DNA from: an uncultured Gemmatimonadales bacterium
Lineage (GTDB): Bacteria; Gemmatimonadota; Gemmatimonadetes; Longimicrobiales; RSA9
Length of the DNA stretch: 64,000 nt
NCBI GenBank assembly: GCA_963741945.1
Contig: CAVUKA010000003.1
Span: 32,001 to 96,000 of the forward strand
Direction: 5' to 3'
Made by a program: the position numbers and the translations under genes. Positions within the stretch are counted from its first letter, which is position 1, and the number at the start of each line of letters is the position of its first letter. Under the pieces are notes generated by a model. That model was not told where the DNA came from and ran no database searches. It was given only the letters and a program-made list of their open reading frames with translations. Below are positions 1 through 64,000 of the stretch, in pieces.

Positions 1-923
1 GTGGCGAACTCGCGGTTCCACGCCGCGCGGCCGCCGATCCAGCCGATGTCGGCGTGGTAGCGGCCGTCGATGTTCAGGGTGGTGGCGCCGTTGTAGCCGG
101 GGAGGAGGCTGGTGAGCCCCTGCCCCAGCACGGAAATCCCGCCGGCGCCCTCCGCCCTGTCCCGGAGGTACCAGGCGTCGAGGCCGAGCTCGAGGTGCGG
201 CGAGACGCGGGAGTCCACGTCGCCCATGAGGAGGATGACGTCGTCATCGCGGGCGATGAGGTTCTCCCACAACTGGTAAGCGCCCACGCGTCCGCGTACA
301 CCCGGCCGCAGCGACCCGAAGACGTTCACGCCCACGGCGTTGGTGCCCCAGAACGCGAGCTTGTAGCCGCTGGTCTGGGCGGTGGTGAGCGTGATGTTGT
401 GCGGGTCGTACGTGTTGTCGTACAGCCGCTGCATCCCGATCACCGCGTTCCACGGCGCGTTCTTCGGGTGCAGGTCCACGTTGGCCATCAGCGTCTGGAG
501 ATTGACCTGCGCGACGTTGATGGAGCCGCCCCGGTTCCCGCCCACGCCGTACGCCTGGTCGCCCCAGGTGTAGTCGATCTTGAACATGAGCCGGAACGTG
601 GCGAGCCCGTCCAGGATGGCCGGGCGATAGATCAGGTAGGGGACGAAGCGCTGCTCCACGTACTGCGCCGTCCGGGCCACTGTCTCGGTGGAGTTGGGCC
701 CGAACAATCGCCCGATCACCTGCCCCTGCAGGAGGTCGTTGGTGGGCGTCACGTTGGAAGCCGTGGCGCGGGTGAATGAGTAGCCGATGAACGTCCACTC
801 CTTCGGAACCGAATCCCTCGCCGCCGCGACCGTGTCCATGGCCGCGTGCAGCCCCGTGATCTGCGCGCCCGCTCCCGTTGCGCAGCCCAGCGCGAGCGCT
901 GCGGCCGTCATCACCCGTCTCAT
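1..923 (-). CDS. Secreted, probable outer-membrane beta-barrel/porin-like protein (3' end outside window)
   Basis: Not in the ORF track because there is no stop in the window. Manual translation MRRVMTAAALALGCATGAGA-QITGLH...EWTFIGYSFTRATASN...FRLMFKIDYTWGDQAYG...LELGLDAWYLRD is open to base 1. It has a signal peptide, a GAAGGAG RBS and aromatic-rich amphipathic strands. Confidence 0.7.
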   Translation of the reverse strand, partial: MRRVMTAAALALGCATGAGAQITGLHAAMDTVAAARDSVPKEWTFIGYSFTRATASNVTPTNDLLQGQVIGRLFGPNSTETVARTAQYVEQRFVPYLIYRPAILDGLATFRLMFKIDYTWGDQAYGVGGNRGGSINVAQVNLQTLMANVDLHPKNAPWNAVIGMQRLYDNTYDPHNITLTTAQTSGYKLAFWGTNAVGVNVFGSLRPGVRGRVGAYQLWENLIARDDDVILLMGDVDSRVSPHLELGLDAWYLRDRAEGAGGISVLGQGLTSLLPGYNGATTLNIDGRYHADIGWIGGRAAWNREFA

Positions 924-957
924 GTGCCGGCTCCTTCGTCAGGCCCGGGGAGAACGA

Positions 958-980
958 GGAGCCGGCCCCGCGCCGGCTCC
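958..980 (-). terminator. Intergenic hairpin (weak terminator or mRNA stabiliser)
   Basis: GGAGCCGGC-5 nt-GCCGGCTCC between the lipoprotein and OMP genes; only a weak U-tract (TCGTTCT) on the minus strand. Confidence 0.4.
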
Positions 981-993
981 CCTTCGCCTCGAA

Positions 994-1506
994 TCAGTTC
1001 CTGCGATCGTAGTTCTGGGTCCAGTACGGGCCGGTGGGATTCCCGCCGACCGTGGTGCTGCCGAAACCGCCGGAGACGGTGGGCGGATTCACGCCCGCGA
1101 GCGCCGGCTCCACCTGGATGACCTCATACTTCATCGTGTTGCCGCTCACCTGGAAGATCCCCTCGGACGTCACGGCCGTGGGGGTGGCCTGATTCGCCGT
1201 GATCGACCGGACCTGCCCCTCCGGCTGCGTGCCGGCCACGTAGGTGCCCGTGAGGGTGATCGGCTGAGCCGTGCCGCCATAATACTGGACCACCGTGTAC
1301 GTTCCGTTCTCGTTGAACGTGGCGATGATGCTGTCCGTGAAGAACGGGCTCGCGGCCAGACCCGGCGCCACGTCGGCGCCCTTGGAGACCCACGTGCCCA
1401 CCAGTTCGTCCACCTGGTTCTCGTTGCCCGTGGAGTCCTCGCTCCCGCACGCCGCCACACCGAGGCCGGCCACCACCAGCAACGCCAGAATTGCCTTCTT
1501 CCTCAT
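994..1506 (-). CDS. Lipoprotein, beta-rich (lipocalin-like start LVGTWVS)
   Basis: Signal MRKKAILALLVVAGLGVAA-C lipobox; GGAGGAG RBS. Confidence 0.8.
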   Translation of the reverse strand: MRKKAILALLVVAGLGVAACGSEDSTGNENQVDELVGTWVSKGADVAPGLAASPFFTDSIIATFNENGTYTVVQYYGGTAQPITLTGTYVAGTQPEGQVRSITANQATPTAVTSEGIFQVSGNTMKYEVIQVEPALAGVNPPTVSGGFGSTTVGGNPTGPYWTQNYDRRN

Positions 1507-1561
1507 TTGGCTCCTCCCATGGTTTGATATCCGGCGACGGCGTGCGCCGACGCCCCTCGAC

Positions 1562-1990
1562 TCACGTCTTTCGTGGCATGACCACCGACTCCCCCTCCGC
1601 CACCACCTTCCCGTCCTGGTTCACGCAGCGCGTAGCCAGCGTGACCCGGTTCTTCTCCCGGTCCAGCGCCGTGACCTCCGCGCGCGCGGTCACCGTGTCG
1701 CCGAACATCACCGGCGCCGTGAACCGGAGGCTCTGCGAGACGTAGATGACGCCGGGCCCCGGCAGCTTCATCCCGATCACCGTGGAGATGAACGCAGCCG
1801 TGAGGATCCCGTGGGCGATGCGCTGGCCGAAGCGCGACTGCGCCGCGGCCACCGCGTCCACGTGGACGGGGTTGAAGTCGCCCGTGATCCCGGCGAACCC
1901 GTACACGTCGCTCTCCGAGACCGTCTTCGTGAACTCCGCCGCCTGCCCCACCTCCAGCTCGCCGATGGTGAGGCCGTTCATCCGATCCAT
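1562..1990 (-). CDS. MaoC family (R)-specific enoyl-CoA hydratase (PhaJ-like)
   Basis: Hydratase motif FAGITGDFNPVHVD...FGQRIAHG and PGPGVIYVSQSLRFTAPV; start taken at MDRMNG. Confidence 0.9.
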   Translation of the reverse strand: MDRMNGLTIGELEVGQAAEFTKTVSESDVYGFAGITGDFNPVHVDAVAAAQSRFGQRIAHGILTAAFISTVIGMKLPGPGVIYVSQSLRFTAPVMFGDTVTARAEVTALDREKNRVTLATRCVNQDGKVVAEGESVVMPRKT

Positions 1991-1992
1991 GC

Positions 1993-3528
1993 TCACCCCC
2001 TTCCTGCGTCCGCGCGCGCCCGCTCGCGCAACGCCTTCTTCAGCACCTTGCCGCTGTCCCCGCGGGGCAGCTCGTCCAGGAACTCCACCTGCTTCGGCAT
2101 CTTGTACTTCGCCAGCTGACCCGCGCAGTACTCGACCACCTCTTCGGCGGTGAGCGACGACCCGGGCTCCACCACCACGTACGCCCGCCCGACCTCGCCC
2201 CACTTCGCGTCCGGCACCCCGATCACCGCCACTTCGCGGATGGCGGGGTGCGTGCGGAGGAATTGCTCCACCTCGGCCGGGTAGACGTTCTCCCCGCCGC
2301 TCTTGTACATGTCCTTCTTCCGGTCCACGACGTAGAAGAAGCCCTCGGCGTCGCGGCGGACCAGGTCGCCGGTGTGGAACCAGCCGTCGCGGATGGCGTC
2401 GGCGGTGGCTTCCGGGTTCCGCCAGTAGCCGGGCGTGCAGACGGGGCCGCGGAGCACCAGCTCGCCCACCCGGTCGTCGCCCAGCGGACGGTCGTCGTCA
2501 TCCACGACGCGGGCGTCGACGTAGAAGTTGGGGAAGCCGATGGAGCCGATCTTCCGCTCGGCGTGCTCCTCGTTCAGGCTGAACACGTTGGGCCCGAACT
2601 CCGTGAGACCGTAGCCCTGGCGGATCGGGACGCCCCGGCCGTGCCAGAGCCGGATCAGCTCCAGCGGCATCGGCTCGCCCCCCACGATGGCGTAGCGCAC
2701 GCGGGCGAAGTCCGTGGCGTCGAACTTGGGCGAGCGGCGCAGCATCTCCATGATCGTGGGGAGCCCGAAGAGGATGGTGACGCCCTCGTCGTCCACCAGC
2801 TCCAGGACCCGGTCCGCGTCGAACTTCGGCAGCAGGATCAGCTTCCCGCCCCGGTGCAGGAACGGCGTGGTGAGGACGTTCCAGCCGCCCGTGTGGAAGA
2901 ACGGCGTGTACGTCAGCGTGACGTCGCTCTGCACCAGGTTCAGCCGGAGCGTGGTGTTCACGCTGTTCCAGAAGAGCATGCCGTTCGTGATGAGCGCGCC
3001 CTTCGGCTTGCCCGTGGTGCCGGACGTGTAGAGCAGCATGCACGGCGTGTCGAAGTCGCCGGGCACCGGCACGGGCTCCGCCGGCAGCGTCTCGTCGGCC
3101 ACGCTCGCGGCCCAGCCGCCGTCGCCTTCGAACGGGAGCCGGCGGGACGGGAGCGCGGCGTCGGCGATGGCGGCCACCACGCCGTCGTACTGGCGCTGGT
3201 GGATCAGCGCGGCGGGCTCCGCGTCGGCGAGGATCCACTCCAGCTCCCGGGGCGCGAGCCGATAGTTCAGCGGCAGGAGGATGGCGCCGAGCTTCTGACA
3301 GGCGAAGAGGAGCAGCACGTACTCCGGCTCGTTCATGGACAGCACGGCCAGCCGGTCCCCCTCGCCCACGCCGAGCTCGTCCGCCAGGAAGCGCGCGCCG
3401 CGGTCGATCATCCGGCGGCACTGGGCGTACGTGAAGCGCCGGCCCGTGGCGTCATCCTGGAGCGCGACGGCGTCGGGGCTGTACTCCGCCCACTTCTCGA
3501 ACCAGTCCACTCGCGAATCGATCTCCAT
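1993..3528 (-). CDS. Acyl-CoA ligase (AMP-binding family)
   Basis: YTSGTTGKPKG, QGYGLTE, GWFHTGD and SGGENVYPAEVE motifs. Confidence 0.92.
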   Translation of the reverse strand: MEIDSRVDWFEKWAEYSPDAVALQDDATGRRFTYAQCRRMIDRGARFLADELGVGEGDRLAVLSMNEPEYVLLLFACQKLGAILLPLNYRLAPRELEWILADAEPAALIHQRQYDGVVAAIADAALPSRRLPFEGDGGWAASVADETLPAEPVPVPGDFDTPCMLLYTSGTTGKPKGALITNGMLFWNSVNTTLRLNLVQSDVTLTYTPFFHTGGWNVLTTPFLHRGGKLILLPKFDADRVLELVDDEGVTILFGLPTIMEMLRRSPKFDATDFARVRYAIVGGEPMPLELIRLWHGRGVPIRQGYGLTEFGPNVFSLNEEHAERKIGSIGFPNFYVDARVVDDDDRPLGDDRVGELVLRGPVCTPGYWRNPEATADAIRDGWFHTGDLVRRDAEGFFYVVDRKKDMYKSGGENVYPAEVEQFLRTHPAIREVAVIGVPDAKWGEVGRAYVVVEPGSSLTAEEVVEYCAGQLAKYKMPKQVEFLDELPRGDSGKVLKKALRERARADAGRG

Positions 3529-3540
3529 GCTCCCCTCTCC

Positions 3541-5088
3541 CTACGACGACGCGCCGGGCGACGACGGGCCGGCCGACCCGGTCGCCCCGGCCGCGACCAC
3601 GGCGGGCGCGCCCTCACCCGAGCCGACGCCCGCCCCGCCCGGCCCCACCACCAGCCCGATCCCCCCCACCACCAGCGACGCCGCAATGGCGCACGTGGCG
3701 GGCACGGCCGGGTTGTTGTGGTACATGGTCACCTGGCCGTAGTACATGCCGAAGTGCACCACGATGGCCGTGGCCGAAGCCGCCCAGATCCACCCTTTCG
3801 CCATGCTCTTCGTGAAGATGCCGAGGAGGATCGGGACGAACGTGGCCGCGAACAGGCCGTAGACGCCGTTCTGCGCGAAGATCGCCACGCTGAGCGACGG
3901 CGCCACGATCTGCTTCCACGACAGCGCCACGGTCACGGGCGCCAGCGCGATGAGGAACCAGCGGGCGTAGACCAGCGAGCGCGCTTTCCACGCCGGGTCG
4001 TCGCGCCGGCCGCCGCCGGTGAGGTGGCGGAGGAAGTCGTTGGCGAAGATGGAGCTGAGCGCCACCAGGATCGCTTCCATGGTGGAGAAGCCCGCCGCCA
4101 GGAGCCCGAGCACCACCACGGCGCGGGTGAACGAGCTGAACTCCGTCACCATGTACGTGGCCATGACGGTGTCGGGGGGGATCGTTTCGCCCGCGAACGT
4201 GAGGCGCGCGAACAGTCCCGTGACGAGCACCGCGAAGAAGAGCCCGGCCACCACCATGGCCGTGGCCAGGTAGCGGTTCACGTCCTTCTCGCTCCGCAGG
4301 TAGAGCGACTTGGAGATGATGTGCGGCTGCAGGATGATGGCGAGCCCCACCACGAAATTGGCCACGAACACTTCGAACCAGTCGCGGAAGAGCAGGCTGG
4401 TGGGGTTCACCGGGTCCGCGTAGTGCGGGCCGACGGCGGCGAGGCGCTGGAAGAAGCCGCTGATGCCGTGGTCGAAGAATTTCGCCCCGGACCCGAGGAA
4501 GAGCAGCGCCACCACGATCATGATGCCGGCCTGCATGGTGTTCGTGAGCACGTGCGTGCCCGCGCCGCCGAGCAGGATGTACGTGAACGTGAACGCCACC
4601 ACCGAGAGGAGCGCCACCCAGGTGGGGAGCGCCAGCGCCTGCGCCAGGACGAGCGTGAGGCCCACCACGATCAACACCAGGAAGCTGACCTGGAGCAGGC
4701 TGAGCACGGCGAACCAGACGCTCAGCCGCTTCTCGCCGAAGCGGTCCCCGATCCACTGCGGCACCGTGAGCACGCGCGTCCGGTCCCCGATGCGGCGGAA
4801 GCTCTTCGAGAAGACCACGAGGCCGAGGAACATCCCGAGCGGGGCGGCCACCGCGTAGCCGAGCACGCCAGACCAGCCGTACAGGTAGATGAGGCCCGGG
4901 TTGATGACGAACGTGGCCGCACTGGTCAGGCTCGCCGCCAGGCTCAGGCCCACGGCCACCGGGCTCACCTGACGCGACCCCACCGAATAGCTCTCCATGG
5001 TGGACGCGCGCCGCGCGCGCCACGCGATGCCGGCCACGAAGACCCCGTAGACCGCAACCAGCACCCACGACCAGAACGATTCGCTCAT
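3541..5088 (-). CDS. Sodium:solute symporter (SSS family)
   Basis: Many TM helices; SLAASLTSAATF, IGDRFG, ILQPHIISK, LLAAGFSTME; ATGA overlap with the upstream gene. Confidence 0.88.
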   Translation of the reverse strand: MSESFWSWVLVAVYGVFVAGIAWRARRASTMESYSVGSRQVSPVAVGLSLAASLTSAATFVINPGLIYLYGWSGVLGYAVAAPLGMFLGLVVFSKSFRRIGDRTRVLTVPQWIGDRFGEKRLSVWFAVLSLLQVSFLVLIVVGLTLVLAQALALPTWVALLSVVAFTFTYILLGGAGTHVLTNTMQAGIMIVVALLFLGSGAKFFDHGISGFFQRLAAVGPHYADPVNPTSLLFRDWFEVFVANFVVGLAIILQPHIISKSLYLRSEKDVNRYLATAMVVAGLFFAVLVTGLFARLTFAGETIPPDTVMATYMVTEFSSFTRAVVVLGLLAAGFSTMEAILVALSSIFANDFLRHLTGGGRRDDPAWKARSLVYARWFLIALAPVTVALSWKQIVAPSLSVAIFAQNGVYGLFAATFVPILLGIFTKSMAKGWIWAASATAIVVHFGMYYGQVTMYHNNPAVPATCAIAASLVVGGIGLVVGPGGAGVGSGEGAPAVVAAGATGSAGPSSPGASS

Positions 5089-6125
5089 GTGTCGTAGCCC
5101 CATTCCAGGGCCAGGGCGGCCATGGCCATTCCGCCGCCCGAGCCCATGAGCACCACCAGGTCGCCCGCCTTCAGCAGGTGGCGGTCGGCGGCATCCGCCA
5201 TGGCCATGGGGATGCACGCGCTCCCCGTGTACGCGAACCGGTCCATCACGTTGTGCGAACGGTCCCGCGGCACGCCCAGGATGTCCAGCGTCTCGTTGAT
5301 GCTGTTGATGTTGATCTGCGTGAAGAAGTAGCGGGCGACGTCGCCCGGCTCTTTCCCGATCTTCCCCAGCACGCTCCGGATCAGACGCGGCCAGTGCGTC
5401 GGGTTCGTCTCCGCCGGGAACTTCTTCGCGAAGCGCAGCAGGTGGTCCTTCCGCTCCAGCGCTTCCGGCGTCACGGGCATGAACGTGCCGCCGGCGTAGA
5501 TGCCCATGTAGTCGTGGAACGAGCCCTCGGCGTACAGCTCACTGGCCAGGATACCCGCGCCGGGGCGCGCGCCCCGCTCCCGGTCGGAGGCGGAGCCCAC
5601 GGCGCTCACCACGGCCGCGCCGGCGCCATCGGCGAACAGCGTGGCGAGCTTGTAGTCGTCGAAATCGAGGTACTTGCTCATGCCATACGCCCCGGCAATG
5701 AGCACGTGCCGGTACGATGCGTCCGCCACGATGTACTTCCACGCCAGGTCCGCGATGGTGACGAAACCCGCGCACGCCGTGTTCACATCGAACGTGCCCG
5801 CGTTGACGGCGCCCAGCTTGTGCTGCACCACCGAGGCCGTGGACGGCGAGATGTAGTCCGGCGTGTCCGTGGCCACCACCAGCAGATCCAGCTCCGCCGG
5901 CCCGATCCCCGCTTCCTCCAGCGCGTCCCGCGCCGCCGGCACCACCAGGTCCGACGTGGCCTGGTCCGCCGCCATGAAATGCCGCGTCTCGATGTTCCGG
6001 TTCGCCCGCAGGAACGCGTCCACGTCCATCCCGTAGCGCGCGTTGAACTCCACGTTCGGGATCGCCCGACCCGGGGCGCACAGGCCCGTCCCCGTCAACA
6101 CCGCGCGTCTCGTGCTCTCGCTCAT
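5085..6125 (-). CDS. FabH/KAS III-like enzyme with non-canonical active site
   Basis: ATDTPDYISPSTAS, FDVNTACAGF (catalytic Cys), LFADGAGAAVV; TQIN replaces HQAN and AYTGSAC replaces GNTSAAS. Confidence 0.88.
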   Translation of the reverse strand: MSESTRRAVLTGTGLCAPGRAIPNVEFNARYGMDVDAFLRANRNIETRHFMAADQATSDLVVPAARDALEEAGIGPAELDLLVVATDTPDYISPSTASVVQHKLGAVNAGTFDVNTACAGFVTIADLAWKYIVADASYRHVLIAGAYGMSKYLDFDDYKLATLFADGAGAAVVSAVGSASDRERGARPGAGILASELYAEGSFHDYMGIYAGGTFMPVTPEALERKDHLLRFAKKFPAETNPTHWPRLIRSVLGKIGKEPGDVARYFFTQININSINETLDILGVPRDRSHNVMDRFAYTGSACIPMAMADAADRHLLKAGDLVVLMGSGGGMAMAALALEWGYDT

Positions 6126-6132
6126 GCCCCGC

Positions 6133-6741
6133 TCACTCCGCATCCGGACGGAGCCGCAGCCCGTCATGGATGAACTTCCTCAGGCTCTCCAGCGCTTCCT
6201 CCGGCGGCTCACGGTCGTCCCACACCACCCACCGCATCCCCATGAAGTGCGCCGCCCCCATCAGCGCGTACGCCACCGTCGCCGGATCCAGGCGACGGAT
6301 CTCACCCGCCTCCATCGCCGCGCCCAGCCCCTTCGCGTACCCCTCCGCCAGCCGCTCGTAGTACCAGCGGAAAAGATCCGGGTCGATGAACTGGCTCTCG
6401 AACACGATCCGGTACAGGTCCCGGTGCTCCGACGCGAAGCGCAGGAAGCTCCGCAGACCCGCCTCCTCCACCGCCAACCGCCCCACCACGCCCGCCACGT
6501 CACGGGCAATGGCGAGACGGAGGCGATGGCTCAGAGAGCGCACCAGCTCGCTGAATACCTCGTCCTTGCCGTGGAAGTAGAGGTAGAACGTGCCCTGCCC
6601 CACCCCGGCCTGCGTCGTGATCCCCGCCACCGACGTGGCGTGGTAGCCGGCGCTCCCGAACAGCGCCTCCGCGGCGTCCAGCAGCTTCTGCCGCGTCGCT
6701 TCGCCGCGCGCCGTCCGGGGTTTCCGTGAGGCCCTGATCAT
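6133..6741 (-). CDS. TetR/AcrR family regulator
   Basis: N-terminal HTH TRQKLLDAAEALF...GYHATSVAGITTQAGVGQGTFYLYF. Confidence 0.93.
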   Translation of the reverse strand: MIRASRKPRTARGEATRQKLLDAAEALFGSAGYHATSVAGITTQAGVGQGTFYLYFHGKDEVFSELVRSLSHRLRLAIARDVAGVVGRLAVEEAGLRSFLRFASEHRDLYRIVFESQFIDPDLFRWYYERLAEGYAKGLGAAMEAGEIRRLDPATVAYALMGAAHFMGMRWVVWDDREPPEEALESLRKFIHDGLRLRPDAE

Positions 6742-6781
6742 GGGCTCTGGCCCTCCATTCGTGGCAGACCGGGCACCGCGT

Positions 6782-6839
6782 ACCTGACACCTGAATCGGG
6801 TGTCAGGTTAATGGTGCGCGGTACCCCGGACGATGTCAA
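6782..6839 (-). promoter_or_regulatory. Sigma-70-type promoter followed by a palindromic operator (putative TetR site)
   Basis: Minus strand TTGACA (6839-6834)-17 nt-CACCAT (6816-6811), then ACCTGACACC-7 nt-GGTGTCAGGT (6782-6808). Confidence 0.7.
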
Positions 6840-7006
6840 TGCCCGCGCCGGCGGAAGCGGTGCCGTGATGCGCTGCCGGGGCGGGAGGAAGGCGAGCCGC
6901 CCGAGGGCACTTTTGACCCGGTGGGGGCGGGCGGGTACTCTCCGGAATGCGACACATCCGACTCGCCGCCGAGGATCACCACCGCAAGGAACTGGACGCG
7001 ACGACG

Positions 7007-8095
7007 ATGCCGAGACGCCCATCCGGGGGAAGCCGATCCCCTGCCCTTTCGGTGCTGGCGGGCCCCGACGCCCTCCGGATCCTGCGCGATCGCGGTCTGC
7101 GCGCGGAAGACGTGGACGTGGTGCCGGGTGCGGGCGGCGGCCCGAAGTGGCTGGTGCTGGAGGCGCTGGACCGCTTTCTCTTCGGCGAGTTCCTGCAGCA
7201 ACCGCGCGAGCGCCCGCTGCACCTGATCGGCTCCTCGATCGGCGCGTGGCGGCTGGCGTGCCTGGCGCAGCGGGACCCGGTGGCCGCCATCGGCCGGCTG
7301 AAGGATGCGTACCTGGGGCAGGGTTACAACGAGAAGCCGACGCCTGCCGAAGTGAGCGAGGAGAGCACCCGCATCCTGGACCGGCTCCTCGGGGAGCATG
7401 GGGCGGAGGAGATCCTGTCGCACCCATGGGCGCGGCTTCACGTCATCACGGCGGAGTGCCGGGGCGCCGCGGCGAGCGAGTGGCTGCCGATGCTGGGGCT
7501 GGCCATGGCCACGGCCGCCGCGGCGAACATGGTCAGCCGCCGGGGGCTCGCGCTCCAGATCCGACGCGTGATCTTCCACACTGCGGGGGACGCCAGCCCT
7601 TTCCGCGCGCTGCGGGACTTCCCCACTCGCCACGTCCGCCTCACCCGGGGCAATCTGCGCCCGGCGCTTCTCGCGTCGGGCTCCATTCCCCTCGTGCTGG
7701 AGGGCGTGCGGATCCCGGGCGCGGAGCGGACGGTGTACCGCGACGGCGGGATCGTGGATTACCACCCCGACTTCGAATTCGGGCCGGGCGAAGGGCTGGT
7801 CCTCTATCCCCATTTCTTCCGCCACATCGTGCCGGGCTGGTTCGACAAGGCGCTGCCCTGGCGACGCGGCCACCCGCGCAACTTCCGGCGCGCCGTGATC
7901 CTCGCCCCCAGCGCGGATTTCGTGGCGGGTCTGCCGGGCGGGGCGATCCCGGACCGCAAGGACTTCTACCGCATGAGCGAGCCCGAGCGCCTCGCCGCCT
8001 GGAACGCGGCCGTGGACGCCGGCGAAGCGCTGGCCGAGGAGCTCAGGACGCTGATCGAGATGGGCGACATCGCGGGCGCGGCCCGGCCACTCTGA
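7007..8095 (+). CDS. Patatin-like phospholipase family protein
   Basis: GAGGGPKW glycine loop, GSSIG nucleophile elbow, ASGSIP and DGG motifs; start is 6947 or 7007. Confidence 0.85.
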   Translation: MPRRPSGGSRSPALSVLAGPDALRILRDRGLRAEDVDVVPGAGGGPKWLVLEALDRFLFGEFLQQPRERPLHLIGSSIGAWRLACLAQRDPVAAIGRLKDAYLGQGYNEKPTPAEVSEESTRILDRLLGEHGAEEILSHPWARLHVITAECRGAAASEWLPMLGLAMATAAAANMVSRRGLALQIRRVIFHTAGDASPFRALRDFPTRHVRLTRGNLRPALLASGSIPLVLEGVRIPGAERTVYRDGGIVDYHPDFEFGPGEGLVLYPHFFRHIVPGWFDKALPWRRGHPRNFRRAVILAPSADFVAGLPGGAIPDRKDFYRMSEPERLAAWNAAVDAGEALAEELRTLIEMGDIAGAARPL

Positions 8096-8220
8096 AGGTT
8101 TTCCCGCGGGGCGCGCGGGCCATGCCGTCGAGGTTCGTTCGTTCCCGCCGCGGGCGCCGCACACGGCTCGCCGCGGCGGCACTCCGCGAACGGTCCGATT
8201 CTTGACCCGGTCGGCGCACC

Positions 8221-9237
8221 ATGAAAGTGGCAGCGATCCTGAGCCTCATTGCCGGCGTGGGGGCCGTTGCGGGACTGTTCCTGCTCGCCGACCCGGGCCA
8301 CATCTGGTCGCTGATCCAGGACGTCGCCATCTGGCTCGTCCCGCTGGCGATTGCGCATTTCATCTTCATCCTGCTCACCACGCTGGCGTGGCGCAGCCTG
8401 CTGGTCGCCCAGGAGATGGACCGGCCGTTCCACGAGCTGTTCCGCATGCGCTGGATCGGCGACGCGCTTTCCGCGATGACGCCGTTCGGCGTGGCGGACG
8501 GGGAGGCGGTGAGGGCGTACCTGCAGGCGAAGGAGACGGAGCTGGATGGTCCGCGAGTCGCCGCGGTGGTGATCGTCGAGCTGACGGCACGTCTGCTCTC
8601 GCTGGTGCTCTTCATCCTGGTGGGGATGATCCTGCTGGCGCTGCACGGCGGCAAGCACGTCTGGCTCACCACTGGCGGCGCGACGGCACTGCTCATCGTG
8701 GTGCTGGGTGCCTACGTGTACGGGCAGCGTCACGACTGGCTGCACAGGCTTGCGCGGCTGATCGCGCGGAGGAGCAAGAGCGAGCGGTGGCAGGAGCTGG
8801 CCGGCGACACCGATGCCGTGAACGAGCATCTCGAGCCCATCTACCGGGAGCACGGCGCGTTCATCCGCTGCACCGCCTGGCACACGTCGGCCTGGGTGTT
8901 CTCCGCCACGGAGATGCTCTTCCTCTTCTGGATCCTGGGCGAGCCAGTGGGCCCGGTGGAAGCGCTCATCTTCGAGGCCATCGGGCAGGCGGCGAAGAAT
9001 GCAGGCTTCTTTCTCCCCGCCGGGCTGGGCGCGCAGGAGGGCGGCTACTACCTGGCTGCCGAAGCCATCGGGAAGAGCGCGTCCATCGGGCTGGCCGTGG
9101 CCATCATCAAGCGCATCCGCGACTTCATCTTCGGTGTCCCGGCGCTGCTGCTCTGGCAGCAGCACGCGAGGAAGGAGAAGAAGGAGAAGGAGAAGGAGGA
9201 GAAGGAAAGCGCATCGGACCGGGGCGCCACGGCCTGA
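8221..9237 (+). CDS. Lysylphosphatidylglycerol synthase TM-like / flippase-like membrane protein (HpnL-like)
   Basis: Multiple TM helices; [17 protein letters not shown] and [13 protein letters not shown] motifs; K/E-rich tail. Confidence 0.75.
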
Positions 9238-9249
9238 GCTTGCCGGCGC

Positions 9250-10600
9250 TCAGCCGATTCCGTACTTCTTCAGCTTCTCGTAGAGCGTGCGCTCGCCGAT
9301 CCCCAGCCGCTCGGCCGCGCGCCTGCGGTTCCCGCCCACCTCCGCCAGCGCCCGCACGATGGCGTCCCGCTCGATCTCCTCCATGGTCCGGGCGACGCCG
9401 CGCCGCGCCGCCGCCCGCGGGCGCAGTGGATGCCGGTGGGCGGTGGGTGCTGATGCGCAGGTCGTCGCCCCGCAGGACGTCGCCCTCGGCCAGGATCGCG
9501 GCGCGCTCCAGCGCGTTGCCGAGCTCGCGGACGTTGCCGGGCCAGCTCGCCTGCTGGATCTTCTCGCGCGCCAGCGGATCGAGGCGGAGCAGCGGACGAC
9601 CCACGTCGGCGGCGATGCGTGCGAGGAGCGTCTCGGCGAGGGGGAGGAGGTCGCGGCGTCGGTCGCGGAGCGGCGGGAGGTGGATGGGGAAGACGGCGAG
9701 GCGGTGGTAGAGGTCCTCGCGGAAGTCGCCGCTGGCCACGCGCGCTTCCAGGTCACGGTTGGTGGCCGCGATCCAGCGCACATCGACCTCGATGGTGCGC
9801 GTGCCGCCGAGCCGCTCGAAACGCTGCTCCTGGAGCACGCGCAGCAGCTTTGCCTGGAACTCCGGCTTGAGCTCGGCGATCTCGTCGAGGAAGAGGGAGC
9901 CGCCGTCCGCAAGCTCGAGGCGGCCCCGGCGGGTCTGGCTCGCACCGGTGAATGCGCCCTTCTCGTGGCCGAAGATCTCGCTCTCCATGAGCGTTTCGGA
10001 GATGGCCGCGCAGTTGATGGGGATGAAGGGCGCGTCGGCGCGGGGGCTGCGCTCGTGGATGATGCGGGCGGCCAGCTCCTTCCCCGTCCCGCTCTCGCCG
10101 AGGAGGAGCACCGTGGAGCTGGTGGCCGCCACTTTCTCCAGCGCGCGGACCACCGGCTGCATGACGGGGTCACCGTAGGTGAGTGGCGGGGTGGTCTGGG
10201 TGGTGCGCCGCGCTTCGTCGCGGGTGAGGAGGCGGCGCCGCTCGAGCGCGCGCGAGACCAGCAGCCGCAGCTCACCCGGTGACCCGACCGGCTTCTGCAG
10301 GTAGTCGAACGCGCCCAGCTTCATGGCTTCCACGGCCGTGTCCACGGTGCCGTGGGCCGTGAGCACGATGACTTCCATCTCCGGCACGTCCGACTTGGCT
10401 TTGCGCAGCAGGTCCACGCCGTCCAGCGCGCCGGGCATGCGCAGGTCCGTGATCATGAGGTCGAACGCCCGATCGTTCAGCAGCCGCATCGCTTCCATGC
10501 CATCCGCGGCCATCCGCGTCTCGTGGCCATCGGAGGCGAGCGCGTCGGACAGGAACTCGCGAATCCCATCCTCGTCGTCCACGATCAGGATCGCGCCCAT
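9250..10600 (-). CDS. Sigma-54-dependent response regulator (REC-AAA+-Fis HTH), frameshifted near 9395-9415
   Basis: [21 protein letters not shown] and WPGNVREL lie in one frame; the HTH ([43 protein letters not shown]) lies in another, ending at 9250. Confidence 0.88.
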
Positions 10601-10601
10601 G

Positions 10602-11942
10602 CTAGCCGCCCCCGGGGATCTCGATGCGGAAGCGCGCACCGCCACCCGCCCGGTTCGAGGCGGCGATCGTGCCGCCGTGCATCTCCACGATCCGACGCGC
10701 CACGGGCAGCCCCAGCCCCGTGCCGGTGGTGCGCGTGGTGAAGAACGGGTCGAACACGCGCGATTCCTCCTCCGGCGTGAGTCCCGCGCCCCGGTCTTCC
10801 ACGCTGATGCAGAGGCGGCCCCTGGCCTCGGCCACCGTGACTTCCGGCGCCGCACCGACGGGGGAAGCCTGGACGGCGTTGCGCAGCAGGTTCACGAGCA
10901 CCTGTCGCAGGCGAGGCTCATCGAGCGGCCACGCGGCGGGCGCGCCCTCGTCGTGCACCACCACGCCATTCCCGGGCGCGGCTTCCTCCGCGGAGGCCCG
11001 GGCGAGGGCCACGGGGTCGGTGGGCCGCAGATCGAGGGGCCCCGAGCGTGCGAAGTCCAGGAGGTCCGACGTGAGCGCTTCCAGGCGAGTGGCTTCGGTC
11101 ACCACGCGGTCCGCTTTCCGCCGGGCCGGACTGTCCTCCGGCAGCTGCTCCAGCAGCAGCTGCCCGTGCCCTTTCAGCGACGCCAGCGGGTTGCGGATCT
11201 CGTGGGCCAGCACGGCCGACATCTCGCCGAGCTCGCTCAGCCGCCGCTGCTCTTCCATTCGTCGCTCCGCCGCCTCGAACCGCTGCGACAGTCGCCAGAA
11301 CACGAGCGCCGCCAGCATCAGGACGGCCGCGCCCACCACCGACACCGCCAGCGTGCGCGACGCCCGGACCACCATCTCCTCCGCCACCACGGGCTCGAAC
11401 TCCAGCACGAGCACGGGCCGCTGGGCCACGGGGGCGGGCGGCGGCGGGACGAAGTAGCTGCGGACGCGGTCATCCACGCGCTGGATCACGGGCCCCTCCT
11501 GCGGCGCCGGCAGCGCGAACGCGGTGTCCGCCGGAACGCCGCTCTTCGCGATCATCTCGCCCGAGGGGCTCAGGACCCCGGCGAAGCGGAGGCCGCTCTC
11601 CCGCCGCTCGGCCAGCGTGCTGTCGAGCACCGCCTGGATCACGGCCACACTCTCGCGGCCGGGCGTCTGCTCGCCACCACGCCCCTCCTGCCCTCCGCGG
11701 CTGCCGTGGCGACGGCCGTCGTGCTGACGCTCCCAGGCGCGGAAGGCGCCGCTCCGCACGGCCGACTCCAGGATCTGCGCCTGCCCCCGGATCAGGGAGT
11801 CCGAAGCGTTGCGGACGCTGCGGTTGTTGGCCCACGCGCTCCCGATCAGCGCCACGCCCAGGGCGAGCGTGGTGATGAGCCAGCCCCAGCGGGCGCGGCG
11901 GCCATGCCGAGCAACACCGGGGTCCGCCTTCAGGGGCTGCAT
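10602..11942 (-). CDS. Membrane sensor histidine kinase
   Basis: Two TM segments; [30 protein letters not shown] and GTGLGL boxes. Confidence 0.93.
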
Positions 11943-11982
11943 CGTTGCTTGCTCCGTTCCATGGTCCCGCGCCGGTGCCCCG

Positions 11983-13401
11983 TCAGGACGGGAGTCCGGC
12001 CGCCGGATCCAGGTTGCCGACGTAGTAGTCCAGCAGCTTCTGCTGGAACAGGAGCGAGTAGCGCGCGTTCACGCTCGCGCTGCTCGCCGACACCAGCTCC
12101 GCGCGCGACTGCGTCACCTCGAAGATGGTCGCGAGCCCGGCGTTGTAGCGCTCCTGCACGGCGGCGAGCGCCTGGCCCGCCGCCTTCACGCGCGCCTCCG
12201 CAGCATTCATCTGCTCTACCGCCGCCTTCCGGTCAAGGACGGCGCGCCGGACCTCGAGGGCGATCTGCTGCCGGAGGTCGGTGAGGGCGAGGCTGGCGTT
12301 GTCGGCCTGGATCCTGGCCCGCTCGGTGGCCCGCTGGGTGCCGAGGCGGTCGAAGAGGGGGAAGGAGAGCGACAGCCCCAGGGACCCGCTCTTCTTGTCC
12401 CGCAGCTGGTCGGCGAGGCCCAGGTTCGTGGCGTTCGTGTAGGAGCTGCCGTACCCCGCCGACAGGCTCACCGACGGCCACCACGTCGCCCTGGCGGCGC
12501 TCACTCCGGCCTCGGCGGAGCCGACCGCCCTCTGCGCCGCGTCCAGGTCCGGCCGGGAGGCGTACGCAGCCCGGAGCAGCGCGTTGACGTCCAGCTCCGT
12601 GCCCACGTCGACACTGTCCGGCATGGCCGGCGCGGCGAACGTGTAGCTGCCCACGGGGTCGAGCTGGAGCACCTGGATGAGCGCCACCTTCCGCAGCTCG
12701 GTGTTGCGGCGCGCGTCGACCAGCGCCGATTTCGCGGCGGCCACCTGGGCCTGTTGCTGGTAGAGGTCCACGATCGGGCGCGTGCCCGCGTCGGCCAGCG
12801 TGCGGACCTGCTTCAGCAGCTGCTCCTGCGCCAGGAGGTTCTCGTCCGCCACGCGCACCTGCTCCTTGGCGGCGATGAGGTCCAGGTAGCCGGAGATCAC
12901 CGAGAAGACCACGGTCTGCTCGGCGCGCTGCGTGTCCAGCTCCGCCGCGGCCTCGTCCAGGTTGGCGGCCTTCAGGATGTTGATGTTCCGGAATCCGTCG
13001 AACAGCGTGATGCTGCTCGAGACCCGGGCGGAGCCGCTCCCCGTGTTGCCGCTCAGGAGCTGTCCCTCGTTCGTGTTGAACGTGCGGCCGAAGTCCTGGT
13101 TCCAGCCGCCGGAAAGCCGGAGGTCCGGGGCGAACTGCATGCGGGCGTCCTGCACCGAGAGCTGCGCCAGGTCCTCCGCGTTGCGCGCGCGGTGGATGGT
13201 GGTGCTCTGGCGCAGCGCCATGTCCACCGCCCGATCGAACGTGATCACCGTCGAGTCAGGGCCCGGCTCCGCGGCCGGAGCGGTCTGCGCAGCCCCGGGG
13301 CCGGCCGTGGCCAGTGCGGCCGCCAGGCCCAGCGTCGCAAGGAAAGCCGGGCGGAGTGCCCCGCGGGCGCAGATCCAATCATGCATCGTGTACTGCATCA
13401 T
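11983..13401 (-). CDS. TolC family outer-membrane efflux protein
   Basis: Signal peptide, PDLRLSG, ITLFDGF, LSFPLFD and QERYNAGLATIFEV motifs; located in an efflux operon. Confidence 0.9.
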   Translation of the reverse strand: MMQYTMHDWICARGALRPAFLATLGLAAALATAGPGAAQTAPAAEPGPDSTVITFDRAVDMALRQSTTIHRARNAEDLAQLSVQDARMQFAPDLRLSGGWNQDFGRTFNTNEGQLLSGNTGSGSARVSSSITLFDGFRNINILKAANLDEAAAELDTQRAEQTVVFSVISGYLDLIAAKEQVRVADENLLAQEQLLKQVRTLADAGTRPIVDLYQQQAQVAAAKSALVDARRNTELRKVALIQVLQLDPVGSYTFAAPAMPDSVDVGTELDVNALLRAAYASRPDLDAAQRAVGSAEAGVSAARATWWPSVSLSAGYGSSYTNATNLGLADQLRDKKSGSLGLSLSFPLFDRLGTQRATERARIQADNASLALTDLRQQIALEVRRAVLDRKAAVEQMNAAEARVKAAGQALAAVQERYNAGLATIFEVTQSRAELVSASSASVNARYSLLFQQKLLDYYVGNLDPAAGLPS

Positions 13402-13438
13402 ATCCCTCCATTGGAGGCCTCGCGGCCCCGTCCAGAAA

Positions 13439-14652
<1,214 letters not shown>

Positions 14653-14656
<4 letters not shown>

Positions 14657-15414
14657 GCCGCACCTGCCATTTCCGCCTCGCGCAGCGCCGCCAGGTCCCG
14701 CGCGGCGACGAGGGGCTCACGCACGACGTCGTGGCGCACCACCCGGCCATCCTTCAGCTCCACCACGCGGTGGGCATAGCGGGCGATGTCGGGCTCGTGG
14801 GTCACCAGCACGATGGTCACGCCGTCGGCGTTCAGCTCCTGGAAGAGCGCCATCACTTCCACGGAAGTCACGGAGTCCAGGTTGCCCGTGGGCTCGTCCG
14901 CCAGCACGAGCGACGGCCGGGTCACCAGTGCCCGGGCGATGGCCACCCGCTGCTGCTGCCCACCCGACAGCTCCGCCGGGTCGTGCTCCAGGCGATCCCC
15001 GAGCCCCACGCGCTCCAGCGCCGTCCTGGCCAGCAGCCGCGTGTCCAGCTTCCGACCCGTCCGGTCGTACAGGAGCGGGAGCTCCACGTTCTCCAGCGCG
15101 CTCGTGCGCGGGAGCAGGTTGAATCCCTGAAAGACGAAGCCCAGCTTCCGGTTCCGCACGTCCGCCAGCGCGTTCTTCTCCAGCCCGTCCACGCGCTCGC
15201 CATCCAGCGCGTACGTGCCATCCGTGGGACGATCCAGGCACCCGAGGATGTTCATGAGCGTGGACTTCCCCGAGCCGGACGCGCCCATGATCGCCACCAT
15301 CTCGCCGCGCTGGAGCGTCAGGTCCACCCCCCGGAGCGCGTGCACCTCGTTCTGTCCGGCGCGGTACGTCTTCACCAGCCCCCGCGCTTCGATGACCGGC
15401 GTCTGCGCGCTCAT
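14653..15414 (-). CDS. ABC transporter ATP-binding subunit (MacB/LolD-like)
   Basis: GASGSGKST, LSGGQQQRVAIARA, LADEPTGNLD; start MSAQTP has a TGATG overlap. Confidence 0.93.
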
Positions 15415-16804
15415 CAGAACGCCCCCGGGGGCCGGCGGCCCCGGCTCGCGCTCGACTGGAACGGGTTGGCCGCCGACTCCGGCGACGCCGACCCGCTCAC
15501 GACGGCCGCGATCACCTGCAGCCCTGCCTTCACCGCCTCCGGCGCACGCACGATCACCGTGTTCTGGCCGTCCGTGAGACCGGTCCGCACAGGGCCACGG
15601 CCAGCTTGCCGTTCCCGTCCACGTACCAGAGCATGGCCCGGTCGGACGCCCCGGCGCTGCCACCGCCCGCGTACCCGGCGCCCCCCCGACGTTCCGCCCC
15701 GGCGCTGAAGCCGGCCGCACCGGCGCCCGCGGACCCGGCGCCCCGGGACGCGCTCCGGGGTGAAGCGCCGTCCGGAGACGCGTCGCCCGGAGAGGCGCTG
15801 TCGCGGCCGGCACCGGCCGCCGCACCGGCACCCGCACCCGCGGCCGCACCGGACTTCGCGGCGAGCCGCGCGCGAACCTGTTCCCGCATCTGCTCGGTGG
15901 GCTGGAAACGGAGCGCGGTGTTCGGGACGGTGAGCGCGTCCTGGGCGCTGTCGACGATGAACTCCACCGTGGCGGTCATGCCGGGAAGCAGCGCGCCCTC
16001 GGGGTTCTCCACGCGCACCACAGCGCTGTAGTTCACCACGTTCTCCTGCGTGGTGGAGGCGAGGCGCACCTGGCGGACGGTGCCGCTGAAGCTCCGCGAC
16101 GGATACGCCTGCACCGTGAAGCGCACCTCCTGACCCTGATGGATCCTGCCAATGTCGCTCTCATCCACGCTCGCCAGGATCTCCATCTGCCCCAGGTCGC
16201 GGGCGAGCACGAACAGCGTCGGCGCCGAGAAGCTCGCCGCCACCGTCTGCCCCACGTCCACGTTCCGCGACACCACCACGCCGTCGATCGGCGCCCGGAT
16301 CTCGGTGTACTGCAGGTTCCGCTTCGCCCGGTCCAGGTTGATCCTCGCCTGCTCATACGACGCCTTCGCCGCGTCGTACGTGTACTGCGCCTGGTCCTGC
16401 TCCGCGTCGGTCACCACCTGCTGCGCGTGCAGCGACGTCGAGCGCTCCAGCGCCCGCTTCGCCTGGTCCAGGTCCGCACGGTTCTTCGCCACGCTCGCTT
16501 CCGCCGACCGTACCTCCTGCTCCAGGATGGTCGGGTCGATCCGCGCCAGCAGCTGACCCCGCTTCACGTGGTCGTTGTAGTCCGCATCGATCTCCGCCAG
16601 CTGACCCGAGACCTGCGTCCCCACGTCCACTGTCTCCGTGGCCTGCAGCGTCCCCGTGGCCGTCACCGTGGATTCCACGTCCCCGCGGCCCACGCTCACG
16701 AACCTGTACTGCGGCGTCGCGCCATCGGTGCGCCGAACCAGTCCCCACGACAGCAGCGCCACTGCCGCCACCAGCGTCGGGATCAGGATCTTCTTCCGTT
16801 TCAT
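15414..16804 (-). CDS. MacA-like periplasmic adaptor, with a 1-nt deletion near 15592
   Basis: VGTQVSG, EIRAPIDGVV, VGQTVAASFSAPTLF, LLPGMTA; the conserved VRTGLTDGQNTV tail continues in a shifted frame to a TGA overlapping the next ATG. Confidence 0.88.
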
Positions 16805-16901
16805 GTTCCCCGTTCTCCCCTGTGACCGGGACCCCGGCCGCCTCCGCTCCCGCTTCCGGGGCACGGACGGGCCATCGCCTTCTTCCGACCCCCGTACAGT
16901 G

Positions 16902-17004
16902 GCACGGACGGGACCACGCGGATGTCCAGTGACCGCAACGATTCCCGGGCCCCGCCACGTGCCCGGCCCTGCGGCATCCGCAGGAAAGTCTGCGGAATCC
17001 GCAG
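16902..17004 (-). promoter_or_regulatory. Tandem palindromic activator sites and candidate sigma-54 promoter for the efflux operon
   Basis: CTGCGGCATCCGCAG (16969-16983) and CTGCGGAATCCGCAG (16990-17004), 21 bp apart; TGGTCC-N5-GTGC (GG-N10-GC) at 16916-16902. Confidence 0.55.
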
Positions 17005-17177
17005 ATCGGGGCGTGGGTGGGACTGAGACGCGCCGCGACACCGTCGACGTGGCCCGGGGGAGCTACTGGCTCAATCCTTGACGGGCCACCGGGGCCCCCG
17101 GACCGGCGCGCGGGGTTGACGACTCGGGGCGCGCCGGTACGTTTGGCGACGCGCGTGAACCGAGACGGGGCGAGAGC

Positions 17178-18164
17178 TTGATCGTATCACTCGAAAAGGA
17201 AGCGGACGCCGCGGCCGTGGAGCGAGAGCTCACCGGCCGCGGTCTCTGGGTGCGCCGGCTGCACGCCGACGGTCGGGTCCAGTTCTACGTGGAGCCCGGG
17301 TCGGCGTGGGTGGAAGCGGGAGCCCTGAGCGGGATCGCGGGGGTGGCCTCCGTGGCGGCGGAAGCGTCGTCGCACCCGCTGGTGGACGAGCACGGCCCCG
17401 CGGCGAGTGTGGGCGGCGTGCGCGTGGCGGCGGACGCCGCGCCCGTCCTCATGGCGGGCCCGTGCAGCGTGGAGTCGGAGGAGCAGATCCACGCCATTGC
17501 CCGGCGGCTTGCGGGGCATGCGGAGTTCCTGCGGGGCGGCGCGTTCAAGACCCGCACGTCGCCGTACGCGTTCCAGGGCCATGGAGAGCCGGCGCTGCGG
17601 TGGTTGCGGGAGGCGGCGGACGCGGCCGGGCTCAAGGTGGTGACGGAGATCCTGAGTCCCGAGCAGGCACCGCTCCTGGCGCGGCACGCGGAGCTGATCC
17701 AGATCGGGTCGCGCAACATGCAGAACTCGGCGCTCCTGAGCGCGGCGGCCGCGGAAGGCCGGCCGATCCTGCTGAAGCGCGGCATGGCCGCCACCATCGA
17801 CGAGTGGCTGCTGGCGGGCGAGTACTGCCTCGTGCACGGCGCGCCCGCCGTCGTCTTCTGCGAGCGCGGCATCCGCAGCTTCGACTCGCGCACGCGCAAC
17901 CTGCTCGACCTGGGCGCCGTGGCGCTCCTCTCCGGCGTGCACCGCGTGCCCGTGGTGGTCGACCCGTCGCACGCCACCGGCCGCCGCGACCTTCTCCGCC
18001 CGCTGAGCCTCGCGGCGATCGCCGCGGGGGCGGCGGGGATCATGGTCGAAACGCACCCGGAGCCCGGCCGTTCGCTGAGCGACGCGTCACAGGCGCTGCC
18101 GCTGGACGAGTTCCCGTCGCTGGCATCCGAAGTCCGCGCGGCGAGGGTGGCGGATGCGGGGTGA
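17178..18164 (+). CDS. aroF: DAHP synthase, type I-beta
   Basis: [53 protein letters not shown] start. Confidence 0.9.
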
Positions 18165-18879
18165 CGCGGGAGAGCCGCGGCCGGGGTCGGGCGAGATGTT
18201 CGACCGGATCGCCCACCGCTACGACCTGCTCAACCGGATCCTCTCGCTGGGCGTGGACCAGCGCTGGCGTGGTCGCACCGTGGACAGCCTGGCGCTGGCC
18301 GGCCGCACCGATGCCGAAGTCCTCGACCTGGCCACCGGCACGGGCGACCTGGCCATCCAGATCGCCCGGCGCCATCCCGGCGTGCGTGTGGTGGGCGTGG
18401 ATCCGGCGGAGCGGATGCTTGCGCACGCGCGCCCCAAGATCGAACGGGCCGGTCTGTACGACCGCGTCCGCGTGGTCCCGGGCGATGCCGAGGACATCCC
18501 CTTCCCCGACGCATCGTTCGACGGCGTGACCATCGCCTTCGGCATCCGGAACGTGCCGGACCGGGCGCGAGGGCTGCGGGAGATGCGACGAGTGACTCGC
18601 CCCGGCGGGCGCGTGGCGATCCTGGAGCTGTCGGAGCCGCAGGGCGGACTGCTGGGGCGCGCGGCCCGCTTCCACGTGCACACGCTGGTGCCGCGCATCG
18701 GCGCGCTCCTCTCCGGCGAGCGCGAGTACCGCTACCTGCAGGCGTCCATCGCCGCGTTCCCGCCCGCCGGGGAGTTCGCCACGCTGATGGAGGAGGCCGG
18801 GCTGCGCGTGCTCCGCGTGGACCGCCTGACGTTCGGCGTGGCCCATCTCTACGTGGCCGAGCGCCCCGCCGACGCATGA
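18154..18879 (+). CDS. menG: Demethylmenaquinone methyltransferase
   Basis: [44 protein letters not shown]. Confidence 0.9.
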
Positions 18880-20237
18880 CTGCCGCCGGCCTCCTGCGTG
18901 ACGCGCTCCTGCCGTCGTTCGGGCCGGAGGAGATCCGGTGGATCACGCTGCCCATCGTCGCCGGGTCGGCGGAAGCGTTGCTCCGCCTGGATCCGGTGGA
19001 GCCGGCGGTGTTCTGGGATGCGGGCGACGGCGACGGTGCCCACGCCCCGCTCGCCGGCTGGGGCGCGGCCCACGTGGTCACCGCCGAGGGACCCGGCCGG
19101 TTCGAGGATGTCCGGACTGCCGCCGAGCGCCTGTGGCCCCGGATTTCCGTGATGCCGATGGGCGGCGAGGGGCCCGTTCCGCCCCGGCTCTTCGGCGGCT
19201 TCTCCTTCCTCCCATCGCCGCCACCGCCGCCCTGGTCGGCGTTCGGCGCGGCCGCGTTCGTCCTCCCCCGTGTGCTGGTCGCCGGCGGCCCTTCCCCCCG
19301 GCTGGCCGTGGCGGCCTCGGCGGCGGACGCGGCCGGAGAAGGGCCGGAGCGGCTTTCGGCCCTCGTCGCCCGGATCGTGACCCTCCTCGCCGGCGACCGC
19401 TCGAACGGGGCGCGTCCGACGCCGGCGCTGGAGACGGCGGACGCCCCGTCGTCGGACGGATGGGCGGAAGCGCTGGCATCGATCCGGCTGCGGATCGCGG
19501 CGGGCGAGGCGGAAAAGATCGTTGCCGCGAGACGGCGGGAGATCCGCTTCGGCGGCGCGATCGATCCCGTGGCGGTGTTGCGCGCGCTGGCGGGCGGGAC
19601 GGCGGCGGAAGCGCGCTTCGCCTTCCGCCACGGCGGCGCGACGTTCCTGGGCGCCACGCCGGAGCGGCTGGTGTCGCGGCGCGGCCTTGCCGTGGGCACG
19701 GAGGCGCTGGCCGGCTCCATCGACGCCGGACGCGCCGAGCGGGACACCGAGCTGCTGCGCAGCCTGAAGGATGCGGAGGAGCACGGCTACGTCGTGCGTG
19801 CCATCGCCAGCGTGCTGGAGCCGCTGTGCGACGAGCTGGACTATCCGGCGACGCCGGGGATCCGGCACCTCCGGCACGTCCTCCACCTCCGCACGCCCTT
19901 CACCGGGCGGCTGTCGGGCCCGGTGCACGTGCTCGAGCTGGTGGACCGGCTCCACCCCACGCCCGCAGTGGGCGGAACGCCCGCGCGGGAGGCCGTGGCG
20001 TGGATCGCCGATCACGAGCCGTGGTCGCGGGGGTGGTACGCGTCGCCCGTGGGCTGGTTCGACGCCGCCGGCGATGGCGACTTCGTCGTGGCCCTCCGCT
20101 CGGCGCTCGTGGACGCTGATCGGGCGTACCTGTACGCGGGCGCGGGGATCGTACGCGACTCGGAGACGGACGCCGAGCTGGCGGAGACCGAAGTGAAGCT
20201 GCGCACCATGGCCGATGCGCTGGGGACCGCCGCGTGA
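18876..20237 (+). CDS. menF: Isochorismate synthase
   Basis: KIVAAR, FLGATPERL, ALAGS, KDAEEH, LHPTPAVGG, RGWYASPVGW, AGAGIV. Confidence 0.9.
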   Translation: MTAAGLLRDALLPSFGPEEIRWITLPIVAGSAEALLRLDPVEPAVFWDAGDGDGAHAPLAGWGAAHVVTAEGPGRFEDVRTAAERLWPRISVMPMGGEGPVPPRLFGGFSFLPSPPPPPWSAFGAAAFVLPRVLVAGGPSPRLAVAASAADAAGEGPERLSALVARIVTLLAGDRSNGARPTPALETADAPSSDGWAEALASIRLRIAAGEAEKIVAARRREIRFGGAIDPVAVLRALAGGTAAEARFAFRHGGATFLGATPERLVSRRGLAVGTEALAGSIDAGRAERDTELLRSLKDAEEHGYVVRAIASVLEPLCDELDYPATPGIRHLRHVLHLRTPFTGRLSGPVHVLELVDRLHPTPAVGGTPAREAVAWIADHEPWSRGWYASPVGWFDAAGDGDFVVALRSALVDADRAYLYAGAGIVRDSETDAELAETEVKLRTMADALGTAA

Positions 20238-22090
20238 GCGACTTCGCGCGCACCCCGGCCAACCTGCTCACCGAATGGGCGAGGCTGCTGCTGGGGAGCC
20301 TCCGCCGGGCCGGCGTGCGGGACGTGGTGCTCAGTCCGGGCGCGCGGAACACGCCGTTCACGTGGGCCGCGCTCCGCGACGAGGGGCTCCGCTGCCGCAC
20401 CATCATCGACGAGCGCTCGGCCGCCTTCTTCGCCGTCGGTCACGCCAAGATGACCGGCCGGCCGGTGGTCCTGCTGTGCACGTCCGGGAGCGCCGCCGCC
20501 AACTACTTCCCGGCCGTGGTGGAAGCGTCCGAGTCGGGCACTCCGCTCCTCCTGCTCACGGCCGACCGCCCGCTCGAGCTGCAGCACGCGGCAGCGCCCC
20601 AGACCATCGACCAGGCGCGCCTCTACGGCACGTTCGCCCGCGGCCATTTCGAGCTGGGCACGCCCGACCCCCGGGCCGCCATGCTCCGGGCCGTCGCCAG
20701 GATCGCCACCCAGGCCGTGGCCACGACGCGCTCGCCCGTGCCGGGCCCCGTCCAGGTCAACGCCCGCGCGCGCAAGCCGCTGGAGCCGGACACCGGCGAG
20801 GATGACGAGGCGCGGCGTCTCAGCCAGGAAGTGGACCGCCTGCTGGACTCCGTGCCCGCGATCTACGACGATGAGGCCGCTCCCGCGCCGGCCGGGATCG
20901 AAGCGCTCGCCGCCGCGTGCCGCCGCGCCCGCCGCGGGCTGATCGTATGCGGCCCGGAAAGTCCGTGGCGCGCAGCACCGGCCGACGATGTCGCCGCCCT
21001 CGCCCGCGCCACCGGCTTCCCGGTGGTGGCCGAGCCCGCGAGCCAGCAGCGGTTCGGGGCGCTCGGCGACCGCCCCGGCGTCGCCATCATCGACGCGTTC
21101 ACCGCTCTCCTCGGCGCCCAGCGCTTCCGCGACGGCTACGGCCCCGACCTCGTGGTCCAGCTGGGCCGGCCCCCGACGGCGGCGGAGTGGAACCGCTACC
21201 TCAAGCGCTGGGTCAGCGCCGAACGCTGGGTCATCGCCCCCGACGGCTGGTCGGATCCTCGAGGCTCGGCCGCCGGGTGGCTCCGGAGCCCGGCAGGGCC
21301 GGCGGTGCGGGCGCTGGCGCGCGCGCTCGGGACGGGCGCCGGTGGGCAGGACCCTGCGGGCGCGACGCCGGAGGCCGGGACCGCGGCGACGCCGGAGGCC
21401 GGGACGGCGGCGGCGCGCGCGGCCTGGGTGGAGCGGCTCGTCGGCGCCAATCGCGCCGCGCGCACCGCGATCGACGAGTCGCTCGAGGGCGAGTTCACGG
21501 AGGCCGCGGCGATCCGCGCCATCGTGGACGCCGTCCCCGCGGGCGGGATCCTGGCGCTGGGGAACAGCCTTCCGGTCCGTGAAGTGGAGATTTTCGCACC
21601 GGCGGCCGACCGGAGCCTGGCCGTGTGGTCGCAGCGCGGGGCGAACGGGATCGACGGCGTGGTTTCGGGCGCCGCCGGCGCCGCGGCCGCCACGGGTCGC
21701 CCGACCACGCTCATCATCGGCGACGTGAGCTTCACCCACGACGTGGGCGGGCTCGCCGCCGCGCGGACTGTCGACGCGCCGCTCACGGTGGTCGTGCTGA
21801 ACAACGGCGGCGGTCGGATCTTCGAGCGCCTGCCCATCGCCACCACGCTCGAGGGCGACGACGACTTCCTTGCCTGGCTGACGCCCCCGGCCATCGACAT
21901 CGCCGCAGCCGCCCGCACGTTCGGCGCGAGCTACGCCCGCGCCGGGGACGCGCGAGCGCTGGCGCGGGCGCTCGCCGCGGCGCGGGAGTCGCGGGGCGTC
22001 ACGGTGGTCGAGGTGGTGGTCCCGGGCGAGATGACGGCGCCGCACCACGCCGCCATGATCGCGCGCCTGGACGCGCGCATTCCCACGTGA
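20234..22090 (+). CDS. menD: SEPHCHC synthase
   Basis: SPGARNTP, DERSAAFFA, CTSGSAAANYFPAVVEA, TADRP, GNSLPVR, RGANGIDG, NNGGGRIF. Confidence 0.95.
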   Translation: MSDFARTPANLLTEWARLLLGSLRRAGVRDVVLSPGARNTPFTWAALRDEGLRCRTIIDERSAAFFAVGHAKMTGRPVVLLCTSGSAAANYFPAVVEASESGTPLLLLTADRPLELQHAAAPQTIDQARLYGTFARGHFELGTPDPRAAMLRAVARIATQAVATTRSPVPGPVQVNARARKPLEPDTGEDDEARRLSQEVDRLLDSVPAIYDDEAAPAPAGIEALAAACRRARRGLIVCGPESPWRAAPADDVAALARATGFPVVAEPASQQRFGALGDRPGVAIIDAFTALLGAQRFRDGYGPDLVVQLGRPPTAAEWNRYLKRWVSAERWVIAPDGWSDPRGSAAGWLRSPAGPAVRALARALGTGAGGQDPAGATPEAGTAATPEAGTAAARAAWVERLVGANRAARTAIDESLEGEFTEAAAIRAIVDAVPAGGILALGNSLPVREVEIFAPAADRSLAVWSQRGANGIDGVVSGAAGAAAATGRPTTLIIGDVSFTHDVGGLAAARTVDAPLTVVVLNNGGGRIFERLPIATTLEGDDDFLAWLTPPAIDIAAAARTFGASYARAGDARALARALAAARESRGVTVVEVVVPGEMTAPHHAAMIARLDARIPT

Positions 22091-22833
22091 TCCGACCGCT
22101 CGTCCTCCTGCACGGCTTCACCGGCGCGCCCGCGTCCTGGGACCCGGTGCTCGAACGGCTCGACGCTCCGGACGCTTTCGCTCCGTCGCTCCTCGGCCAC
22201 GACGGCACGCCGGGCCCCGCCGACGTGCAGGGCTGGGATGACGAGCTCGACCGCGTGGCGCGGCTGGTCCGGCACCGTTTCGACCGGCCGGCCACGCTCG
22301 CCGGGTATTCCCTCGGCGGACGCGTTGCGCTGGGCCTGCTGGTGAGGCACCCGGAGCTGTTCGCCGGCGCCATGCTCATCGGCGCGAGCCCCCGGCTCGC
22401 CGATCCGGCCGAGCGAGAGGCGCGGCGGTCAGAGGATGCGGCCCGGGCGCGGCTGCTGGAACGGGAGGGGCTCCCCGCGTTCGTGGCCGCATGGGAGGCG
22501 CTGCCCCTGTTCCGCACCCAGAGCGTACTGGACCGGGATGTGCTGGAGCGCCAGCGCGCGGTCCGCCTCGCCCACGACCCCGCCGGGCTCGCCCGGTCGC
22601 TGCGCGTGCTCTCCCTCGCCGCCATGCCCGACTACCGGGCTGCGCTGCACCGGGTGGCCGTACCGGCCCACGTCGTGGCGGGAGAGGCGGACGCGAAGTT
22701 CCGGGCCCTGGCCACGGAGATGGCAGCGGAGCTGCCGCGGGCGCGGATCACCATCGTCGCCGGCGCCGGCCACAACGTGGTCCTGGAGCGCCCGGCCGAA
22801 ATCGCTCGACTGCTACAGGAGCTGGATGGATGA
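22087..22833 (+). CDS. menH: SHCHC synthase (alpha/beta hydrolase)
   Basis: LLHGFTG, GYSLGGR, WEALPLF, DAKF, AGHNV; GTGA overlap with menD. Confidence 0.88.
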
Positions 22834-23690
22834 GCATCACCACCGTCGAGGTCGACCGCAGCGGTCCCCCGGAATGGAAGGTCCAGGAATCGTTCGGGTT
22901 CGAAGAGATCATTTACGAGAAGGCGGATGAGGGGATCGCGAAGATCACGATCAACCGCCCCGAGAAGCGGAACGCGTTCACGCCGCTGACCGTGCAGGAG
23001 ATGCGGCGGGCGTTCGACGACGCGCGCGACGACGGCTCCATCGGCGTGATCATCCTCACCGGCAAGGGCGAGAAGGCGTTCTGCTCCGGCGGCGACCAGA
23101 GCGTCCGTGGCAAGGGCGGGTACGTCGGGACGGACCAGGTGCCGCGCCTCAACGTGCTGGACCTCCAGCGGGAGATCCGTGCGCTCCCCAAGCCGGTGAT
23201 CGCCATGGTGGCCGGCTACGCGGTGGGCGGCGGGCACGTGCTGCACATGATCTGCGACCTGACCATTGCGGCCGACAACGCCATCTTCGGCCAGACCGGT
23301 CCGAAGGTGGGGAGCTTCGATGGCGGCTACGGCTCGTCGCACATGGCGAGGATCGTGGGTCAGAAGAAGGCGCGGGAGATCTGGTTCCTCTGTCGCCAGT
23401 ACACGGCGCGGGAAGCACTGGAGATGGGGCTGGTGAACGCCGTGGTCCCGTACGCGAAGATGGAGGAGGAGACGGTGCAGTGGTGCCGCGAGATCCTCCA
23501 GAACAGCCCCATGGCCATCCGCTTCATCAAGGCCGGGATGAACGCCGACGAGGACGGCCAGGCCGGGCTCCAGCAGCTGGCCGGCGACGCCACGCTCCTC
23601 TTCTATCTCACCGAAGAGGGGCAGGAGGGGAAGAACGCGTTCCTGGAGAAGCGGAAGCCCGAGTTCGGCAAGTTCCCCCGGTATCCCTGA
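22830..23690 (+). CDS. menB: 1,4-dihydroxy-2-naphthoyl-CoA synthase
   Basis: [51 protein letters not shown] overlap. Confidence 0.96.
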
Positions 23691-23697
23691 GTCGAAG

Positions 23698-24600
23698 GTG
23701 ACGATCACACAGGCGTCGCCGGGCATCGTCGCCCGGTGGGTTCTGGCGGCGCGGCCGAAGACGCTCACGGCCGCCGCCGCGCCGGTGCTGGTGGGCACCG
23801 CGTGCGCGTACGCCGTGGACGCCTTCCGGCCGGGGCCCGGGCTCGCGGCGCTGGCGGGCGCGCTGCTGCTCCAGGTGGGCGCGAACTTCGCCAACGACGT
23901 TTTCGACTTCGAGAAAGGCGCGGACACGCACGAGCGGATCGGCCCCACGCGCGTGGTGCAGTCGGGGCTGCTGAGCGCCGCCGCCGTGCGCCGGGCGATG
24001 CTGGTGGTCTTCGGGCTGGCGCTGCTGGCCGGCGTGTACCTGACGTGGGTGGCCGGGCCGGTGATCGTCGTCATCGGCGTCGCATCGATCCTCGCCGCGC
24101 TGGCGTACACGGGCGGGCCGTACCCGCTTGGCTACAACGGGCTCGGCGACGTCGCCGTCCTCCTCTTCTTCGGCTTCGTGGCCGTGTGCGGCACCACCTT
24201 CGTCCAGGCCGGCTTCGTCCCGCCGTTGGCGTGGTGGGCGGCCATCCCGGTGGGCGCGCTCATCACCAACATCCTGGTGGTCAACAACATCCGGGACGTC
24301 CGGACCGATGCCGCCGCCGGCAAGCACACGCTGGCCGTCCGCCTGGGACGCGACGGCGCGCTGGGCGAGTACGCCCTCCTCTTCATCGCCGCCTACGCCG
24401 TCCCTGTCGGCCTGGTCGCCACCGGTCGACTCGGAATCGCCGCGCTCCTCCCGCTCCTCAGCGCCCCCATGGCCGTGCGCCTGTTCCGCTTCGTGCGGCG
24501 CACCACGGGCCGCGCGCTCAATCCGGCCCTCGGCGGGACCGCGAAGCTGGTCTTCATCTTCGGCGCGCTGTTCGCCGCCGGGATCGTGCTCGGGGCGTAG
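23698..24600 (+). CDS. menA: DHNA polyprenyltransferase
   Basis: [58 protein letters not shown]. Confidence 0.94.
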
Positions 24601-24646
24601 CGGTGGACCGGCGAACGTTCCGCGCCGCGCGCGGGGCCGCGCGTCC

Positions 24647-26125
24647 GTGAGCCTCTCCATCTTCGCGGCCGCCCGCGAGGCGCCGGACCGCATCGCGCTC
24701 GCGGCCGGTGGCCGGAGCTGGACGTTCGCGGAGCTGGCCGACGGCGCGCGTGCGGCGGTCCGGTGGCTGCGAGCGCGCGGGCTCGCGCCGGCCGGTGGCG
24801 CGCGCGCGCCCCTCGTCGCCATGCGCGCGGCATCGGACGTGCCCACGCTCGAGATGCTGCACGCCCTCGTCGCCCTGGGCACCCCGGCGCTGCTGCTGCA
24901 CCCCCGGCTGACGACGGATGAGGAGCGGCGGATCGTGGCGGAGGCGGAGCCCGCGGCCGTGGTGGCAGGCGACTGGCGCGACGCGACGAGTGCGGCTGCC
25001 GCCTCGTTCGCCGGCACGCCAGCGGCCGCCGGCGGTCCATTCCCGTCCGCCGCGCAGCGCCCGTTCCCCGACCCGGCGCTCCCCGTGGCCGACGACCACC
25101 GCCCGCTGGCCGTGCTCTACACGTCCGGCACGACCGGCCGACCCAAGGGTGTCGTCCTCTCGCGCGCGGCATTCGTGGCGTCGGCACGGGCGAGCGAGGC
25201 GAACCTTGGATGGGAGCCGGACGACCGCTGGCTCCTCCGCCTCCCCGTGGCCCACGTGGGCGGCCTGTCCGTGGTCACCCGCTGCCTCCTGGCCCGGCGG
25301 ACCGTGGTCCTCTCCACCGACTCCGATCCGGGCGCGCTCCTGGACACCATCCAGCGCGAGCGGGTCACCATCCTCTCGCTCGTCCCGACGCTGCTCGGGC
25401 GGCTCCTCGACCTCGAGCCGGCCCGCACCGCGCCGGCGCATGTCCGCGCAGTCCTGCTGGGTGGCGCCGCGGCCTCCCCCGCCCTGCTCGAGCGCGCCGC
25501 CGACCGCGGCTGGCCCGTGCTCACCACGTACGGCCTCACGGAGACCTGCTCACAGGCCACCACGCAGCCGTACGGGACCGTGAACCGCGGCGGGATGGGC
25601 GCCGGCCCGCCGCTCCCCGGCACCGAGATCCGGACCGGCGATGACGGGGAGATCCTCGTCCGCGGCCCTTCGCTCCTGACCGGCTACTTCCCGCCCGACG
25701 CGCACCCCGCGCCGTTCCTCGAGGGCGGCTGGCTGCCCACGGGCGACTTCGGGCACCTGGATGCCTCCGGCAATCTCCACGTGTCCGGCCGCCGCGCCGA
25801 CCGCATCGTCACCGGCGGAGAGAACGTGGACCCGCTGGAAGTGGAGCAGGCGCTCGAGGCCGAGCCGGGCATCGCGGGTGCGTGCGTCTTCGGTGCGCGC
25901 GACGAGGAGTGGGGCGAGGTGGTGTGCGCGGCGCTCGTCGCCGACTCCGTCGAAGCCATCCACGCGGCCATCCGGGCGGTCGGCGGCCGCCTCGCGCCCT
26001 TCAAGCTCCCGCGGCGCTTCGCCCTGCTGCACGCGCTGCCGCTCCTGAAGGGGGGCAAGCTCGACCGGGAAGCCACGAAGGAGGCGGCGAAAGACCGGCT
26101 CACGGTCATCTCCTTCAACCGGTGA
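24647..26125 (+). CDS. menE: O-succinylbenzoate-CoA ligase
   Basis: YTSGTTGRPKGV, WLLRLPVAHVGGL, TYGLTETCSQ, TGGENVDPLEVE; GTG start at 24647 is inferred. Confidence 0.85.
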   Translation: MSLSIFAAAREAPDRIALAAGGRSWTFAELADGARAAVRWLRARGLAPAGGARAPLVAMRAASDVPTLEMLHALVALGTPALLLHPRLTTDEERRIVAEAEPAAVVAGDWRDATSAAAASFAGTPAAAGGPFPSAAQRPFPDPALPVADDHRPLAVLYTSGTTGRPKGVVLSRAAFVASARASEANLGWEPDDRWLLRLPVAHVGGLSVVTRCLLARRTVVLSTDSDPGALLDTIQRERVTILSLVPTLLGRLLDLEPARTAPAHVRAVLLGGAAASPALLERAADRGWPVLTTYGLTETCSQATTQPYGTVNRGGMGAGPPLPGTEIRTGDDGEILVRGPSLLTGYFPPDAHPAPFLEGGWLPTGDFGHLDASGNLHVSGRRADRIVTGGENVDPLEVEQALEAEPGIAGACVFGARDEEWGEVVCAALVADSVEAIHAAIRAVGGRLAPFKLPRRFALLHALPLLKGGKLDREATKEAAKDRLTVISFNR

Positions 26126-26492
26126 GCGCGTCGCGAAGCTCCGCGGGGACCGGCACCCGCCCCCCTTCCGAAGGATCGACGGCCACGTGCACCACTCTTC
26201 CCACGCACACCACTTCCCCGTCGCGCTCCACCCGGTACCCGACGGTGTACTCCGTCTCCGCCACGTCGATGCCGGCGATCACCACGTCGATGCGGTCACC
26301 GAAGTGGAGGGGGCGCAGGTAATCGGCTTCCGCGTGCCGCAGCGGCGCGGCCCAGGTGCCGTCGCGCAACGCCTCATCCAGCCGGGCGCCACGCCCGTGC
26401 AGAAAGCTCACGTACGCGTCGTGGAAGTAGTCGAAGACACGGGCGTAGAAGACGATGCCGGCCGCATCGACATCCTGGAAACGCACCGTCAT
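26115..26492 (-). CDS. Hotdog-fold acyl-CoA thioesterase (4HBT family; candidate DHNA-CoA thioesterase)
   Basis: VRFQDVDAAGIVFY and HAEADYLRPL motifs; converges on menE. Confidence 0.8.
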   Translation of the reverse strand: MTVRFQDVDAAGIVFYARVFDYFHDAYVSFLHGRGARLDEALRDGTWAAPLRHAEADYLRPLHFGDRIDVVIAGIDVAETEYTVGYRVERDGEVVCVGRVVHVAVDPSEGGRVPVPAELRDALTG

Positions 26493-26577
26493 GGCCTCCG
26501 CATGAAGCGTCGCGTCCGATTTCCTCGGGTCCTGACCCTGGATGTCGATGTCCGCCTCCGCCCGGCCAGCGCCGGTA

Positions 26578-27144
26578 TCAGGTTTCCGGCCGCGCGTGCC
26601 GCCCCTCGGCGATCTCCTCGGCCACCTTGCGATTGAACGCCGGTATGTCGTCCGGCTTGCGGCTGGTCACCAGCCCGTGGTCCACCACCACTTCCTCGTC
26701 CACCCAGTCGGCGCCCGCGTTGCGCAGGTCCGTCTGCAGCGACGGCCACGAGGTCACGCGCCGACCGCGCACCACGTCCGCCTCCACCAGCGTCCACGGG
26801 CCGTGGCAGATGGCCCCGATCGGCTTGCCCGCGTCGAAGAACGAGCGCGCGAACGCCACCGCCCGGTCCTCCAGCCGCAGGTTGTCCGGGTTCATCTGGC
26901 CGCCCGGCAGCACGAGCGCATCGTAGTCGTCCGCGCGGGCCTCCGACAGCGGCACGTCCACGTCCAGCTCGTCGCCCCAGTGGTCGTGCTTCCACCCCTT
27001 CACCTTCCCGTCCGCCGGCGAGACGATGAACGTCTTCGCGCCCGCGTCGTCCAGCGCCTTCCGCGGCCCGGTCAGCTCCACCTGCTCGAAGCCGTCCGCC
27101 ACCAGGAACGCCACCTTCTTCCCGCTCAGGTCGTGCTCTGCCAT
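26578..27144 (-). CDS. PfpI/DJ-1 family protein
   Basis: DGFEQVEL, LVLPGG, AICHGPW, VTSRKPDDIPAF; start MAEHDL with an AAGGAG RBS. Confidence 0.92.
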   Translation of the reverse strand: MAEHDLSGKKVAFLVADGFEQVELTGPRKALDDAGAKTFIVSPADGKVKGWKHDHWGDELDVDVPLSEARADDYDALVLPGGQMNPDNLRLEDRAVAFARSFFDAGKPIGAICHGPWTLVEADVVRGRRVTSWPSLQTDLRNAGADWVDEEVVVDHGLVTSRKPDDIPAFNRKVAEEIAEGRHARPET

Positions 27145-27288
27145 ATCGTTTCTCTCCTTGGTGTTACATGGGATCGTGGGAGAGAAGGGGTGCAAGGAGC
27201 GTGCGGGCGCGGGGGGAAGGCGGGTGGAAAGGCATGACCGGGGGCGCACCCCGTGCACGTCGGCCACCACTCCCCTAAACTCAAGGCC

Positions 27289-28272
27289 ATGCAATACACG
27301 AATCTCGGCCGCACCGGCCTCACGGTTTCGAAGATCGCCCTCGGCTGCATGTCGTACGGGACGTCGGAATGGCGCCCGTGGGTCCTGGACGAGGACGCCG
27401 CCCGCCCCTTCTACCGCCGCGCCATCGAGGCGGGCATCAACTTCTTCGACACGGCGGACATGTACTCCCGCGGCGTGAGCGAGGAAGTGACCGGGCGCGC
27501 GCTGAAGGAGTACGGCGTGCGCGAGGAGCTGGTCATCGCCACCAAGGTCTTCTTCCCGTACAACGACCGCCCGAACCGCGGCGGCCTGTCCCGAAAGCAC
27601 ATCGTGGAGGGGTGCGAGGCCAGCCTCCGCCGACTCGGCATCGAGGCCATCGACCTGTACCAGATCCACCGCTTCGACCCGGCCACGCCGCTGGAGGAGA
27701 CGCTGGCGGCCCTCGACCACCTGGTCCAGGCCGGGAAGGTGCGCTACCTCGGGGCCAGCTCCGGGTGGGCGTGGCAGCTGGCGAAAGCCCTCGGGCTCTC
27801 CGACCGGAACGGCTGGGCCCGCTTCGTCTCCATGCAGAACCACTACAACCTGATCTACCGCGAGGAGGAGCGGGAGATGATCCCGCTCTGCCGCGACCAG
27901 GGCCTCGGCATCATCCCCTGGTCCCCCCTCGCCCGCGGCTACCTGGCCGGCACCCGGACGTCGTTCCAGGACCGGTCGTCCACGAAGCGCGCGGAGACCG
28001 ACGAGTACGGCCACCGGATGTACGACAGCCCGGGCGACGACGCCATCCTCGAAGCCGTCCGGGGCGTGGCCGACGCCCGGGGCGTCAGCATGGCCGAAGT
28101 CGCCCTGGCCTGGCTCGGCTCACGCCCGGGCGTCACCGCCCCCATCGTGGGCGCCACCAAGCTCGAGCACCTGGACGCCGCCATCCGGTCCGTGGAGCTG
28201 ACGCTGAGCGACGACGAAGTCCGCCGCCTCGAGGCCCCGTACCAGCCGCACCGGGTTATGGGTCACACCTAG
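27289..28272 (+). CDS. Aldo/keto reductase (YajO-like)
   Basis: LGRTGLTVSKIALGCM, FFDTADMYS, IATKV, IDLYQIHR, MQNHYNL, PWSPLARG. Confidence 0.94.
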   Translation: MQYTNLGRTGLTVSKIALGCMSYGTSEWRPWVLDEDAARPFYRRAIEAGINFFDTADMYSRGVSEEVTGRALKEYGVREELVIATKVFFPYNDRPNRGGLSRKHIVEGCEASLRRLGIEAIDLYQIHRFDPATPLEETLAALDHLVQAGKVRYLGASSGWAWQLAKALGLSDRNGWARFVSMQNHYNLIYREEEREMIPLCRDQGLGIIPWSPLARGYLAGTRTSFQDRSSTKRAETDEYGHRMYDSPGDDAILEAVRGVADARGVSMAEVALAWLGSRPGVTAPIVGATKLEHLDAAIRSVELTLSDDEVRRLEAPYQPHRVMGHT

Positions 28273-28320
28273 AAGCGGCCCAGGCGCCGACCGGCCCCAA
28301 GCGCCGAGGAGCGCCCGGGT

Positions 28321-28583
28321 CCGTGCTCCGTCTGGCGTGCCCGTGCTCCGTCCGGCGTGTCCGTGCTCCGTCCGGCGTGTCCGTGCTCCGTCCGGCGTGC
28401 CCGTGCTCCGTCTGGCGTGTCCGTGCCCGGCCGTTGTCCGTGCTCCGTCCGGCGTGTCCGTGCTCCGTCCGGCGTGTCCGTGCTCCGTCTGGCGTGCCCG
28501 TGCCCGGCCGTTGTCCGTGTCCGTGGACCCCGAACACGCCCCCGGAAAACACGAACCGCCGGACACGCCAGACGGAGCACGGG
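28321..28583. repeat. 20-bp tandem repeat array with one inverted copy
   Basis: CCGTGCTCCGTCYGGCGTGY x5, a 17-bp variant CCGTGCCCGGCCGTTGT, x3, the variant again (28321-28514); inverted unit at 28563-28582. Confidence 0.92.
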
Positions 28584-28617
28584 CGCGGGCACGGATGCGG
28601 GCGGGCGTCCTCGGTGG

Positions 28618-30105
28618 TTAGCCCACCGGCGCCACCTGGAACTGGTCGATGGTCCCGTCCGGGAGCTCGTACGTCCACACTCTCAGCATCCGGTCGGCGA
28701 ACACGGCCCTGTACACGCGCAGGATCATCCCGCCGCGGTCGGACGTGCCCGTCTGCACGAACTCACGCGGCGGGCCGAGCGGGGCGAGGCTGGACTCGAA
28801 GTCGTCCAGCGCCTGCTGGCTGAAATAGGCGTTCGCCGACGCGTTGAAGAGCGACCGGTCGATGTCGCCCTTCTGCAGCCCCGTGAAGATGGCCAGCGCG
28901 CGGGCGGTGCGCGCGGCTTCCAGCGTGTCGGTGGTGGCGAAGAGCAGCCCCGTCACGCCGCGGGCGATGGCGCCGGCCGCGGGCGCGGCGTCCTGGTTCG
29001 TCAGCACCACCACGGCCGCGCCGTCCTCCAGGAAGACGTAGTTGTACGCCGTGAAGCCCGACATCTCGCCGCTGTGCGACACCAGGAAGTGGCCGTTCTG
29101 CATCCCCACGTCCACGCCCAGGCCGTAGCCGCTCCCGGCCCCGTTCGCCAGCCGCATCTCCTTCTCCATCTCGTCATACGACGCCGGGCTCAGCAGGCTC
29201 TCACGGATCAGCGAGATGTCCCATCGGGCCAGGTCGCTGGCCGTCATGGCCAGCATCCCCATGCCGAAGCCCCAGCCGCTCCCCGCGTCGGGCGCCGGGC
29301 GTAGCGGGCCGAGGGCGTAGCGGAGGTAGCCGGAGGCGTCCGTCGCCTGCGACGCCTCGGTGTCGAAGTCGCTCGCGCTCTCCAGCTCCAGCGGCTCCAG
29401 GATCCGCTCCCGCACGAACTGGAAGAACGGCACCCCCGCCGCTTTCTGGATGATCAGCGCCGCCACGTCGAAGCCCGTGTTGCTGTACTGCCAGCGCGTC
29501 CCCGGCTCGAAGTTCAGCGGCCGCCCCGCCCACCGCCGCGCGATGTCCTCCGGCGAGATGTCGTGCAGCATCATCAACGGCACGTAGTCCTCCGGCCAGA
29601 AGTCCTGGTACCCCGACGTGTGCGACAGCAGCTGCCGCACCGTGATCCGGTCCGCGTCGGTCAGGTTCAGCTCCGGCAGCCACTTCGACACCGGGTCGTC
29701 CAGCGACAGCTTCCCGTCCTCCACCAGCAGCAGCGCCGCCGCCGCCGTGAACTGCTTGCTGATCGACCCGATGGCATAGCGCATGTCCGCCGACGCCGGC
29801 GTCCGCGGCTCCAGCCGCGCCTGGCCGTACGCCCGCGCGTACGCCAGCGCCCCGTCCTTCACCACCGCCACCGACGCGCTCGGCACGCCCGTGGCCTCCA
29901 GCACCGCCGCCGCCACCGAGTCCACCTGCGACGCCAGCCCGGGCGACGCCACCGCCGTCCCGATCTGCCCGGCCAGCGGCGAGGCCGCCGCGGCGACCCC
30001 GGCGGCCACCGTGGCCGCCGCGCCGACCACCACCCCCGCCCCCGCCCCTGTCCCCGCGGCCAGCGCCGCGGCCGTGAACAGGCTCCGCATCCTGCCAATG
30101 CTCAT
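28618..30105 (-). CDS. Serine hydrolase, beta-lactamase class C-like family
   Basis: GSISKQFTA (SxxK), LLSHTSG, WQYSNTGF (YxN), SHSGE; signal-like N-terminus. Confidence 0.9.
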   Translation of the reverse strand: MSIGRMRSLFTAAALAAGTGAGAGVVVGAAATVAAGVAAAASPLAGQIGTAVASPGLASQVDSVAAAVLEATGVPSASVAVVKDGALAYARAYGQARLEPRTPASADMRYAIGSISKQFTAAAALLLVEDGKLSLDDPVSKWLPELNLTDADRITVRQLLSHTSGYQDFWPEDYVPLMMLHDISPEDIARRWAGRPLNFEPGTRWQYSNTGFDVAALIIQKAAGVPFFQFVRERILEPLELESASDFDTEASQATDASGYLRYALGPLRPAPDAGSGWGFGMGMLAMTASDLARWDISLIRESLLSPASYDEMEKEMRLANGAGSGYGLGVDVGMQNGHFLVSHSGEMSGFTAYNYVFLEDGAAVVVLTNQDAAPAAGAIARGVTGLLFATTDTLEAARTARALAIFTGLQKGDIDRSLFNASANAYFSQQALDDFESSLAPLGPPREFVQTGTSDRGGMILRVYRAVFADRMLRVWTYELPDGTIDQFQVAPVG

Positions 30106-30193
30106 CGTTCCACTCCGTTCGTTCGCGCGTTCGTGCATCGACCGGGGAAAGAGAGCACCGTGCGGCGGAAAGGGCAAAGGCGCGACGGAGGGC

Positions 30194-30338
30194 CCGCGGT
30201 CAACTCGACAACTGGAGGGCCGCCGGTCGAATGAATGTCGAGTTTGCCGCGGAAACCGCGGTGAACTCGACATGCGCCGTCCCGGGCGCGGCAGGGGGTG
30301 TCGACTTCACCGCGGTTCCCGCGGTCGATCCGACATTC
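30194..30338. repeat. Pair of inverted REP-like palindromes
   Basis: ATGTCGAGTTTGCCGCGG-AAA-CCGCGGTGAACTCGACAT (30235-30273), a diverged inverted copy (30299-30338) and a partial copy at 30194-30210. Confidence 0.7.
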
Positions 30339-30609
30339 GCCCCCGGCTTCCTCGTCGACCGGGCGAGTTCGCCGCGGTCGGCCGCCCGCGACTCGTCACC
30401 GCACCCCGGCGGCCCCGGCCGGCACGCCGTGCAGACGCCTGTAACGATCCGTCACTACGGCCGCTGCGCCGCGGGCGCGACGGCCCTCCCGAAAGCCGCG
30501 TCCTGACGCCACTCTGACGCCTCCACTCTGCCCGGCGCGGCCCGGGGCACGCCGCTTGCCCCCGTAGGGGCAGCCCCACCCCCGGACACACGCGCTCGCG
30601 AATCCGCGG

Positions 30610-31551
30610 ATGAAAGACAATAGCCACGCAGGAGACATCCACGCGCTGCTGGGTCCCGAGGCGGGCCGCCGCTGGCGGCTCGCCCTGGAGCTCGGCCCCA
30701 CGCTGGCCCGCGTCACGACCCGCCCCACCGTCCTTGCCCGAGTGGGCCGCTCCGTCGGGGAGATGTTCGCCGGCCGCGGCGTGGTGGTGCTGCGTCGCGA
30801 CGCCACTTCAGGGTGGACGGCGGCGTGGCCGGAGCGGCCGGTGCTCCCGGCGCGGGAGCTACCCCACCTGCCTCGTCTGGACGAGGCGGGGGTTTGGGAC
30901 ACGCGGGCGGAGCCGGCGGCGGTCCCGGGCGCGTGGGCGGCGGCGGCCGCCGCGCTGGACGCGCCGATCCTGGTCCACGTGCCGCTGAGCGCCACGGGGC
31001 TCGTGGTGCTGGGGATGGGTGCGGGCGAGGGCGTGGGCGCGGACGAGTGGCCGCTGCTGCTCACCGTCGCCCGGACGGCGGGCCGGGCGCTGGGCGCCGT
31101 CGAGGACGGGGCGGGCCGGCTGCGCAGCGCGCTCACGGACCCGGCCACGGGGCTCCCCAACCGGCTGTACCTGGATCTGGTGCTGGAGCGCTACATGGCC
31201 GCGGCGCGGCGGGGCGAGCCGCTGTCTGCGCTCCTGATCCAGCGGGCGACGCCGGGCGACGCGCCGGCCTCCTCGCCGCCGGCCCGCTGGGCCGACGCCA
31301 TCCACGAGGCCGTGCGCGAGTCGGACGTGGTGGGCGCGCTCGAGGACGGCCGCTTCCTGGTGCTGCTCACCCGCTGCGGCAACGGCGGCGGGCGCCACGT
31401 GGTCTACCGGCTGCGCCAGCGGCTCGGGCCGGAGCGCCAGTTCCACGCGGGCATCGCCGAGTTCGGGCCGGGCGCGACGTCCGCGGACGCACTGGTCGCC
31501 GCTGCCGGGGAGGCGCTCAGGGCCAGCCAGCGGAGGATGGTGCCGGGCTGA
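30610..31551 (+). CDS. Degenerate GGDEF-domain protein
   Basis: LTDPATGLPNR opens the GGDEF fold; RESD I-site kept; active site reads EDGRF; the first Asp metal ligand is replaced (LLIQ). Confidence 0.75.
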   Translation: MKDNSHAGDIHALLGPEAGRRWRLALELGPTLARVTTRPTVLARVGRSVGEMFAGRGVVVLRRDATSGWTAAWPERPVLPARELPHLPRLDEAGVWDTRAEPAAVPGAWAAAAAALDAPILVHVPLSATGLVVLGMGAGEGVGADEWPLLLTVARTAGRALGAVEDGAGRLRSALTDPATGLPNRLYLDLVLERYMAAARRGEPLSALLIQRATPGDAPASSPPARWADAIHEAVRESDVVGALEDGRFLVLLTRCGNGGGRHVVYRLRQRLGPERQFHAGIAEFGPGATSADALVAAAGEALRASQRRMVPG

Positions 31552-31637
31552 GGGATTCGGCGCGGAAGGGGTGCTGGCCGGAAAAGGGCGCGAAGATCGC
31601 TGTCCGCGCTGCCGCCGGAGGGAGCCGGCGAAAGATG

Positions 31638-32294
31638 TCAGCTGGACGGGTGGAGCGGCGGGTCGGACCAGACGGTGTCCACCTGGACGGCCGTCGCCTG
31701 CGAGCTCTGGATGTAGGTCTTGAAGCGGCCGATGTCGGACTGGCCGACCTTCAGGGTGTCACCCGCTTCGGAGTGGTAGTAGGTGTCGCCCGTGGTGGGG
31801 ATCCGGAAGTAGACCTCGTACGCGTTCACCGGCACGGCCCCGGTGTTCTCCACCCGGTACTCCGCCTCCACGAACGTGGAGTCCCCCTCTTCCGAGTGCG
31901 CGTTCCAGAAGCTGGTGACCGTCACGTCCAGCGCCGCGGTGGTCTCGGTGGAGTCCTCCGCCTGGAGGTAGATCGACGCTTCCGCGCTTTGCTCCGCCCG
32001 CACCGCCACCGATACGGTGTTGGCCGTGTAGCCGGCCTTCCTCGCCGCCACCTGGTAGGTCCCCGTCTCCAGGTCCTGGATCGTGAAGTTCCCCTGGGCG
32101 TCGGTGACCAGCGCCTCGGAGGCCGGCGTGGTCGTGATGCTGGCGCCGGCGATGGCCGCGCCCGTCTCGTAGTCCAGGACGCGCCCCTCAATGTCGCCGT
32201 AGGCGGAAGGGTCGAGGGTGGCCTCCTTGCAGCCGAACGCGCCGGCCAGGAGGAGCAGGGCGGCCGCGCCCGCCGAACGGTGTATGCGTGTCAC
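31638..32294 (-). CDS. Lipoprotein with carboxypeptidase-regulatory-like and Ig-like domains (last gene of the curli cluster)
   Basis: Lipobox AFG-C; GDIEGRVLDYETGAAIAGASI...TDAQGNFTIQDLETGTYQVAARKAGY. Confidence 0.8.
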   Translation of the reverse strand: MTRIHRSAGAAALLLLAGAFGCKEATLDPSAYGDIEGRVLDYETGAAIAGASITTTPASEALVTDAQGNFTIQDLETGTYQVAARKAGYTANTVSVAVRAEQSAEASIYLQAEDSTETTAALDVTVTSFWNAHSEEGDSTFVEAEYRVENTGAVPVNAYEVYFRIPTTGDTYYHSEAGDTLKVGQSDIGRFKTYIQSSQATAVQVDTVWSDPPLHPSS

Positions 32295-32331
32295 TGTGGT
32301 GCTTCTTCCGGTGTGTCGTTGCGTTGCGTGG

Positions 32332-32964
32332 TCAGTTGCCGATCGGGACCACGATCGGGTTGTTCTCGACCCGGACCTCCATGCCGTCCCCGTGCTGCTG
32401 GATCCCCACCAGCGGCCCGGTGCCGGTCTGGATCGCCAGGTTGTTGCTGCCGTCCTGCACGATGCCGTTGGCGCCCGTCAGGTCCAGCCCGTTCCCGTGG
32501 TACTCCAGGTAGTACTGGTTCCCGTCGCCCAGCTGCTGGACGTCGAGCGCGTTGGACGACCCGTAGAGCCACGCGCCCAGGCGATTGTCGCTCCCGGTCT
32601 GAAGCGCCAGGATCTGGTTGAACGACCCCTCCTGGTAGAGCACGCCAATGTTGCGCTGCCCGGTCTGGGTCAGCGACGCGGCGTTGAAGTCCCCGATCTG
32701 CTGGACCACGGCCGTGTTGCCGTCCCCCGTCCTGGCGACGTCGCCCGCCATGAGCGCGGCCGGCGTGACGATCGGGCCCGAGACGTTGGCCAGGTCGAGG
32801 AGCGAGAGGATCTGCACGTTCTGCGACGCCGGGAGCTGCTGGCCCGTGGCCTGCACCACCAGCGCCTCCGTCGCGCCCGTGGTGCCCTGTCCCGACAGCC
32901 CGCCCGCCGCCACTGCGGCGAGCGCGGCGGCCGTCACGACGATCTTCCGCCTCCGTGCAACCAT
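32332..32964 (-). CDS. csgB: Minor curlin (CsgB-like)
   Basis: Signal peptide then N-x5-Q-x-G-x2 repeats (NTAVVQQIGDF, NAASLTQTGQR, NIGVLYQEGSF, NALDVQQLGDG); follows csgG; alternative start 32994. The B versus A assignment rests on position. Confidence 0.7.
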   Translation of the reverse strand: MVARRRKIVVTAAALAAVAAGGLSGQGTTGATEALVVQATGQQLPASQNVQILSLLDLANVSGPIVTPAALMAGDVARTGDGNTAVVQQIGDFNAASLTQTGQRNIGVLYQEGSFNQILALQTGSDNRLGAWLYGSSNALDVQQLGDGNQYYLEYHGNGLDLTGANGIVQDGSNNLAIQTGTGPLVGIQQHGDGMEVRVENNPIVVPIGN

Positions 32965-32993
32965 CACCACCTCCACTCGTGAGCGTCGGAGCA

Positions 32994-34385
32994 TCAGTAG
33001 AAAGTCAGCCCGAGCGTCAGGTTCCACACCGAGTCGTTGCCGTGCCCGGTCTTCACTCCGTCGATACCGTCCATGAGCGCGTACTGGTTGAACAGCCCCA
33101 GGCTCACGCCCACCGACGGCGACAGCAGGCGCTCGATCCCGCCCCCGAGCGTCGCCACCGGGAACAGCTGCTCGCCGAAGTCGCCCAGCTGCGATTCCAC
33201 GTTCGGCTTCAGCACCCCGGCCCCCACCCGCAGGAAGGGCGAGGTCGTGGCGTGCGGGAGGAGGAAATACGTGGCGTCCAGCCCGACGGACACGGCCGTC
33301 CACTGGAAGCCACCCTCCACGCCGATGTCGCCGCCGTACGCGCTCAGGCCGAGGCCCCAGCGGGACGTCGGCATCCAGCGAAGCGACAGCCCGCCCGCCG
33401 GGCGGACCAGCGCGTTCCTGTAGTTCCCCTGGTACTGCCTCGCCCCGCCTTCCACCGAGAGCGAGAAGCCGCTCCGGTCACGGTCGTTCCGAAGCCCGTA
33501 CGGTCCGATCCCGGCCGCCGCGACCTTCGACCGCTCGTACCCGGCGAACGCCGGCCCGTGAATCTCAGCCGGGTCCTCCAGCGCCCACAGGCCCTCCTTC
33601 ACCCCTTCGATCACCAGCTCCTTCACCGCCTCCTGGATCGCTTCCGTGACCGCGACCACCGGCGGCTCGTTGTACGAGTACCCGACTTCCGACTCCAGCA
33701 GCCGGTCCACGTCCACGAAGCGGAAGATCCCAGCGTCCACCTGCTGCGACGCGATGGTCTTGCTGGTGGTCACCGTCCTGAGGACGCGACCGGTCTGGGT
33801 CGAGACCGCCCGCAGGTAGACCGTCACCTGGTCCTGGCGGAACTTCCCCGAGCCGCCCGCCCCGAAGTAGCGGACGCCCACGCCGCCCGTGAGCAGGTTC
33901 GTGTCGTACCCGACGATCCCGCCTTCGAGGATGATCCCGGCGTAGAGAAGGGGCGGGAGCGGCCCCAGCTTCTGCCCTTCAGGCCCTTCGTACTGCGCCC
34001 GGATCGACTGGATGATCTGCCGCTCGTTCAGCAGGTTCGACAGCCCCTCCCGCTCGATCGGCACGAACCACCCCGACTCCTCCAGCGCCTTGATCAGGAT
34101 GGACGTGGCCCCCTGCGTCACCGCCGTGGACCACGACGCCATGTTCTCCGCCGCCTTGTACTGCCCCGTCTCGTCACGGAACCGGTACACCGCCGCCACC
34201 ACCTGCTCCTTCGGCGCCGGGAGGCTGCGGAGCTCCTCGGTGATGCGCGTGGGCGAGGCGGGGATCGGCCGCGCCGTCTCCAGCGGGGCCGCGTAGTTGG
34301 CACAGGCGGCGGCGACGAGGCCGAACCAGGCGAGGACGGCCCTATTCAACATCTTACCACAAGCTCGCGTCGGATCGTATCGCAT
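32994..34385 (-). CDS. csgG: Curli secretion channel CsgG with C-terminal beta-barrel extension
   Basis: Lipobox AAA-C; VAAVYRFRDETGQYK, STAVTQGA, WFVPIEREGLSNLLNERQIIQ, EGGIVGYDTN, EPPVVAVTEAI; start is 34385 or 34352. Confidence 0.93.
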   Translation of the reverse strand: MRYDPTRACGKMLNRAVLAWFGLVAAACANYAAPLETARPIPASPTRITEELRSLPAPKEQVVAAVYRFRDETGQYKAAENMASWSTAVTQGATSILIKALEESGWFVPIEREGLSNLLNERQIIQSIRAQYEGPEGQKLGPLPPLLYAGIILEGGIVGYDTNLLTGGVGVRYFGAGGSGKFRQDQVTVYLRAVSTQTGRVLRTVTTSKTIASQQVDAGIFRFVDVDRLLESEVGYSYNEPPVVAVTEAIQEAVKELVIEGVKEGLWALEDPAEIHGPAFAGYERSKVAAAGIGPYGLRNDRDRSGFSLSVEGGARQYQGNYRNALVRPAGGLSLRWMPTSRWGLGLSAYGGDIGVEGGFQWTAVSVGLDATYFLLPHATTSPFLRVGAGVLKPNVESQLGDFGEQLFPVATLGGGIERLLSPSVGVSLGLFNQYALMDGIDGVKTGHGNDSVWNLTLGLTFY

Positions 34386-34398
34386 GCTGCCAGACTTC

Positions 34399-34833
34399 CT
34401 AGTATTGCGGGATGGTGACCGACGTCTGCTCGCCCGTGAGATTATTCGTGACCAGGACCTGTACGCCACCAAGACCGGGAACGATTTCGATGGTGAAGTC
34501 TCCGAGCTCATATCGACCAGGCTGCGTCAGGTCCAGATTCTCACCGAACCTGTCCATGATCAGTTCCCTGGACAGTGCAGATAGGATCTGCCGCTGCAAT
34601 CCTTGCTGGAAATCCGAGAGCGGATCCCTATTCAAGAAATCAACGTCCGGCGCTCGCTTCTGAGCCTGAGCGTTGCTCAGCAGCCATTGGCCATTCAAGG
34701 GATTTCCGCCGAACGCTGGATTGACGGGATGATAGACGAGTTGCTGGGCGCCGGCTGAATCGGCCAGCACCATGAGTGCGGCCGCGATGACGGCCACACC
34801 GCTCAACGCCCTGGTGACCCTGATACGCTTCAT
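34399..34833 (-). CDS. csgF: Curli assembly protein CsgF
   Basis: Signal peptide then QQLVYHPVNPAFGGNPLNGQWLLSNAQAQ, the conserved CsgF N-terminus. Confidence 0.92.
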   Translation of the reverse strand: MKRIRVTRALSGVAVIAAALMVLADSAGAQQLVYHPVNPAFGGNPLNGQWLLSNAQAQKRAPDVDFLNRDPLSDFQQGLQRQILSALSRELIMDRFGENLDLTQPGRYELGDFTIEIVPGLGGVQVLVTNNLTGEQTSVTIPQY

Positions 34834-34877
34834 TTCTGGTCTCGAATATGAAAGGGACGGGCCGCACCCGTGAACGC

Positions 34878-35480
34878 TCACCTCTGTCCGGAGTCTCCGG
34901 CGGCCGTGCTCATATCCCGCGGCTGGCGACGGATCAATTCTTCCCTCACGTAGGCTGCTGCCTCCTTCCCGAGCATCTCGACGACTTCATACCTTGGCTG
35001 AAGCTGCAGTTGAAAGAGGGCGTCCTCATTGAGAAACACCAAAACGCGACTTCCCAATCCTGGCGACGGCTGCTCCTGGATACGCACTGTGTAATTCGCT
35101 GCTCCATCTGGCGGCTCCCAAGCGCCGTAGAAAATGTCATAGAAATCGCGTCCTACCTTCGTCGCGGTTTCGTCCACGATCAGGCCATCGATCTGCATGT
35201 GTTGCTGAGCCGTGCCGGCGCGCGCTTGTACCTGCTCGGCTTGATGGGAACCCCGTCCTGCCCCGGCAATCGGTCGTACCGACGCCAGGAGATCCCGCGC
35301 CTCGTGGAACGACATTCCGGTGGGCAGCCGCAACAGACCTGAAACAGGGGTATCAGCAGTCAGTTCGTTTGCTGGAAACGCACAGCGTGCATCAGCGGAA
35401 GGCAATGCCGATATCCGCGCAGCCGAATGCGAAACGGCGACAATCAGAAGGCTGCTGACAATCCGCCCCACCTTCACCAT
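34878..35480 (-). CDS. csgE: Curli assembly protein CsgE
   Basis: IDGLIVDETATKVGRDFYDIFYGAW...IQEQPSPGLGSRVLV...LQPR; lies before csgF; start uncertain. Confidence 0.85.
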   Translation of the reverse strand: MVKVGRIVSSLLIVAVSHSAARISALPSADARCAFPANELTADTPVSGLLRLPTGMSFHEARDLLASVRPIAGAGRGSHQAEQVQARAGTAQQHMQIDGLIVDETATKVGRDFYDIFYGAWEPPDGAANYTVRIQEQPSPGLGSRVLVFLNEDALFQLQLQPRYEVVEMLGKEAAAYVREELIRRQPRDMSTAAGDSGQR

Positions 35481-35603
35481 CCACTCTCCAGCCTCAAAGT
35501 CCAACTCCGTGGTAACGTTCTGATGTAGTGCCCGCGAGCGAAAACCTAGAGATCTCGTTTGAACATCTGCACATTCCGCGCACCACTCCCCCTTGAGCGG
35601 AAA

Positions 35604-35633
35604 CTGTGGAGAGTGCTGCAGCACTCTCCACAG
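35604..35633 (-). terminator. Perfect 30-bp palindrome downstream of csgA
   Basis: CTGTGGAGAGTGCTGCAGCACTCTCCACAG is its own reverse complement; TTT follows on the minus strand. Confidence 0.7.
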
Positions 35634-35649
35634 CGGTTCCCTTTGCTGC

Positions 35650-36243
35650 TCAGTTGCTCTGCGTGATGGTGGCCGTGTTGTACGTCCCGGCCTGATCGAT
35701 CACGGCGACGTTCCAATCCGCAACCGCGTTCCAGCCCTGGTGGATCGTGGCGGAGTGGTGACTGCCGTCCTGCAGCACGGTCGCAGCGTTGTGCTGAGCC
35801 CACCCGCCGGTGTTGAAGCCCTGCGCCACGCTGGCGTCGTTGTAATTCCCGGTCTGGGTGATGCCGTAGGTGTTGTAGTACCCATGGCCGCCGTTGGTCC
35901 CCTGACCCGGATCGGCGAAGTTGTAGTTGCCCGTCTGCGTGATCGTAGCCGTGTTGTACCGGGCATCACCGCCGTTGTCGCCATAGCCCTGGCCAAGATA
36001 GGCAACGTTGTACTGGCCAGTCTGCGTGAGCGTGCCCGTATTGCCGATCGCGTAGCCCTGGTCCTGATCAATGATTCCGAGCTTCAGGATCCCCTGGCCA
36101 ATGTACCCGTCGTTGTATGCGCCGTCCTGGGTCATGGTGGCCGTGTTGTGATCGTTCACCTGCTGGATGTAGCCCTCGTTGCTCTGCGCGAACACCGGGG
36201 TGGCACACAGCCCGAAGGCTGCGATAAGAAGGAACTTCCTCAT
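35650..36243 (-). CDS. csgA: Major curlin (CsgA-like amyloid subunit)
   Basis: Signal MRKFLLIAAFGLCATPVFA; repeats NTATMTQDG, NTGTLTQTG, NTATITQTG, NTYGITQTG, NAATVLQDG, NVAVIDQAG; ends NTATITQSN; GAGGAG RBS. Confidence 0.88.
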   Translation of the reverse strand: MRKFLLIAAFGLCATPVFAQSNEGYIQQVNDHNTATMTQDGAYNDGYIGQGILKLGIIDQDQGYAIGNTGTLTQTGQYNVAYLGQGYGDNGGDARYNTATITQTGNYNFADPGQGTNGGHGYYNTYGITQTGNYNDASVAQGFNTGGWAQHNAATVLQDGSHHSATIHQGWNAVADWNVAVIDQAGTYNTATITQSN

Positions 36244-36262
36244 GGTGTGGTGTCTCCTCACG

Positions 36263-36295
36263 AAAAAGTGGGTTGCCGTTTCTCGGCAGTGACCC
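36263..36295 (-). terminator. Leader intrinsic terminator (riboswitch expression platform)
   Basis: GGGT(CAC)TGCCG-AGAAA-CGGCAACCC-AC-TTTTT between the aptamer and the csgA RBS. Confidence 0.65.
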
Positions 36296-36400
36296 TTCTT
36301 CGGCGACCGGACGATCTCGTGTGCACGAGTCTGCAGCCTCGCCATGAGATTCCTGGCTTTGCGGACCGGCTTCGCAGCCGGGGTGCCTTTTTCGGAAGAG
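36296..36400 (-). ncRNA. Cyclic di-GMP-I (GEMM-I)-like riboswitch aptamer
   Basis: CTTCCGAAAAAGGCACC-CCGGCT-GCGA-AGCCGG-TCCGCAAAGCC-AGGAATCTC...GAGATCGTCCGGTCGCCGAAG: GNRA-capped P2, CGCAAAGCC junction, P3 and 3' GCCGAA, matching GEMM-I order by eye. Confidence 0.72.
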
Positions 36401-36642
36401 AGACTTGTTGCGCACTTCCGTGCGCTCGAGTCGGCACGACACCGGAGATCCCGGCCGGTGGCTCGCGCCGTCGGGCCACTCCTACTCCACGTTCCGTTCC
36501 GGCGGTCTACGGAGCGTCAAAGGCGCGTCAAATATGCTGGGAGACAATGCGTTGAGGATCGGTCGGACCGCGGCGGATCACGTCCGGCCGGCACGATTCC
36601 GGGCACCCGGACGCGTTTCGTTACAACGGCCGGCCCGGGCCT

Positions 36643-38025
36643 TCAGTCCCCCATCTCCCCCACGTCAATGTCGTACTTCCGGATCAGGCGGTCGAGGCGG
36701 GGTCGTGAGATCTCGAGGATGCGGGCGGCCTGGCGCTTGTTGCCGCCGGTGCGCTCGAGGGCGGCGAGGAGCTGGCGGCGCTCGGCGTCGTCGAGGGTGG
36801 CGGTGGAGAGGGAGTCCCCGGCCTCGAGGACGCCGCCCCCGCCCCTGCCGATCCCCAGGTGCTCGACGCGCAGCGCGGTGCCCTGGGCGAGGACGGCGGC
36901 GCGGGCGATGGCGTTCTCGAGCTCGCGCACGTTGCCGGGCCAGTCGTGCTCGCGGAGTGCGCGCATGACGTCGGGCGGGATGACCTTCCCGGGGAGCCCG
37001 AGGGAGCGGATGGCGCGGGTGAGGAAGTGGTCGGCGAGGGCCGGGATGTCGCCCGGGCGGTCGCGCAGCGGCGGGACGTGGATCTCGACCACGCGGAGCC
37101 GGTAGTAGAGGTCTTCGCGGAACGAGCCGTCGCGGACCATGGCCTCGACGGGGCGGTGCGTGGCGGCGATGACGCGGGCCAGGGCCTGACGCGGCTGCTC
37201 GCTTCCGACGGGGTAGAACTCCTTCTCCTGGAGGACACGCAGGAGCTTGGCCTGGAAGGAGGGGGCGGTGTCGCCGATCTCGTCGAGGAAAATGGTCCCG
37301 TGCCCCGCCAGCTCGAAGCGCCCCTTCCGGTCCGACACCGCGCCGGTGAACGACCCCCTCACGTGGCCGAACAGCTCGCTCTCCAGCAGCTGGTCGGGAA
37401 CGGAAGTGCAGTTCACGGCGACGAACGGCTCCGCGGCGTGACCGGAATGCTCGTGGATGGCCCGGGCGACGACCTCCTTCCCGGTCCCGGTCTCCCCCCG
37501 GATCAGCACCGGCGCGGCCGTGCCCGCCACCCGGCCGATGGTCTTGTAGATCTCCAGCATGGCCCGCTCGCGGCCGATGATCCTCGGCGACGACGACGCG
37601 TAACGCCCCTTCTCGCCGTCCCCCTCCTCGACCGACTCCCCCGCCGCCTTCTCCCGCGCGCGACGGTCCGCGAAGCAGCGCGTGAGCAGGTCGTCCAGCT
37701 CCTCCGGGTCGAGCGGCTTGGCCAGATAGTCGTACGCGCCGGCGCGGATCGCCTCCACCGCCGTCTCCATCTCGTCCTTCCCCGTCACCACCACCACGTC
37801 CACGCCGGCGTTCGTGGCCTTCAGCCGCGCGAGCAGCTCCAGCCCGCTCAGCCCGGGCATGTACAGGTCCGTGACCACCACGCCGGGGCGGAAGTCAGCC
37901 ACCTCGCCGAACGCCTGCTCCGCGCTGTCCGCCGTCCGGACCGCGTACCCCTCGCGGGCCAGCCAGAACTCGAGCGTGTCCCGCACGTCCGCGTCGTCGT
38001 CCACCACCAGGACCTTCCGCTCCAT
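36643..38025 (-). CDS. Sigma-54-dependent response regulator (REC-AAA+-HTH)
   Basis: [52 protein letters not shown]. Confidence 0.93.
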   Translation of the reverse strand: MERKVLVVDDDADVRDTLEFWLAREGYAVRTADSAEQAFGEVADFRPGVVVTDLYMPGLSGLELLARLKATNAGVDVVVVTGKDEMETAVEAIRAGAYDYLAKPLDPEELDDLLTRCFADRRAREKAAGESVEEGDGEKGRYASSSPRIIGRERAMLEIYKTIGRVAGTAAPVLIRGETGTGKEVVARAIHEHSGHAAEPFVAVNCTSVPDQLLESELFGHVRGSFTGAVSDRKGRFELAGHGTIFLDEIGDTAPSFQAKLLRVLQEKEFYPVGSEQPRQALARVIAATHRPVEAMVRDGSFREDLYYRLRVVEIHVPPLRDRPGDIPALADHFLTRAIRSLGLPGKVIPPDVMRALREHDWPGNVRELENAIARAAVLAQGTALRVEHLGIGRGGGGVLEAGDSLSTATLDDAERRQLLAALERTGGNKRQAARILEISRPRLDRLIRKYDIDVGEMGD

Positions 38026-38244
38026 GGCCACGCCGCCTCCCGCCTCCGGGAAAAGAGTCATCCTTGATGCCTGTCATCTTTCACAACACCCGATACCAGC
38101 TTATCTTGCGTGGCGCAACTTCGCGCGTCCCGCGCTGCGCTCCGGTCGGCCCATCGGCCGACCCCAACCCCCTGGCGCTCCGGGACGTAGTCGGCCCCTG
38201 TCTGCACTCTCCGGCGCCTGGACGCCGGCAGCGCCACGCACCCC

Positions 38245-40752
38245 ATGGTGGAACAGCAAGAAATCGAAGCGACGAGCGGTCTCCGCGATCGTCTCGGCCG
38301 GGCCGCGCGCCTGATCCGCGCCCGCGCCGTGGCGGTGGTGGAGCGTGGCGCGGGCGACGCCATCCACGTACTCGGCTCCTGGGGGCTCGAGGAAGAGGAC
38401 GCGGCGTCGCTGGAGCGCTCGCTGGAGTGGCTGGACGAGGCGCTTGCGGAGGACCGGCCGCTGGTCCGGTTCGACGGCCGCGCGGAGACGTCGGAGATCG
38501 CCATCGCGCCGCTGCGAGGGCGGCTGCTGGCGTGGGCGAGGATCCACCCCCCGGAGCTGCTGACGGACCATCACCTGGAGCTGCTGCGGGAGCTGGCGGA
38601 CGCGGCGTGGGAGATCGAGCGGCTGACCGCGGAGCCCGGCGAGCCCGGCTCCGGGGACGGTGCGGGGGACGATTCCGGGGAGCCCGGCGCCCGCCCGGCG
38701 TCGCCCTCCCCGGCGCCGTCCTCGCCGGCCGCCTCCAACGGCGCGGGCGCGACGACGGAAGCGCTGGAGCCGGAGGCAGTCGCCCGGCTGCTGGCGGGCC
38801 CGGTGCTGTCGTCGGGAACCACCCTGGGGACGTACCTGATCCGGGCGGGCCGGCTGGCGCACGTGAACGCCACGCTGGCGAAGCGGCTGGGGTACTCGCC
38901 GGAGGAGGTGGTGGGCCGGGACGCGCTGGCCATCGTACACCCGGAGGACCGCGCGAAGGTGGCGCGCAAGATCGAGGAGCGGCGCGGCGGACGGGTGGAG
39001 CGGGTGACGTACACGTTCCGGGCCGTTTCCCGCGATGGCGGGGTGGTGCACCTGGAGGCGCACGGCGGCACGCTTCGGCTGCACGGCGAGCCGGCGCTGG
39101 GCGGCGTGGTGGTGGACGTGACCAGCCGGACGCGGGCGCTGGAAGCGCTGCGGGCGTCGGAGTCGCGGTTCGCCCGCATCGTGGCGCTCTCGCGCGACGC
39201 CACGCTGTACCTGGAGTCGGACGGGACGGTGGTGCTGTTCAACACGGCGGCGGAGCGGCTGTTCGGTGTGACCGCCCGCGACGCCCTTGGGCGGTCGCTG
39301 GAGGAAGTCTCGCCGGAAGTGGCGGCCGCGGTGGCGTCGCATGATGAGGAGCACCCCGCGCTACCCCGGACGGCGGAAGTCCGGCGTCGCGACGGCTCCG
39401 CGTTCTGGGCGGAGGTCTGGGCGGCCGCGGGCGGGCGCGGCGAGGAGGGGGAGCTGCGCGTGGTGATGGTGCGGGACGTGACGGAGCAGCGGCGGCACGA
39501 GCGGGCGCGCGACCGGCTGCTGCGGCTGGAGCGGGACGAGCGGTTCCGGGCCGAAGTGTCGCACATGCGGGCGCAGTTCCTCGATGACCTCACGGCCGAG
39601 CTGGCGGCGTCGCCCCCCGACCCGCCGACCATCCTCTCGCGCCTGGTCCAGCTCGCCATCCCCGTGGCGGCCGACTACGCCCTCTGCTACCGCTTCCGCG
39701 ACGACGCCCCGCCGGACGTGCTGGCCGCGGCCACCATGGCGGCCACGCGGCTCGCCGTGCTGGAGGACCCGCCCGCGCTCCCGGAGCTGTCCTGGGAGGA
39801 AGAGCCCGGCGGGTGGCTGTGCTCGCCCGGGGCCGACCCCCGGGTGCGTGCCTTCTTCGATCACCACGCGCGCCGCCACGAGGCCCGCGCGGTGCAGCTG
39901 CTGCCACTCCTCGATGGGGAGCGGGCGCACGGCGTCCTGGTGCTGGGGCACACGTACCACGTGACGGACTCCGAGCTGGCGACGCTCGGGCAGCTGGGGC
40001 GGGACGTGGCCACGCGCGTTTCCATGATCCTCGAGCACGGCCGCCTGTACCACGATGCGCGCACGGCCGCGCGGCTGCGGGACCAGGTGCTGGCCGTGGT
40101 GTCGCACGACCTGCGCAACCCGCTCAACGTCATCGGGTTCACCACCGACTCGCTGCTCCGCCACTGGCCCGAGGACCCCGCGGAGATGGAAGCGGTGCGC
40201 CGGCAGGTGGGTGTCATGCGACGCTCGGCCGAGCGGGCGAAGCGGCTGGTCCGCGACCTCCTCGACTACGCGCAGATCGAGGCCGGAATCCTGGCTGTCG
40301 ACCCCGTCCCGTGCGACACCGCCGCCCTCCTTCGCGAGGCCCGCGACTTCCGCCGCCCCCTGGCCGACCAGCGCTCCATCCGCCTCGAGATCCAGCTCGA
40401 CGACGACCTCCCCGCCGTCCTCGCCGACGCCGAGCGCGTGCTCCAGGTCCTCGGCAACCTCCTCGACAACGCCTTCCGCCACACGCCTCCCGAGAGCGCC
40501 GTGCGCCTCCGCGCCGCCGCCGCGGGCGACACCGTCCGGATCGAGGTGGAGGACGAGGGCCCCGGCGTCCCAGCAGACGAGCGGGAGCGGATCTTCGACC
40601 GGTTCTCCCGCGGCCGCGGCGGCGGCAAGGTGGGCGCCGGCCTCGGCCTCGCCATTGCCCGTGGCATTGTCGCCGCCCACGGCGGCACCCTCGAGGTCAC
40701 CGGCCCCGCCCACCAAGGCGCCACCTTCCGGTTTACGCTGCCCGTGGCCTGA
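38245..40752 (+). CDS. Cytoplasmic PAS-PAS-GAF histidine kinase
   Basis: VNATLAKRLGYSPEEVVG..VHPEDR, FNTAAERLFG, VSHDLRNPL, NLLDNA, DEGPG, GAGLGL; no clear TM helix. Confidence 0.92.
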   Translation: MVEQQEIEATSGLRDRLGRAARLIRARAVAVVERGAGDAIHVLGSWGLEEEDAASLERSLEWLDEALAEDRPLVRFDGRAETSEIAIAPLRGRLLAWARIHPPELLTDHHLELLRELADAAWEIERLTAEPGEPGSGDGAGDDSGEPGARPASPSPAPSSPAASNGAGATTEALEPEAVARLLAGPVLSSGTTLGTYLIRAGRLAHVNATLAKRLGYSPEEVVGRDALAIVHPEDRAKVARKIEERRGGRVERVTYTFRAVSRDGGVVHLEAHGGTLRLHGEPALGGVVVDVTSRTRALEALRASESRFARIVALSRDATLYLESDGTVVLFNTAAERLFGVTARDALGRSLEEVSPEVAAAVASHDEEHPALPRTAEVRRRDGSAFWAEVWAAAGGRGEEGELRVVMVRDVTEQRRHERARDRLLRLERDERFRAEVSHMRAQFLDDLTAELAASPPDPPTILSRLVQLAIPVAADYALCYRFRDDAPPDVLAAATMAATRLAVLEDPPALPELSWEEEPGGWLCSPGADPRVRAFFDHHARRHEARAVQLLPLLDGERAHGVLVLGHTYHVTDSELATLGQLGRDVATRVSMILEHGRLYHDARTAARLRDQVLAVVSHDLRNPLNVIGFTTDSLLRHWPEDPAEMEAVRRQVGVMRRSAERAKRLVRDLLDYAQIEAGILAVDPVPCDTAALLREARDFRRPLADQRSIRLEIQLDDDLPAVLADAERVLQVLGNLLDNAFRHTPPESAVRLRAAAAGDTVRIEVEDEGPGVPADERERIFDRFSRGRGGGKVGAGLGLAIARGIVAAHGGTLEVTGPAHQGATFRFTLPVA

Positions 40753-40768
40753 GGCGGGCCGGGCTGGC

Positions 40769-40800
40769 GGTCTGGGGTCTGCGGTCTGGGGCCTGGGGCC
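40769..40800. repeat. Heptamer tandem repeat GGYCTGS x4
   Basis: GGTCTGG GGTCTGC GGTCTGG GGCCTGG GGCC just after the kinase stop. Confidence 0.6.
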
Positions 40801-41087
40801 AGCGTCGTCGACCGCCCACCGAACGCTCCACTCCCCCGCGGGTCGGTCGATCGACGGCGCATGGAGCCGTCCCTCGCCCACCGAACGAACGCCCTCCGAT
40901 CCGCTGGTCATTCAACGGCACATGCGCTCGTCCATCGACCAAGTGTGGATCCGAAACCCATATACTGGTCGATCCGCCCCCTCCGCGAGGCCCGCAGGAC
41001 CGAGCCCCGCTGCGCCGCCAAGCCGGCGCCCCTCTGCGAGGCCGCAGGCCGAGCCATGCTGCGAGGTCCGAAGGACCGAGCCAGCCG

Positions 41088-43034
41088 TCAGATCTCGATC
41101 TGCGCCCCGATTTCCACGACCCGGTTGGGTGGCAGCCGGAAGAACGAGGTGGCGCCGCGAGCGTTCCGGCTCATGAGGACGAAGAGCCGTTCGCGCCAGA
41201 TGGCCATGCCCTTGACCTTCTTGGAGGCGATGAGGTTCTCGCGGCCGAGGAAGAAGGTGGTCTCCATCGGCTTGAGGTTGAGTCCCTGCTTGCCGTGGAG
41301 CATGGCGAGGGCGCGGGGGATGTTGACGTCCTCCATGAAGCCGTAGTGGAGGACGACGGAGTAGAAGCCGGCCTCGCGCGGTACCACGGTGCAGCGGTCG
41401 GCGAGGGGGACGTGGGGCGCCTCCTCGGTGACCACGGCGAGGCAGACCACCTGTTCGTGGAGCGCCTTGTTGTGCTTCAGGTTATGGAGCAGGGCGCGGG
41501 GCGTGGCGTCGGTGTCGCCGAACATGAAGACGGCGGTTCCGGCGACGCGGTGGGGCGGGTGGTCCTCGATGCTGCGGAGGAAGTCGTCGAGGGGGAGCTC
41601 GTTGCGTCCGATCCGCTCGGCCAGGATGGCGCGGCCGCGCTTCCAGGTGGTCATGAGCGTGAACACGCCGGCGGCCACGAGGAGCGGGAACCAGCCGCCG
41701 GCGGGGATCTTGGTGAGGTTGGCGCCGAAGAAGGAGAGGTCGATGACCATGAAGAAGGCGGCGAGCCCCAGCGCCAGGGGGAGCGGCCAGTTCCAGCGCT
41801 CGCGGGCCAGCACGTAGAAGAGGACGGTGGTGATGACCATGGTGGTGGTCACGGCCACGCCGTACGCGGCGGCGAGGTTGCTGGAGCTGCCGAAGCCGAT
41901 GACGAGGCCGATGCACGCCACCATGAGCGCCCAGTTGACGGCGGGGACGTAGATCTGCCCCATTTCCGTGTGGGACGTGTGCTCGATGTTCATGCGGGGC
42001 ATGTAGCCGAACTGCACCGACTGCATGGCGAGGGAGAACGACCCGGAGATCACGGCCTGCGACGCGATGACGGTGGCCGCGGTGGCCAGCAGGACCAGCG
42101 GGTAGAGCGCCCAGTCGGGCCCCATCCTGTAGAACGGGTTCTCGATGGCGGCCGGGTTGCGCATGAGCAGCGCGCCCTGGCCGAAGTAGTTGATGAGGAG
42201 CGCGGGGAGCACGAAGGCGAACCAGGTGAGGCGGATCGGTCGTCGCCCGAAGTGGCCCATGTCGGCGTACAGCGCCTCGCCGCCCGTCACCACGAGGAAG
42301 ACGCTCCCGAGCACCAGGATCCCTTTCAGTCCATTGGCGGCGAAGAACGAGGCTGCGTGCAGCGGGCTGAGGGCGGCGAGGACGGCCGGGGTCTGGAGGA
42401 TCTGCCACGCGCCCAGCGTCGCCAGGACGAGGAACCAGACCATGGTCACCGGGCCGAAGACGCGCCCCACGCCCTCCGTTCCCCGTCGCTGGAAGAGGAA
42501 GAGGCCGATGAGGATGCCGATGGTGATGGGGATGACCACGGGCTCGAAGACCGGCGTGGCCACGCCGAGCCCTTCCACGGCGGAGAGCACGCTGATGGCG
42601 GGGGTGATCATGCCATCGCCGTAGAGGAGCGCGGCGCCGAAGAGGCCGAGGAGGATGAGGCGCCACTTGCCGCCCTTCCGGCCCGCGCCCATGGGGGTGA
42701 CGAGCGCCGTGAGGGCGAGGATCCCCCCCTCGCCGCGGTTGTCGGCCCGCAGGATGAAGACCAGGTACTTGAGGGAGATCACGAGGACCAGCGCCCAGAA
42801 GATGAGCGAGAGGACGCCCATGATGTTGTTGGGCGTGACGGGCATGCCGTAACTCTCGTGGAAGCTCTCGCGCAGCGCGTAGAGCGGGCTGGTGCCGATG
42901 TCGCCGTAGACCACGCCCAGCGTGGCCAGGGATAGGACGGCGAGGCGCTTGCCCGTGGGCTCCGCCGGAGGGTGGTGCCCGGCGGTCTCGCTCCCGCGTC
43001 GCTCCAGGTCCTTCGGGTCCGCGTCCGTGCTCAT
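41088..43034 (-). CDS. kup: Potassium transporter Kup
   Basis: LGVVYGDIGTSPLYA, GEGGILAL, ITPAISVLSAVEG, GGEALYADMGHFG, NYFGQGA, LHNLKHNK. Confidence 0.96.
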   Translation of the reverse strand: MSTDADPKDLERRGSETAGHHPPAEPTGKRLAVLSLATLGVVYGDIGTSPLYALRESFHESYGMPVTPNNIMGVLSLIFWALVLVISLKYLVFILRADNRGEGGILALTALVTPMGAGRKGGKWRLILLGLFGAALLYGDGMITPAISVLSAVEGLGVATPVFEPVVIPITIGILIGLFLFQRRGTEGVGRVFGPVTMVWFLVLATLGAWQILQTPAVLAALSPLHAASFFAANGLKGILVLGSVFLVVTGGEALYADMGHFGRRPIRLTWFAFVLPALLINYFGQGALLMRNPAAIENPFYRMGPDWALYPLVLLATAATVIASQAVISGSFSLAMQSVQFGYMPRMNIEHTSHTEMGQIYVPAVNWALMVACIGLVIGFGSSSNLAAAYGVAVTTTMVITTVLFYVLARERWNWPLPLALGLAAFFMVIDLSFFGANLTKIPAGGWFPLLVAAGVFTLMTTWKRGRAILAERIGRNELPLDDFLRSIEDHPPHRVAGTAVFMFGDTDATPRALLHNLKHNKALHEQVVCLAVVTEEAPHVPLADRCTVVPREAGFYSVVLHYGFMEDVNIPRALAMLHGKQGLNLKPMETTFFLGRENLIASKKVKGMAIWRERLFVLMSRNARGATSFFRLPPNRVVEIGAQIEI

Positions 43035-43287
43035 TCGCTCCGTTGTCTCCCCCGCAGCCACCCCGATCGTCGCCAGTCATGCGCCGCGTGCGGCGCTGCG
43101 GCGCTGGCGCCGGGAAAGCCTCGCGCCGGCGACGGAATTCCGCAACCGCATCCCATGGCGGCGCCCTGGTGTCGGGGGACACGGACGCGGGACACGTGCC
43201 GGGAGTGCGGAGTGGAAGGAAAGGTGTCAGGCGAGGACGATGGCGGGGGCGATCGTGGCGGATCTGTCGGATCGTCTGCGTGGCCGG

Positions 43288-44214
43288 TCAGCGCTCCCCG
43301 CCCGACCCGGCACTTCCGGAGCGGGGCGGGTGCCCGTGGAAGAGCACGTCGACGGCGTCAGCGAAGAGGCGTCGCATGGCCGGACCGTCCACGCGTGCCC
43401 GGACCTGAACCTCCCACTCGCCCCCGTCCTGTCGCACCGCGTGGTAGAGAGCACTGGGCGTGGTCAGCTCCACCTCCCCCTCCTCCTCGCCTTCCAGCGG
43501 GACGTCCAGCCCCCCGCCGCCATCCTGGTCATCCTCGACGCGGCGCGCGGCAGCGGCCTCCGGGACCCGGGCGGCCTGAACTTCCGCTTTCGCTTCGGCC
43601 CGCTTCGCCCGCTCGGCCTCCGCGCGTGCCGCTCGACGCCGCTCGATCTTCCGGCGCCGCATGCGGGCGGCCTTCCACGGGCCCACGTAGAACGTGCGGT
43701 CGGGATAGGGCCAGCCGAAGCGCTCGCGCACGGCCTCGAGTGCGTCGCTACCCTCGGAGCCATCCTGAATCCGGCTGTCGCAGAAGCGGATGAGGAGGTT
43801 GCGCTGCTCGAGATCAAGGTCCGTGTAGCGGTCGGGGTAGTCCAGCTCGCCGGCCTCGACGACGGCGCCATCATCCACGTCCGCGGTGTCCGCCCCCGGA
43901 ACCGGGGACCCTCCACCGGCCGATCCCCCCGCCACCGCCCCCGCCTGCCGGAGCGTGGAGGCCGTGCCGACGAGCCGCCCCACCATGATGCGGCCGGCCT
44001 CCCGCTCCAGGCGGGGGTAGGCGCGCCTGGCCGCCCGTCTGAGCTGGACGTGGTCCGCGTCCTGGCCCGCCCGGGCCAGGAGCTCGCGGGCCACCGCCTC
44101 CCGGTAGCTCCGATCCCGCTTCAATCGGTCGACGTCGAGCTCCGCCGATGGGCCGCTGGCACGCTTCATCTCAATGCGCTGGTGACGAGGAAACTCAATC
44201 GGCACCCTGCTCAT
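43288..44214 (-). CDS. Hypothetical protein
   Basis: Open frame with host-like GC3 codons and a charged helical segment; fills the kup-pepE gap; follows a consensus sigma-54 promoter; start uncertain (44268/44214/44169). Confidence 0.65.
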   Translation of the reverse strand: MSRVPIEFPRHQRIEMKRASGPSAELDVDRLKRDRSYREAVARELLARAGQDADHVQLRRAARRAYPRLEREAGRIMVGRLVGTASTLRQAGAVAGGSAGGGSPVPGADTADVDDGAVVEAGELDYPDRYTDLDLEQRNLLIRFCDSRIQDGSEGSDALEAVRERFGWPYPDRTFYVGPWKAARMRRRKIERRRAARAEAERAKRAEAKAEVQAARVPEAAAARRVEDDQDGGGGLDVPLEGEEEGEVELTTPSALYHAVRQDGGEWEVQVRARVDGPAMRRLFADAVDVLFHGHPPRSGSAGSGGER

Positions 44215-44289
44215 TCCGGCAAGCGGGCGGTGGCCGGCCTGTCGGTCCGGCATCGGAGGGTCCTGCACAAGAAGGGCGTGGATCAGTCA

Positions 44290-44306
44290 TGCAATGCAGG
44301 TGCCAG
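44290..44306 (-). promoter_or_regulatory. Sigma-54 (-24/-12) promoter
   Basis: CTGGCAC-CTGCA-TTGCA matches YTGGCAC-N5-TTGCW. Confidence 0.8.
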
Positions 44307-44382
44307 ATTCGGAGGCCATGGCCACGGCCCGCCTGCGCCACTCCGCCTTTCGGGACCATGCCGTCAATCGTACGTTCACGCC

Positions 44383-45114
44383 ATGATCCACGACCTCCTT
44401 CTGCTCAGCAACTCGGCCCTGCACGGACGGGGATTCCTGGGACACGCACTGGGCGCCATCGAAGCGTTCCTGGACGGTCGGACGACCATCCATTTCGCGC
44501 CGTTCGCCCTGGCCGACCACGACGGCTACACGGAGAAAGTGCGTGCGGCGCTGGCGCCGCTCGGTGTGGAGGTGGCAGGCCTCCATGCCGCCGGCGACGC
44601 CCGCGCGGCGGTGGAGGCGGCGGACGTGGTGTTCGTGGGCGGCGGGAACACGTTCCGCCTGCTGCGGGACATCCACCGGCTGGGGCTGCTGGAGCCGGTG
44701 CGGCGCCGGGTGGCCGGGGGCACACTGGCGTACATGGGCTCGAGCGCGGGAACGAACGTGGCGTGCCCCACCGCCCGCACCACCAACGACATGCCCATTG
44801 TCGAGCCGCCGTCGCTGGAAGCGTTCGGGCTCGTCCCGTTCCAGATCAACCCGCACTACCAGGACCCCGAGCCCGGGTCCACGCACATGGGCGAGACCCG
44901 CCAGCAGCGGATCCGCGAGTTCCTGGAAGAGAACGACGTGCCGGTGCTGGGGATCCGCGAGGGCGCGTGGCTCCGCCGTGCCGGCGACCGGCTCACGCTC
45001 GAAGGCGACACCGGCGCGCTGCTTTTCCGGCGCGGCCGGGAACCCGAAGCGTTCGGCCGCGGTGACGACATCTCCGCGCTGCTGCGCGTGCCGGCGCGAT
45101 TCGATCAGCCGTGA
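44383..45114 (+). CDS. pepE: Dipeptidase E
   Basis: LLLLSNS, FVGGGNTFRLL, GSSAG, TTNDMPIV, PFQINPHY, HMGETR. Confidence 0.95.
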   Translation: MIHDLLLLSNSALHGRGFLGHALGAIEAFLDGRTTIHFAPFALADHDGYTEKVRAALAPLGVEVAGLHAAGDARAAVEAADVVFVGGGNTFRLLRDIHRLGLLEPVRRRVAGGTLAYMGSSAGTNVACPTARTTNDMPIVEPPSLEAFGLVPFQINPHYQDPEPGSTHMGETRQQRIREFLEENDVPVLGIREGAWLRRAGDRLTLEGDTGALLFRRGREPEAFGRGDDISALLRVPARFDQP

Positions 45115-46673
45115 GCCCGCGCTGGACGCAGGGCGGCCAGGGACGGCGACGTGTGGGGCTCCTGCTCGGCCCGGCGGTGTTCGCGCTGTTCCTCGCGCTC
45201 CGCCCGCCGGCCGACCTCGATCCCGCCGCCTGGCACACCGCGGCCGTGGGGCTGCTCATGGCCGTCTGGTGGGTGACGGAGGCGATCCCGATCCCGGCCA
45301 CCGCGCTCCTGCCGCTCGTGCTCTTCCCCGTGCTGGGGATCCTCGATGTCAGCGCCGCCGCGTCGCCCTACGCGAACCCGATCATCTTCCTGTTCCTCGG
45401 CGGTTTCCTGCTGGCGGGCGCCATGCAGAAATGGGAGCTGCACCGACGCCTTGCGCTCACCGTGGTCATGGCGCTGGGCACGCGCCCGCACAGGCTGGTG
45501 CTGGGCTTCATGGTGGCCACTGCGTTCCTCAGCATGTGGGTGAGCAACACGGCCACGGCAGTCATGATGATGCCGATCGGGCTTTCCGTGGTGGAGCTCG
45601 TGGCGCCGAAAACGGAGTCGGGCGACCTGGGGCAACTCAACTTCGGCACCGCCCTCATGCTCGGCATCGCCTACGCGGCCAGCGTCGGCGGCCTGGCCAC
45701 GCTCATCGGGACACCGCCCAACGCGCTGCTGGCCGGCTTCATGAGCGAGACCTACGGCGTGGAGATCGGGTTCGCCCAGTGGATGATGGTCGGGCTCCCG
45801 CTCACCGCAGTGGCGCTGCCGCTGGTCTGGCTCCTGCTCACGCGCGTCCTCTTCCCGATCCGCATCCGCGAGATCCCCGGCGGCCGGAGCGCCATCGGGG
45901 CCGAGCTCCGCAAGCTCGGCCCCGTGGCCCCCGCCGAACGCAGGGTGGGCGTCGTCTTCGTGCTCACGGCCCTGGCATGGATCACCCGACCGCTGCTCGA
46001 TTCCGCCATTCCCGGCCTCAACGACACCAGCATCGCCATGGCCGCGGCGCTGGCGCTGTTCCTGGTCCCCGCCGGCGGGCGTCGTCGCGCGGCGGTCGCT
46101 GGCGACGCGGTGGCCCACGGAGCCGGCGGCCCGGCCGGGACCAGCGACCCGGCCCGCGGCGGTGCGCTCCTGGACTGGGACACGGCCCGCGGGCTGCCGT
46201 GGGGCGTGCTCCTCCTGTTCGGCGGCGGGCTCAGCCTGGCCCACGCGGTCACCACCACGGGACTCGCGGAATGGATCGGCAGCGCGCTCGGCGTGCTGCA
46301 CGCCTGGCCCACCGTGCTCGTGGTGGTGGCCGTCACCACCGTGATCGTCTTCCTCACGGAGCTGACCAGCAACACCGCCACCGCCGCCGCCTTCCTCCCC
46401 GTCCTTGCGCCGCTGGCCGTTGCCGTGGGCGAGAACCCGCTCATGCTCGTGCTCCCCGCCGCGCTCGGCGCGAGCTGCGCGTTCATGATGCCCGTCGCCA
46501 CCCCGCCCAACGCCATTGTCTACGGCAGCGGCTACATCACCATCCCCCAGATGGCGCGCGCCGGGCTGGTCCTGAACATCCTCTTCATCGTTCTGGTCAC
46601 CGTGCTGGCGTACACGCTCGTCCCGGCCGCGTTCGATGTGGTGCCCGGGACGATCCCCGGCTGGGCAAGATGA
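45111..46673 (+). CDS. DASS/SLC13 sodium:dicarboxylate symporter
   Basis: WWVTEAIPI, SMWVSNTAT, IGTPPN, TELTSNTAT, FMMPVATPPNAIV. Confidence 0.93.
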   Translation: MSPRWTQGGQGRRRVGLLLGPAVFALFLALRPPADLDPAAWHTAAVGLLMAVWWVTEAIPIPATALLPLVLFPVLGILDVSAAASPYANPIIFLFLGGFLLAGAMQKWELHRRLALTVVMALGTRPHRLVLGFMVATAFLSMWVSNTATAVMMMPIGLSVVELVAPKTESGDLGQLNFGTALMLGIAYAASVGGLATLIGTPPNALLAGFMSETYGVEIGFAQWMMVGLPLTAVALPLVWLLLTRVLFPIRIREIPGGRSAIGAELRKLGPVAPAERRVGVVFVLTALAWITRPLLDSAIPGLNDTSIAMAAALALFLVPAGGRRRAAVAGDAVAHGAGGPAGTSDPARGGALLDWDTARGLPWGVLLLFGGGLSLAHAVTTTGLAEWIGSALGVLHAWPTVLVVVAVTTVIVFLTELTSNTATAAAFLPVLAPLAVAVGENPLMLVLPAALGASCAFMMPVATPPNAIVYGSGYITIPQMARAGLVLNILFIVLVTVLAYTLVPAAFDVVPGTIPGWAR

Positions 46674-46693
46674 TCGGCGAAGACGCGAAGAGT

Positions 46694-46999
46694 GCGGAGG
46701 ACGCGGAGAACAGCGCTCCACGCGGAGACGCGGAGGACGCGGAGAACAGCGCTCCACGCGGAGACACAGAGGACGCGGAGAACAGCGCTCCACGCGGAGA
46801 CGCGGAGGACGCGGAGAACAGCGCTCCACGCGGAGACACAGAGGACGCGGAGAACAGCGCTCCACGCGGAGACACAGAGGACGCGGAGAACAGCGCTCCA
46901 CGCGGAGACGCGGAGGACGCGGAGACCAGCGCTCCACGCGGAGACGCGGAGGACGCGGAGAACAGCGCTCCACGCGGAGACGCGGAGGACGCGGAGGAC
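46694..46999. repeat. 36-bp tandem repeat x8
   Basis: RCRGAGGACGCGGAGAACAGCGCTCCACGCGGAGAC, eight contiguous near-identical copies with no spacers. Confidence 0.95.
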
Positions 47000-47341
47000 G
47001 GCGGGGGGGCCGGATTCGGGGCGGAGCAGCGCGCCGTGGACCGGCGAGTTTCAGGACGCCTGTTCTTCTGGTCTGCGCGAGTTCGAGCGCGGGGCCACCT
47101 CCCAGCGTGAGGCCACCTCCCTCGCCGCGCGTGCTGCCGCGTTCACGTGCGGCCTGCGGCGCCGGTAGCGCACCGAAGCCCCGATCCGCCTCCCTGCGGG
47201 GGTGCGCTGCCCGGCCACCCGGTCCCGGGAAAGCCCGCGCCGCGGCTGACGCCCACAGTCACGATCGCCCACCCGTGCCGCAAGAGAAGAGATAGCCCCG
47301 CCCCTTGCCGCCGCCCTCGCCCCCCAGCCACGCCCTCAAGC

Positions 47342-47432
47342 CCTCCGCGTCCTCCGCGTCTCCGCGTGAAACGCCGTTGCCGTTCTCCGCGCTCTCCGCG
47401 TGAAACGCCGTTGCCGTTCTCCGCGCTCTCGC
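47342..47432. repeat. Inverted, related copies of the 36-bp unit
   Basis: CCTCCGCGTCCTCCGCGTCTCCGCGTG and two copies of CTCCGCGTGAAACGCCGTTGCCGTTCTCCGCG. Confidence 0.75.
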
Positions 47433-47437
47433 GGTAC

Positions 47438-48877
47438 TCAGAGGATGGGAGTGGTGAGCCGCGCCACGTTGTCCCCGAATGTGCGAATGAACCCGCGGCG
47501 GGCCCAGGCCTCGGCGCGCACCCGCTCGGCGCCCTCCATGTACTCCTCCTGGAGGTAGTGGAGCCGGGAAGCGAAGTCGGTATCGAAGACCAGGAGCGCC
47601 AGCTCGAAGTTCAGCGAGAAGCTGCGGACATCGAGGTTGGCGGAGCCGAGGATGGCGAACTCCCGGTCGAGCGTGAGCGTCTTGGCATGGAGGAGCGCGC
47701 CCGGGTACTCGAGGATCCGGACGCCGGCTTCGAGGAGGTATCCGTAGTGCGAGCGGCCGGCGGCCTGGGTCAGCCTGCTGTCTCCGCGATGCGGGAGCAC
47801 GAGCACCACTTCCACGCCGCGCAGCGCGGCCGTGCGCATGGCGGCCAGGAGCGCGTCATCGGGGACGAAGTACGGGGTGGTGAGGACCACGCGCTCGCGC
47901 GCGAGCTGGAGTGTCTGGACGATCACGTCCAGGAGCGGCGCGCGCCGGTCCTTCGTGGGCGCGGTCGGGAGCAGCGATGCGGTGATGCCGGGGTCCGCCG
48001 GGTCGACGGGCGGGAAGTAGGCCTCGTCGTCGGGGACCGGGCCGGCGTTGAACGCCCAGTCGTCGAGGAACGTCTCCTGGATGTCGTACACCACAGGCCC
48101 CTCCACGCGCACGGAGATGTCCATCCACTCGCCGAACGCTTCCTTCCCGCGGTAGACCGGGTCGGTGAGGTTGTGGCTCCCCATGTATCCTACCCGCCCA
48201 TCGATCACGGCCAGCTTGCGGTGGTTCCGGAGGTCGATGCGGGCGACCATGGCGCGCAGCGCGTTCACGGGCAGCGCCGGGCACACCTCCACCCCGGCGT
48301 CGCGAAGCCGCCGACAGGTGGCTCCCCGCAGGAAGTGACGCGACCCGCTGGCGTCCAGCAGCAGCCGGCACCGGACGCCACGTCTGGCCGCGGCCGCCAG
48401 CGCATCCGTCACCGCGCGCGTGATCGGATCGTCGTCCGAGTCGTCGGCGATGTAGAAGACCAGGTGACAGTGGTGCCCGGCCGCATTGATGTCGTCCACC
48501 ATCCGGCCGAACAGCACCGACGGCTCGTTGACCGGCTCCATCCGGTTCCCCGGCCGCGGGTCGCGCGCCCCGACGGCGCCCGCAAGGCGGCTGATGGTCC
48601 GGTACGGCTCGGACAGGTCCGGCGTGCCCAGGCGCTGGAACTGGCGACGCAGCTCGGGCGATCGCCGCACGGCGTCCATCAGGCTCTGGTACTGCCGGGA
48701 CCGCCGGTGCCCCAGCCGGATCTCGCCGAACATGAGGTAGAGGGCGGCACCGGCAAAGGGGAGGAACGCCACCACGACCAGCCACCCGAGGGCGGCGGCC
48801 ACGGAGCGCTTGCGGGTGATGATCACGAGGAACATCACCAGTCGCACCGCCCATTCGGCAATGAAGACCCATCGCAT
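47438..48877 (-). CDS. cls: Cardiolipin synthase
   Basis: N-terminal TM pair; two HKD motifs, NHRKLAVID and LHAKTLTLD; TTPYFVPD; GSANLDVRS. Confidence 0.93.
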   Translation of the reverse strand: MRWVFIAEWAVRLVMFLVIITRKRSVAAALGWLVVVAFLPFAGAALYLMFGEIRLGHRRSRQYQSLMDAVRRSPELRRQFQRLGTPDLSEPYRTISRLAGAVGARDPRPGNRMEPVNEPSVLFGRMVDDINAAGHHCHLVFYIADDSDDDPITRAVTDALAAAARRGVRCRLLLDASGSRHFLRGATCRRLRDAGVEVCPALPVNALRAMVARIDLRNHRKLAVIDGRVGYMGSHNLTDPVYRGKEAFGEWMDISVRVEGPVVYDIQETFLDDWAFNAGPVPDDEAYFPPVDPADPGITASLLPTAPTKDRRAPLLDVIVQTLQLARERVVLTTPYFVPDDALLAAMRTAALRGVEVVLVLPHRGDSRLTQAAGRSHYGYLLEAGVRILEYPGALLHAKTLTLDREFAILGSANLDVRSFSLNFELALLVFDTDFASRLHYLQEEYMEGAERVRAEAWARRGFIRTFGDNVARLTTPIL

Positions 48878-48996
48878 GGCAGGACAGCTTATCGCGCGCG
48901 GCCGCCGCGATCAACGCGGGGGGAAGCTGCGAAGGCCGGCCCGAGGCGCGGCCGGCTGAGTGCGCGGGCGTCGCCAGCCGCCACACTCCGACGGCG

Positions 48997-49204
48997 TGAC
49001 ACGAAGGGGTCGAAGGGTCGAAGGGCTCGAAGAAGAACTTGAATGGCTGCGCGGGTATGGACGCTTGATCGCACGGCAGCAGCGGGGGCCAATCGACATG
49101 AGGTACCCGGCGCCCGCCTGCGCCGCCCCGACAGCCTCGCTTCGTGTGCTTCGACCCTTCGAGCTCTTCGTGTCAAGCCGTTGCAGTTCCCGTTCCCGTT
49201 CCCG
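48997..49204. repeat. REP/MITE-like element with about 35-bp imperfect inverted repeats
   Basis: TGACACGAAGGGGTCGAAGGGTCGAAG (from 48997) versus the reverse complement of 49141-49175 (TGACACGAAGAGCTCGAAGGGTCGAAG); GTTCCC hexamers follow. Confidence 0.7.
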
Positions 49205-50945
49205 CGACCGCGATGACCGCGCTCGCCCCCGGAACCCGGACCCGCCCCCGATCCAGCTTCGCCCCCTCCCCACTGGCGAGCGCGATGCTCCAGGCGGCGG
49301 ATGGCAGAACGACCGCGGCAGCTTCCTGGCCGAAGTTGCACGCCACGAGTACGTCTCCCCTCCGCACGACCAGCGTGCGGGCGTCCTCATCGGCGCTGGC
49401 GTCCACCGCGTCCACGGCCCCCGCGCCCAGCTCCGGCCGGCGTCGCCGGAGCGCGATCAGCGCCCGGTACCAGGCCTCCATGGAGGCGTGTGGCTCCGCC
49501 TCCCGCTCCGACCAGCGCAGTTTCGAGCGCTCGAACGTGGCGGGGTCCTGCGGGTCCGGCACCGCCTCGGGGTCCCAGCCGAACGCCGCGAACTCACCGC
49601 GCCGCCCCTCGCGCACCGCGCGCCCGAGCTCCGGGTCCGGGTGGTCGGTGAAGTACTGGAACGGCGATGACGCGGCCCATTCCTCCCCCTGGAACAGCAT
49701 GGGCACGAACGGCGAGGTGAGCACGAGCGCGGCCGCCACCTTCTGCAGCTCCAGCCCCGCCAGCGCGGCAATGCGATCACCCACCGCCCGGTTCCCCACC
49801 TGGTCGTGCGTCTGGATGTAGCCGAGGAAGCGGGAGCCCGGGATCCCGGCGGCGGCCCGGCCGTGGCGCTTCCCGCGGTATGCCGAGTAGCGGCCGGCGT
49901 ACACGTAGGCGTGGCGGAGCGCCCGGACGATGTCGGCGAGCGCGCCGAAGTCGCCGTAATAGCCCGCGGTCTCCCCCGTGAGCGCCGCGTGGAGGGCGTG
50001 GTGGAAGTCGTCGCTCCACTGCGCGTCCAGCCCGTAACCGCCCACCGCGCGCTCGCGCACCAGGCGGGGGTCGTTCAGGTCGCTCTCGGCGATCAGCCAG
50101 AGCGGCCGCCCCAGCTCCGCTTCCAGCGCACGGGTTTCGGCCGCCAGCTCCTCGAGGATGTGCACCGCGGACGTGTCCACGATGGCGTGCACCGCGTCCA
50201 GCCGCAGTCCGTCGATCCGGTAGTCACGGAGCCACATGCGCGCGTTGTCCAGGAAGAAGCGGCGCACTTCGTCGCTCCCCCAGCCATCCAGGTTCGGCGC
50301 GTCGCCCCACGGCGTCTGGTAGCGATCGGTGAAGTACGGGCCGAACTCCGCCAGGTAGTTCCCGCTCGGCCCCAGGTGGTTGTAGACCACGTCCAGGATC
50401 ACGCCCAGACCGAGGCCATGGCACGCGGCCACGAACCGCTTCAAGGCGGCCGGGCCACCGTACGCCTCGTGGACGGCGAAGAGGTCCACGCCGTCGTACC
50501 CCCAGCCGTGGCGCCCGGGGAACGCATTCACCGGCATGAGCGACACCGCGTCCACCCCCAGCGCCACCAGGTGATCCAGCCGCTCGATCGCCGAGTCCAG
50601 CGTGCCCTCGGGCGTGAACGTCCCCGGGTGCAGCTCGTACAGCACGGAGCGCGGCAGATCCAGCCCTTGCCAGGCGACGTCGGGCCACTCGAACCCGTGG
50701 CCCACCACCCGGCTCGGGCCATGCACCCCCGCCGGCTGCCAGCGCGAGCGCGGGTCGGGTCGCGGCTCACCGCCATCCAGGGAGAACGCGTAGTCGGTGC
50801 CCGGCCCCGCGTCCGGCACCTCCAGGTGCCACCACCCCCCGAAACCGGAACGGCGGCCCGCGCCGCGAAGCATCGGCCGCCGGTCGTCGCCGAGAACGAG
50901 GTCCACGCGCTCCGCGGCCGGTGCCCAGACTTCGAACAGGCTCAC
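49173..50945 (-). CDS. treZ: Malto-oligosyltrehalose trehalohydrolase
   Basis: FEVWAP, WGYDGV, DVVYNHLGPSGNYL, GLRLDAVHAI, WSDDFHHA, HDQVGNR; GTGA overlap with treY. Confidence 0.95.
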   Translation of the reverse strand: MSLFEVWAPAAERVDLVLGDDRRPMLRGAGRRSGFGGWWHLEVPDAGPGTDYAFSLDGGEPRPDPRSRWQPAGVHGPSRVVGHGFEWPDVAWQGLDLPRSVLYELHPGTFTPEGTLDSAIERLDHLVALGVDAVSLMPVNAFPGRHGWGYDGVDLFAVHEAYGGPAALKRFVAACHGLGLGVILDVVYNHLGPSGNYLAEFGPYFTDRYQTPWGDAPNLDGWGSDEVRRFFLDNARMWLRDYRIDGLRLDAVHAIVDTSAVHILEELAAETRALEAELGRPLWLIAESDLNDPRLVRERAVGGYGLDAQWSDDFHHALHAALTGETAGYYGDFGALADIVRALRHAYVYAGRYSAYRGKRHGRAAAGIPGSRFLGYIQTHDQVGNRAVGDRIAALAGLELQKVAAALVLTSPFVPMLFQGEEWAASSPFQYFTDHPDPELGRAVREGRRGEFAAFGWDPEAVPDPQDPATFERSKLRWSEREAEPHASMEAWYRALIALRRRRPELGAGAVDAVDASADEDARTLVVRRGDVLVACNFGQEAAAVVLPSAAWSIALASGEGAKLDRGRVRVPGASAVIAVAGTGTGTATA

Positions 50946-53608
50946 CCGCCCTCCCGCTCCAGCAGCGCCACGGGGAAGCGGCCCAGGAGTGAGCGGACGG
51001 GCGCCTCGCCGCCCTGGACTCGCTCGCCGGTGAACGCGTCCACCCACGACCCCTCCGGCAGGACCACCGTGGTGCCGCGCCATCCGCCCAGGGCGGCGAG
51101 CCCCACGGGGAGCCGGGGCACCACGGCGGCGAAGCGACCGCCCCGCACAAAGCCGAGCACGTGCCGCGATGCCGTCCCATCCGCCTCCAGCGGCTCGTAC
51201 GACGCTCCCGTGCCGAGCGCGGCGCCCCCACGCCGCCTCGCCTGCAGCGCCTCGTGGACCACGCGCAGCTTGGGGCCGCCGCGGTCGAGATGGCGGAGCA
51301 CCTCCCGCGGCGACGCGTCCCTGACCTCCTGCAGGAGGGCGCGCCGGGCCTCGAAGTCCACGGGACGACGGTTATCGGGGTCCACGAGGCTGAGGTCCCA
51401 CAGCTCCGAGCCCTGGTACACGTCGGGTATGCCGGGTGATGTGAGCTGCACGAGCGTCTGCGCCAGCGAGTTGACGCGGCCGGGGCCGGCAATTCGGGCG
51501 GCGAAGCCGTCGATCTCCTTCGACAGCGGACCGGCCAGCGCAGCGTCCACGAACGAGCCGAGCGCGGCCTCGAAACTGTCGTCAGGGTCGGTCCACGACG
51601 TCCGCACCTTCGCCTCCCGGGCCGCTTTCTCCATGTACGGCCGCAGCCGGTCCGGGCCGATCGGCCACGCGCCCACGGCGGTCTGGAGGAGCAGGTACGT
51701 CAGTCCGGGGTCCGGCTCGAGGCCGGACGGCCACGCGGCCGTGGCCGCGCCCCACCAGCGTTGCACCGCTTCCGCCCACCGGGCGGGCATCTCCGCGAGC
51801 ACGAGCAGCCTGGCCCGGACGTCGGCCGAGCGCTTCGTGTCGTGCGTGGACAGGGTGGTCATGGTGCGGGGCCACGCTTCCGCCCGGAGCCCGGCCCGGG
51901 TGTGGAACGCCGCCACCGGGAGCCCCCACCGCCCGGGGTCCAGCCCCACGTCGTTCAGGGCGACGAACCGGTTGTAGCGGTAGAACGCCGTGTCCTCCTC
52001 GCCTTTCGCCGCCACCGCGCCGGTCAGCTGCTGGAACCGCACGCGCAGGCCACCCGCCGCCGGCGCCGTCTCCTCACCGAGGAGTATGCGACGCAGGAAC
52101 GCCAGCAGCTCGCCATCCACGTCCGGCCGCCTCGCTTCCGCATCCGCCACCGCCCGCTCGATCACGGACCGATCCGCACCGTCCGCCCGCCCGTTCTCGG
52201 AGACGTAGCTGCGGTATACCGGGAAATTCGCCGCCACTTCGGCCAGCGCGTCCCGCAACGCCCGGCGGGTGAAGTCGCGGTACCGGCGCCGGTCCTCGCA
52301 GAGCCCGACGAAGAGGTTGGCCAGGCGGTTCAGGTCGGCGCCCAGCAGGTCGCTCAGGATTTCCGTCCTCGCCTCGTACGCCACCTCGCCGTAGCTCCGA
52401 CCATCCCCCGACACCGCCTGCCAGAGCTCCGTCAGCGGCGCCTCACCGCCCGGCTCCAGGAACACGCCCGTGATGTCCGCCAGCACTTCGTATCCCGTGC
52501 TGCCATCCAGCGCCCACGGGCGGAGCGCTTCGTCGGGCATCAGGACCTTCTCCGCCACGATCCACGCGTCCGGCGCTTCCGCCCGCAGCCGCTGGAAATA
52601 GTGTGCGGGGTCGCGGAGCCCGTCCGGGTGATCCACACGCAGCCCGTCCAGCCCGCCCTGCCGGACCAGCGACAGCACGCGACCGTGCACCGCCGCGAAC
52701 ACCCGCGGGTCCTCCGTCCGCAGCGCGGCCAGGGAGTTGATGTCGAAGAAGCGGCGATAGTCCAGCTCCTGGCGCGCCGTGCGCCAGTACGCCAGCCGGT
52801 AGTTCTGGTGGTCCAGCAACGCGTCGAGCGCGTCCGGCGACGCGTTCAGCGCCACCAGCTCGGCATCCAGCGCACCCGCCACCGCCCCGTCCTCCGCCAG
52901 CGAGGCCAGTCGGGCGTCCACCACGGCCACGTCACGCTGCCTCGCTTCGAGCGCGTCGTCCTCCGTGGTCCCCGGCTCCGGCAGCCTGGCCAGGACGCTC
53001 GCGAGGAACCCGAGCTCCCGGGACAGGTCGCCGTGCTCCCGCGCCAGACGCTCCGCCGCCGGCCGCAGGACCCGCGTCAGCGACCGCGGCGAGAGCGGCA
53101 GGGCGTGCTCGTGGTAGCGCACCGTGAGCTCGCCCCCGTCCCGCACCACCCGGATCTTCCCGCCCTCCAGCTCCCGGCCATAGTGGTCGCCGAGCACCGG
53201 CATGAGCACCTGGTCCCTCAGCTTCGGCTCCGGAGGGTCCCAGTCCACGTCGAAGAACGGGGCGAACCGGCTCCCCGGCCCGTTGCGCAGCACGTCCCAC
53301 CACCACGCGTTCTGCCGCCCCGCCGCGGCCATGTGGTTCGGGACGATGTCCACGATGTGGCCCATGCCCGCCCGGCCCAGGGCTTCCAGCAGCCGCGCGT
53401 GGCCCGCCTCCCCACCCAGCGCCTCGCTCACCCGCGTCGGATCCACCACGTCATAGCCGTGCGTGCTCCCCACGGCCGCCTGCAGGTACGGCGACGCGTA
53501 CAGGTGCGAAACCCCGAGCGCGGAGAGGTAGTCCACCACCCCCGCGGCCGCGTCGAAATCGAAGTCGGGGCGGAGCTGGATACGATACGTTGCGCGTGGA
53601 TCCGGCAT
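50942..53608 (-). CDS. treY: Malto-oligosyltrehalose synthase
   Basis: ATYRIQL, GSTHGYDVVD, DIVPNHM, YRRFFDIN, GLRVDHPDGL, STHDTKRS, SLVDPDNRRPVDF. Confidence 0.95.
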   Translation of the reverse strand: MPDPRATYRIQLRPDFDFDAAAGVVDYLSALGVSHLYASPYLQAAVGSTHGYDVVDPTRVSEALGGEAGHARLLEALGRAGMGHIVDIVPNHMAAAGRQNAWWWDVLRNGPGSRFAPFFDVDWDPPEPKLRDQVLMPVLGDHYGRELEGGKIRVVRDGGELTVRYHEHALPLSPRSLTRVLRPAAERLAREHGDLSRELGFLASVLARLPEPGTTEDDALEARQRDVAVVDARLASLAEDGAVAGALDAELVALNASPDALDALLDHQNYRLAYWRTARQELDYRRFFDINSLAALRTEDPRVFAAVHGRVLSLVRQGGLDGLRVDHPDGLRDPAHYFQRLRAEAPDAWIVAEKVLMPDEALRPWALDGSTGYEVLADITGVFLEPGGEAPLTELWQAVSGDGRSYGEVAYEARTEILSDLLGADLNRLANLFVGLCEDRRRYRDFTRRALRDALAEVAANFPVYRSYVSENGRADGADRSVIERAVADAEARRPDVDGELLAFLRRILLGEETAPAAGGLRVRFQQLTGAVAAKGEEDTAFYRYNRFVALNDVGLDPGRWGLPVAAFHTRAGLRAEAWPRTMTTLSTHDTKRSADVRARLLVLAEMPARWAEAVQRWWGAATAAWPSGLEPDPGLTYLLLQTAVGAWPIGPDRLRPYMEKAAREAKVRTSWTDPDDSFEAALGSFVDAALAGPLSKEIDGFAARIAGPGRVNSLAQTLVQLTSPGIPDVYQGSELWDLSLVDPDNRRPVDFEARRALLQEVRDASPREVLRHLDRGGPKLRVVHEALQARRRGGAALGTGASYEPLEADGTASRHVLGFVRGGRFAAVVPRLPVGLAALGGWRGTTVVLPEGSWVDAFTGERVQGGEAPVRSLLGRFPVALLEREGG

Positions 53609-53784
53609 CGGCGGCCCCTCACCGCAGGAAGCGTACTACCGGGCGGAGACGCGAAGAACGCCCGGTCTCACGCGAAGGAGCGAAGAGCGCGGGGGGGGCG
53701 GCTGTGAGGGCGTGGATCGCGGGCGGGACGTCGGCCGTTTGCCGGGAGCTTCTTCTCCCGGCGGCGTTCGCCCCGTCGCCTCTT

Positions 53785-54909
53785 CTACTCCGAGGAGGCC
53801 TGTTCCAGGATCTGCCGGAACTCCGCCAGCGGGACCGCGCCCTGCACCAGCTGGCCGTTGACGAAGAACGTGGGCGTGGCCGCGACCCCGGCGGCGGACG
53901 CGAGCTGCTCCACTCGGGCGAGAATGGTGCCGGGCCGGTTCGAGTGGTAGCACGACTCGAACGCCGCCCTGTCACCGTCGCTGGCTTCCAGGTAGCTGAG
54001 GAAGACCGGGAGAGGGTCGGCCGCCGCCCGCCACTCCGCCTGCCGCACGAACAGCTTCATGTGCACAGGCCAGAAGATGTCGTTCCCCTGCTCCGCCGCG
54101 CAGATCCCGGCCGCCGACGCTTCCTCCGCGTTCGGGAACTTCCCCAGGATGAACGGCAGGTGCACCCACCTCACCTTCCCCGTCTCCATGAACTCGCTGT
54201 AGAGACGCGGGAAGATCTCCGTCGAGAAGCGACGGCAGTACGTGCAGCCGTAGTCACTGAACTCCACCACCGACACCGGCGCAGCGTCCGAGCCGATCAC
54301 CTGCCCCACACCCTTCAGGTCCAGCCAGCTCGGCGCGCCCCGCCGAACCATCGCCACCTGTCCGGTCGGCTCCCGCCCCGCTTCCCGCAGGAGCGAGTCC
54401 ACCACCGCCACCAGCTCAGCCTGGTCGAACGCCCCCGTCACCGTGCGACGGATCCGACCCTTCGCGTCGATCAGGAACGACGTCGGCAGCGTCTCCACGT
54501 TCCCGTACGCCTGCGACGCCAGCCCCGTGGCCCGGGCCACCGGGTACGTGATTCCACGCTGCTCCAGGAACCACCGGATCTGGTCGTCGCTCAGCTGGTA
54601 GTCCGTGGACAGACCGAGGACCGTGAAGCCGTCATCCTTCCTCGCCTCGTACACCTGCTCGAATCCCGGCATCTCGAGCCGGCACGGCGGACACCACGTC
54701 GCCCAGAAATTCAGAAGCACCACCTGCCCCCGCATCTCCGACAGCGACACCAACCGACCATCCAACCGCTGCACGTTGATCTCCGGCGCCCGCTCCCCCG
54801 CCGGCGACAGCGACGGCAGCAGACGGTACGCCGCAACGGTCAGCACCGCCGCCCCCACCACCGTCACGGCGGCAATCCGGAGTGTTCTGGAACGGTCCAC
54901 CCGAGTCAT
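53785..54909 (-). CDS. Membrane-anchored TlpA/redoxin + DsbA-like thioredoxin fusion
   Basis: TM anchor; LLNFWATWCPPC...LPTSFLID, then VVEFSDYGCTYC...GVAATPTFFVNG. Confidence 0.85.
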   Translation of the reverse strand: MTRVDRSRTLRIAAVTVVGAAVLTVAAYRLLPSLSPAGERAPEINVQRLDGRLVSLSEMRGQVVLLNFWATWCPPCRLEMPGFEQVYEARKDDGFTVLGLSTDYQLSDDQIRWFLEQRGITYPVARATGLASQAYGNVETLPTSFLIDAKGRIRRTVTGAFDQAELVAVVDSLLREAGREPTGQVAMVRRGAPSWLDLKGVGQVIGSDAAPVSVVEFSDYGCTYCRRFSTEIFPRLYSEFMETGKVRWVHLPFILGKFPNAEEASAAGICAAEQGNDIFWPVHMKLFVRQAEWRAAADPLPVFLSYLEASDGDRAAFESCYHSNRPGTILARVEQLASAAGVAATPTFFVNGQLVQGAVPLAEFRQILEQASSE

Positions 54910-54993
54910 CTCCTCGCAGTATATGTCTGGTGACGAATATAGTCGATCACCACCGCCCGCGGTACCCGGTCGCCCCCACTCACCCGCGGCGCC

Positions 54994-56130
54994 TCAGCAG
55001 ATCCTCGGCAGCTGCTCGCCCGACAGCATCTCCACCACCCGCATGCCGCCGACGCGGCTGCGCATGAAGACCTTGCCGGGGTGTTCGGCGACGACGGTGC
55101 CGATGTGGGCGGCCTCCCTGCCGAGGGGGTGAGTGCGGAGGATTTCGAGTGCCTCGTCGGCGCGCTCCCGGGGGCAGAACACCACGAGCTTGCCCTCGTT
55201 GGCCACGTAGAGGGGGTCGAGCCCGAGGATCTCGCAGGCGGCGCGGACGTCCTCGTGGACGGGGATGGTGGCGTCGTCGAGCTGGATCCCGACGCCGGCG
55301 CTGCCCGCGATCTCGTTGACGGCGCTGGCCACACCGCCGCGCGTGGGGTCGCGCAGGACGTGGACGTCTTCACCGAGGCCGGTGAGGAGCGCCTGCACCA
55401 TGCCCCAGAGGCAGGCGGAATCGCTTTCGAGGGTGGTCTCGAACTCGAGCCCCTCGCGGACGCTCATGATGGCGATCCCGTGCGTGGCAATGCTACCGCT
55501 GACGAGGATGGCATCGCCCGGACGGGCGCGGGTCGGGGCGATGTCGATGCCCGCGGGGATGATGCCCACGCCGGACGTGTTGATGAACACGCCATCGCCC
55601 TTGCCGCGGTCCACGACCTTGGTGTCGCCGGTGACGATGGGGACGCCCGCGGCGGCCGCGGCCTGGCTCATGGAGACGGCGATGCGCCAGAGGTCCTCCA
55701 TGGGGAAGCCCTCCTCGAGGATGAATCCCGCGGAGAGTGCCATGGGTCGGGCGCCGCACATGGCCAGGTCGTTGACCGTGCCGTGGACGGCCAGGGAGCC
55801 GATGTCGCCGCCGGGGAAGAAGAGCGGGTCGATGACGAACGTGTCCGTGGAGAAGGCCACGCGCTCGCCGCCCACCTGGAGCACGGCGCCGTCGTGCAAC
55901 CGGGCCAGCGTGTCGTTGCCGAACGCGGCCAGGAAGACCTGCTCCGTGAGCATGCGTGAGAACTTCCCGCCACCGCCGTGGGCCAGCACCACGGTGGGAT
56001 ACTGTTCCAGCGGGAGCGGACAGCTCATGGCCGTGGGGTCGACGACGGCGCCAGCGCCGCCATCGCTGCGGGCCCGGTCGTCGCGGGCCTCGTCGAGCTT
56101 CGTCGCCCGCGAGTCGGGTGTGCTCGCCAT
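54994..56130 (-). CDS. hypE: Hydrogenase maturation protein HypE
   Basis: LAHGGGG, PLFFPGGDIG, VTGDTKVV, RDPTRGG, C-terminal LPRIC. Confidence 0.96.
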   Translation of the reverse strand: MASTPDSRATKLDEARDDRARSDGGAGAVVDPTAMSCPLPLEQYPTVVLAHGGGGKFSRMLTEQVFLAAFGNDTLARLHDGAVLQVGGERVAFSTDTFVIDPLFFPGGDIGSLAVHGTVNDLAMCGARPMALSAGFILEEGFPMEDLWRIAVSMSQAAAAAGVPIVTGDTKVVDRGKGDGVFINTSGVGIIPAGIDIAPTRARPGDAILVSGSIATHGIAIMSVREGLEFETTLESDSACLWGMVQALLTGLGEDVHVLRDPTRGGVASAVNEIAGSAGVGIQLDDATIPVHEDVRAACEILGLDPLYVANEGKLVVFCPRERADEALEILRTHPLGREAAHIGTVVAEHPGKVFMRSRVGGMRVVEMLSGEQLPRIC

Positions 56131-56132
56131 GC

Positions 56133-57248
56133 TCACGCTTCCCCGCCGGCCGGCGCCGGGTCGAGGCCGCGGCCGTAATGGTAATAGGCGGCGCACGCGC
56201 CTTCGGAGCTCACCATGGGCGCGCCGAGCGGATGCTCCGGTGTGCAGCGCGCCCCGAACGCGGGGCACTCGGGCGGCTTGCGGATCCCCTGGAGGATCAC
56301 GCCGGCGATGCAGTCGGGCGACTCCTCGGCGGAAATGGCGCCCACGCCGTACCGGCGCTCGGCGTCGAACGCGTGGAACGCGGGCCGCAGCGTGAGTCCG
56401 CTGGCGGGAATCGATCCGATGCCGCGCCACTTCCGGTCGGCGACCATGAACACGCGGCTCACCAGGTCCTGCGCGGCGCGGTTGCCCTCGCGGTTGACCG
56501 CGCGAGCGTACTGGTTCTCGACGCCCCAGCGGCCGTCCTCGAGCATCTCGACGGCCATGAGCGTGCCCTGGAGCAGGTCCGTGGGCTCGAAGCCGGTGAC
56601 GACAATGGGCACCCGGTACTTCTCCGCCAGCGGCTCGTACTCCCAGAACCCCATGACGGCGCACACGTGGCCGGCGGCGAGGAAGGCCTGAACGCGGTTC
56701 TCGTCCGCCGAGAGAATGGCTTCCATGGCGGGCGGCACGAGCACGTGGGAGACCAGCATGGAGAAGTTCTCCAGCCCCAGCTGGCTCGCGTAGTATACCG
56801 CGGCGGCGTTGGCGGGAGCGGTGGTCTCGAAGCCCACACCGAAGAAGACCACCTCGCGCTCCGGCTCCCGCTCGGCGAGGCGCGCGGCGTCGAGCGGGGA
56901 GTAGACGATGCGGACGTCCGCGCCGTCCGCCTTGGCCGAGAGCAGGTCCCCGGCGGAGCCGGGAACGCGCAGCATGTCACCGAAGGAAGTGAACGTGACC
57001 TCCGGGCGCCTCGCGATCTCGAGCGCACGGTCGATCATCTCGAGCGGTGTCACGCACACGGGGCACCCGGGCCCGTGCACCAGCGTGATCTCGGGCGGCA
57101 GCATGCGGTCGATGCCGAACTTCACGAACGTATGCGTCTGCCCGCCACAGATCTCCATGATGGACCACGGCTGCGTGACTCGCCGCTGCAGCGCGGCCAG
57201 CAGCTTCTTCGCGTCCGTCTCGTCCCGGTACTCATCGACGTATCGCAT
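56133..57248 (-). CDS. hypD: Hydrogenase maturation protein HypD
   Basis: [35 protein letters not shown]. Confidence 0.96.
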
Positions 57249-57251
57249 GGC

Positions 57252-57509
57252 TCATGACGGCTGAGGGATGTCCAGCTCACCGAGGTCGTCCATTTCCCGC
57301 AGGTACTCCAGCGTGCGCTCCGCCTCCGCCTCGTCCACCACCGTGATGGCGAAGCCCACGTGCACTACGACGTAGTCGCCGAGCTTCACTTCCGGGACGT
57401 ACGCCAGGCACACGTCCTTCTTGATCCCGCCAAAGCTCACCCGCCCCATGGTCATGCCCAGCGGATTCTCATCGATGGACACGATCCTGCCCGGCACTCC
57501 GAGACACAT
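57252..57509 (-). CDS. hypC: Hydrogenase chaperone HypC
   Basis: MCLGVPG N-terminus; GDYVVVHVGFA. Confidence 0.95.
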   Translation of the reverse strand: MCLGVPGRIVSIDENPLGMTMGRVSFGGIKKDVCLAYVPEVKLGDYVVVHVGFAITVVDEAEAERTLEYLREMDDLGELDIPQPS

Positions 57510-57519
57510 CGGCTCCTCC

Positions 57520-59916
57520 TCAGCTCTCCCGTACCGCAGCGGCCGCAACCGCCACCTGGCCCAGCGCCAGTCCGCCATCGTTTGCTGGCACGCGGCGGTG
57601 GAGCAGCGGCCGGAACCCGGCCGTCTCCAGCGCCGCTGCCGCCCGCTCCGTGAGCACCGCGTTCTGGAAGCACCCGCCCGTGAGCGCCACGCGCGGCTGT
57701 CCCACCCGCTCCGCCACCGCCACGAGCGCGGCCACGAGCCCGTTGTGGAACCTCCCGGCCACCCGCCCCACGTCCTCACCTCGCTCCAGCTCCCGCAGCA
57801 GCGCGTCCACCGCGGGGGCCCAGTCCACCACCATCGGCTCGCCCGGCCGCTCCACCAGCGCCAGCTCGTACGAGCCCGTCTCCCGGGGCGACACCGCCCA
57901 TTCCAGCGCCATCGCCGCCTCACCCTCGAAGCTCACCCGCTGGCGCAGGCCCGCCAGCGACGCCACGGCGTCGAACAGGCGGCCCGCGCTCGTGGTCCAC
58001 GGTGCCCGGAACCCCGTCTCCAGCACGCGCGACAGCACCCGCAGCTCGCCCGGCTCCATGGCCGCCCCCGCGGCCGTGGCCAGGAACCGATCCACTCCGG
58101 CTTCCCCCCAGGCGGCGTGCGCCAGCGCCAGCGCCATCCGCTTCGGCTCCTTCACCGCTGCATCGCCGCCCGGGAGCCGGAACGGCCGGAAATGGGCGAT
58201 GCGCTCGTACGCGCCGGCATCACCGAGCAGGAACTCGCCGCCCCAGATCACGCCGTCCGGTCCGAGACCGGTACCATCCCAGACCACGCCCAGCGCCGCG
58301 CCCGGCTCGTCGTTGTCCGCCAGACACGCCGCCAGGTGCGCGTGGTGGTGCTGCACCGCCACCCGCCGCACGTCGGCCCCGCCGGCCGCCGGACCCACGG
58401 CCCACACCGTGGAAGCGTAGTCCGGGTGGAAGTCGTGCGCCACGGTGCCGGGCGATACCTCGTAGAGCTGGAGGAAGTCCTGGATCACGCGCCGGAACGC
58501 CTGCTCCGCCTGCGGCGTCTCCAGGTCCCCGATGTGCTGGCTGAGGAAGACGTCGCGTCCGCGGGCCAGCGCCACGGTGTTCTTCAGGTGCCCGCCCACG
58601 GCCAGGACGGGCGGCACCGGCTCCGCCAGCCGCACGGGGAGCGGCGCGTAGCCGCGCGACCGGCGGAGCAGGCGAGGCGCGCCCGCCACCGGCTGCACCA
58701 CGCTGTCGTCGACCGCGCGCTCGATGGGACGGTCGTGCAGCAGGAACAGGTCCGCGATTCCCGACAGCCGTTCCACGGCCTCGTCGTTGTCGGTGCAGAT
58801 CGGCTCGTCCGTCAGGTTCCCGCTCGTGGCGACGACCGGCCGGTCCAGCTCCCGCATGAGCAGGTGGTGGAGCGGTGTGTACGGCAGCATGATGCCCAGG
58901 CGCGGGTTCCCCGGCGCCACGCCCTCGACCACGCCCGAGCCCGGCCGGTGCGGCAGGAGGACGATGGGCGCCTCCGGCGACGCCAGTGCCGCGGCCGCGT
59001 CGGCATCCGCCTCGCACACGCGCCGGGCCATGCCGAGGTCCCGGACCATGACCGCCAGCGGCTTGGTCGGCCGGTGCTTCCTCGCCCGCAGCGTGGCCAC
59101 GGCCCCGGCGTTCCCTGCGTCCACGACCAGGTGGAAGCCACCGAGCCCTTTCACCGCCACCACCCGCCCCCCGCGGATCGCGGCCGCGGCCGCCCGGATG
59201 GCGGCGAGGTCGTCCGTGGGCGGGGGAACACCGTCGTCGCCCTCGATCCACAGGTGCGGTCCGCACGCGGGGCACGCGGTGGGCTGGGCGTGGAAGCGGC
59301 GGTCCAGCGGATCCTCGTACTCCGTCCGGCACTCGGGGCAGAGCCGGAACCCTCGCATGGTGGTGTTCGGCCGGTCGTACGGGAGCGCCCGGATGATGCT
59401 GAAGCGCGGGCCACAGTCCGTGCAGTTGGTGAACGGGTAGCAGGCGCGTCGGTCCGCCGGGGTGTCCGCGCCGCCTCCGCCCTCCGCTCCGCCCTCCGCG
59501 GGTTCGGCCGGGGCCGGGCGTTCGTCCGCACCCGCTGCCGCCAGGCCGATGTCGGCCAGGCACGCGGGGCAGGTGGCCAGGTCGGGGAGCACGGAGGCCA
59601 CGCGCTCGCCCGTCGCGTCACTGGGCAGGATCTCCAGCCCCGTGAGCCCGGTGGCCGCAAGCCAGGTCTGGCACACCTCCGTGACCACGGCACGGGGGGG
59701 TGGCCCGCTGCGGAGCCGCTCGGCGAAACGGGCGAGGTCCGCCTCGTCGCCTTCCAGCTCGAGCGTCACGCCGCGCGTGTCGTTCCGCATCCACCCCTGG
59801 AGCCCGAGCTCCCTGGCAGTGCGGTAGAGGAACGGGCGCATTCCCACCCCCTGCACCGCCCCGGCCACCTCGAGGCGGAGCCGACGCGCCGTGGCCGGTG
59901 CTGCGGGGGTGGTCAT
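57520..59916 (-). CDS. hypF: Carbamoyltransferase HypF
   Basis: VQGVGMRP, four CxxC motifs, KGLGGFHL, ATSGN, QHHHAH, PANDGGLALGQ. Confidence 0.95.
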   Translation of the reverse strand: MTTPAAPATARRLRLEVAGAVQGVGMRPFLYRTARELGLQGWMRNDTRGVTLELEGDEADLARFAERLRSGPPPRAVVTEVCQTWLAATGLTGLEILPSDATGERVASVLPDLATCPACLADIGLAAAGADERPAPAEPAEGGAEGGGGADTPADRRACYPFTNCTDCGPRFSIIRALPYDRPNTTMRGFRLCPECRTEYEDPLDRRFHAQPTACPACGPHLWIEGDDGVPPPTDDLAAIRAAAAAIRGGRVVAVKGLGGFHLVVDAGNAGAVATLRARKHRPTKPLAVMVRDLGMARRVCEADADAAAALASPEAPIVLLPHRPGSGVVEGVAPGNPRLGIMLPYTPLHHLLMRELDRPVVATSGNLTDEPICTDNDEAVERLSGIADLFLLHDRPIERAVDDSVVQPVAGAPRLLRRSRGYAPLPVRLAEPVPPVLAVGGHLKNTVALARGRDVFLSQHIGDLETPQAEQAFRRVIQDFLQLYEVSPGTVAHDFHPDYASTVWAVGPAAGGADVRRVAVQHHHAHLAACLADNDEPGAALGVVWDGTGLGPDGVIWGGEFLLGDAGAYERIAHFRPFRLPGGDAAVKEPKRMALALAHAAWGEAGVDRFLATAAGAAMEPGELRVLSRVLETGFRAPWTTSAGRLFDAVASLAGLRQRVSFEGEAAMALEWAVSPRETGSYELALVERPGEPMVVDWAPAVDALLRELERGEDVGRVAGRFHNGLVAALVAVAERVGQPRVALTGGCFQNAVLTERAAAALETAGFRPLLHRRVPANDGGLALGQVAVAAAAVRES

Positions 59917-59923
59917 GAGGGCT

Positions 59924-60595
59924 TCAGGAGGCGGGGACCGGGCCGCGTGCTTCGGCCAGCCGGCCCACGAGCCAGCCGATCCAGTCCTCCATCCCTTCCC
60001 CCGTCCTGCACGAGACCCGGAAGATCGGGACGCTCGGATTCACCATCCGGATCCCGCGCTCGTACTCGGCGTGGTCGAACTCGAAGACGTCCGCCAGGTC
60101 GTCCTTGTTCAGCACGACCGCGTCCGCGCCCGTGAACATGCCCGGGTACTTGAACGGCTTGTCGAAGCCCTCCGGCACGCTCCCGACCACCAGGTTCAGG
60201 TCCTGTCCCAGCTTGTAGTTGGCCGGGCAGATCAGGTTGCCCACGTTCTCGATGAACAGGACGTCGATCGCCTCCAGCTCCAGGTGCGGCAGCGACGCGC
60301 GCACCATCGGCGCATCCAGGTGGCAGTTGCCACCCGTGTTGATCTGCACCACCGGGATCCCCTGCTCCGCGATCTTGTCCGCGTCGATGCTGCTCGCCAC
60401 GTCCCCTTCGATCACCCCGGGCCGCAGCTCCGCCGGAAGCCGCGCCGCCGTCGCCAGGATCACCGACGTCTTCCCCGCTCCCGGCGACGCCATCACGTTC
60501 ACCACGCGCACGCCATCGCGGTCGAACCGCTCCCGGTTCTCCGCCGCCACCTGGTCGTTCGCCTTCAGCACTTCCTTCACCACGTGAACCTTCAT
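59924..60595 (-). CDS. hypB: Nickel insertion GTPase HypB
   Basis: SPGAGKT, IEGD, CHLDA, ENVGNLICPA, KPFKYP; no His-rich N-terminus. Confidence 0.95.
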   Translation of the reverse strand: MKVHVVKEVLKANDQVAAENRERFDRDGVRVVNVMASPGAGKTSVILATAARLPAELRPGVIEGDVASSIDADKIAEQGIPVVQINTGGNCHLDAPMVRASLPHLELEAIDVLFIENVGNLICPANYKLGQDLNLVVGSVPEGFDKPFKYPGMFTGADAVVLNKDDLADVFEFDHAEYERGIRMVNPSVPIFRVSCRTGEGMEDWIGWLVGRLAEARGPVPAS

Positions 60596-60939
60596 TCGGG
60601 CACCTCTATGCTTTCCACGTAGAAGGCCTGGCCCCCCGTCACCGACAGGGCCAGCGATCCGCACGCCGGACACTCCCGGGGCACCGGTGGCGCCACCGGG
60701 AAGGTGTGCCCGCAGATGGCGCAGCGCCCTTCCGCCGATTCCCGGCGGAATTGCAGCATTGCCCCCTCCGCGGGCGTCTCCCGGCTCATGATGTCGAAAT
60801 AGAACTGGATCGAATCGTCCACGAAGCTGGTCAGGTCGCCCACCACCACCTCGATGGCGAGGATGCGCTCGGCGCGTGCCTCGCGCGCGGCCTCGAGCGC
60901 GACGTCCAGCATGCCGCGAGTCGCCGGGAGCTCATGCAT
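60592..60939 (-). CDS. hypA: Nickel metallochaperone HypA
   Basis: MHE start; CAIC and CPAC motifs. Confidence 0.93.
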   Translation of the reverse strand: MHELPATRGMLDVALEAAREARAERILAIEVVVGDLTSFVDDSIQFYFDIMSRETPAEGAMLQFRRESAEGRCAICGHTFPVAPPVPRECPACGSLALSVTGGQAFYVESIEVPE

Positions 60940-61005
60940 GAGGAAACGCTACTACGAGCGCTGCCGTCCGGACGATCGGGGATGCCCCGCGTCCGGACTC
61001 CGGAA

Positions 61006-61560
61006 TCACCCGGATGGACTCGTGGTGGTTGTTCCCACACCCCGCCGAGGACGTTCCCACCAGATCTCCGGGTCTCCCGGGGCGGGCCGGAGCGCGGGCG
61101 GGTGGCCGAGCCGCGTGAGCTCCTCGACCACCAGGTCCATGACGGCGTACACGGCATCGCGGAGCGCGGGGCTGAGCCCCACGCCGGTATCCACCCGGTC
61201 GGGGACGGCGCCGATGAGCAGGACTTCGCTCGGGCCGCCACCCTCGAGGTCCAGCAGCATGAGCGTTTCCTTCACGCCCGGCTGATGGGGATTGGTGCGG
61301 ATGGGCGCCGGCTGGGCAAGCAGCTCGTCCTTCCGATACATCCGGACGGTTCCGGGCGGCCCACCGGCGGAAATGGTGTCGACGACCACGAGGGCTTCCA
61401 GCCCCTCGAGGTGTGGCGCGAGGTCGAGCCCGGGCGTGCCCAGGTCGACGATGTCGACGTCCCCGGTGTCGTAGCGCGACTGGAACAGTCGAACGACGTA
61501 GGGTCCGAACGCATCATCGCCCAGGAGCACGTTCCCGAGCCCGACCACCGCCGTTTTCAT
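61006..61560 (-). CDS. hybD: Hydrogenase maturation endopeptidase
   Basis: MKTAVVGLGNVLLGDDAFG, VDLGTPG, HQPG; TGATG overlap with the large subunit. Confidence 0.9.
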   Translation of the reverse strand: MKTAVVGLGNVLLGDDAFGPYVVRLFQSRYDTGDVDIVDLGTPGLDLAPHLEGLEALVVVDTISAGGPPGTVRMYRKDELLAQPAPIRTNPHQPGVKETLMLLDLEGGGPSEVLLIGAVPDRVDTGVGLSPALRDAVYAVMDLVVEELTRLGHPPALRPAPGDPEIWWERPRRGVGTTTTSPSG

Positions 61561-63272
61561 CACAGCGAGCAGAACTCCACGGCCATGACGTTGGACAGCT
61601 CCCGTCCCTCCGGATCCAGGGTATGGATCGCACACGCGAGGCACGGATCGAAGGAGTGGATGGTGCGCAGGACCTCCAGCGGCCGCTCGGTGTCGGCCAC
61701 GGGGTTCCCGACCAGCGAGGCCTCGTATGGACCCATCTGGTTGCGCTCGTCCCGCGGCCCGGCGTTCCAGGTGCTGGGCACCACGGCCTGGTAATTCTTG
61801 ATGACGCCGTCCTTCACCACCACGAAGTGGCTCAGGGCGCCACGCGGCGCCTCGTGGAAGCCGAAGCCCCGGATCTCCCCCTTCGGGAATTCCGGCTGGT
61901 TGAACACGGCCGTGTCGCCGCTGCCGATGTTGTTGGCGAGCAGCTCCCAGTGCTTGTCGGCGAGGTCCGCGATGGCCGACGCGCGGATGGCGCGCGCGGC
62001 GTGACGGCCCAGCGTCGAGTGCATGGCGGACAGCCCCACCCGCGTCCCGGCGATGGAGGAGGCCGTGCTCAGAGCGTGGTCCGCCCACTTCTTGATCCCG
62101 GCATGGCCGGCCGCGTAGCCCACGAGCACCTGCGCCAGCGGGCCCACCTGCATCGGCTTGCCATCCCAGCGGGGAGACTTCACCCACGAATACTTCCCGT
62201 TCTCCTGGAAGTCCGTGTAGTGCGGCTTCGTCTCGCCATCGTAGGGGTGCAGCGTCTTGTTGCCCTCGTACCACGAGTGGGCCACGGACTCCGTGACGCT
62301 GTCCTCGAAGTACGAGTCGTTGAAGCTCGTGATCGGCCGGTAGGTGGAGATGTCGCCACCCATGATCGTGCCGCCCGGGAGATCGAACTGCGTCCCCTTC
62401 GTGTCCAGCGGCAGGTCCGGCACGGCCAGGTAGTTGGTGACGCCAGCGCCGTAGCCGAGCCACTCCGGGTACATGGCGCCCACCGCGATCACGTCCGGCA
62501 GATAGACCTGCTGCACGAAGGTCCGGACCTCTCCGAGGAGCTCGCGGGCCCAGTACAGCTTCTCCATGTTGAGCGCCGACTGGTTGTCCAGGTTGATGGC
62601 GTTCGCCACCCCGCCCACCGCCAGGTTCTGGATGTTCGGCGTCTTGCCACCCAGGATCGTCACGACCTGGTTCGCCTTGCGCTGATACTCCAGCGCCTGC
62701 AGGTAGTGGCTCACCGCCAGCAGGTTCACTTCCGGCGCCAGGTGCATCGCGGGATGCCCCCAGTAGCCGTTGGTGAAGATCCCGAGCTGGCCACTGTCCA
62801 CCAGCCCCTTCACCTTCGACTTCACCGCCGTCATCTCTTCCACGCTGTTCTTCGGCCAGGGCGAAATGCTCTGCCCCAGCTGCGCGGCCTTCTTCGGGTC
62901 CGCCGCCAGCGCCTTCGTCACGTCCACCCAGTCCAGCGCGGACAGGTGATAGAAGTGCACGATGTGGTCGTGCAGCGCGTGGGCGGTCAGGATCAGGTTC
63001 CGGATGTACTGCGCGTTCGGCGGGATCTCCAGATTCAGCGCGTTCTCCACCGCGCGCACGCTCGTGATGGCGTGCACCGTGGTGCAGACGCCGCAGATCC
63101 GCTGCGTGAACAGCCACGCCTCGCGCGGATCGCGCCCCTGGAGGATCACCTCGATCCCGCGCCACATCTGTCCCGACGACCAGGCGTTCTGCACCCGGCC
63201 GCCATCCACTTCCACGTCTACGCGCAGATGACCTTCGATCCGGGTGATCGGGTCGACTACTACTCTCGCCAT
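61560..63272 (-). CDS. hybC: [NiFe] hydrogenase large subunit, Hyb-type (group 1c-like)
   Basis: DPITRIEGH, L1 QRICGVCTTVH, L2 SFDPCLACAIH plus a cleavable tail. Confidence 0.93.
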   Translation of the reverse strand: MARVVVDPITRIEGHLRVDVEVDGGRVQNAWSSGQMWRGIEVILQGRDPREAWLFTQRICGVCTTVHAITSVRAVENALNLEIPPNAQYIRNLILTAHALHDHIVHFYHLSALDWVDVTKALAADPKKAAQLGQSISPWPKNSVEEMTAVKSKVKGLVDSGQLGIFTNGYWGHPAMHLAPEVNLLAVSHYLQALEYQRKANQVVTILGGKTPNIQNLAVGGVANAINLDNQSALNMEKLYWARELLGEVRTFVQQVYLPDVIAVGAMYPEWLGYGAGVTNYLAVPDLPLDTKGTQFDLPGGTIMGGDISTYRPITSFNDSYFEDSVTESVAHSWYEGNKTLHPYDGETKPHYTDFQENGKYSWVKSPRWDGKPMQVGPLAQVLVGYAAGHAGIKKWADHALSTASSIAGTRVGLSAMHSTLGRHAARAIRASAIADLADKHWELLANNIGSGDTAVFNQPEFPKGEIRGFGFHEAPRGALSHFVVVKDGVIKNYQAVVPSTWNAGPRDERNQMGPYEASLVGNPVADTERPLEVLRTIHSFDPCLACAIHTLDPEGRELSNVMAVEFCSL

Positions 63273-63282
63273 GTTCTCCTCC

Positions 63283-64000
63283 TCACGAGCGGGCGGGCAC
63301 GGGACGGGCCGCCGGGGCGGCCTTGCTCGGCCGTGCCTCGGACCTCACCCCGCCCACGATGGGGAATTTCTTCACGATCAGGATGTACACCGCGATCTCA
63401 CCGGCCACGAGGCCGGCCGTCACCAGGATCTCGCCGATGGACGGGAAGTATCCGAGCGACCCGGGCGCCGGGTTGAACACGATGAGGAAGGTCGAGAACC
63501 GGTACAGCGCGCCGGCCGTGATCATCATCGCGGCCGCCGTGAACAGGCGACGCCTGTTTGGCGCCGTGTGTCGACGCGCCAGCAGCGCCAGCGCTCCGAG
63601 CCACAGCAGCGTCTCGACGGCGAACAGCGCGGTCTTGCCGTTCATCTCGGCCAGCAGCCCGAGACGACCGCGGTACGCCAGGTCGGCGAAGCGCACGACC
63701 AGGTAGGCCACCACCAGCACCATGGCGGCGCGGGTGAGCCCTTCCTGCAGTGGCGTCTCCCGCAGACGCCCGAAGCCGGACCGCGTCAGCATCCCTTCCA
63801 GCACCACTACGCCATAGCCCATGGCAATGCAGGAGAGGAGGAAGAGGAGCGGCAGCATCGGTGTCTGCCACAGCGGGTGCACTTTCGGCCCCGCCAGCAT
63901 CATGAGGCTGCCGAGCGACGACTGGTGCATCGTGGGCAGGAGCAGGCCCAGCGCCACGATGAACGGCAGTGCCTTCCTCACTTTCGGCAGCCAGTACGTG
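63283..64000 (-). CDS. hybB: HybB/NrfD-type membrane subunit (5' end outside window)
   Basis: LLPTMHQSSLGSL, HPLWQT..LPLLFLLS, YFPSIGEIL; lies upstream of the large subunit. Confidence 0.85.
   Translation of the reverse strand, partial: TYWLPKVRKALPFIVALGLLLPTMHQSSLGSLMMLAGPKVHPLWQTPMLPLLFLLSCIAMGYGVVVLEGMLTRSGFGRLRETPLQEGLTRAAMVLVVAYLVVRFADLAYRGRLGLLAEMNGKTALFAVETLLWLGALALLARRHTAPNRRRLFTAAAMMITAGALYRFSTFLIVFNPAPGSLGYFPSIGEILVTAGLVAGEIAVYILIVKKFPIVGGVRSEARPSKAAPAARPVPARS

Follow-up and report, generated by a model that had tools for sequence, protein, structure and literature searches.

The 64,000-nt stretch of DNA analysed here (the window) contains a locus that, judged by its sequence, is a type VIII (curli) secretion operon, with CsgE, CsgF, CsgG and the curlin repeats all scoring above their family cut-offs (Table 1). 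Its first gene sits directly behind a predicted c-di-GMP sensor, so that fibre production is probably induced by c-di-GMP and not by CsgD. We consider it likely that the following hold jointly: a curli secretion operon, a c-di-GMP-I ON switch in the csgA leader, a CsgG with a barrel and a lipoprotein as additional parts, and a horizontal origin.

Table 1. Features of the curli locus; positions are those of the window.
Feature	Position	Strand	Basis or comment
Curli operon with leader	31638-36408	minus	c-di-GMP-I riboswitch, csgA-like, csgE, csgF, csgG, second curlin, CarboxypepD_reg lipoprotein
P1 5' strand (CUCUUC)	36395-36400	minus	pairs with 3' GAAGGG (RNAalifold consensus, six riboswitches)
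c-di-GMP-I aptamer	36299-36397	minus	Rfam RF01051, 46.6 bits (gathering score 35), model 1-87 of 87
P1 3' strand (GAAGGG)	36293-36298	minus	three G shared with base of terminator-like hairpin
Terminator-like hairpin, 4 + 5 bp, 3-nt bulge	36270-36295	minus	sequence and MFE structures
Run of five U after terminator-like hairpin	36263-36267	minus	
Shine-Dalgarno GAGGAG	36254-36259	minus	10 nt upstream of csgA ATG at 36243
csgA-like curlin, 197 aa	35650-36243	minus	PF07012 (Curlin_rpt), 72.8 bits (cut-off 20.7)
Strong hairpin, 14 bp	35603-35634	minus	begins 16 nt past csgA stop; MFE fold
csgE, periplasmic specificity cap	34878-35480	minus	PF10627, 72.2 bits; NCBIfam CsgE, E 5.9e-15
csgF, surface accessory protein	34399-34833	minus	PF10614, 127.6 bits
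csgG	32994-34352 or 34385	minus	PF03783, 217.5 bits (cut-off 20.8)
csgG lipoprotein channel domain	33528-34385	minus	ATG 34385 (called protein P0014) or ATG 34352
CsgG C-terminal extension, ~170 aa	32994-33506	minus	ends in aromatic residue
Second curlin (csgB-like), 210 aa	32332-32964	minus	PF07012, 36.4 bits, four stretches, signal peptide
Lipoprotein	31638-32294	minus	N-terminal CarboxypepD_reg PF13620, 58.2 bits (cut-off 32.3), residues 35-111

The initial annotation had described six co-oriented genes here, and the ORF calls, with their likely starts, confirm all six at the given coordinates, on the minus strand; every gene of the operon scores above its Pfam cut-off. Intergenic gaps of 29-46 nt, with one of 169 nt between csgA and csgE, are compatible with a single operon. 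In the long gap lies a strong hairpin that could stop most transcripts before csgEFG-B-lipoprotein. The csgA-like protein combines a Sec signal peptide (read off the sequence, as was that of the second curlin) with six curlin repeat stretches, and a search of the whole genome found curlin repeats nowhere other than at this locus. CsgF aligns with the E. coli CsgF chain 6l7a_J (E 6.5e-11) and conserves the N-terminal CsgG-binding segment known from CsgG-CsgF structures, while CsgG aligns with its E. coli counterpart (PDB 3x2r_D, residues 14-270 of 277, E 2.3e-65), the lipobox Cys column being kept. By homology, the curlins would be exported via Sec and then pass through the CsgG channel to polymerise outside the cell; CsgE would cap the channel on its periplasmic side, and CsgF would sit on the cell surface.

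Both csgD and csgC had been annotated as missing. For csgC this holds beyond the window, given that PF10610 has no match in the whole 96.7%-complete genome. For csgD, what stands is that no LuxR-type gene was found among the neighbouring ORFs scanned; CsgD is one of a very large family of regulators, as the available text of Dueholm et al. (2012, PMC3521004) has it, so that a family model cannot test for this gene. The same text reports csgD and csgC as usually missing in Bacteroidetes and others. Their absence is ordinary outside Gammaproteobacteria, and neither gene defines curli.

What had been noticed as a riboswitch-like leader proved to be a full-length c-di-GMP-I match above the Rfam gathering score, 55 nt upstream of csgA. 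It is the only Rfam match in the window (E 5.9e-6 in a search of the entire stretch with 4227 families), and our custom model R1 gives 100.5 bits for 36289-36408. The aptamer has a GNRA-type loop on P2 and a 26-nt insertion in P3, and when six copies are folded together, P1, the helix that closes the three-way junction, is part of the consensus, some of its pairs persisting despite changes on both sides. By these sequence features the csgA leader is a bona fide c-di-GMP-I aptamer, predicted to sense c-di-GMP and to control at least the csgA-like gene and probably the whole operon. That the ligand is instead 3'3'-cGAMP or another dinucleotide is very improbable: cGAMP-selective variants do exist among class I aptamers, and one sister riboswitch of this genome has an A at the position equivalent to G20, but this position (column 22 of the alignment), which we take to be the ligand-contacting one before P2 where c-di-GMP binding calls for G, is G in the curli aptamer and in its orthologues from a congeneric genome (G001) and from a genome that falls in a different family within the order (G276).

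Thermodynamic folds, the sole basis for the direction of the switch, suggest that the csgA leader acts as an ON switch, with c-di-GMP raising expression. When c-di-GMP is scarce, the U-run and the Shine-Dalgarno sequence would be held in a duplex by the P1 5' strand, which is rich in pyrimidines, and by the A-rich junction next to it, and the hairpin with its five U would also form; with the Shine-Dalgarno sequestered and the hairpin in place, csgA would be neither fully transcribed nor translated. Upon c-di-GMP binding, P1 would close, capture the three G of the hairpin base and free the Shine-Dalgarno, and expression of csgA would be ON. The P1 5' strand is indeed a potential anti-Shine-Dalgarno that pairs with this region in the free MFE structure. 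The duplex between the 5' flank and the Shine-Dalgarno region reaches -20.8 kcal/mol (z -6.7, with 0/500 shuffles as strong), and two sister riboswitches have z-scores of -4.9 (1/500 shuffles) and -3.0 (2/500). This complementarity is not significant in 3/6 leaders (G276, C1:16281 and C1:677374); in G276, another strand of the aptamer is complementary to the Shine-Dalgarno. In the free ensemble (-70.4 kcal/mol), no base of the Shine-Dalgarno is unpaired with a probability above 0.02; with the aptamer enforced (-58.0 kcal/mol), the values range from 0 to 1.0 per base, the Shine-Dalgarno is partly open and only the upper pairs of the hairpin remain.

We regard the opposite direction, in which bound ligand would let the hairpin and U-run terminate so that curli would be made at low c-di-GMP, as unlikely. 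Several of the class I c-di-GMP riboswitches that have been characterised work as OFF switches, the hairpin lies almost fully beyond the aptamer, like many OFF platforms, and with the aptamer enforced RNAfold predicts a new local stem that covers the start codon, all of which count for this direction. However, the P1 3' strand and the hairpin base have three G in common, making P1 and the full hairpin mutually exclusive, and the competing helix joins conserved junction nucleotides to the Shine-Dalgarno. Termination is further disfavoured by the G276 leader, which has no U-run. Matrix fibres are, moreover, generally induced by c-di-GMP. An ON reading is also the published interpretation, in the available text of Sherlock et al. 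(2022, PMC9481103), of c-di-GMP-I elements before curlin-related ORFs. Against the ON mechanism, too, stand the stem over the start codon, the missing U-run of G276 and a simple terminator scan that did not report the leader hairpin.

How far the control extends is a separate matter. It is possible, if rather doubtful, that the riboswitch governs csgA alone, with the 14-bp hairpin terminating and csgE-F-G-B-lipoprotein using a promoter of their own in the 169-nt gap. The strength of this hairpin so close behind the csgA stop, the width of the gap compared with the others, and the strong divergence of csgA and csgE between congeners whose leaders are identical all speak for such an arrangement; yet just three U follow the hairpin, the terminator scan passed over this hairpin too, and a promoter-like site was looked for in the gap and none was found. 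Likewise, no sigma-70-like promoter site was found in 31000-37000 and no sigma-54 site upstream of the aptamer. Fibre operons often have a partial terminator past the gene for the major subunit, and we think it likely that the hairpin sets the csgA:csgEFG ratio, either by terminating some of the transcripts or by stabilising the mRNA. Least credible of all would be a non-amyloid repeat adhesin secreted via a CsgG-like channel, with no true curli being made. It could draw on the many weak CsgG matches in relatives and on the many non-curli paralogues of the CsgG family noted in the available text of Dueholm et al. (2012, PMC3521004), but here curli-specific CsgE and CsgF are adjacent, both subunits contain curlin repeats, and in related loci with enough upstream sequence CsgF lies upstream in 63/63 and CsgE in 61/63.

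Beyond the channel domain, CsgG continues into an extension that is probably an eight-stranded, OmpA-like outer-membrane barrel, the strands having been counted by eye. No Pfam family matches the operon's own extension at E <= 10, while among the 44 homologous extensions in the alignment 38 match PF13505 (OMP_b-brl; best E 4e-10). The profile of the extension weakly matches the OprF barrel (4rlc_A, E 0.021), and its nearest atlas clusters include OMP_b-brl (0.96). This extension is conserved and widespread in environmental Bacteroidota-like curli clusters. The lipoprotein that closes the operon carries a transthyretin-like sandwich domain (CarboxypepD_reg), and its C-terminal 100 residues have no family match in Pfam. 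A homologue lies downstream of csgG in 26/32 related loci (counting only those with at least 4 kb downstream), including loci from a Bacteroidetes bacterium (L002) and from Kryptoniota (L003), which bears out the statement in the initial annotation that a carboxypeptidase-like-domain gene occurs downstream in Bacteroidota; that of G276 is 55% identical. The lipoprotein is thus a conserved partner of the long-CsgG type of curli, which is common in environmental Bacteroidota-like clusters.

The fused CsgG barrel and the conserved lipoprotein occur in thousands of environmental proteins, and neither the C-terminal domain of CsgG nor the lipoprotein partner was found in the curli literature searched. 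Tentatively, and with less than even confidence, they could mark an undescribed structural subtype of the curli machine that this lineage borrowed and rewired to a native riboswitch. Every CsgG protomer would then carry its own eight-stranded outer-membrane barrel, so that nine small barrels would surround a nonamer, and the transthyretin-like lipoprotein would replace the missing CsgC/CsgH as a periplasmic brake on premature amyloid, or would anchor the fibre. If true, this would be a direct second-messenger-to-amyloid switch without a protein regulator.

The leader and the gene order csgA-E-F-G-B-lipoprotein recur in G276, whose aptamer scores 52.3 bits, and congener G001 has an identical leader, on a contig that stops inside csgF; aptamer and operon are conserved together in these two genomes. 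Curli are rare in this Longimicrobiales lineage, CsgF being present in 3/401 sampled genomes of the order and 3/401 of the phylum, and the riboswitch is present in all 3 CsgF-positive genomes of the order. Outside the order, none of 17 related curli loci has a c-di-GMP-I element at the Rfam gathering score, and a narrower custom riboswitch model matched 1/86 sources of related loci, namely G276. At NCBI, the closest CsgG relatives are named as belonging to Bacteroidota, Rubricoccaceae, Balneolales and Kryptoniota. From this rarity, a lower GC content over 34500-36500 and the tree, we infer that the lineage probably obtained the operon by horizontal transfer and that it was put under a riboswitch of the lineage's own type. 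In the tree, the phylum's third genome is placed elsewhere, on a long, weakly supported branch.

Curli are a model functional amyloid, and their control in the systems studied is a long protein cascade comprising RpoS, MlrA, c-di-GMP modules and CsgD. A curli operon behind one c-di-GMP aptamer would be a minimal and portable second-messenger-to-amyloid switch for engineered living materials, and would let one test simply, in a natural system, whether c-di-GMP by itself commits a cell to fibres. The barrel and the lipoprotein suggest that the E. coli channel is a trimmed form of a more elaborate machine, and are relevant both to the way in which CsgG enters the outer membrane and to the question of what most bacteria use in place of CsgC/CsgH. 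One atlas comparison gave a mixed result on the phylum; should the label Gemmatimonadota be right, curli would extend to a lineage outside the four phyla listed in print.

Enterobacterial curli are encoded by divergent csgBAC and csgDEFG operons under CsgD. The present locus resembles those of E. coli and Salmonella in its two curlin-repeat subunits, CsgE, CsgF and the lipoprotein channel CsgG, but it forms one co-oriented operon with a curlin gene first, an RNA sensor replaces the CsgD cascade, CsgC is absent and there is no CsgD-like neighbour; its CsgG has the barrel-like extension of ~170 aa, and the cluster includes the CarboxypepD_reg lipoprotein. With Bacteroidetes-type clusters it shares the lack of csgC and csgD (Dueholm et al., 2012, PMC3521004, in the text available), the csgE-csgF-csgG order, the long CsgG and the downstream lipoprotein; it differs in being led by a curlin gene and by a riboswitch, an element seen in none of the related loci examined outside the order. 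The words "riboswitch", "Gemmatimonadetes" and "C-terminal" do not occur in the available text of Dueholm et al. (2012, PMC3521004).

The association of c-di-GMP-I aptamers with curlin genes has already been published: the available text of Sherlock et al. (2022, PMC9481103) describes tandem glycine and c-di-GMP-I riboswitches at csgG/curlin ORFs as an AND gate that is ON and commits cells to biofilm formation. Common to both is a class I c-di-GMP aptamer ahead of curlin-related genes; here, unlike in that tandem, a single aptamer precedes a complete csgA-EFG-B operon and there is no glycine riboswitch. The genome contains four further c-di-GMP-I riboswitches, all on one contig (C1), which have a near-identical P2 and junction (in three of them P2 almost exactly equals that of the curli aptamer) and the same aptamer-hairpin-Shine-Dalgarno layout within ~60 nt of the start codon. 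All five riboswitches precede exported proteins, those on C1 being an S8 subtilase-PKD lipoprotein, a SpaA_2-domain lipoprotein and two unassigned lipoproteins. In contrast to these, the curli copy has the 26-nt insertion in P3, and it alone is followed by an amyloid secretion operon.

On the minus strand, an ORF scan recovers six closely packed genes behind a structured leader (31638-36408), and in a profile search all six products exceed the curated Pfam cut-offs (see the table). NCBIfam assigns names that agree with those of Pfam, but the scores stay below the NCBIfam equivalog cut-offs, which are tuned to E. coli. The initial annotation had proposed six co-oriented csg-type genes with a riboswitch-like leader and no csgC. 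Six of six genes do lie on the same strand, the CsgG, CsgF, CsgE and curlin repeat families are all matched by Pfam, and the leader gives a full-length Rfam match to the c-di-GMP-I riboswitch. The absence of csgC extends from the window to the whole genome, G000 (96.7% complete), in which a profile search returned no CsgC match. With Pfam matches for all six genes and an Rfam aptamer, the earlier observation holds up in each of its parts. By its sequence, the locus is an authentic curli operon, headed by an equally authentic c-di-GMP-I riboswitch.

Features of the curli locus and its immediate neighbours (window coordinates)
Feature	Position	Strand	Evidence or remark
csgA-like curlin	35650-36243	-	Curlin_rpt, 72.8 bits, six stretches
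csgE	34878-35480	-	CsgE family, 72.2 bits
csgF	34399-34833	-	CsgF family, 127.6 bits
csgG	32994-34352/34385 (two possible starts)	-	CsgG family, 217.5 bits
second curlin	32332-32964	-	Curlin_rpt, 36.4 bits
lipoprotein	31638-32294	-	CarboxypepD_reg, 58.2 bits
hairpin after csgA	35603-35634	-	fold, 14 bp
c-di-GMP-I aptamer	36299-36397	-	Rfam, 46.6 bits (gathering score 35), E 5.9e-6, full-length
P1, 5' strand	36395-36400		CUCUUC, consensus fold of six aptamers
P1, 3' strand	36293-36298		GAAGGG, paired with CUCUUC
leader hairpin	36270-36295		
run of five U	36263-36267		
Shine-Dalgarno site of csgA	36254-36259		
response regulator	36643-38061	-	sigma-54-dependent
PAS histidine kinase	38245-40752	+	
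convergent gene downstream of operon	30610-31551	+	partial GGDEF match

The genes are separated by 29-46 nt, the exception being a gap of 169 nt between csgA and csgE. Within this gap a hairpin begins 16 nt past the csgA stop; by terminating some transcripts or by stabilising the mRNA, it may fix the ratio of subunit to machinery. The sequencing runs listed for the locus comprise three DNA runs, all from a single study, and no RNA run. Away from the operon, no curlin repeats are present in the G000 genome. For the C-terminal half of the lipoprotein, the best Pfam match is CBM_2, below threshold (E 0.13). CsgF can be aligned to E. coli CsgF, and the alignment takes in the N-terminal segment, which occupies the CsgG channel in solved complexes.

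E. coli CsgG, for which a structure is solved, is matched over residues 14-270 of 277 (E 2.3e-65), and the column of the lipidated cysteine is preserved in the alignment. This alignment stops at residue 274, and approximately 170 residues follow. A Pfam search with the extension of the window's own protein finds no family even at E <= 10. The extension is kept in 68 of 78 evaluable loci. Among the 44 homologous extensions in the alignment, 38 have a match to OMP_b-brl (PF13505; best E 4e-10), a family that is also among the nearest language-model clusters of the extension (0.96). Precomputed PF13505 assignments are found on 11 of the best 120 full-length relatives, and the extension profile weakly matches the OprF barrel (4rlc_A, E 0.021). 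By eye, eight amphipathic strands and an aromatic last residue can be discerned. We infer from these features that every CsgG protomer carries, as its extension, a fused barrel of the OmpA type.

The aptamer of the curli leader is the sole Rfam match in the 64-kb window, and its 3' end lies 55 nt from the csgA ATG. The base of the hairpin downstream of the aptamer is built from the same three G that belong to the 3' strand of P1; the U-run and then the Shine-Dalgarno site (SD) follow. When the leader is folded without constraints, the U-run and SD pair with the 5' strand of P1 and the A-rich junction. The duplex between the 5' flank and the SD region has an energy of -20.8 kcal/mol (z -6.7) that is matched by none of 500 shuffles, and the unpaired probability of the SD in the free ensemble is at most 0.02. 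Two sister riboswitches have the same SD complementarity (z -4.9 and -3.0); in the shuffle test, complementarity of the 5' flank to the SD is not shown by the leaders at C1:16281 and C1:677374 on contig C1 of G000, nor by that of G276, a genome from another family of the order. The G276 leader lacks the U-run, and its SD is complementary to a P3 strand instead. Enforcing P1, P2 and P3 raises the ensemble energy from -70.4 to -58.0 kcal/mol, leaves the downstream hairpin with its upper pairs only, opens the SD partly and brings the start codon into a weaker local stem.

These folds suggest a mechanism in which, without ligand, the 5' strand of P1 and the A-rich junction would mask the U-run and SD. 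Because the competing helix uses up conserved junction nucleotides, it should exclude the ligand, and helix and ligand-bound aptamer would be mutually exclusive. The ligand-bound form would release the SD for csgA translation, and termination would perhaps be relieved as well. Given this predicted exclusion of ligand, we interpret the element as a switch that ligand turns ON, through translation and perhaps termination too, an interpretation that the folding models make fairly probable.

The genome has five c-di-GMP-I riboswitches in total. The remaining four each precede a lipoprotein gene, the products being an S8 subtilase with a PKD domain, a SpaA_2-domain protein and two unassigned lipoproteins, and in three of these four the P2 hairpin and junction are nearly letter-identical to those of the curli aptamer. 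The residue that precedes P2 in the curli aptamer (column 22 of our aptamer alignment) is a G, which we take to select c-di-GMP over cGAMP. The aptamer at G000:C1:16281-16368 (L017 1501-1588), ahead of the S8 subtilase-PKD lipoprotein gene, has an A in this column, and the other G000 copies have G; an A here is presumably the signature of 3'3'-cGAMP-selective variants. Three c-di-GMP-I riboswitches lie inside 6 kb at G000:C1:14830-20287, each ahead of a large lipoprotein gene, one of them encoding a SpaA_2 prealbumin-like domain. By its predicted content, this region forms a compact island of surface-protein genes under riboswitch control.

The gene next upstream of the curli leader, also on the minus strand, encodes a sigma-54-dependent response regulator, with the PAS histidine kinase divergent from it; menaquinone genes, a beta-lactamase-family protein, Kup and others lie farther from the operon. 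Control of the operon by the adjacent activator via sigma-54 was considered and rejected, since no TGGCAC-N5-TTGC-like site occurs at 36400-36650 (-) with 3 mismatches allowed. The sole nearby sigma-54-like match falls within the aptamer itself, and window-wide such sites number 154, compared with a shuffle mean of 197. A scan of 31000-37000 for sigma-70-like promoters gave 0 sites. The window's sole perfect match to the sigma-54 consensus TGGCAC-N5-TTGCA, at 44290-44305 (-), sits in a long ORF (42922-45114, +), approximately 1.2 kb upstream of the minus-strand kup. In G276, the gene that immediately follows the lipoprotein gene, in the same orientation, encodes a 54%-identical regulator (L025 10765-12114). 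The gene convergent with the operon matches roughly the initial 40 positions of the GGDEF profile only (33.3 bits). On visual inspection, an RxxD motif is intact and the GG[DE]EF site degenerate, and the product may for this reason be a c-di-GMP receptor rather than a cyclase. No homologue of this gene was found next to the G276 operon.

Sampling of 401 genomes from the phylum gave 3 with CsgF, a curli-specific family (G000, G276 and G054); sampling of 401 genomes from the order likewise gave 3 (G000, its congener G001, and G276), the latter representing 2 of 127 genera. The G276 locus has an aptamer (52.3 bits) followed by csgA, csgE, csgF, csgG, the second curlin and the lipoprotein, in the same order as in the window, with 65% identity for CsgG over all 452 residues and 55% for the lipoprotein. 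G054 has csgE-F-G and then curlins, with no riboswitch at the curli locus at the Rfam gathering score. In G001, leader and aptamer are identical to those of the window. The G001 contig begins within csgF and carries csgF, csgE and csgA; no csgG was detected in that assembly. Identity to the window is 75% for csgF, 55% for csgE and 53% for csgA, versus 92% for the flanking regulator and 90% for Kup, and the nucleotide alignment of window 34878-36243 with G001:C1 (L110 590-1946) ends within the CsgA signal peptide (window 36174). From these alignments, the fibre cassette looks to have been exchanged or to evolve fast, and the switch in front of it to have stayed fixed.

Outside the phylum, the closest CsgG relatives in named genomes are from Kryptoniota and a "Bacteroidetes bacterium" (45-47%), and the best protein matches carry the NCBI names Bacteroidota, Rubricoccaceae and Balneolales. 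A comparison of MenD with a protein atlas, made to check the phylum, gave a mixed picture, with Actinomycetota the most frequent phylum in the two top clusters and Gemmatimonadota in the third; the outer-membrane components make Actinomycetota improbable. Among the metagenome pattern matches listed, at least 553 of 599 encode a relative. In the protein collection, 4792 proteins reach E <= 1e-20 among 8000 candidates scored, and the best 120 of the 4792 are 375-486 aa long. We surveyed synteny at 86 loci, with upstream and downstream counts limited to loci with enough flank: where at least 1.1 kb upstream is available, csgF lies just upstream of csgG in 63/63 loci and csgE in 61/63. Of the 32 loci that extend 4 kb or more downstream, 26 have a lipoprotein homologue there in the same orientation; the homologue lies within 300 nt in 18 of 55. 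At the Rfam gathering score, c-di-GMP-I is found at 0 of 17 related loci (L001-L004, L026 and 12 metagenome loci). A purpose-built riboswitch model, which is narrow because it was trained on six sequences of this lineage, matched G276 alone among 86 sources, besides a chance-level 13.4-bit match inside a csgG gene; a 4-kb stretch ahead of csgG is available at no more than 37 of the 86 loci, so riboswitch absence is informative for those 37 alone.

In the CsgG tree, G000 and G276 are sisters (100/99) nested in a metagenome clade, and G054 is placed elsewhere on a long branch with weak support. GC content is 0.59-0.61 over 34500-36500 compared with about 0.70 around it, and third-position GC is 0.68 for csgF versus at least 0.9 for csgG, the lipoprotein and most neighbours; the atypical composition is confined to the 5' half of the operon (34399-36500). 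Taken together, rarity, relatives, riboswitch distribution, tree and composition suggest, short of proof, acquisition of a curli cluster of Bacteroidota type, which then came under the control of a riboswitch from the family native to the recipient.

In the accessible text of Dueholm et al. 2012 (PMC3521004), curli are reported from Proteobacteria, Bacteroidetes, one Firmicutes and one Thermodesulfobacteria, with a single csgBAEFG operon in some Alteromonadales; the words "riboswitch", "Gemmatimonadetes" and "C-terminal" do not occur in that text. A 2026 review still counts at least four phyla, and Sleutel et al. 2023 defer to Dueholm for phylogeny. According to Dueholm et al., csgC and csgD are absent from Bacteroidetes; csgD is likewise missing at the window locus, and its absence here is therefore ordinary. 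Our literature search found nothing relevant on curli in Gemmatimonadetes, nor on a CsgG-barrel fusion, for which the supplements and figures of Dueholm et al., outside the search, may show gene lengths. The sole publication found to join riboswitch and curlin is Sherlock et al. 2022 (PMC9481103), whose accessible text describes tandem glycine and c-di-GMP-I riboswitches, interpreted as an ON/ON gate, with 2 of 6 associated ORFs curlin-related, CsgG included. On this account, the riboswitch-curlin link has a precedent. New against this literature are a single aptamer that precedes a complete operon and is kept in three genomes of one order, and the description of a putative barrel fused to CsgG together with a conserved lipoprotein.

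Follow-up and report, generated by a model that had tools for sequence, protein, structure and literature searches.

A predicted c-di-GMP-I riboswitch in the leader of a curli operon from an uncultured Gemmatimonadota bacterium

In Escherichia and Salmonella, c-di-GMP raises curli production via protein regulators of csgD transcription and, to our knowledge, the signal reaches curli in the well-studied enterobacteria only through such a cascade of protein regulators. The leader of a csgA-like gene from an uncultured Gemmatimonadales bacterium raises the question of whether, in contrast to CsgD control, a csgA mRNA would sense the signal directly through a putative riboswitch, and in which direction such a switch would act. 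A sequence-only reading of this locus had proposed a variant c-di-GMP-I riboswitch followed by a terminator, with capture of the terminator's 5' arm by an extended P1 helix turning curli expression on. The window analyzed here comprises 64,000 nt of contig CAVUKA010000003.1 (assembly GCA_963741945.1, positions 32,001–96,000 of the forward strand), and the leader lies on its minus strand (Table 1).

The gene context can be read directly. A curlin-repeat subunit gene is found together with csgE, csgF, and csgG, the genes of a curli (type VIII secretion) operon, and the aptamer ends 56 nt before the start of the curlin gene, with csgEFG further downstream. Since the genome contains 11 GGDEF matches over the cut-off, c-di-GMP synthesis is possible in this organism. 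Searches for promoters gave no sigma-70-like site in 35600–36700 and no sigma-54 pattern in 36400–36650 (in the whole window the sigma-54 pattern matches 58 times, fewer than the 89.6 matches that chance would give). Among 158 candidate proteins of 108–345 aa, no CsgA relative was detected at E ≤ 1e-5, no RNA run is listed as containing positions 35650–36650 of the window, and four DNA metagenome runs contain only 4–26% of the words from this region.

Table 1. Features of the csgA leader and the curli genes (window coordinates)
Feature	Position	Strand	Basis or remark
c-di-GMP-I (GEMM-I) aptamer	36299..36397	-	Rfam RF01051, 46.6 bits vs gathering score 35, model 1-87/87
P1 5' strand CUCUUCCG	36393..36400	-	part of longer pyrimidine-rich strand 36404-36387
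A5 run (J1/2)	36388-36392	-	sequence
G at G20 position	36387	-	alignment to RF01051
P2	36361..36386	-	GC/GC base, internal loop, stem, tetraloop
P2 stem CCGGCU/AGCCGG	36381-36376 / 36371-36366	-	sequence
P2 tetraloop GCGA	36375-36372	-	sequence
P2 internal loop ACC/UCC	36384-36382 / 36365-36363	-	C44 equivalent at 36363
Junction CGCAAAGCC	36362-36355	-	sequence
J2/3 AAA	36358..36360	-	A47 equivalent at 36360; RF01051 alignment
P3	36305..36357	-	27-nt inserted hairpin; G83 equivalent at 36312
P3 AUCUC/GAGAU	36350-36346 / 36318-36314	-	27-nt insert between arms
GCCGAA	36304-36299	-	sequence
G-C92-C93-G94-AA-GAAGGG: ligand-contact C (36303) and P1 3' strand	36293..36304	-	RF01051 alignment
Platform hairpin GGGU(CAC)UGCCG-AGAAA-CGGCA-ACCC	36270..36295	-	-11.2 kcal/mol; GGG foot overlaps P1 3' strand
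U5 run	36263..36267	-	two bases after hairpin; partner of A5 run in long-range helix
3' strand of predicted OFF helix CUUUUUCGUGAGGAGAC, contains Shine-Dalgarno	36252..36268	-	MFE fold
Shine-Dalgarno GAGGAGA	36259-36253	-	sequence
csgA start codon ATG	36243	-	sequence
csgA-like curlin gene	35650..36243	-	197 aa; Curlin_rpt 2.1e-20; signal peptide MRKFLLIAAFGLCATPVFAQ
csgE	34878-35624	-	CsgE 5e-20; ORF limits, true start probably later
csgF	34399-34881	-	CsgF 4.4e-37; ORF limits, true start probably later
csgG	32994-34511	-	CsgG 1.6e-64; ORF limits, true start probably later
Second curlin-repeat gene, possibly CsgB-like	32332..33303	-	Curlin_rpt 5.7e-8; ORF limits, true start probably later

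All the elements previously listed for the leader (P2 with its GCGA cap, the junction, P3 with its insert, GCCGAA, the hairpin, and the U5 run) are present on the minus strand, and the covariance-model search suggested as a check on the G20-type aptamer gives a significant match to the Rfam c-di-GMP-I family. The E-value is 5.9e-6 for the window, where this is the sole Rfam match in 64 kb and no clan member scores better, and 9e-8 at the whole-genome scale, with matches in none of 14 control genomes; the csgA leader aptamer is one of five RF01051 matches in its own genome. Family membership and the conserved contacts described below confirm, at the level of sequence, that the leader element is a genuine c-di-GMP-I aptamer of the G20 type, for which ligand binding is predicted.

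The residues that PMC3764141 names as lining the pocket, G20, A47, A48, and C92, are all kept in the RF01051 alignment. In Vc2, G20 contacts the Gα base of c-di-GMP (PMC6140456, PMC4744006), and A47–A49 are listed as highly conserved (PMC3764141); the roles of G20, A47, and C92 are described in the same three papers, together with that of C44:G83 (PMC4744006, PMC6140456, PMC3764141), a Watson–Crick interhelical pair described as universally conserved. Both bases of this putative pair are present, the C being the last of UCC and the G sitting in a CG bulge of P3. P1 has the features given for Vc2, a G14–C93 apex and a bulged A95 (PMC3764141), when CUCUUCCG pairs with CG-AA-GAAGGG, and it is this register that fits Vc2 rather than the pairing of CTCTCTTC with GAAGAAGGG proposed earlier. 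We modelled P1 first in two registers lacking the CG/CG apex and then in the Vc2-like register, with nearly the same energies. The stretch GCCGAAGAAGGG, covering the C92/P1 3' region, is the same in this genome (G000) and in G326, a genome of another family in the same order. P2 carries a GNRA tetraloop, GCGA, without an 11-nt-type receptor in P3; at the tetraloop-receptor place of canonical members there is instead a UCUC/GAGA helix, which may serve as a helical tetraloop receptor, an idea from group I intron work.

The P2 internal loop deviates from the consensus, as had been noted: A23 and C44 are kept, but A25 is replaced by C and G42 by U, and both are listed among the highly conserved nucleotides of the c-di-GMP-I family (PMC3764141). 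The deviation is, however, not peculiar to the csgA leader. It is found in four of the five aptamers of the genome; 41 plausible copies come from 25 of the 73 genomes of the family, and at the phylum level it occurs in 30 of 401 genomes, belonging to six families. A reversed-pattern control gave 0 matches compared to 44 (family) and 40 (phylum) for the subtype pattern. Three matches to the loose pattern that by appearance were due to chance or coding sequence were dropped (L009 in G035, L015 in G065, and G036:C6:2044354). The ACC/UCC loop is a recurrent feature of a subtype that is conserved throughout the taxonomic class and, as judged by alignment, retains the ligand contacts; the A25/G42 change lies outside those contacts. 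Subtype members score ~31 to 56 bits with RF01051, against 60–81 bits for canonical relatives.

Covariation, which had been named as a further check, is found among the related leaders for P2 and P3, where both partners have changed in 12 of 17 pairs across a set of 36 aptamers. Over 28 subtype leaders, 90.7% of the cells are paired, compared to 27–50% when the partners are slid. The individual values are 100% for P2 (both-side changes in 3 of 6 stem pairs), 93.5% for P3 (6 of 11 pairs), and 77.7% for P1, taken as 8 bp with an AA bulge (3 of 8 pairs). The leader statistics leave out L001, which duplicates L005; L018 and the second copy of L034, each truncated at a contig end; and L021, whose start codon is unconvincing.

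How the aptamer would act on the gene depends on what competes for its P1 strands. In the predicted minimum free energy fold of the leader, an 18-nt pyrimidine-rich 5' strand forms a long-range helix with the U-tract and the Shine-Dalgarno sequence. The duplex has an energy of −20.8 kcal/mol (z −6.5 against 300 shuffles), and in the folding calculations the Shine-Dalgarno is unpaired to 1.0% in the free leader and to 66.6% with the aptamer and P1 locked. In the G326 leader the sequestering strand is the P3 5' strand GUCUCUCC, which pairs with GGAGAGAC, and the corresponding values are 22% and 52%. For either csgA leader, none of 40 shuffled upstream regions occluded the Shine-Dalgarno as well as the native one, and for 22 of 28 subtype leaders the full leader gives lower Shine-Dalgarno accessibility than the isolated 3' platform (Wilcoxon p 4e-4, which overstates the case because the leaders are related). 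Since this helix is a stronger competing structure than the proposed terminator, the modelled anti-Shine-Dalgarno pairing suggests that control is translational, either mainly or in addition to termination.

The pairing is not leader-specific across the family: the mean energy is −14.4 kcal/mol for cognate and −14.0 kcal/mol for non-cognate strands (permutation p 0.25; the equivalent test for P1 gave p 0.82), the duplex reaches z ≤ −2 in only 7 of 27 leaders, and only in 18 of 28 leaders does the native upstream region do better than the mean of the shuffles. Compared to shuffles, the whole-leader fold is modestly stable in G000 (z −1.83) and no better in G326 (z 0.27). At the stage when the U5 run has just been made, the locked state would lie only 5.7 kcal/mol above the free one; at equilibrium the gap to the free fold is 12.9 kcal/mol, close to the most that ligand binding could supply, so the switch would have to act during transcription.

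An orthologous riboswitch–curli module is found in G326, where the same subtype (52.3 bits) precedes csgA, csgE, csgF, csgG, and a second curlin gene, in the same order as in the window. CsgF is 60% identical between the two genomes. Within G326's family the subtype occurs in 1 of 70 genomes, and the module itself is found in G000, G001, and G326. The G001 leader is 100% identical to that of G000 and thus offers no covariation evidence for the platform. A CsgF search of genome contigs gave one distant locus, in Pseudomonas jinjuensis (36% identity), without a riboswitch, and the leader-specific DNA pattern had 0 matches in metagenome contigs. Model R1, for which only sequences of this clade were used, gave no GEMM-I match at E ≤ 1 in 80 metagenome CsgF loci plus L039 and L044, many of these contigs being short and possibly not reaching the csgA/csgB leader; the positive control L043 was the sole R1 match among all 83 sources (66.2 bits). 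In the 16 longest metagenome CsgF loci (140 kb), Rfam at the gathering threshold found only a tRNA, and the G110 curli locus had no Rfam match even at E ≤ 1.

We propose, with a probability of roughly 0.55, that the csgA-csgE-csgF-csgG leader carries a working c-di-GMP-I riboswitch of the G20 type that acts as an ON switch. Upon binding c-di-GMP, the aptamer would lock P1 in the Vc2-like register. Its pyrimidine-rich 5' strand, being held in P1, could not pair with the U-tract and the Shine-Dalgarno, and the ribosome-binding site would be open. P1 would also use up the GGG foot of the platform hairpin, which would shrink to 5 bp at a distance of seven bases from the U run, so that any termination would be relieved. 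In the absence of ligand, strand 36404–36387 would pair with 36268–36252 and the hairpin with its U5 run would form, keeping translation, and possibly transcription, off. Because the P1 3' strand (GAAGGG) overlaps the GGG of the hairpin, ligand binding should favor expression; the ON direction proposed by the sequence-only reading is thereby retained, although that reading missed the stronger anti-Shine-Dalgarno helix. We infer ligand binding, the direction of control, and how much of it falls to translation or to termination, and the switch would most likely raise curli fibre production at high c-di-GMP. A precedent for this direction is Vc1, a class I c-di-GMP riboswitch that positively regulates an adhesin gene (PMC4744006).

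Other explanations differ from this model in what they take to be wrong with it. The most radical, which puts the match down to chance and denies that a riboswitch is present, could appeal to the 71.1% G+C content of the window and to a score only 11.6 bits over the cut-off, but it is effectively refuted by the whole-genome E-value, the control genomes, the correct strand and position directly upstream of a gene, the identity in G001 and conservation in G326, the reversed-pattern control, and the loss of pairing with slid partners. It is very improbable that the ACC/UCC–GYGA subtype has a changed ligand, binds c-di-GMP with much weaker affinity, or is a decaying aptamer. The replacement of A25 and G42 (PMC3764141), the missing canonical tetraloop receptor, and the lower scores of the subtype would fit such a reading, but G20, A47, A48, C92, and C44:G83 are all kept (PMC3764141), no other clan family outscored RF01051, and receptor-less GEMM RNAs with a GYRA loop have already been described (PMC1950547). 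Furthermore, the strong conservation of the subtype in six families of the phylum, accompanied by compensatory changes, argues for function.

More serious is a purely transcriptional ON switch, in which the free hairpin and U5 terminate, a ligand-extended P1 takes the GGG foot and allows readthrough, and the Shine-Dalgarno pairing is incidental; we consider this possible, yet unlikely. The hairpin is present in the free fold of a transcript cut after U5 and loses its foot with P1 locked (ACCC goes from 8% to 100% unpaired), it is preceded by an A-rich stretch and followed by the U5 run, and L004, L022, and L030 likewise have at least four U after the hairpin. The terminator postulated from the sequence is a modest candidate, with a stem of 5 bp + 4 bp and only five U, and it was not called by a simple consensus terminator scan of the minus strand because of its 3-nt bulge and the two bases between the stem and the U run. 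The G326 leader keeps the UGCCG/CGGCA hairpin without a U run, and a run of at least four U is found in the platform of 4 of 27 family subtype leaders and missing from the other 23. The U5 run is, besides, fully explained as the partner of A5 in the long-range helix, where L004 has a matching change (AAAAGG with CCUUUU). As the terminator is weak and confined to this genus, a transcriptional mechanism is possible but probably secondary. Quite improbable, finally, is a real aptamer whose net effect is OFF or neutral, for example because the bound state buries the AUG or because mRNA stability is mainly affected. When P1 is locked, the AUG is covered by a local hairpin, ACUUUUUCGUG with CAUGAGGAAGU (−11.1 kcal/mol), and is 1.6% unpaired compared to 77% in the free state, which could blunt the ON response; in addition, 6 of 28 subtype leaders have no extra Shine-Dalgarno occlusion in the full leader. 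However, the Shine-Dalgarno lies in a 14-nt loop on a stem with G–U pairs, so a ribosome could load and open the hairpin, and the AUG is not buried in G326 (78% unpaired when locked). Both competitors for the P1 strands, the terminator foot and the anti-Shine-Dalgarno strand, point to ON, and c-di-GMP raises curli production in enterobacteria.

On the plus strand, three putative terminators (36366–36384 and 35823) were rejected; two of them are P2 and the A run read from the opposite strand.

If the ON switch is real, the mRNA for the fibre subunit reads c-di-GMP directly, which would be the shortest path from the second messenger to a functional amyloid. The element would supply a small, naturally occurring ON-type part of high-GC origin and would be well suited to testing whether a terminator foot and a ribosome-binding site can both be controlled by a single P1 strand. 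As the subtype alters two highly conserved positions, it also provides a natural experiment on the roles of the P2 internal loop and the tetraloop receptor in folding and affinity. A wider interpretation, which we regard as decidedly unlikely, is that of a rewired GEMM-I subtype (ACC/UCC–GYGA–UCUC/GAGA, with a helical rather than an 11-nt receptor) coupled to a reusable ON platform, in which the pyrimidine-rich P1 strand doubles as the anti-Shine-Dalgarno strand and is combined with a UGCCGG hairpin, and which would move with the curli operon between lineages as a c-di-GMP-responsive amyloid module without a CsgD-type transcription factor. In its bolder version, the rewiring would also shift affinity or ligand preference.

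The csgA leader adds one more member to an established type of riboswitch and leaves the known picture of the class unchanged. As described for Vc2 and Vc1 of Vibrio cholerae (RF01051), the aptamer has P1, P2, and P3, the residues G20, A47, and C92, and C44:G83 (PMC4744006, PMC3764141), as well as the J2/3 AAA, a GNRA-type P2 tetraloop, and a P1 with an apical G–C pair and a bulged A (PMC3764141); Vc1, moreover, likewise exerts positive control over a surface or adhesion gene (PMC4744006). It differs in its P2 loop (ACC/UCC, not AAA/GAC), in its tetraloop (GCGA, not GAAA), in having a plain UCUC/GAGA P3 helix with a 27-nt insert in place of an 11-nt-type receptor, and in preceding a curlin operon. 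The GYRA-tetraloop GEMM RNAs of Weinberg et al. 2007 (PMC1950547), from a set of 322 sequences, share the GYRA loop (GCGA here, GUGA in relatives), the missing receptor-like sequence in the second hairpin, and a downstream hairpin that overlaps the 3' side of the aptamer; going by that paper's description, they differ in the internal loop, which is called "highly conserved" there and is replaced in the csgA aptamer.

The link between c-di-GMP-I riboswitches and curli is itself already in print. In our search for a c-di-GMP riboswitch ahead of csgA or curli genes, the only report found was that of Sherlock et al. 2022 (PMC9481103) on tandem glycine/c-di-GMP-I riboswitches, where two of six associated ORFs are curli-related, one of them CsgG, and the regulation is proposed to reflect a commitment to making biofilm matrix; a search restricted to Gemmatimonadetes gave no report. 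The csgA leader resembles those tandems in having a c-di-GMP-I aptamer upstream of curli-related genes, but has a single aptamer and no glycine riboswitch (only RF01051 is found in the window), lies directly before csgA, and belongs to another aptamer subtype and probably another lineage. The GEMM-Ib riboswitches for 3',3'-cGAMP, exemplified by Gs1761 of Geobacter, have the same fold and belong to the same Rfam family, but carry A at position 20 (PMC6140456), the base there in the csgA aptamer being G. The genome also contains a separate class of A20 aptamers.

The csgA leader carries a full-length match to the Rfam model of class I c-di-GMP riboswitches (RF01051), covering all 87 model positions, which at 46.6 bits exceeds the gathering score of 35 and is the sole Rfam match within the 64-kb window. 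In the whole 4.09-Mb assembly it has an E-value of 9e-8 and is one of five RF01051 matches, and none of 14 control genomes has a match. The sequence-only reading of a variant c-di-GMP-I aptamer thus agrees with the covariance model, and each element that it listed lies on the minus strand where it had been placed. When the leader is aligned to the model and numbered as in Vc2, the ligand-contact residues G20, A47, and C92 are retained (bases 36387, 36360, and 36303), as are the equivalents of A48 and A49 and the interhelical pair C44:G83 (36363 and 36312), which is reported to be universally conserved (PMC4744006, PMC6140456, and PMC3764141, the sources of the residue roles). The G previously assigned to position 20 is therefore confirmed; G at this position marks the c-di-GMP state and A the cGAMP class (PMC6140456). 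With 11 above-threshold GGDEF matches, the genome is equipped to make c-di-GMP. Covariation supports P2 and P3: among 36 aptamers of the clade, 12 of 17 pairs in P2 and P3 have changed on both sides, and in 28 subtype leaders 90.7% of cells are paired, versus 27–50% when the partners are slid by 1–3 columns. P1, whose apex is reported to be the G14-C93 pair with a bulged A95 (PMC3764141), was laid out after Vc2, and in that register 77.7% of cells pair in the 28 subtype leaders. The element is a member of class I and is predicted to work like the others.

Features of the csgA leader, the curli loci, and related sites (window coordinates unless prefixed)
Feature	Position	Strand	Remarks
RF01051 match	36397-36299	minus	E 5.9e-6
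P1, CUCUUCCG with CG-AA-GAAGGG	36400-36393 with 36302-36293	minus	Vc2 layout
P2, CCGGCU/AGCCGG		minus	GCGA cap; sequence
Junction CGCAAAGCC		minus	sequence
P3, AUCUC/GAGAU		minus	flanks 27-nt insert; sequence
GCCGAA		minus	3' of P3; sequence
Hairpin GGGU(CAC)UGCCG-AGAAA-CGGCA-ACCC, then U5	36295-36270 (hairpin)	minus	-11.2 kcal/mol; sequence
Long-range helix, GUCUCUCUUCCGAAAAAG with CUUUUUCGUGAGGAGAC	36404-36387 with 36268-36252	minus	whole-leader MFE fold
Ribosome-binding site GAGGAGA	nine bases 5' of ATG	minus	sequence
Local hairpin, ACUUUUUCGUG with CAUGAGGAAGU	36225-36269	minus	-11.1 kcal/mol
Curlin protein, 197 aa, signal peptide and curlin repeats	ATG at 36243	minus	Curlin_rpt 2.1e-20
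Sigma-54-dependent response regulator (REC - AAA+ - Fis HTH)	36643-38061	minus	beside curli operon
Sigma-54-dependent response regulator (REC - AAA+ - Fis HTH)	L043:9747-11117	plus	beside G326 curli operon
Second RF01051 match in G326	G326:C1:3536808-3536898	plus	51.2 bits
HTH - receiver - PilZ protein	L044:7198-8133 (G110:C7)	plus	near G110 curli locus
RF01051 aptamer	G000:C1:14830-14923	minus	before SpaA-like prealbumin-fold protein
RF01051 aptamer, A20 class	G000:C1:16281-16368 (L001:1501-1588)	plus	before subtilase-PKD protein
RF01051 aptamer	G000:C1:20199-20287	minus	before 542-aa protein without Pfam match

In place of the consensus AAA/GAC, the internal loop of P2 has ACC/UCC, so that in Vc2 numbering A25 is replaced by C and G42 by U. 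Both residues are listed among the highly conserved nucleotides (PMC3764141), and Weinberg et al. describe the P2 internal loop as 'highly conserved' in GEMM RNAs (PMC1950547). The deviation noticed in the sequence-only reading is therefore real, but it is not peculiar to this leader, since it occurs in four of the five aptamers of the genome and, across the phylum, in 30 of the 401 genomes sampled. A loose pattern for the subtype gave 44 matches in 27 of 73 family genomes (including the unpublished G017 and G020, neither of which matched) and none for the reversed control; three matches were judged to be chance, leaving 41 copies in 25 genomes. A strict pattern, also without control matches, has 40 matches in the 30 phylum genomes; they are confined to six families, all in a single class, and the three remaining families, represented by 19 genomes, have none. 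In the aptamer alignment the loop change is accompanied by a GCGA or GUGA tetraloop in place of GAAA and, in P3, by a plain UCUC/GAGA helix at the site of the receptor-like CUA...AUG motif of canonical relatives; receptor-less GEMM RNAs with GYRA loops have been known since 2007 (PMC1950547). Because the ACC/UCC loop is widespread beyond the csgA leader and the pocket residues are kept, the alignments indicate a subtype that is conserved and whose binding pocket is intact, neither a degenerate copy nor a new class. RF01051 itself matches in 38 of 61 related genomes (25/36 in f1 and 12/12 in f3), a tally that includes one match each in the unpublished G017, G020, and G038, genomes from which no sequence is drawn here. 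The genes 3' of 28 subtype leaders (27 from the family and one from G326, a genome of another family in the same order) include those for SpaA-like adhesin-domain proteins, subtilases, and a DUF11 protein, and 12 of the 19 scanned are without a Pfam match. The platform 3' of the aptamer, with its hairpin (U)GCCGG...CCGGC(A) and the block GAAGGAGACAC 5' of the AUG, recurs before unrelated genes (L020/L021 of G072 and G073, and other subtype leaders), and it looks from the sequences as if aptamer and platform were duplicated together as one cassette.

In the window, which has a G+C content of 71.1%, csgE, csgF, csgG, and a second curlin-repeat gene come after the curlin gene, and the response regulator gene and, farther on, a PAS/GAF histidine kinase gene lie upstream of it, the regulator on the same strand; neither sigma-70-like nor sigma-54-like promoter sites were found upstream of csgA. 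Curli genes are rare among related genomes: Curlin_rpt is found in 2 of 61, namely the source genome (G000) and G001 of the same genus, and CsgF in 3 of 401 phylum genomes (G000, G326, and G110); the 401 genomes include the unpublished G038, which matched neither CsgF nor the subtype pattern. The G001 leader and signal peptide are letter-for-letter the same as those of the window, and are therefore uninformative for covariation. From the response-regulator gene through the leader to the CsgA signal peptide (window 36174-36900; L006 = G001:C1:1-6000), the two are 98.9% identical over 728 aligned bases, and in the mature curlin-repeat region (window 35650-36173) they diverge abruptly, with only scattered repeats alignable, which suggests a fibre subunit rapidly turned over or replaced behind a fixed control region.

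G326 has a same-subtype RF01051 match of 52.3 bits, 55 nt 5' of a 357-aa curlin gene; csgE, csgF, csgG, and a second curlin gene come next, a sigma-54 response regulator is encoded close by, and CsgF is 60% identical to that of G000. Common to the two leaders are the aptamer, the 3' strand GCCGAAGAAGGG, the UGCCG/CGGCA hairpin, and the block GAGACACCAC..CCAUG. A second RF01051 match lies elsewhere in G326. None of the 12 genomes of its family in the 61-genome survey has an RF01051 match, and G326 is the only one of 70 family genomes with the subtype pattern, a distribution that hints at arrival of its riboswitches by transfer. The curli locus of G110 is without an Rfam match even at an E-value of 1 or lower, and is the sole curli locus of the phylum sample without a riboswitch; a divergently oriented gene nearby encodes an HTH - receiver - PilZ protein that may link c-di-GMP to curli at the protein level in G110. 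Our own model built from this clade (R1), at an E-value of 1 or lower, has no match in 80 metagenomic CsgF loci and two others, many on short contigs, the positive control being the only match among the 83 sources, and Rfam finds no riboswitch in the 16 longest metagenomic loci. Coupling of riboswitch and curli may thus be rare outside the phylum.

P1 would compete with two structures, a downstream hairpin and a long-range helix. The hairpin is followed, after a two-base spacer, by U5, and the P1 3' strand ends in the GGG that forms the hairpin foot. In a transcript cut after U5 the hairpin is present in the free fold, and locking P1 removes its foot (the unpaired share of ACCC rises from 8% to 100%) at a cost of only 5.7 kcal/mol. 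The long-range helix, absent from the sequence-only account, joins the P1 5' strand and junction A run to the U run and Shine-Dalgarno site; its duplex energy of -20.8 kcal/mol (z -6.5 versus 300 shuffles) ranks second among the cognate duplexes of 27 family leaders, after L014 and L025 (-21.3). The Shine-Dalgarno site is unpaired in 1.0% of the free ensemble and 66.6% with the aptamer locked, and none of 40 shuffled upstream regions occludes it as well as the native one. Ligand binding would lock P1, abolish the hairpin foot, free the Shine-Dalgarno site, and so turn expression on. As both competitions have the same sign in the predicted folds, the ON sign proposed earlier appears to be right.

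As to the means, comparison among leaders favors control of the ribosome-binding site, which is probably more important than termination. Capture of a terminator by P1, as envisaged in the first account, does have the shared GGG foot in its favor, but as the main mechanism it is at odds with the presence of a U run of four or more after the hairpin in only 4 of 28 subtype leaders. The G326 leader is without a U run and still buries its site (22% unpaired free, 52% locked, and 0/40 shuffles as low) with a different sequestering strand, the P3 5' strand GUCUCUCC pairing with GGAGAGAC. Occlusion of the ribosome-binding site is likewise favored because in 22 of 28 subtype leaders the full leader exposes the site less than the 3' platform does by itself, although such leader statistics overstate the case, these leaders being related, and because in L004 a junction AAAAGG meets a downstream run CCUUUU, the change expected if the U run serves to pair with the junction. 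Among the 27 family leaders, cognate duplexes are not distinguishable from non-cognate ones (p 0.25), and a z of -2 or lower is reached by only 7; as modeled, the anti-Shine-Dalgarno pairing is generic, not leader-specific. At equilibrium the locked state lies 12.9 kcal/mol above the free fold, and the switch would therefore need to act during transcription. A local hairpin that forms in the locked state has the AUG in its stem and the Shine-Dalgarno site in its 14-nt loop, giving the U run two possible partners.

The csgA-leader switch thus joins a well-known riboswitch class, in a conserved subtype, to an unusual target. Vc1 of Vibrio cholerae, also of class I and located before an adhesin gene, is reported to be a positive (ON) switch (PMC4744006), as is predicted here, and the earliest GEMM work already proposed terminators overlapping the aptamer and stems covering the Shine-Dalgarno site (PMC1950547). 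A link to curli has been described for tandem glycine/c-di-GMP-I arrangements, where two of six associated ORFs, CsgG among them, are curli-related (PMC9481103), whereas the window leader has a single c-di-GMP-I aptamer directly before csgA, an arrangement for which we found no report in the openly accessible article texts searched.

A second conserved GEMM-I class in the genome and its relatives (L132, L135-L140, and L142-L144) carries A in place of G20 (CAGAGCAAA), reads CGCAGAG rather than CGCAAAG in J2/3 (A48 replaced by G), and has GCUG/CAGC as its P1; it makes up 11 of the 36 aptamers of alignment A3, with scores of 50-70 bits. A20 is described as a mark of cGAMP riboswitches (PMC6140456), and the AAA linker is reported in all but 2 of 322 GEMM RNAs (PMC1950547); with both altered, this class may, judging from sequence, sense a different dinucleotide. 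Its G000 member lies 5' of a gene for a secreted subtilase with PKD domains, and is one of three RF01051 aptamers within ~5.5 kb (G000:C1:14830-20287; L007).
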